DNA of 64,000 nucleotides, taken from NCBI GenBank assembly GCA_019058315.1, contig JAHPZH010000002.1:672001-736000 (forward strand), read 5' to 3'. Shown here piece after piece: positions 1-64,000 of the stretch. Below the pieces are notes generated by a model. The model was not told the DNA's origin and did no database searches. It saw nothing but the letters and a program-made list of their open reading frames with translations. This DNA comes from Candidatus Helarchaeota archaeon. GTDB lineage: Archaea; Asgardarchaeota; Lokiarchaeia; Helarchaeales; RDOG01. Both the position numbers and the translations under genes were made by a program. Within the stretch, counting starts at the first letter, position 1, and each line of letters starts with the position of its first letter.

Positions 1-669
1 CTTGGATTCTTTGAATATCAATTAAATCTTGAAGTTTGGGCTCATTCGCAAGAAGAATTAGATTTTGTCACTAAAAAATTAGATGAAATCGTATTGGAAC
101 AATATACTAAGAAGGCTAAAGGAAAAATTTCGGAACAAAAATTACATCCCATACAAATCGCTAGTCGTCTTAAAAAACCGAATAAAATAGCAATTCCATA
201 TGGTCAATGGGAGCAAGGTTTTATATTCGTAACGTGGTATACCCCTTGGGCTGACGCTGCTGAATGTATGGAAAAATACTGTGCAACAATGGAAAAACAC
301 AAATTCCCACCTGTCATGTGGTTTGCTAGTATAGATCACTGCAGAGAATGTATTATAATGCCTATATTCTGTTTTGATACACGAAAAATAGAAGATTATG
401 AACGGTTTGAAGCTTGTGAAGATGAATTCACAGATTGGGCATTAAAACGGGGTTTTGTCAATTATAGACCAAATCCAACGATACATGCACCAAAATCATA
501 TGCAAAAGCTCCAACAGAATTCAAATTATTAAGACAAATTAAAAAAATTATTGATCCAAACATGATAATGCACCCTGGCAGGCTTGCATTTCTAGCTGGC
601 GTTGAAAAACCTGAAGATATTCCTCAACATATTGTTGGATTTAGAAAATCCAAAAAACAGGAGGCTTAA
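1..669 (+). CDS. FAD-linked oxidase/dehydrogenase, C-terminal part (GlcD/D-lactate dehydrogenase family); 5'-truncated by the window
   Basis: Frame is open from base 1. C-terminal 'IKKIIDPNMIMHPGRL' matches the KxxxDPxxIxNPGK motif of FAD-linked oxidases. Directly upstream of a GlcF/HdrD-like gene. Confidence 0.75.
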   Translation, partial: LGFFEYQLNLEVWAHSQEELDFVTKKLDEIVLEQYTKKAKGKISEQKLHPIQIASRLKKPNKIAIPYGQWEQGFIFVTWYTPWADAAECMEKYCATMEKHKFPPVMWFASIDHCRECIIMPIFCFDTRKIEDYERFEACEDEFTDWALKRGFVNYRPNPTIHAPKSYAKAPTEFKLLRQIKKIIDPNMIMHPGRLAFLAGVEKPEDIPQHIVGFRKSKKQEA

Positions 670-671
670 AC

Positions 672-2177
672 TTGACTGAGATTAAAGAAAAAGTAGGCGG
701 AAAGAAAAGATTAGAAGAATTAAAAGCAGAACTTTATCGTTGCATCCATTGCAGAGCTTGCCGCTTTTCGTATAGTGGAGAACCTGACAGAAAAGGAATA
801 GGTGAACACAAAGGAGTACTATATGAAGGTATGCTTGATGGATGTCCCGCAGGTCATCATTTTGGATGGGAAGGATTTTGGAATGCTGGAAGAATGTGGA
901 TGGCTAGGGCAGTTTTAGAAGGAGACTTGGACCTTGAAGATGAAAAAACAAAACAACAGATGTATGAGATTCTTTTTAGATGTCCAACTTGTGGTAATTG
1001 TAGTATGCAATGCGAAAATAATCTTCCTACAGTCGATATAAACGAAGCTCTTAGGGCTTGTTTATATGAGGCTGGAGTTGAAATGCTCCCAAAACATTCG
1101 GGTTTAAGAAAATTAATAGATGCAAAAAATAATCCTTATAATGAAGAACATTCTCAACGTACAGATTGGGTTCCTGATAAGGCTGTGATTGATGATCCTG
1201 ATGCAAAAATTGCTTATTATGTAGGATGTACTGCATCATACAGAATGAAAGCCATGGCTAACGCAACTGTCGAACTTCTTAATAAATTAGTTAAAAAGGG
1301 AATAATTCCAAAATATACTATATTAACTGATGAAGTATGTTGTGGCAGTGTAGTATTTAGAACTGGACAATGGGATGTTGCAAAAAAAGTAGCTAATGAA
1401 AATATTAAGAATTTCAATAAATTTGAAAAAGTTTTATTCAGTTGTGCAGGATGCCACCGAACTTTTAAAATTGATTATCCAAAATTTGGAGAACAGCCAC
1501 CCAAGTATCAAGCTCTACATGTGGTTGAATTTTTAGCCGATTACCTGACTATTCACTGTCCTGCTTGTGGTAAATATAATGATCTAGGTTCTGAACACTG
1601 TGGAAACGATTTTTGTCCTAAATACTCAAAAAATGGGGAAAAATTCCCACCAGAATTAACCGAAAATAAAATAATAATTACAAAAAAATGGGATAAAGGT
1701 CCAGTTACTTGGCATGATCCATGCCATACAATAAGACACATGTGTCACTCATTAAAAGATGAAGCAATTGAACAAACAACTGGTGAAGGTAATGATAACA
1801 TGTGGAAAGTTTATGTACCCTCAATATTCGAAAGACAACGTTGGATAGAAATGCCCCGTGCAATTATGCGAGCAATTCCAGGACTTGAACTTAAGGAAAT
1901 GTATAGAATTGGCGAAAATTCTCTATGCTGTGGTGCTGGTGGAGGTGTTAAAGCTGGTTATCCCGACTTTGCTTGGGATTGTGCAAACGAAAGACTTGAA
2001 GAAGCCGATGCGACGGGTGCAGGAATCGTTATGACCATGTGTCCATTCTGCGAATTAAACATGGGTCAAGCTGCACGTGAAGGTAAGGATGGAAGTCCTG
2101 AAGGTGCATCCGTTGGTGGTAAATATAAAGGTAAAGTTTTGGATCTATTAGAAGTCTTAAATGAAATGATAGATTAA
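672..2177 (+). CDS. Fe-S oxidoreductase, GlcF/HdrD-like (4Fe-4S dicluster plus two CCG domains)
   Basis: CIHCRAC...CP and CPTCGNC...C ferredoxin motifs; YYVGC, EVCCG, SCAGC, WHDPCH, LCCGAGGG and TMCPFC CCG-domain motifs. Confidence 0.9.
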   Translation: MTEIKEKVGGKKRLEELKAELYRCIHCRACRFSYSGEPDRKGIGEHKGVLYEGMLDGCPAGHHFGWEGFWNAGRMWMARAVLEGDLDLEDEKTKQQMYEILFRCPTCGNCSMQCENNLPTVDINEALRACLYEAGVEMLPKHSGLRKLIDAKNNPYNEEHSQRTDWVPDKAVIDDPDAKIAYYVGCTASYRMKAMANATVELLNKLVKKGIIPKYTILTDEVCCGSVVFRTGQWDVAKKVANENIKNFNKFEKVLFSCAGCHRTFKIDYPKFGEQPPKYQALHVVEFLADYLTIHCPACGKYNDLGSEHCGNDFCPKYSKNGEKFPPELTENKIIITKKWDKGPVTWHDPCHTIRHMCHSLKDEAIEQTTGEGNDNMWKVYVPSIFERQRWIEMPRAIMRAIPGLELKEMYRIGENSLCCGAGGGVKAGYPDFAWDCANERLEEADATGAGIVMTMCPFCELNMGQAAREGKDGSPEGASVGGKYKGKVLDLLEVLNEMID

Positions 2178-2582
2178 ATCTTTTTCACTTTTTTTCTCTA
2201 TTTTTTTAAAATTCGATTAAAATAACTAAAATTAAACATACTTTAATGTTAAATTGTAATATAGGGATATTACATCATTTAATATCGCTTGATCATAACC
2301 AAAACAATCATGAATATAATTAAGACTGGTTCACTCCTAATTTCAGGAAGGGTATCTAAAGAAAAAATAGCAATTCTTACTGAAAATTTTGAGAATTATC
2401 TTAATAAGAATTATAAAATCATTGCAAAACTTCCAAATCCTGAAGGAAATGCTGCAATGAGAAAAAATTTTCAAATTCTCTATTATTTACAACATAAAAA
2501 AAGATAAAAATTATCTAAACAATTCAGTATTATTAAGATAGCTCCTTAATTTCTATTTAGTAGTGATATTGAATAATATTAT

Positions 2583-3659
2583 TTGGAAACCCTTATGAAT
2601 AAAATTAAAAGTAAAAAAGAAAAACGAGCAATAGAGGAGCTAAAACAAAATTATATCTTCTATGATTCACAATATTCAGTCGATAATAAGGGTTATATAA
2701 GCGTAATAAAATTAGAAAGTGTAGGAGTAAATGAAATTCCCGTGCTTATTGAAGAATTTCCTCATTTAAAAGAATTATGGCTAAATGGCAATAAAGAAAT
2801 CCCTAAAATAGAGGGATTAGAAGAACTTATTCACTTAAAACTGTTAAATCTTAGTGATAATCAGATAAATAAGATAGAAGGATTAGAAAATCTCACCGAA
2901 TTAAAATCTTTATACCTTTTTGGCAATCAAGTAAAAAAAATTGAGGGATTAGAAAATCTTTCACAATTGGAAGATTTATCTCTTGGGATGAATCAAATTA
3001 CAAAAATAGAGCGGTTAGAGCACCTTTTACAATTAAAGGACTTAGATCTTTATTTAAACCAAATTATGAAAATAGAGGGGCTAGAAAAACTTACTAAATT
3101 AGAAAAACTGAATTTGACTGATAATCAAATATCAAAAATTGAAGGATTAGAGAATAATTCTCAATTAGAACGATTAGATATTAGTTATAATTATATTTAT
3201 AAATTAGATGGTTTAAATAACCTCACCAATTTACAAGAATTAAATCTTTATGGAAATAGAATAACGAAGATAGAGGGATTAGAAAAACTATCTAAATTAA
3301 AATCATTAGATCTTAATCATAATCTAATCACAAAAATAGAAGGTTTACATAATCTGACAAACTTGGAGACTTTATTTCTTCATAATAATAAAATAAAAAG
3401 AATTACTGGTCTCGGAAATCTCTCACAACTAAAAATTTTAAGGTTGGATGAAAACCCCTTATTTAAAGAGGAAGAAAAAATAAGTCGCCAAAGACCATTT
3501 GAATTAGTTGAATATTGTAGTAAGAAAGTAAAAATACTAGTTAAAAAACTAGAAATATTACAATCAAAAATTAACAGCCGTGGTTTAAAACTAGCGGATT
3601 ATCAAGAAATCGAGAAACATATAGAGGAGTTAGATAGAAAGATAAATGATTTAACTTAA
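2583..3659 (+). CDS. Leucine-rich repeat protein (Sds22-like) with C-terminal helical hairpin
   Basis: About 10 repeats of LxxLxLxxNxIxKIEGLE. Confidence 0.9.
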   Translation: METLMNKIKSKKEKRAIEELKQNYIFYDSQYSVDNKGYISVIKLESVGVNEIPVLIEEFPHLKELWLNGNKEIPKIEGLEELIHLKLLNLSDNQINKIEGLENLTELKSLYLFGNQVKKIEGLENLSQLEDLSLGMNQITKIERLEHLLQLKDLDLYLNQIMKIEGLEKLTKLEKLNLTDNQISKIEGLENNSQLERLDISYNYIYKLDGLNNLTNLQELNLYGNRITKIEGLEKLSKLKSLDLNHNLITKIEGLHNLTNLETLFLHNNKIKRITGLGNLSQLKILRLDENPLFKEEEKISRQRPFELVEYCSKKVKILVKKLEILQSKINSRGLKLADYQEIEKHIEELDRKINDLT

Positions 3660-3693
3660 AGAATAGAAATTCATTAGATTAAGAGCTAAAGGA

Positions 3694-5334
3694 CTACTCA
3701 AAAACTTCTTTTATCAACTCACCCGCTGTTTCAAAGATTTTTACGTTTCCTTTCCAAGAATCTAACTCACTTTTAAATTTTAATTCAAATTTTAAAGTAA
3801 ATAATTTCAAAGTCTTTGAAATACTTTCAGTTGGACTGCCTTTTAATATTAAAGCACCTCTAACTTTATCTCTTTCTTCAATTACAATTTCAAAGTTCTT
3901 ATATGCTAATTTCGTCATCGAAGTTTCTTCATGAGCTAATTCTGAACCAAAACTTTGAATTCCTGTCAACAAACCACTTATCAGATTAGGATTTAGGGCT
4001 TTTTCTTTAAAATTATGTTCAAATAAAGATAAACCAGATTCTTTTTCAATAATCATTAAATATTCTAGAATTTTTTTATTGTATCTTTTTTCACAATTTT
4101 CAATCAATTGATATTTTTCTTCTATAAGTTCATTACATTGTTTTATTTGAGTTTTTTGTTCTGGAAAAGCTTGTTCGTAAGTTATTAAATTATTACAAGC
4201 AATTTGGTTCAATTCAGATAACCAGTTCAATATCTTAAATTCAAGTTCAATGCTTTCTTTTTCTGGAATGATCATTTCCTCTTGATATATTTTTTCTAGA
4301 TCTTTAATTAATTCGTTTGATTTTTCGATTATAGAAGATTCGGCAAAAGCTTTCTCTATTTTAGATTTAATTTCCTTAACTAGAATTAAGATTTCACCAA
4401 TTGTCCATTGTTCTTCGCAATAGTTAAATAATGTATTAATTCTTTGGATAATTTCGTTTGAATCAAGAATTTTTTGACTAATTTTTTCAATTTTTCCTTC
4501 AATTTTTAAGGCAGTTTCAAATGCTATATTTATTAGATTTTTTAAATATGCTAAAAATCCAGTAGCTTGTTTAAGATCTTTCGTCCAAACAGTCAAATAT
4601 GCATTTTTATTGTCAACTTTTGATTCGATAATCATTAAATCATTTGTAACCTTTGCAATTCCTGAATATAATCCCATTAATTCCCCGATAACTACTTCGG
4701 ACAAATCTAAGGCTGAAATTTGACCAATCATTAAATCAAATGCAGAGTTTTCATCAATAGTGAAAGGAATTTTAGCAGTCCCTTTTTTTAGATCCTTTTT
4801 AAGAGATTCAATTTCAGAGATTGTTGAATTTCTAGGTTCTACAAGAGGACATTTAATCCAAATTTCTTTTGGTGGAATAGCTAAAGAATGGGGATTTCCG
4901 AAGGGATCTATAAAAGTGCAGGAACCAAAAAGTTTTGACTTTCCACATGTTGAAGGAATTAGTTCAAAATCAACTCCTCTCGATTCATTAGGTTTTAATA
5001 TAGCAATATCCTTGATTCTTTCTAAAATTTCGTACTGTTCAGCTGGAATTAATGTGACACTTATATCTGTCAAAACAGTATTTGAAATATTTTGAACTGC
5101 TATTTTAAAACGAATAGCTCCTCCAACGTAATCATATGCCCTTGCAATTTTAATTAAGGAAGTGTCTGTTTCTTTTTTAGTAGGTTCTGTTGGTTTAGTT
5201 TCTGGAGTTTTAATTAATGTTTTTGGTGATTTTTCCGCAATTAAATCTATAATTTCTGAAATATCTTTAGAATTATCACGTTTTTGAGATTTTTTTTCCT
5301 CTGGATCTTCGTCCAACTTAGAATCCTTCTTCAA
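3694..5334 (-). CDS. Multidomain protein: Ig-like (GAE/appendage-like) plus platform-like subdomain, helical region and C-terminal longin domain
   Basis: Beta-sandwich pattern 'IRFKIAVQN...DISVTL...ILKPNESRGVDFELIP'. C-terminal 'LMIIEKESGLSLFEHNF...LISGLLTGIQSFGSEL...FELKFKSELDSWKGNVKIF' is a typical Asgard longin. Overlaps the upstream V4R gene by 17 nt. Confidence 0.65.
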   Translation of the reverse strand: MKKDSKLDEDPEEKKSQKRDNSKDISEIIDLIAEKSPKTLIKTPETKPTEPTKKETDTSLIKIARAYDYVGGAIRFKIAVQNISNTVLTDISVTLIPAEQYEILERIKDIAILKPNESRGVDFELIPSTCGKSKLFGSCTFIDPFGNPHSLAIPPKEIWIKCPLVEPRNSTISEIESLKKDLKKGTAKIPFTIDENSAFDLMIGQISALDLSEVVIGELMGLYSGIAKVTNDLMIIESKVDNKNAYLTVWTKDLKQATGFLAYLKNLINIAFETALKIEGKIEKISQKILDSNEIIQRINTLFNYCEEQWTIGEILILVKEIKSKIEKAFAESSIIEKSNELIKDLEKIYQEEMIIPEKESIELEFKILNWLSELNQIACNNLITYEQAFPEQKTQIKQCNELIEEKYQLIENCEKRYNKKILEYLMIIEKESGLSLFEHNFKEKALNPNLISGLLTGIQSFGSELAHEETSMTKLAYKNFEIVIEERDKVRGALILKGSPTESISKTLKLFTLKFELKFKSELDSWKGNVKIFETAGELIKEVFE

Positions 5335-6058
5335 TTGTTTCCTTTATCCGTTCCTCTAATTTATTTGGAGGGGCCATAACAAAACGACAATGTTTATGGT
5401 TCATTGCTCTACATTTAATTTCTTGGGAATCTAGCTCCAATCCAAAAGATACACTACACCATCCTGCACTATAACCACAATTCCATAAACAAATCGGTGT
5501 TTTTGATGTTGCCCCATTTTTTCGTATATAAACATCTGCTTCGAAACTTTGAGGATGATCATAACGAAGTAAATAATTCTCATTTGGTTCAGGATTAGAT
5601 GGAAGAAAAGAAACACGCGCATTACCTGTGAAAGCAAAATGGACGGGACCAGCTGAGAGTTTTGCTATCGGATCTGTTAAACCAATAGCATAAATAAATC
5701 GTCTTGCATCGCTTTGTCCAACAAATTTTGCTAATCGATAATAAAGTGTGTTAACCCTTTCAACAGGAATTTTTAAATCTTGGCTTAAAGCAAAGGGAAT
5801 GTTTTGAAATGATTCAGCACTTATTAGTAAGTATCTATGCCCTCCAATATGAATAGTTCCCTTTGTAGGATCCCATTCTATATTATCAAAAAATTTTGCT
5901 ACATTTTCCTCAGCTTTGGAAAATAATGGTTCGAATTCAGGTGGAACATCTACTGTTTGAACCTCATTCTCCCTCGAAGGTGGTGGAATATAGGGTCCAG
6001 ATTTAATAGCATCAGCTATATCTATATCCTTTTCTTTACGACGAAACCATTTAGGCAC
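5318..6058 (-). CDS. V4R / XylR N-terminal-like domain protein
   Basis: 'PICLWNCGYSAGWCSVSFG...EIKCRAMNHKHCRFVM' V4R cysteine motif; 'DPTKGTIHIGGHRYLLI' N-terminal motif. Confidence 0.85.
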   Translation of the reverse strand: MPKWFRRKEKDIDIADAIKSGPYIPPPSRENEVQTVDVPPEFEPLFSKAEENVAKFFDNIEWDPTKGTIHIGGHRYLLISAESFQNIPFALSQDLKIPVERVNTLYYRLAKFVGQSDARRFIYAIGLTDPIAKLSAGPVHFAFTGNARVSFLPSNPEPNENYLLRYDHPQSFEADVYIRKNGATSKTPICLWNCGYSAGWCSVSFGLELDSQEIKCRAMNHKHCRFVMAPPNKLEERIKETIEEGF

Positions 6059-6317
6059 AATATAACCCCAAAATTATTTTATTTTTACCTTAACTAATCT
6101 AAAAGAAGTATTCTTTTACTGGATTAGTTTATTCTATTTATAATAGTGATTTTTTGTGTATTATTTAGGAGGATTCAATATAAATATATGTAATAATATG
6201 TATTGACTCCTAATTTATTTTTACCCAGCCTCTATTACTTTAAATCAATTACAATATGCTACATATATTTAGATAATTTTAAGAAACAAAATTTTTATTG
6301 AATTAAAAAGTGGATAT

Positions 6318-8000
6318 TTAAGAAGATAATACTGCTAAAATTTTCTTCCAATAATACTCATTCTCCCAATTTTCGTTATTTTTTATTTTTTGAGATATTT
6401 CATGTAATACATCCCTGAACTTTAACGAATCAATATAATTTATTTTTGGAGCTATAATTCCTAACATATACGGACGTTCTTTCCCTCTAAAGTTCGGATC
6501 GGGTAAAGCATCAAAGAAAATGTAACCATCCATTTTGATATTTTCTATATTTAGTAAAATTCCCTGAGCCTCAGTAATATAGGCTTGACCATAAATAGAA
6601 CTAATTGCATTGTATAATTGAAATCCTATATCATTAATAGGAAAAGGGAATTTGTGTTCTTTTGGAAAATAATCTTTCAAATATGGACCCATTTTATCAT
6701 GCCAATCCATTAAAAATAATATTAAACTACTCTTTTCTTGATTCGAAATTGAAGGTTTGATTTCTATCTTTAATGATGAAAATAACTCTTTCATTTTTCT
6801 ATTAACCATTTGAATTTGCCTATTTCTTTTTTCTTGAGCCCGTTTCTGAGATGTAATATCAATTATTACCCCTCCTAATCCAATAAGTTCACCGCCTTTA
6901 TAAATTCGTCGAATATGAATCCTAGCCCAAAATTTTGACCCACCCTTTTTTTCCATTAAGTACTCTTTTGAGGTTAAATTTTTTCTTTTAAAACTAGAAT
7001 TAATATATGTCAAAGCTCTAGTTCTATCCTTAATGGATAAGAATTTTGAAAAATTTAATCCATCCTTAAACTCTTCATTCGAATAACCAAATTTTTCGAA
7101 TCCGCTTTTATTTATATAAACAAAATTTAAATTTTGATCAATTTCAAAAACTATACTTGGGAGTAAATCTAAGGTTTCTCTGTATTTTTCTTCAGATCTT
7201 TTTAACTTTTCTTCTGCAATATTTTGTTCGATTCTAAACTTCAATCGTTTTCCAATATCTTTTAATAATTTCTGTTCTTCTTCAAGAAATGGTCTATCCT
7301 CTAAATAAAAAACTTCAAGAATCATTAATTGGTCTGCTATTTCTATTTTAGATGTTATTTTCCATCCTGTTTCTTTGAATATTATTAATTTATATTCTTT
7401 ATCTCTATATATAATTCTCGTAGAAATTAATTTTGGATATTGAAAACCTGATGGGATTACACCAAGAATTTTGTAAATTAGTTCATCTAATGAAATATTG
7501 GGTTTATCAAGGATATTAGAAACTTTAAATATCGCATTTAACTTTTTAATTCGTTCTTGAAGCTTTTTTCCACTTTTAACTAACCTTAATTCTGCTCTTT
7601 TCTTTTTAGTTAACTCTATAAATATGACTAAAAGAGCTTTTTTTCTATTATAAATGACAAAATTAGTGTATATTTCAACCCATTTTATTTTTCCAGATTT
7701 AGTAATAATTTGTTCAATATAATATTTAATAAAATCCCTCCCTGTACGCATTATTTTTTTTGACCTTTCTATAATAACCGGTTTATCTTGAGGAAGAAAT
7801 ATTTTATAAAATTCATTTTTCGACCATTTAAGAATTTCTTTTACCGAATATCCCAGTAATTTTGCTATTGGGTTATTTGCATATTTGACTACATTATCTT
7901 GAATAATAAAAATTCCTACGGGAATTTTGCTGCTAATTATTTTAAACTTCTCTTCTGATTCTCCTAATTTTTCTTTCAAATTTTTTAATTCAATATTCAT
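6318..8000 (-). CDS. PAS-domain sensor with C-terminal uDENN/longin-like domain (no histidine kinase)
   Basis: Two PAS/PAC units ('YANNPIAKLLGYS...KSGKIKWVE' and 'YINKSGFEKFGYS...GVIIDIT'). C-terminus has 'DWHDKMGPYL..YFP' and 'DPNFRGKERPYMLGII'. Confidence 0.8.
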   Translation of the reverse strand: MNIELKNLKEKLGESEEKFKIISSKIPVGIFIIQDNVVKYANNPIAKLLGYSVKEILKWSKNEFYKIFLPQDKPVIIERSKKIMRTGRDFIKYYIEQIITKSGKIKWVEIYTNFVIYNRKKALLVIFIELTKKKRAELRLVKSGKKLQERIKKLNAIFKVSNILDKPNISLDELIYKILGVIPSGFQYPKLISTRIIYRDKEYKLIIFKETGWKITSKIEIADQLMILEVFYLEDRPFLEEEQKLLKDIGKRLKFRIEQNIAEEKLKRSEEKYRETLDLLPSIVFEIDQNLNFVYINKSGFEKFGYSNEEFKDGLNFSKFLSIKDRTRALTYINSSFKRKNLTSKEYLMEKKGGSKFWARIHIRRIYKGGELIGLGGVIIDITSQKRAQEKRNRQIQMVNRKMKELFSSLKIEIKPSISNQEKSSLILFLMDWHDKMGPYLKDYFPKEHKFPFPINDIGFQLYNAISSIYGQAYITEAQGILLNIENIKMDGYIFFDALPDPNFRGKERPYMLGIIAPKINYIDSLKFRDVLHEISQKIKNNENWENEYYWKKILAVLSS

Positions 8001-8436
8001 ATAAGTAATTCCCCGCTAATTTAAGATATTACTAAGCCATCAAATCAGAAACATTATCCTCTAAACAAATCTATGGTTCATTAAAACATTTTAGACCTAA
8101 ATTCCAAATTAATTATAAAAGAATTTTTAATAATTGTATGAAATTTAAAGAAACATTTCTTAAAAAGTTGTTGATTTATATTAAATAGATGTCGCTTACT
8201 CAATAAATTAAAATTATTAATAAATGCATTAAAAGCAATATTTATGAGTTAAAATGCTTTGATTTCTTTTATTATTTTCTTTTATTAAGTTTAAAGTCGC
8301 ATTTTTCTTTATTAAATAAAATAAAATGGTAAAACATATATCACTAGATCACTAGGACTTAATAGATCAAAATTTGAGTTTCTAGATAACCGATTTAATC
8401 AAGTTTAAATTTAAGATTCCAATCTATAATATTAAA

Positions 8437-8695
8437 TCAAAATGATTCTGAATTTTGGGGTTTCTTTCTTTTAGGCCGATTTAATAATATTAAAAAGTCG
8501 GTCTCTTCCCGAAAATTATTTATAGTTAAATTTATCTTTACACGATTTATTGCGAGTTTATCTCTTCTTAAATCCTCCATTTTATTCACCCAAATATTTA
8601 TTGAGATCAATCAGTTTGCTATCTTTCTTTTTCAATTTATTTTCTTTTTCTAATTTGTCAACTAGGTTTGATAATTTTTTTATAGTTTCATCCAT
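8437..8695 (-). other. Two abutting small ORFs (8582-8695, 37 aa; 8437-8580, 47 aa), or a decayed gene
   Basis: ATG-started MDETIKKLSNLVDKLEKE...LGE* is followed 1 nt later by MEDLRRDKLAINRVKINL...SESF*. Both are below the ORF-track cutoff. Confidence 0.3.
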
Positions 8696-8885
8696 CAAAA
8701 AATTCAAAAGAAAGGGAAAATTTAAGGTGTTAAGTAAATAAAATTTGACTAGTCCAATTGAATAAAGTTAGTAAATTGATTTTTACTTTCTAAAATTTGT
8801 CCATTCTCCCTTTCTTTGAGGATCATTTATAAAATTTTGGTAATGTTACAAAATTATATAGATGGAATGAAAAATGAGAAGATTC

Positions 8886-8975
8886 CGGAGTTACTGGAAT
8901 TTTTAGTATAGCTTGATAATTGTAGTACTAAGATAAAACATATAGAAAAAAGGATTATTTTCTTTCTATTTGTAT
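8886..8975 (-). pseudogene. Remnant of the 5' end (signal peptide) of the FG-GAP gene
   Basis: 'cggagttactggaattt..agtatagcttgataattgtagtactaaga.aaaacatatagaaa' nearly matches 13039-13134. Confidence 0.75.
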
Positions 8976-9084
8976 TTTATAAATTCTCCGTAGATTTAAT
9001 GGGATTTTTAAGAATTTTATGATGTTTGATTAATTCTTTAAAAAAATAAAAAAATTCATGTAATGAAAGACTTTATATCGAGGT

Positions 9085-10482
9085 TCAGAGAGCCATAAGC
9101 AATAACAAGCTTATTATAATGTATATCCATGAAGGAATTGGTTCACATTCATATCCTTTTAAATAAAACGTGAAATTTCCTCTGCTGTTTCCTTCCATAC
9201 AGACTAAATCATTATACCCATAAATTACCACGTCATCGTAACCATTACTATTAGCATCTCCAAAATTTATAGGCCATTCTGCTGGTGATTCTCTCCATTC
9301 AGGTGGACAGAAGGCGGTATAATAACCATGAAGCGTCCAAATGACAGAACCATTATTTCCTGAAAGACAATACGTCGTGCTATCATTTATAGAGGTTCCA
9401 ACAACAACTTCTGGGATACCATCACCATTAACATCATTAATCCATGTCTGCATATGAAAGGAATGCGGAGTTGTCCTATTCCAGAGTTCAAAACTCGTAT
9501 TTCCATCTAAAATTTTAAGAACAGTTTGGTTAGAAGTATCCCCAAATTCAGGTATACTATCAGAATTTAGATCTGTAAGAACAACTTGACCGTAAATTGT
9601 TGAATGATCAATTAACACTGCACCATTAGATCCGTTACGAACCTTTGTAGCCCATCCCCCAATAAATTCAGGGTATTCATCGCCATTTATTTCTCCAAAA
9701 CGTTGTAGATATCCATTACCATCTGCTGTAATATTCCAAATTACAGTTCCGTTCTTCCCTCTTAATAGTGCTATATTATAATCAGTGCCAACTAAAACAT
9801 CATCAATATTATCACCATCGTGATCTGTATGAACTAGCAAAGATAGAATTCTTTTTGAAAAATCGTTATTCTCCCAAATCACAGATTGGCTTGATCCATC
9901 TATACACTTAACTCCACAACTGCCATTATCATCGAATCCTGCTATTAAAAAGTCACCAGTCCCATTAGTATTAACATCTTCCATTGTAGCCATATCTATA
10001 ATATCGTCATATATGTATCCTTCCCATATTATTAATTTACCGGAAGTCGGTGTCATCATCAAACTCCCATTACCAGTTAAAACTTTGAAATTACCATCGC
10101 CTTTTAGATTATACAAAACATCCGAAATTCCATCCCCATTAACATCATCTAGAAAAAGTATGAATTCACTTTCATGCTCTGGTTCCTCATACCAAATTAC
10201 TTCCCCCGTTGCACCATCAAGACAATAAATATGTTGGAGTGTTTTTACTATCAATTCGCCTATTCCATCACTATTAATATCAGTAAAATTAAAAATACCA
10301 TGAATTCTCATTGCTTTCGTAAGAAGTTTACTCCATATAAGTCCCTCGCTAGATGAAGAAAGATCCATTGATAACTGAGAAGATGTTGGAGTCACTGGAA
10401 TTTCTAGTAAAGTATAGCTTGATAATTGAAATACTAAGAAAACACAAATAGACAATATAATCATTTTCTTTTTATTTTTCAT
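9085..10482 (-). CDS. Secreted/membrane-anchored FG-GAP/PQQ-like beta-propeller protein, paralog 1
   Basis: Signal peptide; repeated Ca-binding DxNxDGxxD/E motifs; C-terminal hydrophobic helix. Confidence 0.85.
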   Translation of the reverse strand: MKNKKKMIILSICVFLVFQLSSYTLLEIPVTPTSSQLSMDLSSSSEGLIWSKLLTKAMRIHGIFNFTDINSDGIGELIVKTLQHIYCLDGATGEVIWYEEPEHESEFILFLDDVNGDGISDVLYNLKGDGNFKVLTGNGSLMMTPTSGKLIIWEGYIYDDIIDMATMEDVNTNGTGDFLIAGFDDNGSCGVKCIDGSSQSVIWENNDFSKRILSLLVHTDHDGDNIDDVLVGTDYNIALLRGKNGTVIWNITADGNGYLQRFGEINGDEYPEFIGGWATKVRNGSNGAVLIDHSTIYGQVVLTDLNSDSIPEFGDTSNQTVLKILDGNTSFELWNRTTPHSFHMQTWINDVNGDGIPEVVVGTSINDSTTYCLSGNNGSVIWTLHGYYTAFCPPEWRESPAEWPINFGDANSNGYDDVVIYGYNDLVCMEGNSRGNFTFYLKGYECEPIPSWIYIIISLLLLMAL

Positions 10483-10630
10483 TATTTCAATTCTCCTAAT
10501 TATTTGTCAAATACTTACTATAAATTGTGTAAAAGACAAATTATATTACATTAAAAATATTAATTTATAAAGATTTATAAAAAGGAAATTAATTGATAAT
10601 GATAATCTATTATTAAAAGAGGTTGAATTA

Positions 10631-10927
10631 ATGGATCTAGAAGAATATGAAAATCCATATAAGGTAGAAGTCTTTTCCTTTGTTGATTTAATGGATACTT
10701 TAATTAAATGGACAGTAAGGATTATGCCTAACAAAGATGAAAGCTATAAAATGGACATTCCCGATCTAAAAATATGTATAGATGCTAATAATAAACAAAA
10801 TATTGAAATTTCAATTCAAAAGGCTCGTTTATTTATTAAAGACGACAAAGGAAATGACATAAAACCCAAAGAAGTAGATATTAGAAATGAGGATTTTTTT
10901 CCTAAAGAAGCAATTTTGAAATTTTAA
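10631..10927 (+). CDS. Hypothetical protein (98 aa), paralog 1
   Basis: Intact, same length as and highly similar to 13282-13578. Confidence 0.75.
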   Translation: MDLEEYENPYKVEVFSFVDLMDTLIKWTVRIMPNKDESYKMDIPDLKICIDANNKQNIEISIQKARLFIKDDKGNDIKPKEVDIRNEDFFPKEAILKF

Positions 10928-11101
10928 CACTCAATCTTTATATTTTATTGGAGATATACTATTGATGCCCGCATCTATTTTTTTGCTAAGATTTCATAAT
11001 AATCCATATCATTCAAAAAAAGGCCTCCCAGGACTTTCCTTCCGATTCTATTAATTTGAATTTAAACTTCCAAATTTTCAATTCAGAAAATTAGGTTATA
11101 T

Positions 11102-11537
11102 TACTTACCAAAAAAAAAATAATCCCCCTATTTTTTAATTTAGGAATTTGCGAATTTATTGTCTCTTCGATGAGTGGATTTCCTTTAAGATAAATTTTTG
11201 TGCCTGTTCCAAGACCAAGATTATCTATAAGTGGTTGTAAATCCTGTATTTTGTTATTTTCAAGGTTTAATACTCTTATTTTGAGTAACCCTTCTAGTGG
11301 AGTTATATCTTGAATAGTTTTTCGATTTCTATATCCACCAAGATATAATTCTTCTAAATTATTTAATTCAGCAAGGGGTTCAATATCTTTAATACCATGA
11401 TCTGTAATTGATAGGTATTTTAGGTTTTCTAATTCTGCAATTGGATCAATATCTTCGATTTCTTCCCAAGCAGGATTTCCGTATTATTCAGCAGTTAATG
11501 TGCCTATGGGGTTATCGGTATATTCTCCAAGGGTTAG
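11102..11537 (-). pseudogene. 5'-truncated copy of the internalin-like LRR gene 13685-14545
   Basis: Closely matches 13685-14119. Lacks the start and 5' half, and has an indel in the terminal T-run. Confidence 0.85.
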
Positions 11538-11727
11538 GTAAAGAAAATTTGACTAGTTAAATTGAATTGAGTTAGTAAACTGATTTTTAATTTCTAAAAT
11601 TTGTCTGTTATCTCGCTTTTTAGCATTATTTATAAAATTTTTGATTTATTTTCTGAATTCATTTAAAAAAATAATAATATGAAGATTAAAAAAAAAATAT
11701 TATAATATAAAGACTTTATATCGAGGT

Positions 11728-13134
11728 TCAGAGAGCCATAAGCAATAACAAGGTCATTATAATGTATATCCATGAAGGTATTGGTTCACATTCATATCCT
11801 TTTAAATAATATGTGAAATTCCCTTGACTATTTCCTTCTATACAGACTAAATCATTAAATCCAGCAGTTACTACGTCCTCGTAACCATTACCAGTAACAT
11901 CTCCAAGATTTATAAGCCATTCACACGTTGATTCCCTCCAACTAGGAGGACAGTCATATGTATAATAAACTTTGAGCGTCCAAATGACTGAACCATTATT
12001 ACCTGAAAGACAATACATCCTGTTATCTTGACGACAAGTTCCACAAAGTACTTCTGGGATACCATCCCCATTAAGATCTTGTATATAAGACTGCATATGA
12101 AAGGAAATTGGAGTTGTCCTATTCCAAAGTTCAATACCCGTATTTCCATCTATAATACTGAGAAAATCTGGTTCGGCACCTAGAACCGCAAATTCAGCTA
12201 TCCCATCGGAAGTTAGATCAGTAAGAACAGTGGGGGCGTAAATTGATGAATGATTAATTAACATGGCACCATTAGATCCATTACGGATTATTGTGGAATA
12301 TCCTCCAATAAATTCAGGATATGAATCGCCATTTATTTCTCCAAAAGGTCGTAGATGTCCACCATCTCCTGCTGTAATATTCCAAATTACAGTTCCATTC
12401 TTCCCTCTTAATAGTGCTATATAAGAAGTAGTGCCAACTAAAACATCATCAATATTATCACCATCATGATCTGTATGAACTAGTAAGGATTTGATTCTTC
12501 TTGAAAAATTATTATTCTCCCAAATAACAGTTTGACCAGATCCTTCAATGCATTTAATTCCACAACGGAGATTTTCATCGATACCTGCTAATAAAAAGTC
12601 ACCAGTCCCATTACCATTAACATCTTCAATTGCTGCCATATCTATAACATCCTCATATACATATCCTTCCCATAATACTGGTCCGCCACTTTCATGTTCT
12701 ACATAGCTACTCATAGTTCCATTACCACTTAAAACTTTGAAACCACCATATCCTCTTATTGTATATAAGACATCTGAAATCCCATCTCCATCGACATCAT
12801 CTAGAATAAGTATAAATTCAGGTTCACGTTCTGGCTCCTCATACCAAATTGCCTCTCCCGTTGCACCATCAAGACACCAAATATGTTGGAGTGTATGTAC
12901 TAACAATTCGTTTATTCCATCACCATTTACATCAGTAAATATATAAAGACCATGAGTTCTCACTGTGTGCGGTATAAGATTACTCCATATAATTTCTTCA
13001 CCTGCTGTCGAAAGATCCATTGATAACTGAGAAGATATCGGAGTTACTGGAATTTCTAATAAAGTATAGCTTGATAATTGTAGTACTAAGAAAAAACATA
13101 TAGAAATAACGATTATTTTCTTTTTATTTTTCAT
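11728..13134 (-). CDS. Secreted/membrane-anchored FG-GAP/PQQ-like beta-propeller protein, paralog 2
   Basis: Same architecture as 9085-10482; DVNGDG, DVDGDG and DLNGDG motifs. Confidence 0.85.
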   Translation of the reverse strand: MKNKKKIIVISICFFLVLQLSSYTLLEIPVTPISSQLSMDLSTAGEEIIWSNLIPHTVRTHGLYIFTDVNGDGINELLVHTLQHIWCLDGATGEAIWYEEPEREPEFILILDDVDGDGISDVLYTIRGYGGFKVLSGNGTMSSYVEHESGGPVLWEGYVYEDVIDMAAIEDVNGNGTGDFLLAGIDENLRCGIKCIEGSGQTVIWENNNFSRRIKSLLVHTDHDGDNIDDVLVGTTSYIALLRGKNGTVIWNITAGDGGHLRPFGEINGDSYPEFIGGYSTIIRNGSNGAMLINHSSIYAPTVLTDLTSDGIAEFAVLGAEPDFLSIIDGNTGIELWNRTTPISFHMQSYIQDLNGDGIPEVLCGTCRQDNRMYCLSGNNGSVIWTLKVYYTYDCPPSWRESTCEWLINLGDVTGNGYEDVVTAGFNDLVCIEGNSQGNFTYYLKGYECEPIPSWIYIIMTLLLLMAL

Positions 13135-13281
13135 TATATCAATCTCCTAATAATTTGTCAATTACTATCTATAAATTAAGTAAAAGACAAATTACGCTAC
13201 ATTAAAAATTCTAATTTATAAAGATTTATAAAAAGGAAATTAATTGATTATGATGATATAATTTTCAAAGAAGCTGATTTA

Positions 13282-13578
13282 ATGGGTCTGGAAAAATATG
13301 AAAATCCATATAAGGTCGAAGTTCTTCCTTTTGTTGATTTAATGGATAATTTAATTAAATGGACCATCAGGGTTATGCCTAATAAAGATGAGAGCTATAA
13401 AATGGACATTCCTGATTTAAAAATATGTGTTGATGCTAATAATAAACAAAATATTGAAATTTCAATCCAAAAAGCTCGATTATTCATAAAAGACTATAAA
13501 GGAAATGATATAAAACCCAAAGAAGTCAATATTAAGTATGAAGATTTCTTCCCTAAAGAAGTAATTTTAAAATTATAA
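13282..13578 (+). CDS. Hypothetical protein (98 aa), paralog 2
   Basis: Paralog of 10631-10927. Confidence 0.75.
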   Translation: MGLEKYENPYKVEVLPFVDLMDNLIKWTIRVMPNKDESYKMDIPDLKICVDANNKQNIEISIQKARLFIKDYKGNDIKPKEVNIKYEDFFPKEVILKL

Positions 13579-13684
13579 TTTCTATTTTTCTAATTTAATT
13601 TCACTCTCAATGCTCAATAATCAAAAAATTTTGAATTGAATTAGAGTCAAATATTGATTTTCTAAGGATAATTAGGTTATATTA

Positions 13685-14545
13685 CTATCCAAAAAAAACA
13701 TTAACCCCCCTATTTTTTAATTTAGGAATTTGCGAATTTATTGTCTCTTCGCTGAGTGGATTTCCTTTAAGATAAATTTTTGCACCTGTTCCAAGACTGG
13801 GATTATCTATAAGTGGTTGTAAATCCTGTATTTTGTTATTTTCAAGGTTTAATTCTCTTAATTTGAATAACCCTTCTAGTGGAGTTATATCTTGAATAGT
13901 TTTTCGATTTCTATATCCGCCAAGATGTAATTCTTCCAAATTATTTAATTCAGTAAGGGGTTTGATATCTTTAATACCATGATCTGTAATTGATAGGCAT
14001 TTTAGGTTTTCTAATTCTGCAAGTGGACTAATATCTTCGATTTCTTCCCAAGAAGGATTTCCGTATTGTTCAGCAGTTAATGTGCCTACGGGATTATCGG
14101 TATAATCTCCAAGGGTTAGCTTCTCAAGCTTTTTAAGGTTAGTAAGTGGGATGAGGTTTGTAATAATGTTTTGATGTAAATATAATGTCTTAAGATTAAT
14201 TAGGTTTGAAAGTCCCTCTATGTTGAAAATAGAATTATCATGTAAATCAAGCCACTCAAGGGCAGTTAGGTTTTTTAATGGTGAAATAACCGTAATGTCA
14301 CAGAAATGAAGGTCAAGCTTGATTAATTTTGTTAAATTCGAGATGGGTTGGAGATCATTGATTCGGTTCCTAGCTAAATTTAATTCTTTTAAATTAATTG
14401 CATGCTCTAACCCAGATATATCCTCAATAAATTTATCCAAAGCTTTCAATTCAGTTAATTTAAGCATATCTTTAGTTGTCAATGGTCTAGAATGAATGTT
14501 AAGAACTTCACGAATTACTTCCTCAAATATATAATGAAGTTTCAT
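13685..14545 (-). CDS. Internalin-like leucine-rich repeat protein
   Basis: 'IEDISGLEHAINLKELNLARNRINDLQPISNL' repeats; cap 'IYLKGNPLSEETINSQIPKLKNRGVNVFF'. Confidence 0.9.
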   Translation of the reverse strand: MKLHYIFEEVIREVLNIHSRPLTTKDMLKLTELKALDKFIEDISGLEHAINLKELNLARNRINDLQPISNLTKLIKLDLHFCDITVISPLKNLTALEWLDLHDNSIFNIEGLSNLINLKTLYLHQNIITNLIPLTNLKKLEKLTLGDYTDNPVGTLTAEQYGNPSWEEIEDISPLAELENLKCLSITDHGIKDIKPLTELNNLEELHLGGYRNRKTIQDITPLEGLFKLRELNLENNKIQDLQPLIDNPSLGTGAKIYLKGNPLSEETINSQIPKLKNRGVNVFFG

Positions 14546-14622
14546 TTTAAATTCCTAATACATTATACTTTTCATAGGTTCATATGAATGCAATATAATG
14601 TATGATATTTTTTTAGATATAT

Positions 14623-14672
14623 ATTAAGCTATGAATTAAATCTATTGATTAAGCTATGAATTAAATTTATTG
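14623..14672. repeat. 25-bp tandem direct repeat (2 copies, 24/25 identical) in a divergent promoter region
   Basis: attaagctatgaattaaatctattg / attaagctatgaattaaatttattg. Confidence 0.85.
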
Positions 14673-14746
14673 AAAAAAAAATTTTAATAAAAAAATTCTT
14701 TAACTAATTGCTAAATATATAATACTGCCAAAATTGAGGGAGAATC

Positions 14747-16042
14747 ATGAAAAAAAACATAATCATAATGTTAGTGTTCTCTCAAATAATCTTAATTTCT
14801 GCGGTGTTTATAGCAAGTTCTGTGGCATTATCGAGTCAACATCAGTTATTTAACAATTTAACTTTTTATAAACCAGATCTAAATAGTAATCTAATAAGTT
14901 CCTCAACCCCTTCTCTACTAGGTAAATGGAAATTGGACTTTACCCCAAATGGTATAGATATTTCGGCAGATGGGAGATATTTTGTATCAGTAGAGCAGGA
15001 TTTTTGCAATGTTACATTGTTTGACAGGAATAGTCGTCGATGGTTCTACGATATGGGATCTTATGTTTCTTACTACGATGTTGCCATTTCTGCAGATGGA
15101 CAATATATAGTTTCTGGAGATGATCAAAAAAATCTTACTTTGTTTAATCAAGCTGGATTTTTAGATAATTTCACTCTAGGAACTGCTGTTAGGGCAGTTG
15201 CGATATCACAAAACGGTTTATATTTCGTTGCTGGAGAACAAAGTGGGAATATAAATTTATTAAACAGATCCAACCCAAACCCAAATAAAATCAATTTTAT
15301 GTGGAGCTATGATACAGGAGGAGTAGTCAATTCCGTCGATATCTCGGAAAGTGGAGAATTGATAGTTGCTGGAGACAGTGATGGTAATGTAACTTATTTC
15401 TCAAAAAATGGTACGATAATCTGGGAGCATAATCCAGGAACCGGACAAGTTTCATCAGTGGCAATATCTGCTGTTGATTCTTATATCGTCTCTGGACAAC
15501 GGTCTAGTAATAATCTTACTTTATTTAATAGTACTGGTTATGTGTGGAATTATACAGCAGGAGATTGGATAAGCTCAGTTGGAATTTCACAAGACGGTCA
15601 GTATATAGTTGCTGGAGGTAATGATAACAACGTTACATTGTTCTGGCAAAATGGCACGAAGATATGGGAATATGATACTGGAAATGATGTTCGTGATGTG
15701 GCAATCTCAGCAGATGGTCAATTTGTAGTCGCTGGAGACATTAATCACAATATTACTCTGTTCAACAGGAATGGGTTTATGTGGAACTACACAACTGGAT
15801 ATTCCGTTACTAATGTAGCGATTTCGGCGGATGGTCAATATTTCGTTGCAACAACAATATCTGATCATTATGTTTATTTATTTGGACCACGTCAACCAAG
15901 TCAACCAAATCCACTACTTCTGCTTTTAGGGATGCAACAACCTGGAGATCAATTAATAATCATATTTTTAATTATTGGTTTAATTATTGGAATCAGTGCG
16001 GCTGCAGTCATAATATTTTTGGTACTTAAAAAGAGAGAATAA
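14747..16042 (+). CDS. Membrane-anchored WD40/PQQ-like beta-propeller protein
   Basis: Signal peptide; repeats of 'VAISADGQYIVAGD...VTLF...WxY'; C-terminal TM helix plus KKRE. Confidence 0.85.
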   Translation: MKKNIIIMLVFSQIILISAVFIASSVALSSQHQLFNNLTFYKPDLNSNLISSSTPSLLGKWKLDFTPNGIDISADGRYFVSVEQDFCNVTLFDRNSRRWFYDMGSYVSYYDVAISADGQYIVSGDDQKNLTLFNQAGFLDNFTLGTAVRAVAISQNGLYFVAGEQSGNINLLNRSNPNPNKINFMWSYDTGGVVNSVDISESGELIVAGDSDGNVTYFSKNGTIIWEHNPGTGQVSSVAISAVDSYIVSGQRSSNNLTLFNSTGYVWNYTAGDWISSVGISQDGQYIVAGGNDNNVTLFWQNGTKIWEYDTGNDVRDVAISADGQFVVAGDINHNITLFNRNGFMWNYTTGYSVTNVAISADGQYFVATTISDHYVYLFGPRQPSQPNPLLLLLGMQQPGDQLIIIFLIIGLIIGISAAAVIIFLVLKKRE

Positions 16043-16123
16043 TTTTCAAACCTATTTCTTCTTTTTTTTAATTTTTTAATATTTAATTATAGAACAAAAT
16101 TCAACAAAATATTTCATTAAATC

Positions 16124-16157
16124 TCAATGTAATATAAGATGAATTATATTACATTGA
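16124..16157. terminator. Perfect 14-bp inverted repeat between convergent genes
   Basis: tcaatgtaatataa-gatgaa-ttatattacattga. Confidence 0.5.
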
Positions 16158-16225
16158 ATAAGATGAATTTTATGATCATTTCAAAATCTAAATTGAATTT
16201 CTAAATTGCTACTTAACTTAATGTA

Positions 16226-17350
16226 TTAATCATATTCAGGAATAAATGAAAATCGTTCTTCTACTAGCTCGGAAGCAGAATTAAAATTATCCATGTTATA
16301 AGGTTTGGAAAAATAAGGTGAATATTTCGTAAAAAATCTTTCAGCAAAAGAATTAAGAGCATGTCTAAGAGTACGGCTAGATTTAGTAGCAACTAACACA
16401 CATGCGACTGAATATTTATCACTTCTTTTAATCATAAGGGTAGCTTTTTCTAGATTTATATCGCGTATCTCGCCTTTCTTTAAGGCTTCATTTAGGATCT
16501 GGGAAATACCTTGTAACATTCCTGAAAAAAGTTGATCATCAATCAAATCATCCATTTTACTCCAAACGTGTGTAAATAATGAAATTCCACTATTAGTTTC
16601 TATAACTGCTAGTCTTAAGGCTTTAAATGGAAGAATAAACGCAAGTTTAGGTTGGGATGCGAATGCAATTGCAACAAGTAAGAAAGCGATTCCAGTGGGG
16701 ATTAAATTCAATGTACTAATTCCAATAATATTAATTAAGAAAAGGGAAATAGGAACTACAACTACAAAAAGAAATCCAGCAATTAAATTAAGATATGAGA
16801 AAAATTTAAAATTTTTAGGAGCATTTCTATGAATTAGCAAGGAGTAATAAAAGTATGAGCCACATGTAAGTTGGAAAAGGCAAAAAAATATAATTAAAAA
16901 ATATATACTTGTACTCCACATGGGGAGCCAATCCAGCTCAGGGAAAGAATTCATATAAAGTGAATCTGGATCTAACGAAATAATAAATAATGAAGTTGAA
17001 AGCGCTGTCCATGTCCCAAATTTCTTAAAATCAACTGAATCTCTGGTTAAAGAGTCTATAAGCAAAATTATTAAAAATGCTAAAGGAATAAAGAGAAGAA
17101 ATACAAGTAGAAACAGAAATTCTGATCTTAAAATAAGACTAAATAATTGACATAAGATCCAAGTCACAACAACAGCATGAGCCAAAGTTAAAAAAAGGGC
17201 ATGTTGATATTTCTCTTTTAAAAATTGCCGTAACGTTACTATAAACGCAATTACAACAGGAATCAGTGCTATAAAACCAATAAGTATGTTTATTGACCAA
17301 TAATGAGGTATTTTTTTTTCCTCCTTAGTAATAGCAAATAAAGTAACCAT
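16226..17350 (-). CDS. Multi-pass (~7 TM) membrane protein with C-terminal longin domain
   Basis: Hydrophobic N-terminal ~230 aa, then 'LAVIETNSGISLFTHVW...LFSGMLQGISQILNEAL...FAERFFTKY'. Confidence 0.8.
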   Translation of the reverse strand: MVTLFAITKEEKKIPHYWSINILIGFIALIPVVIAFIVTLRQFLKEKYQHALFLTLAHAVVVTWILCQLFSLILRSEFLFLLVFLLFIPLAFLIILLIDSLTRDSVDFKKFGTWTALSTSLFIISLDPDSLYMNSFPELDWLPMWSTSIYFLIIFFCLFQLTCGSYFYYSLLIHRNAPKNFKFFSYLNLIAGFLFVVVVPISLFLINIIGISTLNLIPTGIAFLLVAIAFASQPKLAFILPFKALRLAVIETNSGISLFTHVWSKMDDLIDDQLFSGMLQGISQILNEALKKGEIRDINLEKATLMIKRSDKYSVACVLVATKSSRTLRHALNSFAERFFTKYSPYFSKPYNMDNFNSASELVEERFSFIPEYD

Positions 17351-17440
17351 ATTACATTAAACTAATATTTATATTGTTCTAAAAAATTTAGAAAGACATA
17401 GTGCAGCTACAGATTATCTCACCACAAAAAAAAAAGAAGA

Positions 17441-19111
17441 TTATTGCTTTTTCCTTGTAAACACAAAAATTAGAATTATTAAGAATTCAACTATTGCAAT
17501 GCCACCCAAAACCATTGGACTTAAGAGTAAATTAAGAATTTTTTCAAATAAACTAGGTTGTGATAATCCTACTGCAATTAAAATGGGGGTGAAATCTATT
17601 TCATTTTCGACAATTACACTTTTTCCGTATATATAAAGGTCCCAATCGGTTGTTGCAAAGGTTCTATTATCAGTCCAACAGAATAGAGCAACTCCAGTTG
17701 TGGTTATGCATACAGTAGCATCTTTTTGATTGCTAGTTTCTGTGCATATAGGGGCTCCATTAGTCTTCCATTTTCCAATTCCTTTAGAATTTACTTGTTG
17801 TGCATACACATCAAAATTCGAATAGTTTCCAGTTCTCATATCGCTCCATACAATAACAGCACCCCCATTTCCATCACCACTGATTGCAGTAACATATTGA
17901 TTATCATTCATCGCGCATACCACTGTTGCATTTACACCCCATTTTAAATTTCCATTTGTATCTACGTGCTGTGCAATAATGTCTCCCAAACCACCAGATC
18001 TATCATCACGCCATGCCATTATAGCCCCACCTGCACCATCACTACACATGTGGACATCCCAACACAAGTAGGGGGACAATTGTATTCCGTTATTTGTCCA
18101 TTGAGTCACACCATTTGAATTTATACGCTGTGTGTACACTCTCGTACCCGTTCTTGAATCCATCCAACTAATAACTGCTCCTCCTGCACCATCACTAGTG
18201 ATTTCCACTCCAGTTTGAGATCCACCTGCACTACATATAACGGTACCATTAACGAGCCATTCAGTCAACCCACTTGAATTTATTTTTTGTGCATAAATGT
18301 TATAATTTGTAGGATAAGTTCTATTGTCCTCCCACGCGATTATTGCTCCACCATTTTCATCACTACAGATTTTGGGATACCTATGATGCCCTCCATAAGT
18401 CGCAGTACAAATGGCAATGCCATCCAAAATCCATTGTGCATCACCCGTTCCATTTATCCATTGCACATAGACATCATTTGCATTTAAGGGCGGATTTCTT
18501 GCATCTTCCCAAGTTATAATCGCACCTCCATTACCATCCGTACAAAGTCTAGGATACATTTGAGAACTAGATGCAGTAGATACAGCGACACTAGAGCCCC
18601 AGAGTTTAATTCCATTTGAATCAACTCGTTGTGCGTATATGTCATAACTACCTGTAACATAAACTTGCCAAACAATAACCGCCCCACCTGAGCCATCACT
18701 AATAATTTGAGGATTACTCTCAATATTGACAGTATCGGCAATATTTATGCCATTTAAACTCCATAACATTCTGCCGTCTTCATCGATTCTTTGTGTGTAG
18801 ATGTCACTAAATGTTGAACCTTTATTTCTTTCATCAGACCATACAATAATTGCACCTCCAGATCCATCGCTACACATTTGTGCTACACCGTATACATCGC
18901 CTTGTTCATTAGGAGCATTACAAAGCAAAGTACCATTATTGGGCCATAAACCTGATGGCTGCAAATCTATATTTTTTTGTGGAGATGGTATTGTATTCAT
19001 TGAGACAACTTTGGATTGCATAATGTTCAAGTTTATTAACGGTAATAATGCCAAAATAAGGAAACTGGTAAAAAAAATTGTTAAAAAGGTTTTTTTTTTC
19101 AAATTTATCAA
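17441..19111 (-). CDS. Surface beta-propeller protein with 'SDGAGGAIIxWxD' repeats and C-terminal TM anchor
   Basis: Seven repeats of P.I.SDG.GGAII.W.D.R...DIYAQ.I...G...W; signal peptide. Confidence 0.85.
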   Translation of the reverse strand: MINLKKKTFLTIFFTSFLILALLPLINLNIMQSKVVSMNTIPSPQKNIDLQPSGLWPNNGTLLCNAPNEQGDVYGVAQMCSDGSGGAIIVWSDERNKGSTFSDIYTQRIDEDGRMLWSLNGINIADTVNIESNPQIISDGSGGAVIVWQVYVTGSYDIYAQRVDSNGIKLWGSSVAVSTASSSQMYPRLCTDGNGGAIITWEDARNPPLNANDVYVQWINGTGDAQWILDGIAICTATYGGHHRYPKICSDENGGAIIAWEDNRTYPTNYNIYAQKINSSGLTEWLVNGTVICSAGGSQTGVEITSDGAGGAVISWMDSRTGTRVYTQRINSNGVTQWTNNGIQLSPYLCWDVHMCSDGAGGAIMAWRDDRSGGLGDIIAQHVDTNGNLKWGVNATVVCAMNDNQYVTAISGDGNGGAVIVWSDMRTGNYSNFDVYAQQVNSKGIGKWKTNGAPICTETSNQKDATVCITTTGVALFCWTDNRTFATTDWDLYIYGKSVIVENEIDFTPILIAVGLSQPSLFEKILNLLLSPMVLGGIAIVEFLIILIFVFTRKKQ

Positions 19112-19368
19112 CTCATCTTGACTTTGAAAATAAAAACATTTCTTTTCGGAATTTATGTTATCAAGATAATGGTTTATTAAAAAGGCTTTAAAATATATCT
19201 CGAATCAAAAAGATTAAAAGGATGCAAAAGAATGTTTCGGAATTTGAATCTATCTCACCTTTTAAAATGTAATTAATTCACTCAACGGAGAATATTTAAA
19301 AGACTTTTGAGGTATGGATTTTTAAAAGTAAATGTTAAAATACTGAAATAATTTGTGGAAGTATTTAA

Positions 19369-20820
19369 TTGATAAATCATGATTATAACTCTCTATTCAA
19401 ACCAAAAAATATCGCAATAATGGGAGCTTCTAATAATATTCAAACTTTTGGAACTATGCATCTTCTTAATTTGATATCGGGGGGTTATGAAGGTGATATA
19501 ATTCCAATCCATCCAAAACAAGAAAAAATTGCGGGATTGAAAGTATATAAATCAATAAAAGAAGTTCCCACTCAAGTAGATTTGTGCTTAATGGTTTTGC
19601 CTACAAAAATCGTTGTGGAAAAGATACAAGAATGCGGAGAGGCGGGAGTTGGGTCGATTATTATAGTATCAGCAGGATTTAAAGAAATTGGCAATTATGA
19701 AGAAGAGGAAAAAATTCGTAATATTGCAAAAAAATTTAATATTAATGTTGTTGGAGTTAATTGCATTGGAGAAATCATCCCCGCTTCAAAAATAAACATG
19801 ACACCAATACCAATATATCCAGAACCCGGTCATGTGGCTTTGATTTCACAAAGTGGAACGTATGCCTGTCATACGTTAATAAGCAACCAAGATTTAAAAT
19901 TTTCTAAAATCATTAGTCTTGGAAACGAGACATGTCTTGATATCGTGGACTTTTTAGACTATTGTAGAAGTGATGAAGAAACTAAAGTTATCGGCCTTTA
20001 TATAGAAGGAATTAGAAGAGGAAAGGAATTTTTTGAAGCTGCAAGCAAAACTACTCCTAAAAAACCGGTATTAGCCTTGATTATAGGTTCCACTGAAGCT
20101 GGTTCTCGCTCTGCACTTGCCCATACTGGTGCAATAGCCGGGCAATCAAATATTATAAGTTCAATCTTAAAACAAACAGGTATAATTCAAGTAGAAACAG
20201 GACTTGAACTGCTAAATAGTCTCATGTGTCTTTCAAATCAACCAATTCCCAAAGGTAATAGATTTGGTGTTATCACAGTTGGTGGTGGTCCTGGAACTGT
20301 TTTTGCTGATTTATTAGAAAAAAATAACGTAAAAGTTCCAAAATTATCCGAAGAACTGCAAGAGAAACTCCGAAATACCCTACCTGAAACTGCAGGAGTA
20401 TCCAATCCCATTGACATTACTTTTGATAGAGATTGGGGAAATTTATTCAAAAAAGTTCCCAAACTCCTGTTAAAATCTCCAGAGATTGATGGGATAGTCT
20501 TATATGGTATATTTGGGATGGGTTTTTTTAGCAAAATTATAGAAGGATCTCCTATCGATTTATCTTTCATGAAATATAATGAAGAAATGGCAGATATGTT
20601 TAAATCAGTTGTCTCAAAAGAATTAAAGGGTTTGATTAATCTTGGTAAAAAATATAACAAACCAATAATAGGATCATCAGTTTTTAGAAGAAATGATGAC
20701 TTCATCATTAAATTTTGCCAAGATAATGGGTTACCAGTTTTTGTATTGGAAGATTCGATAAAACCAGTTATAAATATGGTTAAATATGCAGAATGGAAGA
20801 AAAAATTAGCGAAAAATTAG
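19369..20820 (+). CDS. acdA: Acetate/acyl-CoA ligase (ADP-forming), alpha subunit
   Basis: 'LFKPKNIAIMGAS', 'SAGFKE', 'ALISQSG', 'SLGNE', phospho-His motif 'AHTGAIAG', 'NPIDIT'. Confidence 0.85.
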   Translation: MINHDYNSLFKPKNIAIMGASNNIQTFGTMHLLNLISGGYEGDIIPIHPKQEKIAGLKVYKSIKEVPTQVDLCLMVLPTKIVVEKIQECGEAGVGSIIIVSAGFKEIGNYEEEEKIRNIAKKFNINVVGVNCIGEIIPASKINMTPIPIYPEPGHVALISQSGTYACHTLISNQDLKFSKIISLGNETCLDIVDFLDYCRSDEETKVIGLYIEGIRRGKEFFEAASKTTPKKPVLALIIGSTEAGSRSALAHTGAIAGQSNIISSILKQTGIIQVETGLELLNSLMCLSNQPIPKGNRFGVITVGGGPGTVFADLLEKNNVKVPKLSEELQEKLRNTLPETAGVSNPIDITFDRDWGNLFKKVPKLLLKSPEIDGIVLYGIFGMGFFSKIIEGSPIDLSFMKYNEEMADMFKSVVSKELKGLINLGKKYNKPIIGSSVFRRNDDFIIKFCQDNGLPVFVLEDSIKPVINMVKYAEWKKKLAKN

Positions 20821-20858
20821 TGAAATATACACACCAAAAATGAGGTGGGGTAATTTAC

Positions 20859-21368
20859 TTACCATTTATTTATATTGGATTTATCTAATACACCATAATT
20901 GAAAATTATATCTGTTAGGATAAGTTTAATTGTTCCTTTATATTCGTTTTGCTCAAAATTATCAAATTCTGTGATTTTTTTCTCCCATTTTTCACCGCTT
21001 TGTAGAGTTAAATGTTCATTTCGGTATTCTATTTCAATTCCACCATTTTCATAAATATTTAAAACTGTTAATTGAGGAGTATCATAACCTTGACTCGTAA
21101 ATGGTAATTTATAAATACCAAACAATCTTGTTGAAATTCCCGCACCAACATCACCAGAGAAACTTCTACCATCACCATAAATTGCTATCAAGTTCTTATT
21201 AATTTTAAAATCCATTTGTCCCTGAAGAATTCTTGAATCTTTATCTAACTTATAAGTTGGAAAATCAATTAGAGCACATGGATAATTTCCATCTATTATT
21301 TCTCCAGTGGTTAGAATATGGTGATCGATAAAAGTAATAGATTGAGGATTTATTTTCAATTTATTCAC
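20859..21368 (-). CDS. Hypothetical protein
   Basis: 169-aa ORF 3 nt downstream of the FGE-domain gene on the same strand. Confidence 0.65.
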   Translation of the reverse strand: MNKLKINPQSITFIDHHILTTGEIIDGNYPCALIDFPTYKLDKDSRILQGQMDFKINKNLIAIYGDGRSFSGDVGAGISTRLFGIYKLPFTSQGYDTPQLTVLNIYENGGIEIEYRNEHLTLQSGEKWEKKITEFDNFEQNEYKGTIKLILTDIIFNYGVLDKSNINKW

Positions 21369-21371
21369 ATT

Positions 21372-22358
21372 TTATGATGTATAAATAATATCTTTAAGAT
21401 TTTTAACCAAGCGAATATTACATCCATATTCACATTCTACATCAGTAGCACGATTTGCAGATATCATTAAGAGCCATTCACCACAATCTTGCCAAGGATA
21501 AATATTTGCGGCTCCACCTCTAACGATTCGGTTTTCACTATCACCCGACCAACTTGATCCATCACTAGGAGCGTTTTCGTAATTAGGGTGCCAATTATCA
21601 GTACAAACTTCCGCAAATGCTCCCATGTCTACAAGACCAAATCCATTGCTATATTTGTCATTTTCTTCATCGTCATCATATGTTCCAATCCATTCGCTCC
21701 CATCAGGTATTGTATTCCCCCAGTAGAATATCGATTTTGTTCCTGCTCTATATGAATATTCCCATTGAGCTTCGGATGGCAAATCACATCCAGTTTTTTT
21801 AAGTAACTCATCAATTTCGTCCAAGAATAACGCAGCTTGATCTGTTTCCAGTCTATTGCCTTCTTCATCTATCTTGATTAACTTTCTTACCTCATCAAGC
21901 AATATCGGAAATTTAGAAATCAAAAATGGTTCCAATTTGACTTCGTGGACGGGTCGCATCGACTCCACATTATCCAAGTACTCTTCAATGAATTCTTCCT
22001 CAATATTTGGTTCAATGGTTCCTGATTCAATTTCCTCACCATCTTCATCCGTCAATGTGAAACTAGCGCCGCCTAAACCACTATCTTTAGGTTCGATTTG
22101 GCGTAACGCCTGCTCTTCACTTTCTGAAAAACCCATTTGAAATTTCCCACCCGGAATCAAATTAAATAAAAATCCAGTTGCTTTCTGTTTAAATGTGGCA
22201 ATGCGTATGGCGTTACTCTTCTTCCCAAATGATTTTACATAAGATAATTCAAATTCTTTTTCAAGTTTAGAGAGCAGTTGATTAATAATTTCATCTTGTT
22301 GTTTTTCATTAGCTGCCTTCCATTCATTTAAATCCATTAAAATGTCGAATTTTACCAT
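21372..22358 (-). CDS. Formylglycine-generating enzyme (SUMF1/FGE-sulfatase) domain protein
   Basis: 'LIPGGKFQMG', 'PVHEVKLEPFLISKFP', 'LPSEAQWEYSYRAG', 'NGFGLVDM', 'RIVRGG'. Confidence 0.85.
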   Translation of the reverse strand: MVKFDILMDLNEWKAANEKQQDEIINQLLSKLEKEFELSYVKSFGKKSNAIRIATFKQKATGFLFNLIPGGKFQMGFSESEEQALRQIEPKDSGLGGASFTLTDEDGEEIESGTIEPNIEEEFIEEYLDNVESMRPVHEVKLEPFLISKFPILLDEVRKLIKIDEEGNRLETDQAALFLDEIDELLKKTGCDLPSEAQWEYSYRAGTKSIFYWGNTIPDGSEWIGTYDDDEENDKYSNGFGLVDMGAFAEVCTDNWHPNYENAPSDGSSWSGDSENRIVRGGAANIYPWQDCGEWLLMISANRATDVECEYGCNIRLVKNLKDIIYTS

Positions 22359-22424
22359 TTTAAATCACTTTAATTCTATTTATGATATGGATACATTTTT
22401 CAATTCCCTTTAAATACTTCTTTC

Positions 22425-22505
22425 AAATATTAAAAAAAATTTGATTCCTATCTAAGATTTCAAGAAATTTAAGCGAAGTTACCAAAATGTGTTATTTCTT
22501 ATTGA
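22425..22505 (+). repeat. Degenerate copy of the 3' end of the LRR gene (25208-25290)
   Basis: 'ttcaagaaatt.aagcgaagttaccaaaatgt.ttatttcttattga' is present at both sites. Confidence 0.8.
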
Positions 22506-22538
22506 GTTTTTCTTGATTGAACTATTTCTGGTCTAATT

Positions 22539-24338
22539 CTAGAATTTATATTTTTTGATTTTATTTTGAAGAAAAAGAGTTGTTGCTTTTAATGGATTTA
22601 CATGCAGGAAACGGGGTGGATAAATGCGAATTTCACAAGAATTTCTGGTGGGTAAATTTCCAGGACAATAAACTATTGCGTTTCCTACCTTCAATGTAAA
22701 AAGATCTTTTTTTAGCGTTGTAGGTATACTGACCGTGTCAATATCTGCTTTAGACCCTCGAAATAAAACTAACGAGTTTGATTGTTCGACCACGTTGGGA
22801 TTTAATTTTCTGAGACTTTGAGATGCAGATATCAATGAAACCATGTATTTGCGTCCTTCTGTTGCTAAAATTGTAAATTCTTCATTAATATATTTTCCAA
22901 AAATGTTCAAATACCCGCTTGCCCCATATTTATATGGAATTAATTCATGAGCTTCATCTATGATTACTACACTCTGCTTTTTTAAAAAATCTTCAAGCTT
23001 ATCCTTATTTGCAGCTTGTGTCTTATAATGTATGATTTTTGAGATTAAGGAGAACAATAAAATTGTTCGCAATTGTTCATATCCCCGTATTCGAGGCAAG
23101 TAGAAAAACACAATCTTTTTGTTTAAAATCTCTCTAATATTTGGTTCGCTCACCATGTCGAATATTTGAGCTGCTTGAAAATTTGATAATTCTCTAATTA
23201 GATTTTGTGCCGTGGGCTTGCTTGATTTTATTTCGTATGAACTATTTGAATTGAAAGTCCAAATAACTTGATTCTTATCCTCTTCATTACTTTCCTTGAT
23301 CCACTTGTAAAAATTTTCGAAGTTGAATTCGCTATTTATTTCCATATAGACTTTAAAAAGATTCTTAAGAACGTCTTGAGCTTTATTCGTGAGATTTGGT
23401 AAATAAATGCAGAGCTCTTCGCCTGTTTTGATATTTTTCGAATCTTTACCATAATCTTCCCACGGAAAAATCTTTAAAAAACCTTCAACATTAATAAAAA
23501 AGGGCTTGTAAAAACTCATGTCCCGAATCATGAGAATATCATCTAAACCCTCAAATTTTAAATTTAAATCTTGTAAAAGGAGTTTTGTGCTGGGATCGCT
23601 GTATTCTTCCGGCATCGCTTTCATTATTTGACAGAGATCACCTTGAGTATCGATTACTATTAGATTAGTATCCTCCTTTATGAGTTCTAGAATAATATTT
23701 TTTAATAAAATGCTCTTTCCTTGCCCTGTCATACCCCCAATAGCAAGGTGTTTTGAGATAAAAGATCTATTGAGTATATATTTAACTGGAATATCTTGGA
23801 TTCTCATAATGTCGTCTTTATCACATATTATTCCAAGTGAAATACCCTCAGATGGTGTGGGTAGCCCATTAATTTCAAGAATTTCTTCTGTTAATGCTTG
23901 AAATACTGGTGATCCAGGTGTCGGAAGGATTTTAATACGACGGAAATCTCGGAGCGAAACCCCATGCGAGTTCAGAAGGCGTACTTTGAGTAGTGCAGTC
24001 CCTTCCTTATAATCCGATTTGGTCATGATATAATCCTCTACTATACCAGAAAGAATCTCATTCCCTCCTTCTTCGTATACCAAGATATACTGTTCTAATT
24101 GTGGAAGATAATCTTCATTTTCTCTAGAAATAGCCACGTAAATGTTCTCAAAACCCTTAATTGGTGCTGTAACTGCACCCACTGGAGTCCGACCCTCAAA
24201 ACGCTCCGATTTCGTGGTAAATTTCTTCTTATCCACCCACATCTTTAACTTTTTCAATGCAATGTTCATATAATCTATGATCTCAGCATTATCATGATCT
24301 TCCAAATCAAAAACCTCTTTTTTAAATAGAAAATCCAC
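22539..24338 (-). CDS. herA: HerA/FtsK-family ATPase (HAS barrel plus P-loop)
   Basis: 'KHLAIGGMTGQGKS' Walker A, 'IVIDTQGD', 'IIDEAHE' Walker B, 'EGRKY', 'ASQ'; 'LPTPGSPVF' after the barrel. Confidence 0.85.
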   Translation of the reverse strand: MDFLFKKEVFDLEDHDNAEIIDYMNIALKKLKMWVDKKKFTTKSERFEGRTPVGAVTAPIKGFENIYVAISRENEDYLPQLEQYILVYEEGGNEILSGIVEDYIMTKSDYKEGTALLKVRLLNSHGVSLRDFRRIKILPTPGSPVFQALTEEILEINGLPTPSEGISLGIICDKDDIMRIQDIPVKYILNRSFISKHLAIGGMTGQGKSILLKNIILELIKEDTNLIVIDTQGDLCQIMKAMPEEYSDPSTKLLLQDLNLKFEGLDDILMIRDMSFYKPFFINVEGFLKIFPWEDYGKDSKNIKTGEELCIYLPNLTNKAQDVLKNLFKVYMEINSEFNFENFYKWIKESNEEDKNQVIWTFNSNSSYEIKSSKPTAQNLIRELSNFQAAQIFDMVSEPNIREILNKKIVFFYLPRIRGYEQLRTILLFSLISKIIHYKTQAANKDKLEDFLKKQSVVIIDEAHELIPYKYGASGYLNIFGKYINEEFTILATEGRKYMVSLISASQSLRKLNPNVVEQSNSLVLFRGSKADIDTVSIPTTLKKDLFTLKVGNAIVYCPGNLPTRNSCEIRIYPPRFLHVNPLKATTLFLQNKIKKYKF

Positions 24339-24464
24339 ATATTTTGATGTTATTATTCTGGCAAATCTTGAAATTTTCTCAATTAATAAAATTGATTTAG
24401 ATAAAAAAATTAAAAGTATTAATTCTTATTTCGTATTAATTAAAAAACTACTAATGGTTGTTTT

Positions 24465-25289
24465 ATGCCTACAAAAAATATTGATATTTCTTATGAAAAT
24501 AAAGAGGACCAAATAATTTTGGGAAGTCTCCACACAATTTCTACGTTTTTATGTGCAAAGGGAAGTTTTAACCATAAACCTGCTCTTAAAAAAGTAGATC
24601 CCTCCATAGATTTTGATAAATTTGAAGTTTTAATTAAAAAAATCGAAAGAAGTATGATTGGATTTCGTAGAGGAATATTACCTATAGAGTTGAATTATAA
24701 GGATGAGAAGCAAAGAGAAACATTAAAACCTGTAATTAAAGAGATAGCAAAATTTATGGATAAAATTGTAAAATCTGGTCAGAAGGCATTTTTCAAAGAA
24801 GTTGATCGGATTTATGAACATATTATATGCTCTGTTCCCAATGCTATAGAGTATCTAGCGTTGGACCAAGAATTAGATAATCCAGAGGAAGTATATATTG
24901 TAAATATGGGTGATTTAGGTGTTTCTGGTCAATATGATTACCTTTATTCATTGTTAAGTCATTTACCACAATTTCCAAATTTACAAGCTATATTTCTCTA
25001 TGGTTGCTATTTGCGAAATTATGATATCCAAAATATCGAATTCAGCAAATTTCAGGACTTGCGATTATTAGATTTTTCTCAATGTTCTCTTGACTATATT
25101 CCAAAATCAATTTTAAAATGTAAGAAATTAGAAGATCTTAGTTTCTATGAAAACAAATTAAATACCCTTCCCGACGAATTAGGTGAATTAAAAACTTTAA
25201 AAAAATTAAATATTAAGATAAACTCGATTCCTAATCAAAAAATTCAAGAAATTCAAGCGAAGTTACCAAAATGTATTATTTCTTATTGA
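24465..25289 (+). CDS. Protein with C-terminal leucine-rich repeats
   Basis: 'LDYIPKSILKCKKLEDLSFYENKLNTLPDELGELKTLKKLNIKIN...IQAKLPKC'. Confidence 0.8.
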   Translation: MPTKNIDISYENKEDQIILGSLHTISTFLCAKGSFNHKPALKKVDPSIDFDKFEVLIKKIERSMIGFRRGILPIELNYKDEKQRETLKPVIKEIAKFMDKIVKSGQKAFFKEVDRIYEHIICSVPNAIEYLALDQELDNPEEVYIVNMGDLGVSGQYDYLYSLLSHLPQFPNLQAIFLYGCYLRNYDIQNIEFSKFQDLRLLDFSQCSLDYIPKSILKCKKLEDLSFYENKLNTLPDELGELKTLKKLNIKINSIPNQKIQEIQAKLPKCIISY

Positions 25290-25386
25290 TTTTTATTAAT
25301 ATAACTAATTTTTGAATAAATCAATTTTTTGAAAAAAAATTAAAATTAAATTATAAGTAAAAAATACTTTTTGATGCCAATAACTT

Positions 25387-26118
25387 TCAAGTTCTAAGCA
25401 TCCTGCCACAATATTCACATTGACATGGTGGTTTTTTTGGTAATGGTGCTTTACAAGCAGGACAGATCGAAATTTTAGGTCTTGATTTATATTTTTTCTT
25501 CCTTTTAAATTGATAACTTCTATAATTAGTATATACTGGTGAATGTGATTTAAAAGTTTGTTTTACTTTAAAAGTAATTATTAAGATGGCAAAGATTAAA
25601 ACGATACCAACAATAATTCCAATTAAAATAAACCTATTTTGTTTACGAGTAATAGAATCATCAAACAATTCTGGAAATAAAATAAACGGTAGTAATAAAT
25701 TGAACAATCTGGGGCTATTTACATGTCCCGAAATCGCTCTCCCTATGGTAGAAGTTGTCCCAAACTCAACAGGTTTGTCATTAACAAGAGCCCACACATC
25801 CAAATAACCAGCAGCTGTCATTGTAAAAGATAAATCACATGTTAATGCATCACCTTTAAAGTTTCGACTCCCAGTTCCGCTTCCAGAAAATCCTTCTATA
25901 GTGCAACTTCCACTCCAAGCAGTATTTGAATTGATAAAAACTATATAATCTGATTTTGCAAGATCTACACAAAATTGCATTGCCAAAAGTTTTAAAATAT
26001 CACTATCTTTTATCTCTGGATAATTTTGAACTGATATACTAATAATACTTACTGTTGAAACACTAATTATTGCTATTATCCCCAACGTTATATATTTCGA
26101 CCTTTTATTCATTAACAA
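25387..26118 (-). CDS. Membrane protein with C-terminal double zinc ribbon
   Basis: N- and C-proximal TM helices; 'CPACK...CEYCG'. Confidence 0.75.
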   Translation of the reverse strand: MLMNKRSKYITLGIIAIISVSTVSIISISVQNYPEIKDSDILKLLAMQFCVDLAKSDYIVFINSNTAWSGSCTIEGFSGSGTGSRNFKGDALTCDLSFTMTAAGYLDVWALVNDKPVEFGTTSTIGRAISGHVNSPRLFNLLLPFILFPELFDDSITRKQNRFILIGIIVGIVLIFAILIITFKVKQTFKSHSPVYTNYRSYQFKRKKKYKSRPKISICPACKAPLPKKPPCQCEYCGRMLRT

Positions 26119-26373
26119 CCCTCATTCAAATGTAAAATTTTTATTTAATTTAAAAATTTTGATTTTGGCAAGAATTAAATGAAATTTTTTTGAAATTTCA
26201 GTTAAATTAGATGAAGAGAGATACCATTATTCTTAATTTGAAATATATCAGTGGAAATAAAGATTTATAATAAAAATAAAATAGGTTAGATTAATTCAGC
26301 TCAATCTAACACAAAACCAAATAAATTGAATCAAATTCCAATAAAATTTCAGATTTCTTCGATTTTAAAATAT

Positions 26374-26628
26374 ACAAATTTAGCGTGATGAATTTGATCC
26401 CGTTGGGCTCGCCCATAGTCCTGAAATGGAAAAGCGAACAAGTGAGCCTTAATCATGATCATTAAGCTTTTTATCAATTAATTTTTAATCTTTAAAGCAT
26501 CCCAACAGCCTCAGTGTACCGGACTCGAACCGGTTGACCTAACAAGGGTTCCGGGTGTGCCTTTCAATTCCAAGATCCACGGTTTAATCTTCATTACTCA
26601 TAATAACTTGCTTATAAGCCAAATCTGC
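26374..26628 (-). ncRNA. Putative structured ncRNA / 3' element with a tRNA-like T-arm, directly after the DIP1984-like gene
   Basis: 11-bp terminal stem (26618-26628 with 26374-26384). T-arm ACCGG-TTCGAGT-CCGGT (26518-26534). Stem 26501-26508 with 26400-26407. GC content raised above other intergenic DNA. Confidence 0.7.
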
Positions 26629-27090
26629 TTATTTTTCCAATAATTCAGTTTCCCAATTTCTAGATTGAAGAATTTTATCGAGGTCTGCTTTCTTTTTTTC
26701 CATTTGGGCAATTAATTTAGCAATTTCATCTTGTTTTATTTGTGGGATGTATTCTACAGCTTGACCACCAAGATATACAGGACCTTTAGGTTTTAATGTT
26801 TCATATTGTGATAATTCCGACCGTAAATCTCCGATCATCAATATTAATTCCATTAATGAAATTTCCTTACCATCAACTTGAAGCTTAATGTTTGTATTCG
26901 TTCTATTTATCCTCACTTTAATGTCTCTTATTTCATCAATGAGATCATTAATCTCCTTGTTTACTTTATCAAATACGACATCAATGGTTTTATTCTCTAA
27001 TACATTAAATGTATCATATCTTAATCTATTTAATCGATTGAGTTTGCTTTGCATGATTTTTAACTCTTGTAGTGCTGCACCTAGCAACAT
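26629..27090 (-). CDS. DIP1984/septicolysin-like (DUF6847-type) coiled-coil protein
   Basis: Family pattern: M.L..AL ('MLLGAAL'), 'INRTN', 'ISLMELI', 'LDKILQSRNWETEL'. Start placed at ATG 27090, which has AAGGAG upstream; the ORF track extends to 27129. Confidence 0.8.
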   Translation of the reverse strand: MLLGAALQELKIMQSKLNRLNRLRYDTFNVLENKTIDVVFDKVNKEINDLIDEIRDIKVRINRTNTNIKLQVDGKEISLMELILMIGDLRSELSQYETLKPKGPVYLGGQAVEYIPQIKQDEIAKLIAQMEKKKADLDKILQSRNWETELLEK

Positions 27091-27455
27091 TTGATCCAAC
27101 TCCTTAAATCTTTCAATTTCGTAATTCATAAATTTAGTATATTGATAATCAAGGGTTATTTATAAATCTGTAGATTTTAATAGAAAGCTAATTTATTTGA
27201 ATCAAATGATATCATTAATTTGGTTCGTTAAATGAAAAATTGAACAATATATCGTCAATATCGGACATTTTAGTCTTCATCAATAATTAAAAATTATATT
27301 TTATCAGTATAAAATGTTTAAAAAGAATTTTCTTTTGAATTAAAAAATTATAAAGAATAAAAGAATTATAATATATAATATATTAATTGATTTTTTTTTA
27401 ATTATTAATTTTAAAATTTTTAATAATATTACAAATAATGTAGGAGGTAAAAACA

Positions 27456-29249
27456 ATTAGTAAAATTTTACGTATAAATATGAGTGATCTTTCACATAAA
27501 TGGGAAGAACTGCCATCAAAATATGAATCTCTTGCAGGTCGTGCTTTTACATCAACTATTGTTGCTGAAGAAGTAGATCCTACATGCCATCCATTAAGAG
27601 AGTTCAATAAATTCGTGGTATCTCCAGGACTTTTAGCGGGTACCTTTGCACCATCATCTGGAAGATTAAGTGTGGGAGGGAAGTCACCCCTTACAGGTGG
27701 GATAAAAGAAGCCAATGCAGGTGGCCTAACGGCAACTAAATTGGCTTTTATCAATATTAGGGGCATTATTATTGAGGGAATTCCCTCTGCTGGCACTAAA
27801 GATTGGTATAGTATTTTATTACGGAAAGATAAGTGTGAAATTATTAAAACAAATGATTATGCTGGTATAGGTCTTTATGATCTTTTAACTAAGATCTGGA
27901 AAGATTATCCTTCAAAACCTGGTATAATTGGTTGTGGTATGGCAGGTCAACGGCTATCTAAAGGAGCGGGCGTTTTTGGTAATAATATTGAGAATACTGA
28001 CCCTGGAAGATATGCAGGAAGAGGTGGACTTGGAGCTGTTCTTGGCTCAAAAAGAATCGTAGCTATTATCTCCGATGATACTGGGGGCACAAGACCAGAA
28101 CCTAAGGATAAAGAAAAATTCGACAATGGAAGAAAAAAACTTCGAGATGCTCTGAATGAACACCCTGTAACTGGACGACTCAAAGATGCCGAAGGAAATC
28201 CATTTGGCGGTTTAAAAAATTTTGGTACTAACATCTTACAAAATATAATAAACGAAGCAGGAGCTTTACCGACAAAGGGATTTAAAGAAGGGCGATTTGA
28301 ACATGCTGCCAAAATTTCAGGTGAAGCTGTTCATGAACTTGTTGATAAAACTCTTGAAAATTTTGGTGAAAAATCAGAAGGTATTTACGGTCATCCGTGT
28401 CATCCCGGCTGTGTAATGGCTTGCTCTAATGTAGTTCCATATGAAAAAACGGGGAAAGCACAAGTTTCACCTTTGGAATATGAATCAGCATGGGCTTTAG
28501 GAAGTAATCTAGGTATTGGTGTACTACATGATGTAGCGGAGCTCAATAGATTGTGTAATGATCTTGGTCTTGATACAATTGAAACTGGCAATACACTCGC
28601 TATGCTTATGCAAGGTGGACTTCTTAAATTTGGAGATGGTAAAGGTGCTATCGAAGCATTAAAGCAAGTTTATGATGAAAATTCAGCTCTTGGTAGACTT
28701 GTTTGTTCCGGTGCACTTACGGCTGGTCAAGCTTTAGGCGTGACAAGAATACCAGTAGTTAAAGGTCAATCCTTCCCGGCTTATGATCCACGAGCTATTA
28801 GTGGAATAGGGGTAACATATGCAACATCACCAATGGGTGGAGATCATACCGCTGGTTATACAATAGCTGCAGAAATACTCGGTATAAAAGGAGAAAGAGA
28901 AGATCCTCGTAAACTCGAAAAATCTGATTTATCTCGTGCTTTTCAAGCTACTACAGCATATATAGATTCAACTGGTTATTGTTTATTTATAGCTTTTTGC
29001 ATCCTTGATATGGATGAAGGTTTTGGGGGCATGACGGATACTGTAAATGGTTTTCTTGGTAAAGAGATCGATGTTACTGAATATGGAATGAATATTTTGA
29101 AAAAAGAGTATGACTTTAATCGCCGAGCAGGATTTACAAAAAAAGATGATAGACTTCCTGAATTCTTCTATAAAGAGCCTATACCACCACACAATGTCAC
29201 CTTTGATGTTCCTAATGAAGAATTAGATAAAGTTTTCAAGGATTTTTAG
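27456..29249 (+). CDS. aor: Tungsten-dependent aldehyde:ferredoxin oxidoreductase
   Basis: 'KSPLTGGIKEANAGG', 'GRGGLGAVLGSK', 'CHPGCVMAC', 'EYES', 'GLDTI', 'YDPR', 'DDRLP'. Likely starts at ATT 27456 (SKILRINM); first ATG is at 27480. Confidence 0.92.
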   Translation: MSKILRINMSDLSHKWEELPSKYESLAGRAFTSTIVAEEVDPTCHPLREFNKFVVSPGLLAGTFAPSSGRLSVGGKSPLTGGIKEANAGGLTATKLAFINIRGIIIEGIPSAGTKDWYSILLRKDKCEIIKTNDYAGIGLYDLLTKIWKDYPSKPGIIGCGMAGQRLSKGAGVFGNNIENTDPGRYAGRGGLGAVLGSKRIVAIISDDTGGTRPEPKDKEKFDNGRKKLRDALNEHPVTGRLKDAEGNPFGGLKNFGTNILQNIINEAGALPTKGFKEGRFEHAAKISGEAVHELVDKTLENFGEKSEGIYGHPCHPGCVMACSNVVPYEKTGKAQVSPLEYESAWALGSNLGIGVLHDVAELNRLCNDLGLDTIETGNTLAMLMQGGLLKFGDGKGAIEALKQVYDENSALGRLVCSGALTAGQALGVTRIPVVKGQSFPAYDPRAISGIGVTYATSPMGGDHTAGYTIAAEILGIKGEREDPRKLEKSDLSRAFQATTAYIDSTGYCLFIAFCILDMDEGFGGMTDTVNGFLGKEIDVTEYGMNILKKEYDFNRRAGFTKKDDRLPEFFYKEPIPPHNVTFDVPNEELDKVFKDF

Positions 29250-29287
29250 TTCTAAACATATGTTTAGAACCTTCAATCTTTTTTTTA
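29249..29287 (+). terminator. Perfect 22-bp palindrome followed by a T-tract after aor
   Basis: gttctaaacatatgtttagaac (29249-29270), then a T-run at 29279-29287. Confidence 0.55.
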
Positions 29288-29329
29288 CCTAACAAGGTTT
29301 ATATTATTATAATAAATGGTATTATAGAA

Positions 29330-29638
29330 ATGATTGAAACACATCTCTATGGTAAACTTAGGGCTTTAGTTCCGGGGAGTAAATGTAGTGACGATACCAT
29401 ATTAAATTATGAATATAAAGAGGATGAAACATTCAAACAGTTTATAGAACGAATTGGATTAAAAGCAACAGATCTTGGTGATTGTTTTATAAATGGGACT
29501 TTAGCAAAGCAAACTACTGTACTTCACGACGGAGATAGAGTTGCCTTATTTCCTTTTAATATGGTACTTCTTTGTGGTGGTCAACACTTAAAAGGACATG
29601 GTTATACTCAACGTGATATGAAGATTGATTATTATTAG
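29330..29638 (+). CDS. MoaD/ThiS-like ubiquitin-fold protein with C-terminal extension
   Basis: 'HLYGKLR...FING...LHDGDRVALFP', then 'NMVLLCGG' plus 18 further residues. Confidence 0.75.
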   Translation: MIETHLYGKLRALVPGSKCSDDTILNYEYKEDETFKQFIERIGLKATDLGDCFINGTLAKQTTVLHDGDRVALFPFNMVLLCGGQHLKGHGYTQRDMKIDYY

Positions 29639-29649
29639 TTGATTAGCCT

Positions 29650-29892
29650 ATGCAAGTATCCGTGAAACTTTATGCAACACTTCGTAAATTTGCTCCAGCT
29701 GGAACAGATATAGGGGAAAGTTTCACAGTAAATCTTGAAAAGGGAATAATTTCAGAATTGATTGATCGATTAGGTATTCCAGAGAATCAAGCTCGTATAA
29801 TATTAATAAATGGTACTCATGCTTCAGATAAGGAGGAAAAATTAAAACCAAATGATTTAATAGTTATATTCCCCCCTATGGGCGGTGGATAA
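29650..29892 (+). CDS. moaD: MoaD/ThiS-family sulfur carrier
   Basis: 'VSVKLYATLR...LING...IVIFPPMGGG'; adjacent to aor. Confidence 0.85.
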   Translation: MQVSVKLYATLRKFAPAGTDIGESFTVNLEKGIISELIDRLGIPENQARIILINGTHASDKEEKLKPNDLIVIFPPMGGG

Positions 29893-30121
29893 AGTCTAAT
29901 TATTTCTCATCCTTTTCTATTTTTTTAAATTCTTTATTATAATATATTTAATCAAGAGACCTTAAGCTTAGAAAGACAATAATCTTATCTTTTTTTTATT
30001 TTAAAGCTAGGAAATTTCAAATTATGAACTAAAATTAATAAAATTGTTTAGATTAATGAACAAATAATCTTTAAATTCAAATTTTCTATTCTTTTTAAAG
30101 TTAATAACAACTTGTTTACAT

Positions 30122-31216
30122 TTGATTATTAGCTTTTTTTTTGAAAAAAATAACAACTATTTTATGGAGATTATTATGGCTGCACCACTTTGGGTAGAAC
30201 TTATAGTTTTACAATCTATAATCGGATACTGTTTCGCTATAGCAAATGGATCTATTGGAATTTATAATATAAAAGATTTGAACTTAATGAAAGGTGATAT
30301 TGTAACCGTTAAAGCGCATAAATTATTTGGTCGTATTGAAACAACGTTATTTTATGCTATCACAGTTCAGTGTATAATGATGATGATTCCCGGAGGAATA
30401 CTGAATCCAGGGTTCTATAATATTGGAAGTACGGCTGGAATTCACGTGATAATTGGAGGGATTTCAGGTAATATATTATTTGGAATAAAGTTTGTTAATG
30501 CAGCATTCAGAAAAAATACTATTTACAAATATGGGCAAATACTTGGACCAGTTGGCTTCATTGGTTGGAGTTTACCACATTGGACCAGCTTGGTAAATTA
30601 TTATTTTTATGCAGTTCCAGTTCATCAATTACCAATCTTTATTATACCTAAGAACTTTATTATTTCAGCTATTTTGCCAATCCCTGTCGGTCTATGCCTT
30701 TTTCTTACAGTATTAGTATATAAAGGTGGAGCAAAAGCACAAAAACGTTTTGATATTCACCAAATTGCTTTTATTCTACATGGGATTACTTTTGGTTACG
30801 AACGTGCTGCAAGAGATCTACTTGGAGAACCTGCATTATTTAAATATGTGGTTCCTAAAACATATCAATTTCTAGAAACTATGATGCATTTTATGGGATT
30901 TGAAATTAGGGAATTGGAATCAATGAACTTAAACGAAGCTATGGATATATTTATGAAGAGAGCTGCTAAAATAAATATGGCTGAAAAGATTAAGGTCAAA
31001 TGGAAATCCGATAAAATATTTGAAGTCGAATCTGTAAATTGTTCTACTGCAATTGTGAGAAGTTCTATGAAACCAGAAGAATTAGAAAATGCAATTTGCC
31101 CATGGGCTATCATTGCAGCGACTATTGTAAATAAAATTACTAATAAAGATTTAGAAATTGAACCTTCGGAATTTAATGAAATCGGTGCAAAAACAACTTT
31201 AAAAATAAAAGATTGA
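30122..31216 (+). CDS. Membrane protein (~5 TM) with C-terminal V4R-like/methanogen-output-like domain
   Basis: Hydrophobic N-half; C-terminal 'FEVESVNCS...ICPWAIIAATIV...EIEPSEF'. True start may be ATG 30176. Confidence 0.65.
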   Translation: MIISFFFEKNNNYFMEIIMAAPLWVELIVLQSIIGYCFAIANGSIGIYNIKDLNLMKGDIVTVKAHKLFGRIETTLFYAITVQCIMMMIPGGILNPGFYNIGSTAGIHVIIGGISGNILFGIKFVNAAFRKNTIYKYGQILGPVGFIGWSLPHWTSLVNYYFYAVPVHQLPIFIIPKNFIISAILPIPVGLCLFLTVLVYKGGAKAQKRFDIHQIAFILHGITFGYERAARDLLGEPALFKYVVPKTYQFLETMMHFMGFEIRELESMNLNEAMDIFMKRAAKINMAEKIKVKWKSDKIFEVESVNCSTAIVRSSMKPEELENAICPWAIIAATIVNKITNKDLEIEPSEFNEIGAKTTLKIKD

Positions 31217-31235
31217 AATATTTTTTTCCTTTTTT

Positions 31236-32354
31236 TTAAACGAAAAAATTTCGAAAGTCATTTACTTTTTTCATTATTGAAGTAAACTGAGTCTGCTCCT
31301 CTTCTGATAGTTCCGAATAATAAATTTTTGATAATATAGATCCTAATCCCCCTGTTTCTAAACTAGCAATCTGCATAAATGTAAAATATCCATTTATTGG
31401 AAAAGCGGTATACAGAAATTTATTGGAGAATAAAAATGTTGCAAATAATTTCTCTTTAAAAATTTGCTCTGTAACATTTTTGGATGTGTTAATTAATGTT
31501 ATGCAATCAGGAGGTATTAAATCATCCTTTAATTGATAAAGAATATCGTTAGAAATTTGAATTATTCCCGATTTATTAAAAAAGATAAAAATCTCGTTAA
31601 TATTTGATGTTAAATTACTTGGTTTCTTAATGAGTTTTTTTATTTTCTGGGGAGATATCATAGATATATTTAATTGATTTAGTAATTCGTGTTTCCTTTC
31701 CTGAAATACAATAATTTTTTCTGTAACTTTAAAGAGAAGACATCGATTTTTTTCAGTAACAATTAATGTCATTAAAGATTCTTCATTCATAATATCCGAA
31801 ATATTTCTATTTACTGATTTTAATAGAACCATTGCTTGAAAGCTTAAGTCGTCTCTATCGATATATCCTCTAGATTTAATATATAGAATATCACCAGTAG
31901 TCTTTTCAAGAAATAGAAAACATTTAAATTCTTCATCGGAATCAAATACGCTATTAAATTTTAGATAATCATAATAACCATATAAACTAAGTATTTCCTC
32001 AACATCATTTTCAAAATTCCTAAATAAGGACATATTTCCACTATATTTTTCTATTTCATTTTGGTATTGCTTTAAAAAACGGTCTTTAAGTTCTTTTAAA
32101 ATTAAATTAATAAATTTCTCATGTTTCTTCTCTTTTGTTAAAATTACAAAAATTAAATCACTTTCTTCTTCAAAAATAAAAGTAGTCGGATCTAAGTGTA
32201 TCCTCTTAATTTCCTCACCACGTTCTGATTTAGCAAACATATGAAATGCTGACAAAAATCCAGATATTAGGCCAAAATCTGTCTCCTCTTTTTCTTTCTG
32301 CCAGTTATAAAGAGGAACTCCCGAAGTATTAAGTATTAAAAATTGGTTAATCAT
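31236..32354 (-). CDS. Longin-domain protein (N-terminal longin plus further longin/roadblock-like modules)
   Basis: 'FLILNTSGVPLYNW...LISGFLSAFHMFAKS...LKDRFLKQY...YSGNMSLFRNF'. Confidence 0.75.
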   Translation of the reverse strand: MINQFLILNTSGVPLYNWQKEKEETDFGLISGFLSAFHMFAKSERGEEIKRIHLDPTTFIFEEESDLIFVILTKEKKHEKFINLILKELKDRFLKQYQNEIEKYSGNMSLFRNFENDVEEILSLYGYYDYLKFNSVFDSDEEFKCFLFLEKTTGDILYIKSRGYIDRDDLSFQAMVLLKSVNRNISDIMNEESLMTLIVTEKNRCLLFKVTEKIIVFQERKHELLNQLNISMISPQKIKKLIKKPSNLTSNINEIFIFFNKSGIIQISNDILYQLKDDLIPPDCITLINTSKNVTEQIFKEKLFATFLFSNKFLYTAFPINGYFTFMQIASLETGGLGSILSKIYYSELSEEEQTQFTSIMKKVNDFRNFFV

Positions 32355-32734
32355 TAGAAATAATTTCTTTTAATTTGTTAATAAATTTTTGATATTACAA
32401 ATTAGAAGATAATAATTAAGATATTTCCTAATTATCAACTATTATTTTATATTCCCAAAGTCTTTTGATTATCTCTGAAATTTTAGATTTTTTAACAATC
32501 TTTGAAATAGCTCCATATATTTTAATTGATCAATTATACCTATTTTCTTCTTTAAAATAAATTAGATTATTATAATTTGATTATAAATTAATTTTCTTAC
32601 AATAACACTTATTTCTTTAACCACAAATCACCTCAAAACAATTTATAAAACAAATATACCTTATTAGAAAGATTTTTATACTTTAAAAAAGAATGTAAAG
32701 TTGAACTTTATATAAAAACCACATTGAATAAAAA

Positions 32735-33865
32735 GTGAAAATAATGAAAAAAATAATGATTACTAAATCCGAAACTCCACGAATGTATAATAATTTCTAT
32801 GTAACATTTGGAAAAATTTTCATTCCTTGGATTATTAAACATATTAAAAATTTTCCCTCAATCATAAAATTGTTGATAGGATATAAGAAATCTGGAAAAT
32901 TAAGAAAAGAATGGGATAGAAAAGGAATTAAGGTTCCTGTATTTTTAATAATAAGCATTACCTCAAAATGCAATTTAAGATGCCTTGGATGTTATGCCGC
33001 AGCAACAGGAACAATTTGTAATAATGCGTTAAAGAAATCTCTTAATATTAGACATTGGCAAAGAATTATTAAAGAAGCTAAGGAACTAGGTGTTTATGGT
33101 TTTATTATTGCTGGTGGAGAACCATTCGTAATGTCAGATTTATTAAAATTAAATGCAGAAAACAAGGATAGATTGTTTTTAATATTTTCAAATGGGACTT
33201 TACTAAAAAAACAAGATTATGAGAATTTGAAGAAATTAAGAAATACTGCAATTATAATTAGTATTGAAGGTGACAGAGATTTAACAGATTCAAGAAGAGG
33301 CAAGGGAGTTTATGAGAAAGTAATTAGAAGTATACAAAATTTAAATAAACACGGAATTATAAATGGAATTTCGGTAACTATAACTAAGAATAATTTCAGA
33401 TTTTGGATGAATGAGAGAAATCTGGATAATTTAATAATGAAGGGTGTCCGATTAGGGTTTTTTATGGAATATATTCCTGTTGATAATAATACTGAATTAA
33501 TGTTAACAACTGAAGAAAGTAAAAAATTTAGAAAACAAATATTGTATTACCGAAAAAATAAAAAAATATTACTCATTCATTCACCGGGAGATGAAGAATA
33601 TGCGGGTGGATGTATTTCTGCTGGTAGAGGATTTGCACATATAACACCTTCAGGGGATCTAACTCCATGTCCCGTCTCTAATATAGCTACTCACAATTTA
33701 ACAAAGTCTTCTTTACGTGAAGGATTGAAAAGCCCTTTGTTTAAAATTATTAGAGATAATGAAAATTTATTAGAACCAAATGGCTCACCTTGTGCTCTAT
33801 TTTCTCATCAAAAAGAAGTAGATGAATTGGTTAAGGCAGTAAATGCATATCGAACAAGTAATTAA
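32735..33865 (+). CDS. Radical SAM/SPASM-domain protein
   Basis: CNLRCLGC motif, 'GGEPF', 'GCISAGRGFAHITPSGDLTPCP'. Confidence 0.92.
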   Translation: MKIMKKIMITKSETPRMYNNFYVTFGKIFIPWIIKHIKNFPSIIKLLIGYKKSGKLRKEWDRKGIKVPVFLIISITSKCNLRCLGCYAAATGTICNNALKKSLNIRHWQRIIKEAKELGVYGFIIAGGEPFVMSDLLKLNAENKDRLFLIFSNGTLLKKQDYENLKKLRNTAIIISIEGDRDLTDSRRGKGVYEKVIRSIQNLNKHGIINGISVTITKNNFRFWMNERNLDNLIMKGVRLGFFMEYIPVDNNTELMLTTEESKKFRKQILYYRKNKKILLIHSPGDEEYAGGCISAGRGFAHITPSGDLTPCPVSNIATHNLTKSSLREGLKSPLFKIIRDNENLLEPNGSPCALFSHQKEVDELVKAVNAYRTSN

Positions 33866-33898
33866 CCGTCGGATTTATATATTCTTATTTTTAAAGTA

Positions 33899-33923
33899 TG
33901 GAACAATATAGATTATTGTTCCA
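33899..33923. terminator. 10-bp inverted repeat between convergent genes
   Basis: tggaacaata-tagat-tattgttcca. Confidence 0.45.
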
Positions 33924-33988
33924 ATAAACTTCGCCTAAATCATAACCATAGGGATTAATAGCGCATATTAGCTACGAAGATCCTAATA

Positions 33989-34372
33989 TTACGGTAAAGC
34001 TTCTAATAGGTCTTCTTTGACTTGAGCTAATATTAATCTAATTCCACCAATACTTGGACATGCATGGCCAATAATGCATAAAATATAATTTTCTATAGGA
34101 ATTGATGTAATTTTCCCATGATCAAATTCAGCAATAACCCATTGAAAATTATTGAAATTTTTAGTCTTTTTAAATTTTTTATATTCATTAAAGACTTTAC
34201 CAGTTTTTGAGGCGATATAATCAAAATCCCATTGTTTTTCGATATTCGGATTCATTTTATATGATATAATTTTACCTTTTGCATCCATTAATAGTACAGC
34301 TTTAATGTCTGTCTCCCATTTTATCATTTTATTCAATATATTATTTATTTTCCCTAAATTAATAGATTTCAT
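33989..34372 (-). CDS. Roadblock/LC7-domain protein
   Basis: 'IKAVLLMDAKGKII...AEFDHGKI...ILCII...IGGIRLIL'. Confidence 0.8.
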   Translation of the reverse strand: MKSINLGKINNILNKMIKWETDIKAVLLMDAKGKIISYKMNPNIEKQWDFDYIASKTGKVFNEYKKFKKTKNFNNFQWVIAEFDHGKITSIPIENYILCIIGHACPSIGGIRLILAQVKEDLLEALP

Positions 34373-34391
34373 ATTTATTCATTTCACTGTT

Positions 34392-35222
34392 TTATTTTAG
34401 GTTATTCTTTAACTGTACTTTTTTTAATTTTAAATCTTTAGAATGTGCAACACATGCTTTTACGCCTTTCTTATAAATTTTTTGATCATTTTCTGTAAGC
34501 CATTTTAAACTTAGATCCAACTTTTCTAGTTTTGAGAGATTTTCCAAACCTTGAATTATAGTTATATCGTTGGTCTTAAGCGATAATTCCTTTAATTGAT
34601 GAAGGTTTTCTAATCCTTCAATTTTTTTTATCGCATTGCTGTAAAGGTTTAAAATTTCTAATTGTTTGAGATTTTCCAGTCCCTCAATTTTTTTAATTCG
34701 ATTTCCCGCAAGTGACAAATAATCTAATTGAGTAAGGTTATTCAATCCCTCAATTTTATTAATATTATTCCATCCAAGATTTAAATATTGTAATTTGGTA
34801 AGTGTTTCTAATCCTTCTATTTGAGTTATATCATTTAAGTTGAGGTTTAAATGCTCCAATTGAGATAATGTATTTAGGTTCTCTATTTTCCTTATTCTAT
34901 TTTCATCAAGAAGTAGTTGTTTTAACTGTTTAAGATTTTCTAATCCTTCTATCTTCTCAATTTTATTACATCCAAAACTTAAAGCTTGTAATTGAGAAAG
35001 ACAATTTAAGCCATTAATTTTAGAAATCTCGTTTCTATCAAATCCTATTGCTGTTAAATTAGAAAGATTATCTAATCCCTCTATCGTTTTCAAATTTTGA
35101 TCTGCTAAAATCAGACCTACAACTTGTCCATTCTCAATTATATAATCGTCTTTTTCTAAATTATATTCTTTTATAAGATGATTTAACGCTAATTCTTCAG
35201 GTTTTGATTTAATTTCACTCAT
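34392..35222 (-). CDS. Sds22-like LRR protein
   Basis: IxKIEGLE repeats. Confidence 0.9.
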   Translation of the reverse strand: MSEIKSKPEELALNHLIKEYNLEKDDYIIENGQVVGLILADQNLKTIEGLDNLSNLTAIGFDRNEISKINGLNCLSQLQALSFGCNKIEKIEGLENLKQLKQLLLDENRIRKIENLNTLSQLEHLNLNLNDITQIEGLETLTKLQYLNLGWNNINKIEGLNNLTQLDYLSLAGNRIKKIEGLENLKQLEILNLYSNAIKKIEGLENLHQLKELSLKTNDITIIQGLENLSKLEKLDLSLKWLTENDQKIYKKGVKACVAHSKDLKLKKVQLKNNLK

Positions 35223-35251
35223 ATAACCTCATCATTCAATAGAATTTTGGA

Positions 35252-36415
35252 TTAAGATTTATATTGGGGTAAATATACCACTTGAACATCACGATTTTCC
35301 ATCTCTTGAATGGCTTTCTTATTTTCTTCATCCTCAAGGTTTATATAATTATCGTATAATTCGACACTCTTTAATTTTGTAAGGTTTTCTAAGCCTTCAA
35401 TTTTCGAGATTTTATTTGAATCCAGATATAGTGTCTCTAATTCTGTGAGATTATCTAAACCTTCTATCTTTAAAATTCTATTAGACATTAAACTCAAAAT
35501 TTTTAAATTTACTAAATTTTCTAATCCCTCAATCTTCTCTATTTGATTTAATTGTATATTAAGGTATTCCAGGTTCGTTAACGCTTCAAGCCCTTCTATT
35601 TTTTTAATTTTATTTGTATCAAGGTATAATTTTTTTAAAGTTGTTAAAGTTTCCAAACCTGATATTTTTGGTAACCAACAATCTGAAAAACTCAATTCTT
35701 CCAAATTCTTTAAATGTCCAATATTTTCTATAGTTCCTAAATTGCATTCAGAAATAACCAATTTTTTTAGGTTAATTAAATTATCCAGACCTTTTATTCC
35801 TTCAATATTCCTCCGCCGTGATGTTAACCATAGTTCTTCGAGGTTAGTTAAAGCATCCAATCCTTCGATAGTAGAAATGTTATTATCTGATAATTCGAGA
35901 ATTTTAAGGTTTTTTAAGGATGATAAATTTTCTATCTTTTCTATTTGATTTTCTCTTAGATTAAGTGACTCTAAATTCGTAAGATGCTCTAATCCTTCTA
36001 TTTTTTTTAGATAAACTCCCTCTGAACCACAACCTTGTAAATTTAGTATTTTTAAATTTTTTAAATTATCAAGACCTTGAATTTTTTTAATCTTTGTGTA
36101 TTGCAAATTTAAGGATTCTAGGTTTTCCAAAGCTTCTAATCCCTTTATTTCTGAAAGATCAAAATTTTCATAAAGGTTAAGATATCGAAGACTCGTTAAT
36201 TTTGAAAGAAGTGTCATATCATTAAAATTAGCTGCTCTTAATCTCAAACCAGCTACTTTTCCATCTTCTATGTATATAGCCAAATCTTCAGATGATTTTC
36301 TCTTAAACATTACATAATTATCAAATATTTTAAACCATTCTTCTGTCTTTTTAGTATGTTTAATTATTAAATCAAGATTTTTTCTTTCTTTATCCTCTAG
36401 GTCATTTAAGCTCAT
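35252..36415 (-). CDS. Sds22-like LRR protein (paralog of 37540-38703)
   Basis: LRR repeats; shared N-cap 'WF.I.DNY...YIE..K..GLR' and C-cap; both 387 aa. Confidence 0.9.
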   Translation of the reverse strand: MSLNDLEDKERKNLDLIIKHTKKTEEWFKIFDNYVMFKRKSSEDLAIYIEDGKVAGLRLRAANFNDMTLLSKLTSLRYLNLYENFDLSEIKGLEALENLESLNLQYTKIKKIQGLDNLKNLKILNLQGCGSEGVYLKKIEGLEHLTNLESLNLRENQIEKIENLSSLKNLKILELSDNNISTIEGLDALTNLEELWLTSRRRNIEGIKGLDNLINLKKLVISECNLGTIENIGHLKNLEELSFSDCWLPKISGLETLTTLKKLYLDTNKIKKIEGLEALTNLEYLNIQLNQIEKIEGLENLVNLKILSLMSNRILKIEGLDNLTELETLYLDSNKISKIEGLENLTKLKSVELYDNYINLEDEENKKAIQEMENRDVQVVYLPQYKS

Positions 36416-36503
36416 GAAAAATCACCTCTTGTTGAAATTTTATAATTATATCTGTCTATTAATTCCTTGGGAGTAAATATACTACTTTATCTTCTTTTAT
36501 AAG

Positions 36504-37493
36504 TTAATCATCATCATTATCATAGACAAATACTTGACGATTTCTTAATTTTATTATCAATTTTTTTGATTTAGAGTCTAAATTCTGAATATTGCGTAAT
36601 CTTAATTCACGTAATAATGATAAATTAATAATTGATTTAGGTATAGTTGATATTTCATTACTAAATTCTAAGTTTTCCAGCGAGGATATATTACATATTG
36701 ATTCAGGGAAAGAGGTAAAAAGATTATGATTTAAATTGAGGTATTTAAGAGATTTTAAATTTCTTATTGACTCGGGGAGGTTTCTTAATTGATTATAACT
36801 CAGATGAACAATTTCCAAACTTGAAAGATTGCCAAATGATTCTGGAATTGTCTTTATTTGATTATCATTTAAATCTAGGTACTTAAGTAAAATTAAATTA
36901 CCAATTGAATCAGGAATCATAGATATATATTGATTGTTACCCAAAAGCAAATATCCAAGCATAATTAATTTATCCATTGAATCAGGGAGACTCTTTATCT
37001 GATTTTCAGATATATTTAAGTCTCTCAATTTTGTAAGATTACCAATTGATTCTGGTACAGTTGTTAATAAATTGGTTGCTAAACTTAACTCCTCTAGAGA
37101 TGTTAATTTCGAAATAAATTCTGGATATTCCGATAATCCATTAGCTGCTACATTTAATTCTTTTAAATTTATTAATTCTCCAATAATTTCTTGTAAAGGG
37201 TTTAATTCATTACCACCTAATGATAATTTTTCAAGTAATACAAGATTAGCTAATGAATCTGGTAATTCTGTCAACTTATTAGACCCCAAATCCAGTTCAT
37301 TTAGCATTTTTAGGTTACCAATTGAATCGGGAAGAGTTTCTAATTCATTATAATTTAAAAAAAGCTTCTTAATTAATTTAAGATTCTCCAAACCTTTTAC
37401 TTCATTTAAATCACTTATCTTCTTTTCTTTTAAGTTTAAAACCCCATTTTCTACATAAAATCTTTCTCCATTATATTCCACAAATTCATTCAA
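36504..37493 (-). CDS. LRR protein (LPxSIGNL type)
   Basis: 'LETLPDSIGNLKML.ELDL..N.L' repeats. Confidence 0.9.
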   Translation of the reverse strand: MNEFVEYNGERFYVENGVLNLKEKKISDLNEVKGLENLKLIKKLFLNYNELETLPDSIGNLKMLNELDLGSNKLTELPDSLANLVLLEKLSLGGNELNPLQEIIGELINLKELNVAANGLSEYPEFISKLTSLEELSLATNLLTTVPESIGNLTKLRDLNISENQIKSLPDSMDKLIMLGYLLLGNNQYISMIPDSIGNLILLKYLDLNDNQIKTIPESFGNLSSLEIVHLSYNQLRNLPESIRNLKSLKYLNLNHNLFTSFPESICNISSLENLEFSNEISTIPKSIINLSLLRELRLRNIQNLDSKSKKLIIKLRNRQVFVYDNDDD

Positions 37494-37539
37494 ATTGTGA
37501 GTTCACCTATGTATTTTTTCTTTATTATTTCTTTATAGA

Positions 37540-38703
37540 CTAGACACCTTCCCAATTAGGTTTTCTTAAAGGTTCATATATTACCTGAACTCCACGTTCT
37601 TCTAATATTTTTATTGCGTTTTTTGTTTCTTCCTCTTCAATTTTGAGATTATTTTCTTGTATCTCTAGTTCTTTTAATTTAGAGAGATGCTCTATGCCTT
37701 CTATTTTTTCAATATTATTACTATCTAATGACAGTGAATTCAAATTCGAAAGGTTTTCCAGCCCCTCAATCTTTTTAATTCGATTACCTCCGAGACCTAA
37801 ATGTTCTACATTTATTAGATTACCTAATCCCTCAATTTTTTCAATTATATTTGTTCCCAAATTGAGAATTTTTAACTTGGTTAATGTTTCAAGTCCTTCT
37901 ATCTTCTCTATTATATTAGCACCAAGATGAATATTTTTTAAATTTTTAAGGGTTTTTAAACTTGGAATACGTGTTAACTGACAATTATAAAGACCTAATT
38001 CTTCCAAACTTGGTAAATTTTCAATTTTATCTATATTGCAATAGAAATTGGATTCAAAGACTAACTTCTTGAGATTTATTAATGAATCAAGCCCCTCAAA
38101 TTCTTTAAATTTATTTGAATTTAACCATAATTCTTCGAGGTTTTTTAAATCCTCTAAATTTTCAATTTTTTCAATTTCATTATGACCCAATTCAAGTTTC
38201 TTTAAATTTTGAAGATGAGCCAAATTCTCAATTTTTTGTATGTTATTACTCGCAAGACTGAGAAATTCCAAGTTTCGGAGATTTTCCAAGTTTTTTATTT
38301 TTTCTATGGAGCAAGTTTCTAAATTTAATGATTTTAATTTTACTAAACTGTCTAAACCTTTTATTTCTGTAATTTTTCTGTTTGTACTCAAATTTAACGA
38401 TTCTAAATTTGATAGATTCGCTAAACCTTCAATTTCAGTCATTCTATTCTCGTGTAGGTCTAGATATCTTAGACTTGATAGATTTGAAAGTAAAGACATA
38501 TCATTCAACATACCCTCACGAATTCGCAACCCAACAATTTTATTGTTCTCAATATATAATGCTGAATAGTCACTAGTGTATTTCTCATCAATCTCACTAT
38601 AATTATCGTATATTTGAAACCAATCCTCTTGTTTTTCGGCATTTTTTATAATCTTATCAAAAATTTCCTTTTGTTCTTTCACTAAATCAATTGGCATTTC
38701 CAA
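37540..38703 (-). CDS. Sds22-like LRR protein
   Basis: IEKIEGLE repeats. Confidence 0.9.
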   Translation of the reverse strand: MEMPIDLVKEQKEIFDKIIKNAEKQEDWFQIYDNYSEIDEKYTSDYSALYIENNKIVGLRIREGMLNDMSLLSNLSSLRYLDLHENRMTEIEGLANLSNLESLNLSTNRKITEIKGLDSLVKLKSLNLETCSIEKIKNLENLRNLEFLSLASNNIQKIENLAHLQNLKKLELGHNEIEKIENLEDLKNLEELWLNSNKFKEFEGLDSLINLKKLVFESNFYCNIDKIENLPSLEELGLYNCQLTRIPSLKTLKNLKNIHLGANIIEKIEGLETLTKLKILNLGTNIIEKIEGLGNLINVEHLGLGGNRIKKIEGLENLSNLNSLSLDSNNIEKIEGIEHLSKLKELEIQENNLKIEEEETKNAIKILEERGVQVIYEPLRKPNWEGV

Positions 38704-38922
38704 AAATCCTCAATTTTTATTCCAATAATATTAATTTTTTATATTATTTTATTTACTCAAATTTTCATTTTTAAAAGATACCAAAAGTGCATTATGTCCT
38801 TATTGAATAAAATTAAATTATTTTTAATTTCTGAATTATTGATATTAGACATTAAACTAAATTTTTAAAATTAAAATTTTATTAATTTAGTTTAAAATAA
38901 ATAAGTTTGAGATTGGATTAAG

Positions 38923-39627
38923 ATGAATGAATTTGATTTAGATTATTTTCTTAAAAATTGGAATGATCAACTGAAAAAATATCGCCAATCATGGCCAGAA
39001 TGGAAAGAACTTGAAAATCTTGTTCAGGAATTATCGTTTGAACTCATCTATGAAGAATATATGGATGCAAATTACCTTGTTTCGGATTTATATAAGGATA
39101 ATTATTTTGTTATCCATAAAATTCCGTTTTCCGAATATGAAGAGAATAAGAAGAATGAATTTTTTGACCATCTGGATATAATCCCTTCATATTTTATTCC
39201 TCTATTAGATTTTAAAATAATTGACTTATATAATGAGGATAAGAGAAAGATAAATTATGTAAGTTATTCTGGAGGAATAGGTAGCACATTATCATCTAAA
39301 AGAATGACATGGATAAAGGAAAAAAACGAAGCTGGTGGTGCTTTGGGACTATATCCAAATCCTTGGGACGGAAGTATACCTAAAGACGAAAAATTGTTTT
39401 TATTACAATCTACTATTTCTGGAACTGATTTTTTTTGCAGTTCAAAACAGACGGTTTATGTACTTGATTTAGATAATAAGAAATATTTGCCAATAGGAAA
39501 TTTAGAGAATTTTATCCGTTGGTGCATTAAAATAAATTTGGAAACAAAAAATTGGCATAGTGAATTCTTTAATAAAACATACTTTGATGAATATAAACTT
39601 AAATATCAAGATACTTGGATGGATTGA
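38923..39627 (+). CDS. Hypothetical protein, possibly SMI1/KNR4 (SUKH)-like
   Basis: 234-aa ORF; C-terminal 'VYVLDLD....PIGNLENFIRW' recalls the SUKH C-terminus (weak). Confidence 0.55.
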   Translation: MNEFDLDYFLKNWNDQLKKYRQSWPEWKELENLVQELSFELIYEEYMDANYLVSDLYKDNYFVIHKIPFSEYEENKKNEFFDHLDIIPSYFIPLLDFKIIDLYNEDKRKINYVSYSGGIGSTLSSKRMTWIKEKNEAGGALGLYPNPWDGSIPKDEKLFLLQSTISGTDFFCSSKQTVYVLDLDNKKYLPIGNLENFIRWCIKINLETKNWHSEFFNKTYFDEYKLKYQDTWMD

Positions 39628-39642
39628 GAGAGTTTATTAATA

Positions 39643-40491
39643 ATGGATGAATTTGACGAAATAGAGGAATTTGATGAAAAGAAAATAATTGAGTTAATTA
39701 ATAACATTGATAAAGACCCTGATCCTCTTCATAACGATATTACACCAGCTGTTCTCGAATTAGCAAAGATGGGGGGTGAAGTACTCCCCTATATAGAAGG
39801 TCTACTTGCTTCACCAAATGAAATGACACGACTTCATGCACAAAAAACGCTTGAATATGGTGTTCTTTATTATTTGGGTTGGATTCCTGGACGCGCAGAT
39901 AATGATCCACAAATTGAAGTTGCATTTAAGGAATTATGGAAAGAAAAGGGAGATTATCAATATGATGCTCCTGAAGAAAAACGAAAAGCATCCATAGAAA
40001 GTTGGATGAATTGGTATGAAAAAGATCCACTTGAACTTACACCTGATCAAATGGAAAAAATTATGGATAATATTGTAGACCCTGATATTGTTGTTGAATA
40101 TTTGTTTGTTGAAAAAGCAGAGAAACAAATTAAACCAATAAATGATGATCAAGGATATCTGTATGCCTTTATTAATATCTTTTTAGGTGGAAGATTCAGT
40201 AATGATGATGTAACTACAATTAGAAATCAGATACTCAATGAATTAAATTACTGTGTGAAAACTTATGATTCCTTTCAATCCAATAAGGTCGATTTTAATG
40301 ATTATAAATTCGGACTTGTCGATAATGATAAAAACATAACTATATTCGAAGAATTTGATGAGGAATTTTATGAAGCTCTCAAAGCATCTCTTAGGAACTT
40401 GGCAATTGTGGGTAAAAATTTTGATTTAGAGAAATTTAAAAATCATGACTTATTCTCCGAATGGTTTGAAAAATACAGTAATAGATCTTAA
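39643..40491 (+). CDS. Hypothetical acidic protein with a HEAT-like N-terminal repeat
   Basis: 'AVLELAKMGGEVLPYIEGLLASPNEMTRLHAQKTL'. Confidence 0.65.
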   Translation: MDEFDEIEEFDEKKIIELINNIDKDPDPLHNDITPAVLELAKMGGEVLPYIEGLLASPNEMTRLHAQKTLEYGVLYYLGWIPGRADNDPQIEVAFKELWKEKGDYQYDAPEEKRKASIESWMNWYEKDPLELTPDQMEKIMDNIVDPDIVVEYLFVEKAEKQIKPINDDQGYLYAFINIFLGGRFSNDDVTTIRNQILNELNYCVKTYDSFQSNKVDFNDYKFGLVDNDKNITIFEEFDEEFYEALKASLRNLAIVGKNFDLEKFKNHDLFSEWFEKYSNRS

Positions 40492-40538
40492 TAATTGCTT
40501 AACTTAGAAGATAAAAAAATAAAATAATTCATAATCTA

Positions 40539-41684
40539 ATGGGGTCTCCATTCATGAATAACGAGAGAGAAAAAGATAGAAATGAAATTGTAAATTTAAT
40601 TAATAAAGGATTAGATTTACAAAAACAAGGGAAATTTAAAGATGCCATAGCATGTTTTGATAAAGCCATTGAACTTAATCCTAATCTTTCTGGTGCTTGG
40701 AATAATAAGGGCGCAATTTTTCAGATTTTGGGAAAATTCGAAGATGCTATTTTTTGTTATAATAAAGCTATCGAGCTCGATCCAAAGTTAATTTTTGCTT
40801 GGAGTAATAAAGTAAAAACATTATTAGCAATGAAAAGATGGAAAAAAGCTATTGCTAGTATTAATAAAGTAATTGAACTAAACCCTGATTTTTTTGAGGC
40901 ATGGTATGATAAAGGAGTAGCTTCGGCTGAACTGGGATTGATTCAAGATTCCTTGTCTTGCTTCGAAAAGGCAATTGAACTAAATCCAAATAATAAAGAA
41001 AGTCATTATAATAAAGGACTCGCTTTATTGAAATTAGGAAAATTTAATGATGCCCTCTCTTCTTTTAATAAAGCTATTGAAATTAATCCTAATTATGCAA
41101 AAGCTTGGTTTAACAAAGGAGTAGTTTTAGAAAATTTGGGTAAAATCGATGAAAGTATTACTTGCTATGACAAAGTAATTGAACTTGATCCTACAGACAT
41201 CGAACCTTGGGTTAATAAAGGAACAGCATTAAATGATCTGGGAAAATTTGAAGATGCTTTGACTTGTTATGACAAAGTTATTGAATTAGACCCTAAAGTT
41301 CTCAATGCTTGGTTAGGAAAAGGATTAACTTTTGATAAACTAGGAAAATTTGAAGATGCTATAACTTGTTTTGATAAAATTATTGATCAAGACCCAAACT
41401 CTGTTGATGCTTGGATGGCAAAAGGAATAGCTTTATTTAAACAGAGAAAATTAGATGATGCATTATTTTGTTTTGATAAGATTACTAAACTTAAGCCAGA
41501 GGCTTTCTATGGTTTTTATAATAAAGCTGTTGTCAAATCTTTTCAAAACAAAAAAGAAGAGGCTTTAGAGCTATTAAAAATTGCAATAAAATTAAATCCG
41601 TCTTGTAAGGAGTATATGAAAACGGATTCTGAATTGGATAATATCAAACGATCAAAGGAATTTAAAGAATTGGTTGAAAATTAA
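40539..41684 (+). CDS. Tetratricopeptide repeat protein
   Basis: About 10 repeats of 'AW.NKG..L..LGKFEDA..C.DKAIEL.P'. Confidence 0.95.
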   Translation: MGSPFMNNEREKDRNEIVNLINKGLDLQKQGKFKDAIACFDKAIELNPNLSGAWNNKGAIFQILGKFEDAIFCYNKAIELDPKLIFAWSNKVKTLLAMKRWKKAIASINKVIELNPDFFEAWYDKGVASAELGLIQDSLSCFEKAIELNPNNKESHYNKGLALLKLGKFNDALSSFNKAIEINPNYAKAWFNKGVVLENLGKIDESITCYDKVIELDPTDIEPWVNKGTALNDLGKFEDALTCYDKVIELDPKVLNAWLGKGLTFDKLGKFEDAITCFDKIIDQDPNSVDAWMAKGIALFKQRKLDDALFCFDKITKLKPEAFYGFYNKAVVKSFQNKKEEALELLKIAIKLNPSCKEYMKTDSELDNIKRSKEFKELVEN

Positions 41685-41700
41685 CATGATTATAATTGAA

Positions 41701-42147
41701 TTATGATTGAATTTTATCCCATTTTTCACATTCTACATATAAATCCATCCTTTGTCCAGAAGGCTTTATTTTTAGCTCTGAAATAATCATATCCCATAAT
41801 TGTTTGATATTTTTTGATTCGTAATCTAATATTTTTCCACATTTTGGACATATAATGTTTATATGAGGTGAAATATTTGGGTCGAATCTTGAGCGGTTTT
41901 CAGCAAAATTTAGCTCTTGGACTAGTCCTAAATCACTAAGTAGATGCAATGTTTTATATACCGTTGCTAAGCTGATGGTGGGATTATTTTTTATTACTTC
42001 ATGATAAATCTCTTCAGCAGTGGGATGATCCTTACTTGAAAGGACAAATTCACAAATTTTTAAACGTTGGGGTGTTACTTTATATCCCTTTTCATGAAAT
42101 TTTGAAATAAGTTCTTTCCTACTTATCGATTTTTCCAAAAAATTCAA
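41701..42147 (-). CDS. perR: Fur/PerR-family transcriptional regulator
   Basis: 'KVTPQR', 'HPTAEEIY', 'ISLATVYKTL', 'RFD...HINIICPKCG'; divergent from katG. Confidence 0.85.
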   Translation of the reverse strand: MNFLEKSISRKELISKFHEKGYKVTPQRLKICEFVLSSKDHPTAEEIYHEVIKNNPTISLATVYKTLHLLSDLGLVQELNFAENRSRFDPNISPHINIICPKCGKILDYESKNIKQLWDMIISELKIKPSGQRMDLYVECEKWDKIQS

Positions 42148-42241
42148 CTTTTTTTTAATGACTATTCAATTATTCTATATCTCATTAATATATGATAATT
42201 CTTAAATAATAATTTTTCTTTATAGATATTAAATACTAACG

Positions 42242-42260
42242 GATAATGATTATTATTAAC
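42242..42260. promoter_or_regulatory. Fur/Per box-like operator
   Basis: GATAATGATTATTATTAAC matches the GATAATGATAATCATTATC consensus at 16/19. A second site at 42308-42326 matches 14/19. Confidence 0.55.
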
Positions 42261-42355
42261 TAATTTTATATTCCTCGTAAATTATAAATACAAACAATCG
42301 TTGCAAACTCAAAAATAATCATTATCTACTTTTAAATATTTTAAAATAAAAATAG

Positions 42356-44551
<2,196 letters not shown>

Positions 44552-44585
44552 TCTCGCATAAATCCCTTTTTTTTTTCTTTTTTGA

Positions 44586-46091
44586 TTATTCTATCATAAT
44601 TTTGTTTAATAAAGCTACTAAAAATTTCCACACTTTATAAATACTACTGACCTTTAAACGCTCGTCTGGTGAATGAGCACCTTCACCACTCGGTCCTATA
44701 GCTATCATTTCGATATTAGGAAAATGGTTTTGAAAATATCCACACTCAAGTATACCGTGAATTATTCTAGTTTTAGCTTCTTTATGATATAATTCATTAA
44801 ATACTTCTTTAGATATTTTTAATAACTTAGAATTAAAGTTGGGTATCCAACTGGGAGAGCTACCTAATTTATTGATCTTAAATCCCGCTAAATTCATTAA
44901 TGATTTCATTCGTTCATATAACATTTGATTATCATATTCATTTAAACTTCTCTGAAATGCTGCAAATGTAAGACCTCTTTTTTTTGTTTGAATATATCCA
45001 ATATTTATCGAGGTATTAACGTCTTTAGTTTTAGGATGGAAGGAAATAGGTCCATTAGGTAATAAATATAGTATATCCAAAACTTTTTTTTGTATATCTA
45101 ATGGAATATGGATATAATCTGTATGGTCTTTGACTTCTTTCAAGATAATTTTCATACTTGTTTCAATACCTTCATATAATACTTTAATATTAGATGATAA
45201 ATCTTTAACAAATTCTTGAATTTTTGGCTGTTCACTGATTTTTGTAAAGAAAATTGAATATGATTCTCTTGGTATTGCATTAAATGATGATCCCCCTCCA
45301 TGTATTTCATTAATATAGATTTGGAATTTTTTGTCAATCTTCCATAATATTTCAGATAATAACTTTATTGAATTAGCTCTTCCATTATGAATATCCATCC
45401 CAGAATGTCCTCCAATTAACCCTTCAATTTCTAGCTTTAGTGCAATATAATTTTTTTCATTTTCTGGTAATGGTATTCTTTTTAATTTCATAAAGCCTTC
45501 GAGTAAAGTGCCCCCTGCACATCCGATCGTGAATTTATCGATTCCTTCCGAGTCAAGATTAATTAAATATTTTCCTTTGATTAGATTCTTATCTAACCCT
45601 AATGCGCCAAACATTCCCGCTTCTTCACTTACAGTAAAAAGTAATTCAAATTCTAATGGACCAAAATCCAATTCTTTATTGTGAATCTTTTTCATTAACG
45701 TTAATTGATATGCCATACCAACAGCATTATCTGCTCCTAATGTGGTCCCTTCTGCGGTAAGCCATTTTTCATTTTCAATTTCAATTACTTTTAGTTTTAA
45801 TGGATCCTTTGAGAAATCATGAACTACATTATCATTTTTTTCACACACCATATCCATATGACTTTGAATAGCAACGACGTTGGTTTTTTTTGAGTTTCGC
45901 TCTTTAGAAGGTATTTTCACTAAAAGATTCCCAGCTTTATCTACAATCGTTTCAAAACCAAACTTTTCGGCTTCTTTTTTTATAAATTCTCTTACTTGAT
46001 CTTCGCTTCCAGAAGGGTGAGGGATTTGTGATATTTGGTAAAAATAATCCCAAAATTCCGATGGTTCTCCCAATTCGTCTAATTTTATCAT
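44586..46091 (-). CDS. pepD: Aminoacyl-histidine dipeptidase (peptidase M20)
   Basis: 'QSHMDMVCEK', 'TTLGADN', 'SEEAGM.GA', 'NLDSE', 'GGHSG', 'HGILECG', 'HSPDE'. Start placed at MIKLDELG; the ORF track extends to 46139. Confidence 0.9.
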   Translation of the reverse strand: MIKLDELGEPSEFWDYFYQISQIPHPSGSEDQVREFIKKEAEKFGFETIVDKAGNLLVKIPSKERNSKKTNVVAIQSHMDMVCEKNDNVVHDFSKDPLKLKVIEIENEKWLTAEGTTLGADNAVGMAYQLTLMKKIHNKELDFGPLEFELLFTVSEEAGMFGALGLDKNLIKGKYLINLDSEGIDKFTIGCAGGTLLEGFMKLKRIPLPENEKNYIALKLEIEGLIGGHSGMDIHNGRANSIKLLSEILWKIDKKFQIYINEIHGGGSSFNAIPRESYSIFFTKISEQPKIQEFVKDLSSNIKVLYEGIETSMKIILKEVKDHTDYIHIPLDIQKKVLDILYLLPNGPISFHPKTKDVNTSINIGYIQTKKRGLTFAAFQRSLNEYDNQMLYERMKSLMNLAGFKINKLGSSPSWIPNFNSKLLKISKEVFNELYHKEAKTRIIHGILECGYFQNHFPNIEMIAIGPSGEGAHSPDERLKVSSIYKVWKFLVALLNKIMIE

Positions 46092-46388
46092 ATTTGAATA
46101 ATTATTAATAATAAATAAAAGAGTTCTTAATTTCATCAAAAAGGGAGAATTATAGAAAAATGATTAGATGAGAAATAAAATAACATAATTTTATAGAAAA
46201 TATTAGAAATTGAGCTATGAGAATAATATATCTCGTTCAACATATGAAATTTAAAAATTTAAATTGGTCATAATGGTTTTTTAGAGAAAATTTATTAATT
46301 ATAATATTCAATGTTATTTGAAATTTTAAGATTTTAAATTCTAAAATTATTTTTAGTTAATTAAGCATATTTTTAAAGAGGTAAAAAA

Positions 46389-47438
46389 TTGCTTGATGTT
46401 TGGAAGTTATTTGGGTTAGGATTTACTTTTATATTATCCAATTATTTAATTATTGTATTTTTTTATTTCATAAAAAAGATATATGGAAGTAAAAAATCAA
46501 TAAAAGAAATTTTACCTTTTTTAGGAATAGCCTTTTTGTTCTTATTTGGTGGTATATCTTATATTTTTGCTAATTTTTTTGATTATTTTCAATGGCAATA
46601 TGATCTAAAAATATTATTCTACTTTAGACTTCATTCTATTCTCTATTTCTCAAGTATCGCTTCTTGTATCTTTGTGTATGAATATGTTATTAAAAAGACA
46701 AAATATCTTCTAACAACTTATATTGTTATTGGTTTAATAGCAAATTTCATTGTTTACAGATATGAAGATTTAAATTTCTTATTAAACTTTTTTTTAGGCT
46801 CTGCTGTACCAATTCTATTGATTCTTCAATATGTGGTATTCGTTAGACCAACATCTGGAATGTTAAAACGCCGAATGAATTTTAGTCTAGTTGGTTTAAT
46901 CTGTGCTGGAGTTGGCAGTGCATTAAGGAATTTTTTTATAAATGAATTGTTGGGCTATTATATATTTTCAATAGGCACATCGATAGTAATTATCGGATTG
47001 TTATTAATGGCTTATGGATTTTCGGCATTTTCTACCCTAACTGATTTAAATTGGAAAGATAAATTACATCAACTTTATGTGGTTACGGAAGATGGAATTT
47101 GTCTTTATGCATATTCCTTTGAAAATAATCTTCCTATAGCTAATTCAAACCTACTTGCAGCAGGTTTTTCAGGTATACAAAAATTATTATCTGAAATATT
47201 AAAAACAAAAGAAGCTCTGAGGATAATTGAATATAAGCATCTAAATATTCTTGTTGATTTTAGACCAAATATTGTAGTTTTATTAGTTATTACTGAACAT
47301 AGTGCATTTCTATTTTATAAATTGAAAGAATTCGCTGAAAAATTTTCCAATTTTTTTAAGGATTTATTGATAAATTGGCAAGGGAATACAGAAATATTTA
47401 CACCTACCAAATCTCTTATTCAGAGCACATTTGAATGA
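46389..47438 (+). CDS. Multi-pass membrane protein with C-terminal longin domain, paralog 1
   Basis: About 7 TM helices, then 'LYVVTEDGICLYAYSF...LLAAGFSGIQKLLSEIL...WQGNTEIF'. Confidence 0.8.
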   Translation: MLDVWKLFGLGFTFILSNYLIIVFFYFIKKIYGSKKSIKEILPFLGIAFLFLFGGISYIFANFFDYFQWQYDLKILFYFRLHSILYFSSIASCIFVYEYVIKKTKYLLTTYIVIGLIANFIVYRYEDLNFLLNFFLGSAVPILLILQYVVFVRPTSGMLKRRMNFSLVGLICAGVGSALRNFFINELLGYYIFSIGTSIVIIGLLLMAYGFSAFSTLTDLNWKDKLHQLYVVTEDGICLYAYSFENNLPIANSNLLAAGFSGIQKLLSEILKTKEALRIIEYKHLNILVDFRPNIVVLLVITEHSAFLFYKLKEFAEKFSNFFKDLLINWQGNTEIFTPTKSLIQSTFE

Positions 47439-49730
47439 AATTTATGATTATACATCAAATCTTATTGAATTACATTAAAAATGAATCAAAATGATATATC
47501 AATTAGATTTTTGGAAAATGATGAGTTTAGGAATAACTTTTATCCTAATTAGCAATACAATATTCTTATCTCATTATTTTATAAATAAAATATACCAAAC
47601 TAAGAAATTTAAATCTGAAATATTGCCTTTTTACGGAATAACTTTTTTATTTTTGTTTGGAAGTGTCTCATATATTTTCGCAATTATATTTGATTTTTTT
47701 CATTGGTATTATGATCACTCAATATTAATTTATTTCAGATTACACCTCATATTTTATGTTCTAAGTGTAGCCTCATGTATTTTCGTATATGAGAACGTTA
47801 CTAAGAAAACAAAATATCTTCTAACAATTTATATGATTGGTGGATTGGTAATAAATTTCTTTATATTTTCATATAAAGGTTTAAATTTATTTTCTAATTT
47901 CACATTTGGATTAGGTTTGCTAATTTTATTGATTCTTCAATATGTTGTATTCGTTAGACCAACTTCTGGGATGTTAAAACGTCGGATGTATAGTGCTTTA
48001 ATTGGTTTAATTATTATTGGATTTGGAAGTTTTTTAAGAAATCCTACTATAAATGAAGCGTTTGGCTATTACCTTTTTTCAATGGGCACTTTACTAGTAA
48101 ATTTTGGAGTATTATTAATGGGATTCGGATTTTCCGCTTTTTCAACATTTACTGATCTTAATTGGAAGGAAAAATTACATGAGATTTTTATATTAACAAA
48201 AGATGGACTTCTTTGCTATGCATACTCATTTGATGTTGATCAGAAAATGAATGGCTCTGAACTACTTGCAGCTGGTTTTTCAAGTATACAAATTTTCCTT
48301 TCTGAAATATTAAAGACAAAAGATGATTTGCAAATTATAGAATATAAAAATTTAAATGTTATTCTTGAATTAAAAGGGAATATTGTTTTTGTTTTAGTCA
48401 TAAAAGAAAAAAGCTCATTTCTAAAACACAAATTAGGAGAATTTTCTCAAAAATTTTGCGAAATATTTACAGATTCATTGAAGAATTGGAATGGAGATAT
48501 GGAAATATTTTATCCTACCAAAAATTTAATTCAAAATATATTTGAATTAAATAAATAATTTCATAGATTAAACTAAAAGCTACCAAATCTCTTATTCAGA
48601 GCATATTTGAATGAAATTTATGATTATAAATCAAAATCCTATTGAATTACATTAAAAATGAATCAAAATGATATATCAATTAGATTTTTGGAAAATGATG
48701 GGTTTAGGAATAACCTTTATCCTAATTAGTAATGCTATATTTTTATTTTATTATTTCATAAGTAAAATATACCATAGTAAAGAATATAAATCTGAGATTT
48801 TGCCCTTTTACGGAATAACTCTTTTATTTTTGTTTGGTGGTCTCTCATATATTTCTGCAATTATATTTGATTTTTTTCATTGGTATTATAATTTAACAAT
48901 ATTAATCTATTACAGATTAAACTTTATATTTTATGTTCTGTGTGTAGCTTCATGTATTTTTGTATATGAAAACGTTATTAAGAAGACAAAATATCTTTTA
49001 ACAATATACATGATTGGTGTGTTGATAATTAATTTCTTCATAGGAACATTTGAAGCTTTAGTCTTATTCGCTAATTTCACTTTTGGGTTTGCTTTAATAA
49101 TTTTATTAATTCTTCAATATGTTGTATTCGTTAGACCAACTTCTGGGATGTTAAAACGTCGGATGTATAGTAGTTTAGTTGGTTTAATCATTATTGGCCT
49201 TGGAAATTTTTTTAGAAATCCTTCCATAAATGAAACGATTGGTTATTATATTTTTTCATTAGGCACTTTACTAATAAATATTGGAATATTATTAATGGGA
49301 TTCGGATTTTCTGCTTTTTCAACATTTACTGATCTTAATTGGAAGGAAAAACTTCATCAGATTTTTATACTAACAAAAGATGGACTTCTTCTCTACGCTT
49401 ATTCATTTGATGTTAATCAAACAATTGATGACTCTGAATTACGTGCAGCTGGTATTTCAAGTGTCCGAATTTTCCTTTCTGAAATATTAAAAACAGAGGA
49501 TGATTTACAAATTATAGAATATAAAAATTTGAATGTTATTCTTGAATTAAGAGATATTGTTGTCTTTGCTTTAGTCATAAAAGAAAAAAGCTCATTTCTA
49601 AAACACAAATTAGGAGAATTTTCCCAAAAATTTTGCGAAATATTTAGAGATTCATTGAAAAATTGGAATGGAGATATGGAAATATTTTATCCTGCAAAAA
49701 ATTTAATTCAAGATATATTTGAATTAGATA
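47404..49730. repeat. Tandem duplication with a ~1.18-kb unit (47404-~48553 and 48580-~49730)
   Basis: Both units begin 'ctaccaaatctcttattcagagca.atttgaatgaaatttatgattata', i.e. the 3' end of paralog 1 plus the intergenic DNA. Confidence 0.85.
47491..48558 (+). CDS. Multi-pass membrane protein with C-terminal longin domain, paralog 2
   Basis: Paralog of the flanking genes. Confidence 0.8.
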   Translation: MIYQLDFWKMMSLGITFILISNTIFLSHYFINKIYQTKKFKSEILPFYGITFLFLFGSVSYIFAIIFDFFHWYYDHSILIYFRLHLIFYVLSVASCIFVYENVTKKTKYLLTIYMIGGLVINFFIFSYKGLNLFSNFTFGLGLLILLILQYVVFVRPTSGMLKRRMYSALIGLIIIGFGSFLRNPTINEAFGYYLFSMGTLLVNFGVLLMGFGFSAFSTFTDLNWKEKLHEIFILTKDGLLCYAYSFDVDQKMNGSELLAAGFSSIQIFLSEILKTKDDLQIIEYKNLNVILELKGNIVFVLVIKEKSSFLKHKLGEFSQKFCEIFTDSLKNWNGDMEIFYPTKNLIQNIFELNK

Positions 49731-49735
49731 AATGA
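48668..49735 (+). CDS. Multi-pass membrane protein with C-terminal longin domain, paralog 3
   Basis: Recent duplicate of 47491-48558; both 355 aa. Confidence 0.8.
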   Translation: MIYQLDFWKMMGLGITFILISNAIFLFYYFISKIYHSKEYKSEILPFYGITLLFLFGGLSYISAIIFDFFHWYYNLTILIYYRLNFIFYVLCVASCIFVYENVIKKTKYLLTIYMIGVLIINFFIGTFEALVLFANFTFGFALIILLILQYVVFVRPTSGMLKRRMYSSLVGLIIIGLGNFFRNPSINETIGYYIFSLGTLLINIGILLMGFGFSAFSTFTDLNWKEKLHQIFILTKDGLLLYAYSFDVNQTIDDSELRAAGISSVRIFLSEILKTEDDLQIIEYKNLNVILELRDIVVFALVIKEKSSFLKHKLGEFSQKFCEIFRDSLKNWNGDMEIFYPAKNLIQDIFELDK

Positions 49736-49746
49736 TTAAATACTTA

Positions 49747-50160
49747 TTAGACTAATAGGTAAAATATCGAGTTCTTTATTATTTTAATATAATATTTAGA
49801 AACTGGGTCCTCGCTTTTAAAAATGAGATCATCATGGAATTTGATTAATTTATAAAAAGTTCCTTCCATAATTATTTCTATTGCTTCATTATTAAGGTTC
49901 CAAATTGCAAATCTGGCAACGCTATATGAAGGTTCAGTATCTCCTTTATATGTTGAATAAAAATAAACATAGGGTTTGATATTCGCCACACCATCAGTAT
50001 AGGTGAAAACTAATTGAGCCTCTTTTTTAAAATAGAAATAAGCTAGAATAACTCCCTTTCCAACTTCATAATCCACGGAAGGAATACCCTCATATTTTTC
50101 TATTAAAACATTTGTTTTTGAATTATATATATCCCAAGAAGCCCATTTTTTCTCAACCAT
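49747..50160 (-). CDS. Hypothetical protein
   Basis: 137-aa ATG ORF with GAGG upstream. Confidence 0.55.
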   Translation of the reverse strand: MVEKKWASWDIYNSKTNVLIEKYEGIPSVDYEVGKGVILAYFYFKKEAQLVFTYTDGVANIKPYVYFYSTYKGDTEPSYSVARFAIWNLNNEAIEIIMEGTFYKLIKFHDDLIFKSEDPVSKYYIKIIKNSIFYLLV

Positions 50161-50317
50161 TTCTCAAATGCCTCAGAAGATTATTTTTTCGATTGCGATA
50201 CAATTTAATAATTTAAAGAAATTATATTTTTATTTATTCATCCCACCCTGTTTTCTAAATTCTTTAGCTATGGTAATTTAATTCCATTTTCATTATTTCT
50301 AACCTTATTTTCAAATA

Positions 50318-52306
50318 TTATTCGATTTTAAAAAGACTCTCTTCATCTTCCACATATATGATTTCTCTACATAATTCTTTAGTTTTAAGAAGAAAATCAT
50401 CCAAATAATTATTTAAATCTAAATTTTCTTGTTTTTCTATTAATAAATTGAGAATTTTGAAAGGATCATTTTTATAATAAAATCTAAATGTGACTGAATC
50501 TTTTAAATTCTTCGAACCAATAAGCAACTGGATATACCAACTATTGTCAAAATTTAAACCCGCTTCTAAATTAGCATTTTCACCAAAATATCTCCCAAAT
50601 GCAGGTGGGTTAACCTCTATTTCTGATTTAACAAAATCATTAAATGTTCTATTCCAATTTTTTGCTTCTTGCCATTTTGCTTTGTCAAGTTTTTCAGAAA
50701 ACAAATTAATGGTTTCAATTTCCTCTTTTGTATAATCTTTATTAGCTGGTTTATTGTTAATTCTTTCAATTTTTTTAAAATTAATTTTTGGTGTGATTAA
50801 CTTAATAAAATCTTCATCATCATGATATTCATTGAAATCCTCTTCATTTGCAGCTTTTTTAAGGTAGCTGTGATTTATTTTTATAGCTTTTTTAAGAAAT
50901 TTAAAGGAATTTGATTTATCTCGTAATAGAGAATATACCGCAGCTATCCAGAACAATAATTCAGCATTATTTGGCTTTTTTTCTAAGAATTTTAGGTAAA
51001 TTTCCAATGCTTTATTGAGATATGGTACTGCTTCTTTTCTTTCATTTTGCAATATTTTCATATGCCCAGCGCAATGGTAATATTCAGGAATTTCACTATT
51101 AGAAGAAATAAGTTCTTTAAAAATATCAAAAGCTTTTTTAAATTCTTTATTTTCCTTAAATAATATCGCTTCATTAAATTTCTCTTGGGGATCAAAATAT
51201 TGAACCCCTAAGAAATCAGCCAGACCTCTTCTATAACTTAAGTATTTACTACCATTTGAGTTTTTTAATAGTTTAAAGCTAAAGTTTATTCCTGCTCTTT
51301 TAAGATCACTATATATATTAGCATATTCCCAAACACCAGGACTTTCAACAAACCCTATTAATATCTCCTTCTGAAGAGTATTGAGTTCATCTTTTGATTT
51401 TATAGGATTCTTTTCATTATTTTCTTTAAATGCCATTTGTATTAGCGCATTGGCCATATCAAGACAATTATTACCATCAGATTCTTCTTTTAAAATATTA
51501 ACTAACGGTTTTATTATTATTTTTAACTGATCCTCTTTAATTCCTTTTAAATAATATAACATATTTTCATGTGTCATGCTTTGAGAAGAATGATATCTTT
51601 GAAGTTTTAAAAAGAGCTCTTTATTATCAAGAAGCGCTTTAAGATTGATAAGTATTGGTTCTTTCAAATTATTCTTATGTATTTTGATATATGTCAATAT
51701 AACTGCAAGTTTGACCAGTTTATAATCGCTTTTAAGTAATTCTTTTTCATAAAATTCAAAAATTTCTGAATTTTCTTCTAAAAGCTTACCCATACATAAA
51801 GTAAAAATACTTTTTAATGCTGGATCATTATCAGTTTTTCTAAATTCAATCATAAGTAAGTCCATTACTTCTTTTTTCTTATCTTTAAAGCAGGAAAGTA
51901 TATATGCAGCGTAATATTTTTCTTGATAAGTGCCAAAAGTGAGAAAATTGGTAAAAACCATAAATCCTTTTCCAAATTCTTCCTCAATGGCTTTTATGTA
52001 CTTATCATTTTTTGAATAACCATTTATAATATGATCAAGTAAATTAAGAATTTCCGAGGAAACGGGCAAATTATTTTCAAGAATTTCAATTAAAAAAGGT
52101 ATTGCATATGAAGTTGCTTCATAAACAGTTCCTTGATGATAAATATTTCCATATAATCCATATAATGCATTATTTCTATCCGCTTTATTTTCTGAGACTA
52201 GATCTTTTATTAATTCTGGCACATCAGTTGCTTCACCATAAGCATGACTTAGATTTTTCCAATCAATTTTATCTAGATTTTCAAAAATTCTATATCCCTC
52301 TGGCAA
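50318..52306 (-). CDS. HEAT-repeat plus TPR protein
   Basis: N-terminal 'IDWKNLSHAYGEATDVPELI...IYHQGTVYEAT..AIPFL' HEAT family; TPR/TPR-end near aa 370-505. Confidence 0.8.
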   Translation of the reverse strand: MPEGYRIFENLDKIDWKNLSHAYGEATDVPELIKDLVSENKADRNNALYGLYGNIYHQGTVYEATSYAIPFLIEILENNLPVSSEILNLLDHIINGYSKNDKYIKAIEEEFGKGFMVFTNFLTFGTYQEKYYAAYILSCFKDKKKEVMDLLMIEFRKTDNDPALKSIFTLCMGKLLEENSEIFEFYEKELLKSDYKLVKLAVILTYIKIHKNNLKEPILINLKALLDNKELFLKLQRYHSSQSMTHENMLYYLKGIKEDQLKIIIKPLVNILKEESDGNNCLDMANALIQMAFKENNEKNPIKSKDELNTLQKEILIGFVESPGVWEYANIYSDLKRAGINFSFKLLKNSNGSKYLSYRRGLADFLGVQYFDPQEKFNEAILFKENKEFKKAFDIFKELISSNSEIPEYYHCAGHMKILQNERKEAVPYLNKALEIYLKFLEKKPNNAELLFWIAAVYSLLRDKSNSFKFLKKAIKINHSYLKKAANEEDFNEYHDDEDFIKLITPKINFKKIERINNKPANKDYTKEEIETINLFSEKLDKAKWQEAKNWNRTFNDFVKSEIEVNPPAFGRYFGENANLEAGLNFDNSWYIQLLIGSKNLKDSVTFRFYYKNDPFKILNLLIEKQENLDLNNYLDDFLLKTKELCREIIYVEDEESLFKIE

Positions 52307-52345
52307 AATATTTTATTTTGTATAAACTTTTATGATTGAAATAAT

Positions 52346-53278
52346 TTAAATAGTTAAAGAATTTATCTTTTTAGTTATTCGCTCCACCTCTTTTTCTAAC
52401 TTATCCAACTTTAGTAATGTAATTCCTTCTTTATTCATTTCTGTTCTTAAAAATTCTAATCTCTTAATAAGCTTATTTATTTCTTGATCTTTACAATATT
52501 CAATTACCGCTTTTACTCCCTTTTTATAAATAGCTTTATCATTTTTCGTTAAATTTTTTGAGGTTATTTTTAATTTCTTTATATTAATAAGATATTTTAA
52601 ACCTTCTAATTCTTTTATCGGATTGAATTCAAGATCTAATATTCCTAATTGAGATAATCCTTTCAACCCCTCAATTCTTTTAATATCATTATGATTAAGA
52701 CTTAATTCTTTCAATTTAGATAGATGATCTATCCCCTCTATTTTCTTGATTTTATTAAAATAAAGATATAAAATTTCTAATCGAGTGAGTTTTTCCAATC
52801 CCTCAATTTTTTGAATATTATTATTGAAAAGATATAAACTCTTTAGCTGTTTGAGATTTTCTAATCCCTCGATTTTCGAGATTTTGTTATATCCAATATT
52901 TAATACTCTTAATTCGGATAATTTTTCTAATTCCTCTATTTTTTTAATCTGATTATCATAAATTCTTAATTCTTGTAATTGAGAAAGGTTTCCTAATCCC
53001 TCAATTTTTTTAATTTTATTAAAATTTAAAGTTAATTTCTTCAATTGATATAGGTTTTCTAATCCTTCAATTTTAGTGATTTGATTGCCAGACAGCTCCA
53101 ATAATAATAAATGAGAAAATTTCTCTAAACCTTTAATTTTTGTAATTCCTCTCCTACCCAAATCTAGAAAGATCAAATTACCATTTTTATTGATTTTAAA
53201 TTTAGTTTTTCCTAATCTATATAATGTCTTTAATTCATCAAGCGCTTCCATTTCTAATGATTTGCCAGTTGAGGACAT
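52346..53278 (-). CDS. Sds22-like LRR protein with C-terminal helical hairpin
   Basis: IKKIEGL repeats. Confidence 0.9.
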   Translation of the reverse strand: MSSTGKSLEMEALDELKTLYRLGKTKFKINKNGNLIFLDLGRRGITKIKGLEKFSHLLLLELSGNQITKIEGLENLYQLKKLTLNFNKIKKIEGLGNLSQLQELRIYDNQIKKIEELEKLSELRVLNIGYNKISKIEGLENLKQLKSLYLFNNNIQKIEGLEKLTRLEILYLYFNKIKKIEGIDHLSKLKELSLNHNDIKRIEGLKGLSQLGILDLEFNPIKELEGLKYLINIKKLKITSKNLTKNDKAIYKKGVKAVIEYCKDQEINKLIKRLEFLRTEMNKEGITLLKLDKLEKEVERITKKINSLTI

Positions 53279-53314
53279 TTATACTCCCTTTTATACGTTC
53301 CCGACTCATCCAAA

Positions 53315-55933
53315 TTATTTTATTATATCAAATAATGAACTGACTTTAAAAACATCTATAATTTTTACACCTGAAATTTGAGTCTTTATAAAATCTGGTA
53401 AACTTATTCTTAATATTATTACTCTTGATTCTGTTGGTTTTAATGAGAAATAATTATCAGAAGCAATTAAATCCACAATTTCAGAATAGATATATACATA
53501 GAGTGCAATATTTTTTGAAGTTATAGTCATAGAATAATAGCGTTCATTTTTATTATTTGAATTAATTTTTTTAATTTTATAAGAAAGACCAGGATCCTTT
53601 AAAGGAAAATTTTTTGGCTTCTCAAATAGCCGGAATCCATAGAATGGTTCAAATCCATTCTGTTCACTATCTTCAAGAGAATAAAAAATAATATTATTGC
53701 ACATTTCCTCTCTTGTTTTGTTTATAACTTCTACATCAATAGTCTCAACCAATAAAGAAGAACACGGAGGGATTTCAACCTTTTTTAAACCATTTATGAG
53801 TGTTTTTCCTTCTGCATTTAGAATGCTCCAATTTAATGTTCCCTTTTTAGAAACCCTTAAATCATTTATTACCCAAAGCTCGACTTTTTTTGGTTCTTCC
53901 ATAGCACTAACAAAGAAAGGTTGATATGCTCTTTTAGCAATATAATGTAAAGCTTTCCAGCGACCATAATAATCTAATGAAGACCAACTTGCAACCGGCC
54001 AACAATCATTCAATTGCCAATAAAGAGACCCCATACAGTGGAATTCATTCCTATTTCTCCTCCAATGCTCAATTCCATACTCTATTGCTTCAGCTTGAGT
54101 AATTTGTGAGAGAAGGACTTGATGCTCAAAATTTTGGGGGAATAAAAAACGCTTTTTGATATATCTCTTAATTTTTTTATTGCCTGCCCAGTTTTTTTGA
54201 TGGCTTTTCATTATAGGCGAATTGAAATGGTATTGTTCAGGTGGAGAAAATGTTTCAATAGTCTTCATTGATGGAAATGATTGAAAACCATATTCTGACA
54301 TAAATCTAGAGTTGAATTCTCGATAGGCTGTAAAGGGAGCACCGTTATGCCAGACCTGCCAAAAATGAGAATCACCTTTATTTGGAGTATTTGATTCTAT
54401 ATAACCTCTTTCCTTCTCACCACCACCATTGGAAGGTGAACTTGGCCAATAAGGATGATTGGGATCATATTTCTTAATTAACTCTGGCAATATCTTTTCA
54501 AATATTTCAAAGTAGCTTTTCTCAAATTTAGCTATGTCCTTAGGGTCTTGAATTTCAGATATACCAACTAAAGATGAGAATAAAAATTCATTTTCATTAT
54601 TTCCACACCAAAGAGCTAAGCTAGGTCTATGTCTCAATCTCTTAATATTTTGAATTGCCTCAATCTTAACATTTTCATTAAATTCACTGGTTGGTGGGTA
54701 AACTGCACAAGCAAACGAAAAATCCTGCCAAACCAAGATGCCTAAACTATCACAAATATCGTAAAAAAGATCATCCTCATAGATTCCCCCTCCCCAGATA
54801 CGAATAAAGTTCATATTAGCTTCCTTAGCATAGTTTAGAGTCATTTGATAAAGCCCTAATTTTTTACCACGAGGAATGAAACTATCTATTGGAATCCAGT
54901 TTGCACCCTTAGCAAAAACTGGGACTCCATTTAACAAAAAGTAAAAAGTTTCACCCCAGTGATCCAGTTCTCTTATAAGTCTGATATCTCGAAATCCAAT
55001 TTTAAGATTCTGTGAATCAATTTGGTCTTTATCATGTATTGAAACCTTTAATTCATAAAGATTTGGGGTGCCGAGGTCATGTGTCCACCACAATTGTGGA
55101 TTGCTAATATCCATCTCAATTGTTTGATTTTTGTCTTTAAGAGTAACACTCTTTGAGTGCTGTATTCCATCAGGACTAGTTAATTCAACCTTAATTTTAT
55201 ATCCTAAAGACTCTATATCATTTAGTTTTGAACTTATCTCGAGATTTACTTTGAGATTAACTGTCTCAACATTAATTTTTGAAATTTCTTCCGAATTCTT
55301 AATTTTCAGGGGGTCTATATTGTATTTAAATTTCTGAACTGGATAAATTGAATCAATTTTTAGCTCATTGTACCCAATTAATTCTACCGACTTCCAAATT
55401 GCAATATCCGGCAGTTGAGGACCCCAATCCCAACCAAAGGAGAATTGAGCTTTTCTTAAATATGGAATTCCTAGCAGAGAGTCAGCAGCTCTTAATTTGA
55501 ATTTATGTTTCTTTATTTCTTCTAAAGCGTAATTGGTTGGACTCTTTATAATTACTTTTAACTTATTTATTCCTTCTTTTAACTTAGATTTTACATCGAT
55601 ATCATAACTAACAAACATATTATTAGTGTGCCCGAGCAACTCATTATTTAAATAAATTTCAGCAATAGTATCTATTCCTTTGAATCTGAGAAGGATATTC
55701 TTACATTCTAAAAACTCAGCATTTATTACGAATTCTTTTTCAAACTTCCAATCAGAATTATAAACCCAAGCCACTTTAGATTCATTTTCACCATAAAATG
55801 GGTCCTCAATTTTTTGATTTATTAATAAAGCTTCAAATACAGACTCTGGAACTTCGATAGGTATATTAATATTTCTTTCTTCTTGTGTTAACGTCCATTC
55901 TCCATCTAAAGAAATCAATTCCATAATTATCAA
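53315..55933 (-). CDS. Beta-mannosidase (glycoside hydrolase family 2)
   Basis: 'RKAQFSFGWDWGP', 'KGANWIP', 'RIWGGG', 'WQDF', 'WCGNNE', 'SEYGFQS', 'YWQLNDCWP'. Confidence 0.93.
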   Translation of the reverse strand: MIIMELISLDGEWTLTQEERNINIPIEVPESVFEALLINQKIEDPFYGENESKVAWVYNSDWKFEKEFVINAEFLECKNILLRFKGIDTIAEIYLNNELLGHTNNMFVSYDIDVKSKLKEGINKLKVIIKSPTNYALEEIKKHKFKLRAADSLLGIPYLRKAQFSFGWDWGPQLPDIAIWKSVELIGYNELKIDSIYPVQKFKYNIDPLKIKNSEEISKINVETVNLKVNLEISSKLNDIESLGYKIKVELTSPDGIQHSKSVTLKDKNQTIEMDISNPQLWWTHDLGTPNLYELKVSIHDKDQIDSQNLKIGFRDIRLIRELDHWGETFYFLLNGVPVFAKGANWIPIDSFIPRGKKLGLYQMTLNYAKEANMNFIRIWGGGIYEDDLFYDICDSLGILVWQDFSFACAVYPPTSEFNENVKIEAIQNIKRLRHRPSLALWCGNNENEFLFSSLVGISEIQDPKDIAKFEKSYFEIFEKILPELIKKYDPNHPYWPSSPSNGGGEKERGYIESNTPNKGDSHFWQVWHNGAPFTAYREFNSRFMSEYGFQSFPSMKTIETFSPPEQYHFNSPIMKSHQKNWAGNKKIKRYIKKRFLFPQNFEHQVLLSQITQAEAIEYGIEHWRRNRNEFHCMGSLYWQLNDCWPVASWSSLDYYGRWKALHYIAKRAYQPFFVSAMEEPKKVELWVINDLRVSKKGTLNWSILNAEGKTLINGLKKVEIPPCSSLLVETIDVEVINKTREEMCNNIIFYSLEDSEQNGFEPFYGFRLFEKPKNFPLKDPGLSYKIKKINSNNKNERYYSMTITSKNIALYVYIYSEIVDLIASDNYFSLKPTESRVIILRISLPDFIKTQISGVKIIDVFKVSSLFDIIK

Positions 55934-56045
55934 TTAGGCTATTCAAATTAAATGTTTAAAGAATTTGAGAAAATATTACTATTCCAAATTATTTAATTTA
56001 TTTAAACTATGTAGAAGAAGATAAAGTGTCTCGTTATTAAACAAT

Positions 56046-56384
56046 TTATTTACTAAAATAACGCTCAGCAGAAAAGCTTTTTCCCTGTGCTATAATAACA
56101 CACGTTCTTTTTTCGGGAGTTATTGTTATTGTAGCACTTTCGATGACTTCAAGGGGAATACCCTCCTTTTTTAAAACATTATGAAACCACTTGGACATTA
56201 ATTTATAATATCTTTCTACGTCATCCCCTTCCATATCAGGGGTTAAAGTACCACTAATCAAGTCAACAATAATTTTTCTTCTTGGTCTAAAATGTTCAAA
56301 TGGGTAGTTACCAAATCCTTCTGGGTTCCACATTGAGGATCTTAATGCGTTATTAGCTACTGACCTTAATCTTATTAATTTCAT
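56046..56384 (-). CDS. Hypothetical protein
   Basis: 112-aa ATG ORF. Confidence 0.6.
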   Translation of the reverse strand: MKLIRLRSVANNALRSSMWNPEGFGNYPFEHFRPRRKIIVDLISGTLTPDMEGDDVERYYKLMSKWFHNVLKKEGIPLEVIESATITITPEKRTCVIIAQGKSFSAERYFSK

Positions 56385-56455
56385 GTTTGAATAAATGAAA
56401 TTATTATATTTAAAATTAATTTGATTTTATTAACTTTATAAAAAGAAGATATGAA

Positions 56456-57355
56456 TTGGTTTTAATGGAAAAAATTAATGAAATTGAAGATGAACAAGAA
56501 AAAAAAGCCATTATTGAGTTATGGAATAATTTTAACTGCTGGGATGCTCCATTGAATCAGGTGGGATTTGAAATCAACGAGAAGGGACAAATAAAATTAT
56601 TGAGACTAAATAATAGAAAAATAAAAAAGATTCCTAACTTTATTGCTAATTTTTCAGAGCTTAAATATTTAGATTTATATTATAATAAAATCCGTAAAAT
56701 AGAAATACCAAATAATCTTAAGAAATTGAAGCGATTATATCTTGGAGGAAATCTCATTACTAAAATCGATGGCCTAGATAATTTTTCACAGTTGAATGAA
56801 TTAGCTATTTATGGAAATCGAATTTCAAAGATTCAAAATATCAATCATTTATCTTCCTTATTATCATTAAATCTAAATGGTAATAATATTACACAGATTG
56901 AAGGTTTAGATAATCTTATTCATTTACAAGATTTAAACCTGAATTCTAATAAAATTACAAAGATTAGTGGGTTAAATAATCTTTTTAATTTAAAGAGATT
57001 ATTATTGGATAATAATAGAATTACAAAAATCCAAGGATTAGAAAATCTAACTCAATTACAAGAAATTAGTCTAACAAATAACGAGATTATAAAAATCGAA
57101 GGGATAGAGGAACTTGATAACTTGGAAAGTATTTCACTTTTAGGAAATCCACTTTCAGAAATAGATAAGAAAGTCTATCATAAGGGTTTAATTGCTTTAA
57201 AAAAATTTTCTAGACAAAGGAAAATAGATGATTGCATAAAAAGAATAAAAGAAATACAAGAAATATTGAATTTGGGTAAGCTAAAATTAGATAATTATAA
57301 CATTTTAAATCAAGAACTTGAAGAACTACAGAAAAAAATTAAAGATTTCAAATAA
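56456..57355 (+). CDS. Sds22-like LRR protein with C-terminal helical hairpin
   Basis: ITKI.GL repeats. Confidence 0.9.
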   Translation: MVLMEKINEIEDEQEKKAIIELWNNFNCWDAPLNQVGFEINEKGQIKLLRLNNRKIKKIPNFIANFSELKYLDLYYNKIRKIEIPNNLKKLKRLYLGGNLITKIDGLDNFSQLNELAIYGNRISKIQNINHLSSLLSLNLNGNNITQIEGLDNLIHLQDLNLNSNKITKISGLNNLFNLKRLLLDNNRITKIQGLENLTQLQEISLTNNEIIKIEGIEELDNLESISLLGNPLSEIDKKVYHKGLIALKKFSRQRKIDDCIKRIKEIQEILNLGKLKLDNYNILNQELEELQKKIKDFK

Positions 57356-57492
57356 AAAGGAGTTAAATCAATGGGATCTTCATTAATGTCAATTATAAAT
57401 TTTACAAATAAGAAATTACAAATATATAAAAAATAGGAAGGAAAAAATAATAATACAATACCAACATTCTTAAAATTCTGGGATATACAAGA

Positions 57493-58011
57493 ATGACAAT
57501 ATACAGATTTAAAATAGTTATTGTAGGAGATTATGGAGTAGGTAAAACATCATTAATAAATCAGTATGTTACCCAAAAATTTAAAGGAAGTTATATTCCC
57601 ACTTTGGGAGTACAATTCACTAAAATAAGTTTAAAAGCAAGCGATGATGAGGTTGAATTAATCCTTTGGGATATAGCTGGTCAAGATAGCTTTTTTAAAA
57701 TTAGACAGAGATTTTATGATAATACTCAAGGATTCATAGTTGTATACGATATTACAAGAAAATCCTCTTTGGAAAATATTAAAAATTGGTATGATGATGT
57801 CACGGCGCACACTGGGAAATTACCTTGTCTTTTACTTGGCAATAAATCTGACTTAACAGAAAGAAGAGTTATTAATAAGGAAGATGTAAAGGAAATTATT
57901 GAAAAACATGAAATGAATTTTATTAACTTTTTTGAAACCTCAGCAAAAACTGGAGAAAATGTGAAAGAAAGTTTTGAATCAATAGCTAAAAACATATTAA
58001 AAAATATATAA
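57493..58011 (+). CDS. Rab/Ras-like small GTPase
   Basis: G1 GDYGVGKTS, G2 PTLG, G3 WDIAGQ, G4 NKSD, G5 ETSAK; no C-terminal Cys lipidation motif. Confidence 0.95.
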   Translation: MTIYRFKIVIVGDYGVGKTSLINQYVTQKFKGSYIPTLGVQFTKISLKASDDEVELILWDIAGQDSFFKIRQRFYDNTQGFIVVYDITRKSSLENIKNWYDDVTAHTGKLPCLLLGNKSDLTERRVINKEDVKEIIEKHEMNFINFFETSAKTGENVKESFESIAKNILKNI

Positions 58012-58037
58012 ACTATTATTATTTCGATCTTCCAGAG

Positions 58038-59138
58038 GTGTATGAAATAAATAAACCGTATTTTTTAAGCATAATAAACCCTTCAGGAATATGTTTATTC
58101 TTATATTGCTTTAAAGAAGATTTTGATGTAACAGAATTTCAACTTTTTAGTGGTTTTATAACAGCCATTATTAAATTCTCAGAAGAATTAAATGAAAAAA
58201 TTGGGTATAGCAAGGAGGATGGACGAGTTCCTTCCATTCCTCTTAATTTAAATTTTGAAATTCTGATCTCATATAATGAACCCCTAATTGGTTGTCTTGT
58301 GGCGGAAAGAAAAGATTATGATGAGGATATGAAAATTTTTCTTAATGATGTATTAGATGAATTTCTAGAAATTAATGGTGAAAATCTCAAAGATTTTAAT
58401 GGTGATATTGGGACATTCGATCGTTTTAAAGATGAAATCGAAAGAATTTTCAGAAAAAGAAGCATTTTTTCTTATCAAATCCCAAAAATGAGAACAGACC
58501 AAACCAAGAGGATATCGCTGAAAGAAAATTTCTTAGATTTAATTGATTTGATAGATGGTAAGAGAGACATTAAACAGATTTCTCAAATTTTAAAAAAGGA
58601 AACAGAAAAAATAAAAGACATGATTTCACGATTATTATGGCTTGAAATGATAAATTTAAGTGCTAAAGTCTACGAAGATGATGTTTTTGAACCAAGAAAA
58701 GACTTATTTCAATTAATAAGAAGCAGAGAAATTGATCCAGAAAAGAGAAAAGAAAAAGAAAAACATTTAGAGGAAAAAGCATCCGAATTTGATTTATTAA
58801 ATGCCATTGATGGATTCAAAACTGTTCTTGAACTTGATAATGACTTTCCTAACTTATCTTCTGATGAGATAAAACGAATTTTATCATATTATCTCTCTCA
58901 AGGATCTTATCTTGAGAAAATTGAGCTGTACCCACAATTAATCAATATTAATGATAAACTTATTGAGAATTTATCCGATGAAAGCCTTGCACTATGTTAT
59001 TCATTGGAAAATATTTGTGAAGGAGATCTATCATTAGCAGAAATTTCAGCAAGAATTGGTATGCCAATTAATGAAATAAAAAAAATGTTAAATTTTATGG
59101 GAGATCATGTAACATATATTAAAAAATCTGTTAAATAA
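58038..59138 (+). CDS. Longin plus tandem winged-HTH protein (NPRL2-like architecture)
   Basis: N-terminal longin 'QLFSGFITAIIKFSEEL', then three 'IDG..(I/V)..IS' wHTH-like units. Confidence 0.7.
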   Translation: MYEINKPYFLSIINPSGICLFLYCFKEDFDVTEFQLFSGFITAIIKFSEELNEKIGYSKEDGRVPSIPLNLNFEILISYNEPLIGCLVAERKDYDEDMKIFLNDVLDEFLEINGENLKDFNGDIGTFDRFKDEIERIFRKRSIFSYQIPKMRTDQTKRISLKENFLDLIDLIDGKRDIKQISQILKKETEKIKDMISRLLWLEMINLSAKVYEDDVFEPRKDLFQLIRSREIDPEKRKEKEKHLEEKASEFDLLNAIDGFKTVLELDNDFPNLSSDEIKRILSYYLSQGSYLEKIELYPQLININDKLIENLSDESLALCYSLENICEGDLSLAEISARIGMPINEIKKMLNFMGDHVTYIKKSVK

Positions 59139-59166
59139 TAGATTAATACATTGCAAATAAAATGGG

Positions 59167-59847
59167 TTATGATATAACCTTGCTTCTTTCTATAATCCAA
59201 TTATTTAATCGCTGAAAATCCTCCTCAACAAAATAATTACATATTACTTCTTTGAATTCCTGACTTAAAATTTTATATCTTTTCCTATCACCAGATGAAA
59301 AATAATCCAAAATGAAGAATATAAACTCTTTACTGTCTTCGGGAGCAATTTCTACAAGGGCTTTAATTATTTTTTTTCTAAGCTTTAGACTAAAATCAAT
59401 TGGATCTACACCAGTTTCAATCAAACGTTTTATTGCTTCAATTAGGCATTTTTGAATGCCCTTTTCAATCAAAGATTCAACAAATGACTTTGATGCAATA
59501 AAATATTCTCCTGGAGCTAATAAATCACGTAAATCAGGACGTTTTTCAATAGGGATTTCTTTATAATCAGGCTCATAATTTTCATTAAATTTAAATTGAC
59601 CTATTGCAAAATGAGTAAGATTAAAATAAGAAAATTTTTCTCCCTTTCTCAATAGAACCAAATTCTTTTGTATTTTTCCATTTTTAATTTCTGTAAGGGC
59701 ACATATGTCTATCCCCTTTTCTTTTAAAAAATCGTCATTAATAGGAATATAACACTTTTCAAAAATATAATACCCTTTTTCTTTATCTACAACCCTTCTC
59801 TCATTTTTTTCGATACGATCTAACCAATCATCTGTCAAAAGAATCAA
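59167..59847 (-). CDS. Hypothetical protein
   Basis: 226-aa ORF with coding-like composition. Confidence 0.65.
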   Translation of the reverse strand: MILLTDDWLDRIEKNERRVVDKEKGYYIFEKCYIPINDDFLKEKGIDICALTEIKNGKIQKNLVLLRKGEKFSYFNLTHFAIGQFKFNENYEPDYKEIPIEKRPDLRDLLAPGEYFIASKSFVESLIEKGIQKCLIEAIKRLIETGVDPIDFSLKLRKKIIKALVEIAPEDSKEFIFFILDYFSSGDRKRYKILSQEFKEVICNYFVEEDFQRLNNWIIERSKVIS

Positions 59848-59895
59848 GTTCTATAATTTTTATAAATTTAAGAAATATCATCGTTTATACAATTG

Positions 59896-60843
59896 TTATT
59901 CTTTTTCTGCATCCTTAATTAATTCTTTTGCTGCTTCTTTAACTATTTCTTTTAAATCTTCTTTTTCTAATTTGCTAATCTTCTCTTCTATGTCCTCTTC
60001 TTCTTTAGGTTTCTCTTTTTTCGTTTTTTCCTTCTCTTTTTCCACTTTATCTTCTTTTTTCTTGTCCTCTCTAGCCTTCTTAACCTCTTTTAAATACTCA
60101 GCAGCTGCTTTATCTTGTTCAGAGAGGTTTGTTAATATCTGATCCATCATTTTTTCTGGTATTTTTTCTTTATATTGCTTTATTTTAGCTAAAAATATCT
60201 CAAATTCCTCTTTATTCATCTCTTTATCCGAAAATCTTAATAATAATTCAGGAAACTGGACGAGTAATTTTGGAAATTCATCTAAATTTGACCAGAATTC
60301 TAAGAATTCCAATCCAATAGTACTCTCTGAAACATGTCCCCAGTCTCCAATAATGACGTAATCAAATAATTCTTCCATCAAGTAACTAATTACCGACATT
60401 AGCAATTTTGAGTAATTAAGATTGAAGCTATGTGTTCCTTTAATACTGATATGATCTTCTCTTTTTATTTCATAATTGAGACTGTCTAGCCACATTAAGC
60501 CATTATTTCCAAGCTTTTTAATTAAAAATTGAAGAAATTCTTCGATATCAAAGTCTTCTTTCAATAAATCGAGTTGTAAATGAGCAAAATCGAGAAAGTT
60601 TTTTGCTGAATCTATAGAAATTTCTTCTAAAAGATCTTCTTCTATATCTTCTAATACCTTATTAAGCAGAGTTTTCTCAATAATGATCATGTTCTGATTG
60701 CGTGAATTAACAATTATATCTAACCATTCATAAATTGCTTTTCTAGCTATTTGATTAGTTGTTATATTCTGACTATTTGCTAATTTCTCTAATTCTTTAA
60801 AAATTTCTTCGGATATCCTGAGACCTATTAATTTATTAGGCAT
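59896..60843 (-). CDS. Ribbon-helix-helix (CopG-like) protein with charged C-terminal tail
   Basis: 'LIGLRISEEIFKELEKLANSQNITTNQIARKAIYEWL'; GGTGA upstream. Confidence 0.75.
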   Translation of the reverse strand: MPNKLIGLRISEEIFKELEKLANSQNITTNQIARKAIYEWLDIIVNSRNQNMIIIEKTLLNKVLEDIEEDLLEEISIDSAKNFLDFAHLQLDLLKEDFDIEEFLQFLIKKLGNNGLMWLDSLNYEIKREDHISIKGTHSFNLNYSKLLMSVISYLMEELFDYVIIGDWGHVSESTIGLEFLEFWSNLDEFPKLLVQFPELLLRFSDKEMNKEEFEIFLAKIKQYKEKIPEKMMDQILTNLSEQDKAAAEYLKEVKKAREDKKKEDKVEKEKEKTKKEKPKEEEDIEEKISKLEKEDLKEIVKEAAKELIKDAEKE

Positions 60844-62032
60844 TTAACTCACCTTTTCTTCCAATGGAGTACTCTATATAAAGAAGTCGTATGCGTGCGC
60901 GAGCTCTACGAAATATTTTTATATTCACAAAACTCGTACATAAAATTACAACCTTTACATTTATTAATCTTATTAACAAATGTTACCACACTTTTAGATT
61001 TTGTGTCCATAAAAATTGGTTAAAAATATGTTTGATGGTATATAGAATATTAATTTTATTTAATTTTTTTTGCTATAATAAAAAAATATTTGTAAATTAA
61101 ATATTTTTTTCTGTTATTTTATATAATTATACTTTAAATTACTGCTTTTGGATTAAATTCCTTATATATATGCAGAAATATTACCAAAATCTTAAATACT
61201 TCTCTTTTTTAGACTTCTTTAACATAAATATGTATATTTCTAAGAATTAAAGACCCCATTTTTAACAATTCTAAATAAACGCGTGCGCTGGCTTCTCATG
61301 GAGTAACATATACAACAAAGATGGAGTGGAGCATTTTAAATTATAAAAATATACATAAAATTATGCTATGAATCACACTTTTGAAATTATTTTATTTATT
61401 AGAAATGGAAATAAAATTAAATAAATCTTAAAAAATATTTTAAAGAAATTTATTTCTTTATTTCAATCAATCTTTTTACTTTATTCACTAATAACCTTTC
61501 TTTTTTTACTAATTAACATAGACATTTAAAAAAAGATTTTTTCAAATAATCTTTTCAACAGGTTTATTTCAATGCATTAGAAATCTATATTATAACAGTG
61601 TCATGAAATTTTATTCAATGCCTCATTGAATAATATTCAATCGCTTAAATTTGTCAGCAACTATATTTTTTTGTGTAATTTTGTGTTAAATTGAATTGAC
61701 CTTTTCTTAAAATATATCCATTATATTACTATTCAAAAAAATTAAAATAAAAACATTTTAATTAAAGATAATAAGAATTTTGGGAATAAACGGAAAGAAA
61801 ATAACTGAAATTCTATTAAATTTTAGATAAAAAAGATTTTACAAAAAAAAAATATAGTTTTCAATACTTTTGATATTATAAATCTTTAGAAAAAGCTAAA
61901 AAATCCATTAAATAGATATTAATTCTTCATTTTCCAATTTTAAATTAAAGGATTTATCTATATATAACTTTTTGTGGATAGATTTATGATATATTTCTTC
62001 ATATATATTGATTAATAAATATTAATTTCATA

Positions 62033-63688
62033 TTGGAACGAATTATTATGAAAAAAAAAGTAATAGTTCTCATTTTAGCAATATTTCTTAGCTTTACGTT
62101 TATTTCTCTATCAAACTCCAATATATCAATAATTTCGAATAGGATTACTGTTAATTCACCCTCTAAAATATCTACAAGCGAAACAGCGAAAACCGCATGG
62201 ACAGCTAATGGTACACCAATCGCTATCCAACCTCAATATCAAGAAAGAGTTGATATTTGTAGCGATGGAGCAGGAGGAGCTATTATTACATGGGAGGATT
62301 ATAGAACTGGAACTAATGTTGATGTCTATGCACAAAGAATAAGGGCAGATGGGAGTGTTGCCTGGACTCCTGGTGGAGTTGCGATTTGTACACATACTTC
62401 AGATCAATTTAATGTTCGAATTTGTAGTGATGGATCAAGAGGGGCAATTATTTCGTGGTATGATTTTAGAGCAGGCAATGGTAATATTTACGCACAAAAA
62501 ATCAATTCTAGTGGAGTAGTACAATGGACACTTGATGGTGCGGGAGTCTGTACGTGGACTGGTAATCAATATTATCAAGAAATGTGTAGTGACGGTGCGG
62601 GAGGTGCAATTATCGCTTGGTATGATGATAGGGTTGGAAGTGATACTTATGCACAAAGAATCAAATCTAATGGAGCTCTAGACTCAGACTGGCCAGCAGG
62701 TGGAATATTGGTTACCTCCTATTCCACATATTATCCTCAAATTTGTAGTGATGGGGTTGGAGGTGCTATTATTGCTTTTTATTCTACAATAGGTAATATT
62801 TATGCACAAAGAGTTAATTCAAGTGGAGATTTACAATGGACATCAGCTGGAATAACAATATGTGATGAAGCAGATTGGCAGCAAAATCCACAGCTTATCA
62901 GTGATGGTGCCGAAGGGGCAATCATTACCTGGGAAGATTTTAGATCTACTACTAATTTTGATATTTATGCTCGTAAAATCAATGCAGCTGGGGGCGTGGA
63001 ATGGTTAGATGATGGTGAGGCAATATGCACTTTAGGCACTAACCAATGGAAACCTCAGATTTGTGCCGATGGAATGGGTGGCGCAATTATAACTTGGTAT
63101 GATAGTGATATCTCTGCTCAAAGAATCAATTCAGCAGGGAATGTACAATGGAAAACTGATGGTGTAGAAATATGTAATCTTGGAGGGGATCAAATAGAAC
63201 CCCAAATTTGTAGCAGTAAAAAAGGTAGCGCAATAATAACTTGGCTAGATAATAGAACCGGTCCAAATTCTGATATTTACGCCCAAAAAATAAGTTCGAG
63301 CGGTGCGGCGCAGTGGACTGCTAATGGAACTTTAATATGTAACGCAGACGGATTTCAAGCACTCCCAAAAATTTGTAGCGATGGAGCGGGTGGTGCAATT
63401 ATTGCTTGGGATGATGAAAGAACGGGAACTACCAACGATGATATCTATGCTCAAAGAATTAAAATCCCAGAGGAGGAAGATTACACTTTACTATTAATTT
63501 CGGCAGTATTATCACAATCTGGAGGGTTATTGGGAGAAATTCTAGGATTTTTCGATAGAGCCTTGAGCATACTATTATCCCCTATGGTAGTGGGTAGTAT
63601 TGTCTTGGTAGAAACACTTCTTATCATCATTTTGTCTTCTGTCGTTAAACGTCAAAGAAAATCATCTGGAAAAAGCAAAAAAGCTTAG
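62033..63688 (+). CDS. Surface beta-propeller protein with 'SDGAGGAIIxWxD' repeats and C-terminal TM anchor (paralog of 17441-19111)
   Basis: Seven repeats; signal peptide from MKKKVIV (ATG 62048); C-terminal TM helix plus basic tail. Confidence 0.85.
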   Translation: MERIIMKKKVIVLILAIFLSFTFISLSNSNISIISNRITVNSPSKISTSETAKTAWTANGTPIAIQPQYQERVDICSDGAGGAIITWEDYRTGTNVDVYAQRIRADGSVAWTPGGVAICTHTSDQFNVRICSDGSRGAIISWYDFRAGNGNIYAQKINSSGVVQWTLDGAGVCTWTGNQYYQEMCSDGAGGAIIAWYDDRVGSDTYAQRIKSNGALDSDWPAGGILVTSYSTYYPQICSDGVGGAIIAFYSTIGNIYAQRVNSSGDLQWTSAGITICDEADWQQNPQLISDGAEGAIITWEDFRSTTNFDIYARKINAAGGVEWLDDGEAICTLGTNQWKPQICADGMGGAIITWYDSDISAQRINSAGNVQWKTDGVEICNLGGDQIEPQICSSKKGSAIITWLDNRTGPNSDIYAQKISSSGAAQWTANGTLICNADGFQALPKICSDGAGGAIIAWDDERTGTTNDDIYAQRIKIPEEEDYTLLLISAVLSQSGGLLGEILGFFDRALSILLSPMVVGSIVLVETLLIIILSSVVKRQRKSSGKSKKA

Positions 63689-64000
63689 AAATAAAAAACT
63701 AATCTATCATTTTTTTTATTTTCTTTTTTAAAGGTTTTACCTTTAAACATAACTTTATAAATAATATTCTAGAAATCAAAGGAATTCGGCATAAAAAACA
63801 TTTCTTTTTTATGTTTACAATTCATTTTGCCTTGAAATTATTGTATTTATTTTCTATTTCTCTTTAACTTTCTAATACAAAAGAATTTGAGTGTGTATGC
63901 TTAAATGAAAAAAAAACCGAATGATTATTTAATTAATGAACTTAAAAATGCGATTAACGACAAATATTTTTCTTATGCACTTAAATTATATTCGGAGCTA

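What the first reader, a model, noticed from the sequence alone, without database searches (positions are those of the whole stretch)
26374..27090. DIP1984/septicolysin-like gene coupled to a ~255-nt structured RNA: candidate new protein-ncRNA system
Seen in sequence (minus strand): the first 11 nt after the TAA stop (GCAGAUUUGGC, 26628-26618) pair with GCUAAAUUUGU (26384-26374). This gives 11 contiguous pairs with 3 G-U, which work better on this strand than on the plus strand and close a ~255-nt domain. Inside are a perfect T-arm, an 8-bp stem CUGUUGGG/CCCAACGG (26508-26501 with 26407-26400), a hairpin GGCUCACUUGU...AUGGGCGAGCC and a periodic AU-rich segment. The region is richer in GC than other intergenic DNA and has no ORF of 60 aa or more. 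Established knowledge: DIP1984/DUF6847 proteins are small helical proteins of unclear function. Inference: the RNA is co-transcribed with the gene and is the ligand or scaffold of the protein (an RNP), or a processed RNA that regulates it.
Basis: partly seen in the sequence, partly recalled or inferred. Interest (0 to 1): 0.92.

Follow-up and report, generated by a model that had tools for sequence, protein, structure and literature searches.

The report
Spliced-out partner RNA of DUF6847 gene
Right behind a small gene of unknown function, this Asgard archaeon encodes a conserved folded RNA of about 190 bases that matches no catalogued RNA family, and its base carries the cut signal of the tRNA-splicing enzyme, so it is probably cut out of the messenger's tail, closed into a ring, and used as the protein's partner.

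Summary
The flagged stretch is real. All 19 non-redundant loci of close DUF6847/DIP1984 homologues (60-75% identity, Asgard MAGs and sediment contigs) carry the same structured RNA, starting 0-17 nt after the stop codon. A covariance model finds full-length copies in 6 of 151 genomes of the class, each next to such a gene. Covariation supports the fold: 89% of cells paired, 21 of 34 pairs with double changes, 0 of 500 shuffles as good. Rfam, ARAGORN and the tRNA model find nothing.

Its two inner stems conflict with covarying helices and are not supported.

New here: in all 21 full-length copies the base of the RNA is a canonical bulge-helix-bulge motif (helix, 3-nt bulge, 4-bp helix, 3-nt bulge, helix). 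It has the same topology as this genome's own tRNA introns. This predicts excision of window 26583-26394 (190 nt) from the mRNA 3' UTR and circularisation.

The core is a loop of about 8 heptads (nGnUnAn). It is also detectable behind distant homologues. It is the likely platform for the protein, which is predicted to dimerise.

Binding, cleavage and function are inferred, not shown. This scan has already noted DUF6847-plus-RNA pairs on other DNA (bacteria, phages, archaea). I found no published description.

The parts
26629..27090 (-). DUF6847/DIP1984-family gene, 153 aa, stop codon TAA at 26631-26629. The longer ORF from ATG 27129 (166 aa) is probably not used.
   Evidence: Pfam PF20935 E 4e-10. 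Profile match to PDB 3KDQ over the full length, E 1.7e-4. The model has pLDDT 95 and matches 3KDQ at TM 0.82, with no other fold match. Homologues are 152 aa and begin at the residue equivalent to M14.
27100..27105 (-). AAGGAG, a Shine-Dalgarno-like element 9 nt upstream of ATG 27090.
   Evidence: Read from the sequence. It supports the 27090 start. Inference.
26618..26628 (-). It is a window-specific outward extension of the outer helix P1.
   Evidence: It pairs with 26384-26374.
26590..26597 (-). P1 5' strand (GUAAUGAA), the outer helix of the bulge-helix-bulge motif. It would stay in the spliced mRNA.
26586..26589 (-). Central 4-bp helix H, 5' strand (GAUU).
   Evidence: 100% of cells paired in 21 copies, and 3 of 4 pairs show double changes.
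26583..26585 (-). 5' bulge (AAA). The predicted cut lies after its 2nd nt, between 26584 and 26583.
   Evidence: The bulge is exactly 3 nt in all 21 copies. The cut position follows this genome's own tRNA introns.
26394..26583 (-). Predicted excised RNA, 190 nt, probably circularised: P2, P3, variable hairpin, T-arm, P5 with the heptad loop, and P4.
   Evidence: Bulge-helix-bulge geometry. EndA and RtcB genes are present in the genome. Excision itself is inferred.
26558..26577 (-). P3 5' strand. P3 is a long helix (about 17-22 bp) that is hypervariable in sequence.
   Evidence: Its own strands pair at -19.2 kcal/mol against a mean of -14.9 with foreign strands. Rank is 1-3 of 19 in nearly all loci. 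13 of 17 pairs show double changes.
26518..26534 (-). T-arm-like hairpin: 5-bp stem and loop UUCGAGU.
   Evidence: 17-nt match to a T-arm model segment. The T-loop consensus is present in 18 of 22 copies.
26442..26501 (-). P5 (26501-26496 with 26448-26444) closing a loop of about 8 heptads of the form nGnUnAn.
   Evidence: G.U.A recurs at 7-nt steps in the family. These are the invariant columns of the alignment. This part of model R1 also matches behind distant homologues at E 5.5e-12 to 8e-5.
26417..26440 (-). P3 3' strand.
26404..26416 (-). P4 hairpin (GGGC GA GCCC).
   Evidence: A hairpin of variable sequence sits at this place in most copies.
26393..26403 (-). P2 3' strand ACGG (26403-26400), H 3' strand GAUC (26399-26396) and 3' bulge AAA (26395-26393). 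The predicted cut lies between 26394 and 26393.
26374..26392 (-).
26367..26370 (-). UUUU run just after the structure, a possible archaeal termination signal.
   Evidence: Read from the sequence. Longer T runs follow the RNA in several homologous loci. Inference.

Best explanation
The locus is a self-contained two-part module: a DUF6847/DIP1984-family gene and its partner RNA, which lies in the 3' untranslated part of the same transcript.

The base of the RNA forms a canonical archaeal bulge-helix-bulge motif. The tRNA-splicing endonuclease (EndA) should therefore cut in both 3-nt bulges, and RtcB should join the ends. The products would be a 190-nt, probably circular RNA (window 26583-26394) and a spliced mRNA tail that ends in a hairpin.

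The released RNA has a long stalk (P3) and a junction carrying a variable hairpin and a tRNA-like T-arm. It also has a closed loop of about 56 nt made of about eight heptads (nGnUnAn).

I propose that several copies of the protein bind this periodic loop, one unit or pair of units per subunit or dimer. The protein is predicted to form a two-fold symmetric dimer. The result would be a ribonucleoprotein particle whose tRNA-like elbow addresses tRNA-recognising factors, in a way loosely comparable to Ro60 with Y RNA.

Shown here: conservation, covariation, linkage to the gene, the bulge-helix-bulge geometry, and the presence of EndA and RtcB genes. Inferred: co-transcription, cleavage, circularisation and protein binding. 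Guessed: the cellular role.
For: Linkage:
- All 19 non-redundant loci of close homologues have the RNA directly after the stop codon.
- Model R1 finds full-length copies in 6 of 151 genomes of the class, each adjacent to a close homologue, and finds one copy in the window's own genome.
- No other neighbouring gene is conserved.

Structure:
- Each sequence folds on its own into the same architecture.
- The strands of P1 and P3 pair far better with their own partner than with partners from other loci.
- On the model alignment, 89.2% of cells are paired and 21 of 34 pairs show double changes. None of 500 shuffles does as well, and slid controls reach only 29-56%.

Bulge-helix-bulge motif:
- All 21 full-length copies have the 3-nt / 4-bp / 3-nt geometry with flanking helices and no length variation, although other loops vary widely.
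- Topology and cut positions match this genome's tRNA-Met and tRNA-Ile introns.
- The motif definition, and the route from EndA cleavage through ligation to circular RNA, come from PMC7714728 and PMC12558985.
- The genome has two EndA-family genes and RtcB.
- The outer helix begins 0-17 nt after the stop codon.

Heptads:
- G.U.A recurs at strict 7-nt steps, 7-8 units, in most copies.
- The array part of R1 matches behind homologues of only 33-38% identity and behind one from another class of the phylum, at E 5.5e-12 to 8e-5.

Protein:
- The fold equals 3KDQ.
- The homo-oligomer prediction scored 0.74, best of 3 controls 0.01. That mark was reached by 20 of 30 proteins solved as pairs and 1 of 23 solved as single chains. 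The runs share at least 63% of contacts, and partner pLDDT is at least 86. The contacts are two-fold symmetric. Because 3KDQ is a solved relative with four chains, this pass may reflect likeness rather than independent evidence.
Against: - No RNA data exist for this organism here, so transcription past the stop codon, cleavage and a circular junction are all unobserved.
- A minimal bulge-helix-bulge motif arises by chance in 145 of 300 shuffles of the region, and a stricter one in 10 of 300. The argument therefore rests on conservation, not on this one sequence.
- The RNAs behind distant homologues have no such motif, so this processing route is clade-specific.
- The protein is not basic: pI 6.4, family median 6.1. 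It does have about ten conserved basic positions.
- The window's own heptad array is less regular than most, with spacings of 15, 8, 7, 6 and 7.
- 4 of 22 copies lack the T-loop consensus.
- Nothing here tests binding between protein and RNA.
Confidence: 0.6

Rival explanations
1. The element is a cis-acting 3' UTR device rather than a free partner RNA. The protein, or another factor, binds the heptad loop on its own mRNA to autoregulate. Splicing at the bulge-helix-bulge motif merely remodels the mRNA tail, and the excised piece is degraded.
For: The RNA is always in cis, immediately after the stop codon. Splicing would leave a stable hairpin at the mRNA 3' end. A bulge-helix-bulge intron in an mRNA untranslated region is known in Haloferax (PMC7714728).
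Against: A 190-nt architecture with a covarying 17-22-bp stalk, a T-arm and extra hairpins is far more than an operator needs. One locus has two tandem RNA copies behind one gene (L040).
Confidence: 0.15
2. The pair is a toxin-antitoxin-like or defence module, related in logic to type III systems. The RNA, with its repeated short motifs, neutralises or senses through the protein. The patchy distribution reflects horizontal spread.
For: It is a self-contained two-gene module in variable neighbourhoods and is present in a small minority of related genomes (12 of 151). Distant members lie on contigs with Bro-N and ParA genes or with a tRNA array, which suggests mobile elements or viruses. The RNA carries repeated motifs.
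Against: There is no match of note in PADLOC for the protein; the only hits are weak coiled-coil matches. The order is protein then RNA, with no terminator between them. The repeats are 7 nt, not about 36 nt. The fold is not that of known type III toxins. The window's neighbourhood is ordinary metabolism.
Confidence: 0.1
3. The RNA is an independent non-coding RNA gene with its own promoter inside the end of the coding region. It is only syntenic with DUF6847 and does not interact with the protein.
For: Promoters were not mapped, and AT-rich coding ends could hide a TATA box.
Against: Co-occurrence is perfect, with no orphan full-length copy in 151 genomes. Different protein clades have different RNA versions that share the heptad core. 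In some loci the outer helix overlaps the stop codon.
Confidence: 0.05
4. It is a decayed or multiply interrupted tRNA gene unrelated to the protein.
For: It has a perfect T-arm. This genome's tRNAs are intron-rich and poorly detected by standard tools.
Against: ARAGORN and RF00005 find nothing here. No acceptor stem or anticodon arm can be built. 4 of 22 copies lack the T-loop consensus at that position, and in at least three of them another hairpin takes its place. The conserved core is the heptad loop, which no tRNA has.
Confidence: 0.02

Closest known systems
Archaeal bulge-helix-bulge substrates of the splicing endonuclease: tRNA introns, pre-rRNA spacers, the Cbf5 mRNA intron and the HVO_1309 5' UTR intron (PMC7714728)
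   Same: The geometry is identical: helix, 3-nt bulge, 4-bp helix, 3-nt bulge, helix. The topology matches this genome's own tRNA introns. The expected products are a circular excised RNA and ligated flanks.
   Different: The excised piece here is a large, conserved, structured RNA in the 3' UTR of a protein gene and appears to be the functional product. I found no report of such a case. Cleavage was not observed here.
Ro60 (Rsr) with bacterial Y RNAs (YrlA, Yrn1)
   Same: A protein gene is coupled to an adjacent structured RNA whose ends pair and which carries a tRNA-like T-arm module.
   Different: The genome has no TROVE-domain protein, and no Rfam Y RNA family matches. The protein fold is unrelated. 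The heptad loop has no counterpart in Y RNA.
Periodic protein-binding RNA arrays: TRAP with 11 (G/U)AG triplets, CsrA with CsrB/RsmZ
   Same: A row of short, evenly spaced sequence motifs in single-stranded RNA suggests one site per subunit of an oligomeric protein.
   Different: The period is 7 nt with the pattern nGnUnAn, and the array is closed into a loop by a helix. The protein family is unrelated, and binding has not been tested.
DIP1984 family / Pfam DUF6847 (crystal structure 3KDQ, Corynebacterium diphtheriae), often labelled 'septicolysin'
   Same: The window's protein matches in sequence profile and in fold.
   Different: The family has no assigned function. The papers that use the label treat it only as an annotation on plasmids and do not mention an RNA.
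Type III toxin-antitoxin systems (ToxIN)
   Same: A small protein is encoded with a repetitive RNA in one transcription unit, and the distribution is patchy.
   Different: In ToxIN the RNA precedes the toxin and consists of tandem units of about 36 nt. Here a complex fold with 7-nt units follows the gene.

Membership tests
DIP1984 / DUF6847 protein family | Match to Pfam PF20935 above its gathering score | tested here: met
   40.2 bits against a cut-off of 27, E 4.2e-10, covering model positions 4-141 of 141.
DIP1984 / DUF6847 protein family | Match to NCBIfam NF038048 above its curated cut-off | tested here: not met
   51.2 bits against a cut-off of 70. The window's protein is a divergent archaeal branch.
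DIP1984 / DUF6847 protein family | Fold of the solved member 3KDQ | tested here: met
   The model has pLDDT 95.4 and matches 3KDQ at TM 0.82, E 1.5e-6. No other chain scores below E 0.8.
Archaeal bulge-helix-bulge (EndA) substrate | 4-bp helix flanked by two 3-nt bulges on opposite strands, each 3' of a strand of that helix | tested here: met
   Present in all 21 full-length copies. In the window: 26589-26586 with 26399-26396, bulges 26585-26583 and 26395-26393. The layout matches tRNA-Met and tRNA-Ile of this genome.
Archaeal bulge-helix-bulge (EndA) substrate | Flanking outer and inner helices | tested here: met
   The outer helix has at least 3 contiguous pairs next to the bulge in 18 of 21 copies, with one mismatch in L043, L050 and L051. 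The inner helix has at least 3 pairs in 20 of 21, with L040 copy 1 mismatched at the third pair. Both vary in sequence.
Archaeal bulge-helix-bulge (EndA) substrate | Splicing endonuclease and RNA ligase encoded by the organism | tested here: met
   Two PF01974 genes (103 and 78 bits) and one RtcB gene (582 bits) in the genome.
Archaeal bulge-helix-bulge (EndA) substrate | Observed cleavage and ligated (circular) junction | not testable with these tools
   No RNA run is listed as holding this stretch.
tRNA | Cloverleaf recognised by ARAGORN or the Rfam tRNA model | tested here: not met
   ARAGORN finds no gene in the window. RF00005 gives no hit at this place even at E up to 10. Only the 17-nt T-arm matches a model segment.
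Y RNA with Ro60 | TROVE-domain protein in the genome and a match to an Rfam Y RNA family | tested here: not met
   No PF05731 match in the genome, which is 94% complete. No Rfam match.
Type III toxin-antitoxin | Tandem repeats of about 36 nt upstream of the toxin gene | tested here: not met
   Tandem Repeats Finder finds nothing. The RNA lies downstream of the gene and its units are 7 nt.
Any Rfam family | Score at or above a family's gathering threshold | tested here: not met
   The window gives none. At E up to 10 the local search gives only chance-level fragments. In 19 related loci only neighbouring tRNAs match.

The most novel reading that the evidence does not exclude
DUF6847 proteins and their heptad-loop RNAs form a widespread, undescribed ribonucleoprotein found in archaea, bacteria and viruses. 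In one Asgard clade, the RNA has been placed inside a tRNA-intron-type splice signal in the messenger's tail. The host tRNA-splicing machinery then makes a stable circular RNA with a tRNA-like elbow. This would be the first functional, protein-partnered RNA made as a 3' UTR 'intron'.
Probability: 0.45. Interest if true: 0.9.

Novelty: categorically new. Interest (0 to 1): 0.82.

Why it matters
A domain of unknown function with hundreds of sequence clusters (754 at 50% identity) would gain a defining feature: an obligate structured RNA partner with a periodic binding platform.

In Asgard archaea, the RNA also appears to be produced by the tRNA-splicing enzymes from an mRNA tail. That would extend the known uses of that machinery beyond tRNA, rRNA and rare mRNA introns to the making of a stand-alone, probably circular, functional RNA.

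Both claims can be tested directly with recombinant components.

Tried and rejected
- Rfam at gathering and permissive thresholds, ARAGORN and the Rfam tRNA model: no known family.
- Reading the RNA as a tRNA with several introns, or as a split or permuted tRNA: no acceptor or anticodon arm could be built, and the T-arm position is not always a T-arm.
- blastn of the RNA against 40 relatives: only AT-rich chance matches. Homologues were reached through the protein instead.
- First metagenome scan with the single protein: nothing. The alignment query worked.
- tblastn of the archaeal protein against the phage and plasmid collections: no match. I therefore could not verify the phage and plasmid occurrences reported by earlier notes of this scan.
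- Sequencing-run search: no RNA holder listed.
- K-turn reading of the basal internal loops: rejected, because there are no tandem G.A pairs after the bulge.
- HEPN-type RNase reading of the helical protein: rejected, because the protein has no histidine.
- A conserved operon partner: none found.
- Tandem Repeats Finder does not see the degenerate heptads.
- A second DUF6847 gene in this genome, suggested by another first-reader note: not found with PF20935 at E up to 1.

Full report
WHAT IS THERE. The window is contig C5:672001-736000 of a 5.8-Mb, roughly 30% GC genome. Relatives of the flagged gene come from Helarchaeota and Promethearchaeota MAGs and from sediment metagenomes, so this is an Asgard archaeon. 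On the minus strand, ORF 26629-27129 is a DUF6847 protein (Pfam E 4e-10). All homologues are about 152 aa and begin at the residue equivalent to M14. An AAGGAG lies 9 nt upstream of that ATG. The gene is therefore 26629-27090. A profile of the clade matches PDB 3KDQ (DIP1984 of Corynebacterium diphtheriae) over the full length (E 1.7e-4). A confident model (pLDDT 95) matches only that structure (TM 0.82).

CHECK OF THE OBSERVATION. The spacer behind the gene has 35-50% GC, against 9-21% in other spacers. It holds no ORF of 60 aa or more. It folds better than shuffles only on the minus strand (z -2.48 against +0.55). The 11-bp terminal pairing, the T-arm and a periodic AU-rich stretch are all present. 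ARAGORN, the Rfam tRNA model and all of Rfam find nothing.

COMPARATIVE EVIDENCE.
- The protein occurs in 12 of 151 genomes sampled from the class. Scans of genome and metagenome contigs added more loci.
- All 19 non-redundant loci of close homologues (60-75% identity) carry the same RNA directly behind the stop codon.
- A covariance model built from them (R1) finds one copy in the window's genome. It finds full-length copies in 6 of the 151 genomes, each beside such a gene. A seventh genome's locus ends at the contig edge.
- No other neighbouring gene is conserved, so gene plus RNA is a self-contained module. The window's neighbourhood is ordinary: an aldehyde:ferredoxin oxidoreductase, an ADP-forming acyl-CoA synthetase, a HerA-like ATPase and a longin-domain protein.

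STRUCTURE. Every sequence folds on its own into the same plan. In 5' to 3' order the elements are:
- outer helix P1;
- a 4-bp helix H;
- inner helix P2;
- the 5' strand of a long helix P3;
- a variable hairpin;
- a T-arm-like hairpin;
- helix P5 closing an AU-rich loop;
- the 3' strand of P3;
- hairpin P4;
- the 3' strands of P2, H and P1;
- often an oligo-T run.

P1 and P3 differ completely in sequence between loci, yet each 5' strand pairs best with its own 3' strand. Ranks are 1-3 of 19 in nearly all loci, and the ties are near-identical relatives. On the model-based alignment, 89.2% of cells are paired and 21 of 34 pairs show changes on both sides. None of 500 shuffles reaches the observed values, and sliding the partners drops pairing to 29-56%.

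THE BULGE-HELIX-BULGE MOTIF. In all 21 full-length copies the base of the RNA reads as follows: outer helix, a 3-nt bulge on the 3' strand, exactly 4 bp, a 3-nt bulge on the 5' strand, inner helix. There is no length variation at all, while other loops vary by tens of nucleotides. The 4-bp helix is 100% paired, and 3 of its 4 pairs show double changes. [quoted passage not shown] I checked the topology on this genome's own tRNA-Met and tRNA-Ile introns. They show the same order of elements, with cuts after the second bulge nucleotide. The genome encodes two EndA-family proteins and RtcB. In archaea the excised piece is normally circularised (PMC7714728, PMC12558985).

For the window this predicts a 190-nt RNA, 26583-26394, and an mRNA tail closed by the P1 hairpin. 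The outer helix starts 0-17 nt after the stop codon, so the spacer has no room for a promoter. That makes co-transcription the economical reading. One caution applies. A minimal motif of this kind appears in 145 of 300 shuffles of the region, and a stricter one in 10 of 300. The case therefore rests on conservation at a fixed place, not on the single sequence. Cleavage itself is not observed.

THE HEPTAD LOOP. Between the two strands of P5 lie about 56 nt in which G.U.A recurs at strict 7-nt steps, 7-8 units in most copies. The window's own array has small shifts. These are the invariant columns of the alignment. This part of the model also matches behind homologues of only 33-38% identity from other sources, and behind one from another class of the phylum (E 5.5e-12 to 8e-5). 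Those RNAs also have a terminal stem, and in one case a T-arm, but no bulge-helix-bulge motif. The heptad loop is thus the conserved core of the RNA family, and the splice signal is a clade-specific way of releasing it.

THE PROTEIN AS PARTNER. Binding is inferred from four observations:
- strict co-occurrence of gene and RNA;
- RNA versions that track protein clades;
- a periodic array suited to a multi-subunit binder;
- a predicted two-fold symmetric homodimer. The score was 0.74, best of 3 controls 0.01. That mark was reached by 20 of 30 proteins solved as pairs and 1 of 23 solved as single chains. At least 63% of contacts were shared between runs, and partner pLDDT was at least 86. The solved relative 3KDQ has four chains, so this pass may be likeness rather than independent evidence.

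Against a simple nucleic-acid binder, the protein is near neutral (pI 6.4), although about ten basic positions are conserved.

WHAT IT IS NOT.
- It is not a tRNA. There is no cloverleaf, and 4 of 22 copies lack the T-loop consensus at that position, with another hairpin taking its place in at least three of them.
- It is not a Y RNA system, because the genome has no TROVE protein.
- It is not a type III antitoxin array.
- It matches no PADLOC system of note.

LITERATURE AND EARLIER NOTES. Full-text searches for DUF6847, DIP1984 and 'septicolysin' return only annotation labels, with no RNA partner mentioned. Earlier notes of this scan report DUF6847-plus-RNA pairs in bacteria, phages and another archaeal group. 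One note reports a head-to-tail joined RNA for a phage version. My own data confirm the pairing and the heptads for this clade and for several distant homologues. I could not check the phage and plasmid cases or any circular form.

VERDICT. This is a real, conserved, uncatalogued structured RNA coupled to a DUF6847 gene. In this Asgard clade it is very probably released from the mRNA tail by the tRNA-splicing machinery. Its role as a protein-bound particle is the best-supported reading but remains untested.

Noticed in passing
L040:2128-2347 and L040:2429-2648: One sediment contig carries two tandem copies of the RNA behind a single DUF6847 gene. Each copy has its own bulge-helix-bulge base. 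The second copy lacks the T-loop.
   Followed up: partly
L076:21-1299: A distant DUF6847 gene (38% identity) lies about 1.2 kb downstream of an array of 11 tRNA genes, a layout typical of large viruses. In L029 a tRNA gene sits directly upstream of the DUF6847 gene.
   Followed up: no
G000 C3:627500-631800 (outside the window): A dense array of about 20 tRNA genes, many with introns. Across the whole genome ARAGORN and the Rfam tRNA model find only about 37-42 tRNAs, and several hits cover only positions 8-63. Many tRNA genes here are probably interrupted at unusual places.
   Followed up: no
window 22539-24338 (-): A HerA-like ATPase (Pfam DUF87; PADLOC mad8/HerA models, E 6e-20). It lies next to a leucine-rich-repeat protein (24465-25289, +) and a membrane protein with a C-terminal Cys-rich tail (25387-26118, -). 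This may be a defence-type cluster two genes away from the module.
   Followed up: partly
window 31236-32354 (-): A protein with a FUZ/MON1/HPS1-type longin domain, a eukaryote-like signature protein of Asgard archaea.
   Followed up: no
control genomes: Deinococcus radiodurans is the only one of 14 control genomes with a DUF6847 match above the cut-off. It is also one of two with a TROVE (Ro60) protein. Whether the two systems are linked there was not examined.
   Followed up: no
L071, L073, L076 (about 5-25 nt after the stop codon); L028, L029, L031, L078: In the other RNA types, a small conserved hairpin sits between the stop codon and the partner RNA (for example GCUUAUCUG...CAGAUAAG or CUCAUCUA...UAGAUGAG). 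In L071, L073 and L076, a conserved UAA/UUUU internal loop occupies the place of the bulge-helix-bulge motif.
   Followed up: no
L053:3001-3483: The RNA is intact (195 bits with R1), but the protein match upstream is fragmentary. The gene may be broken while its RNA is retained.
   Followed up: no
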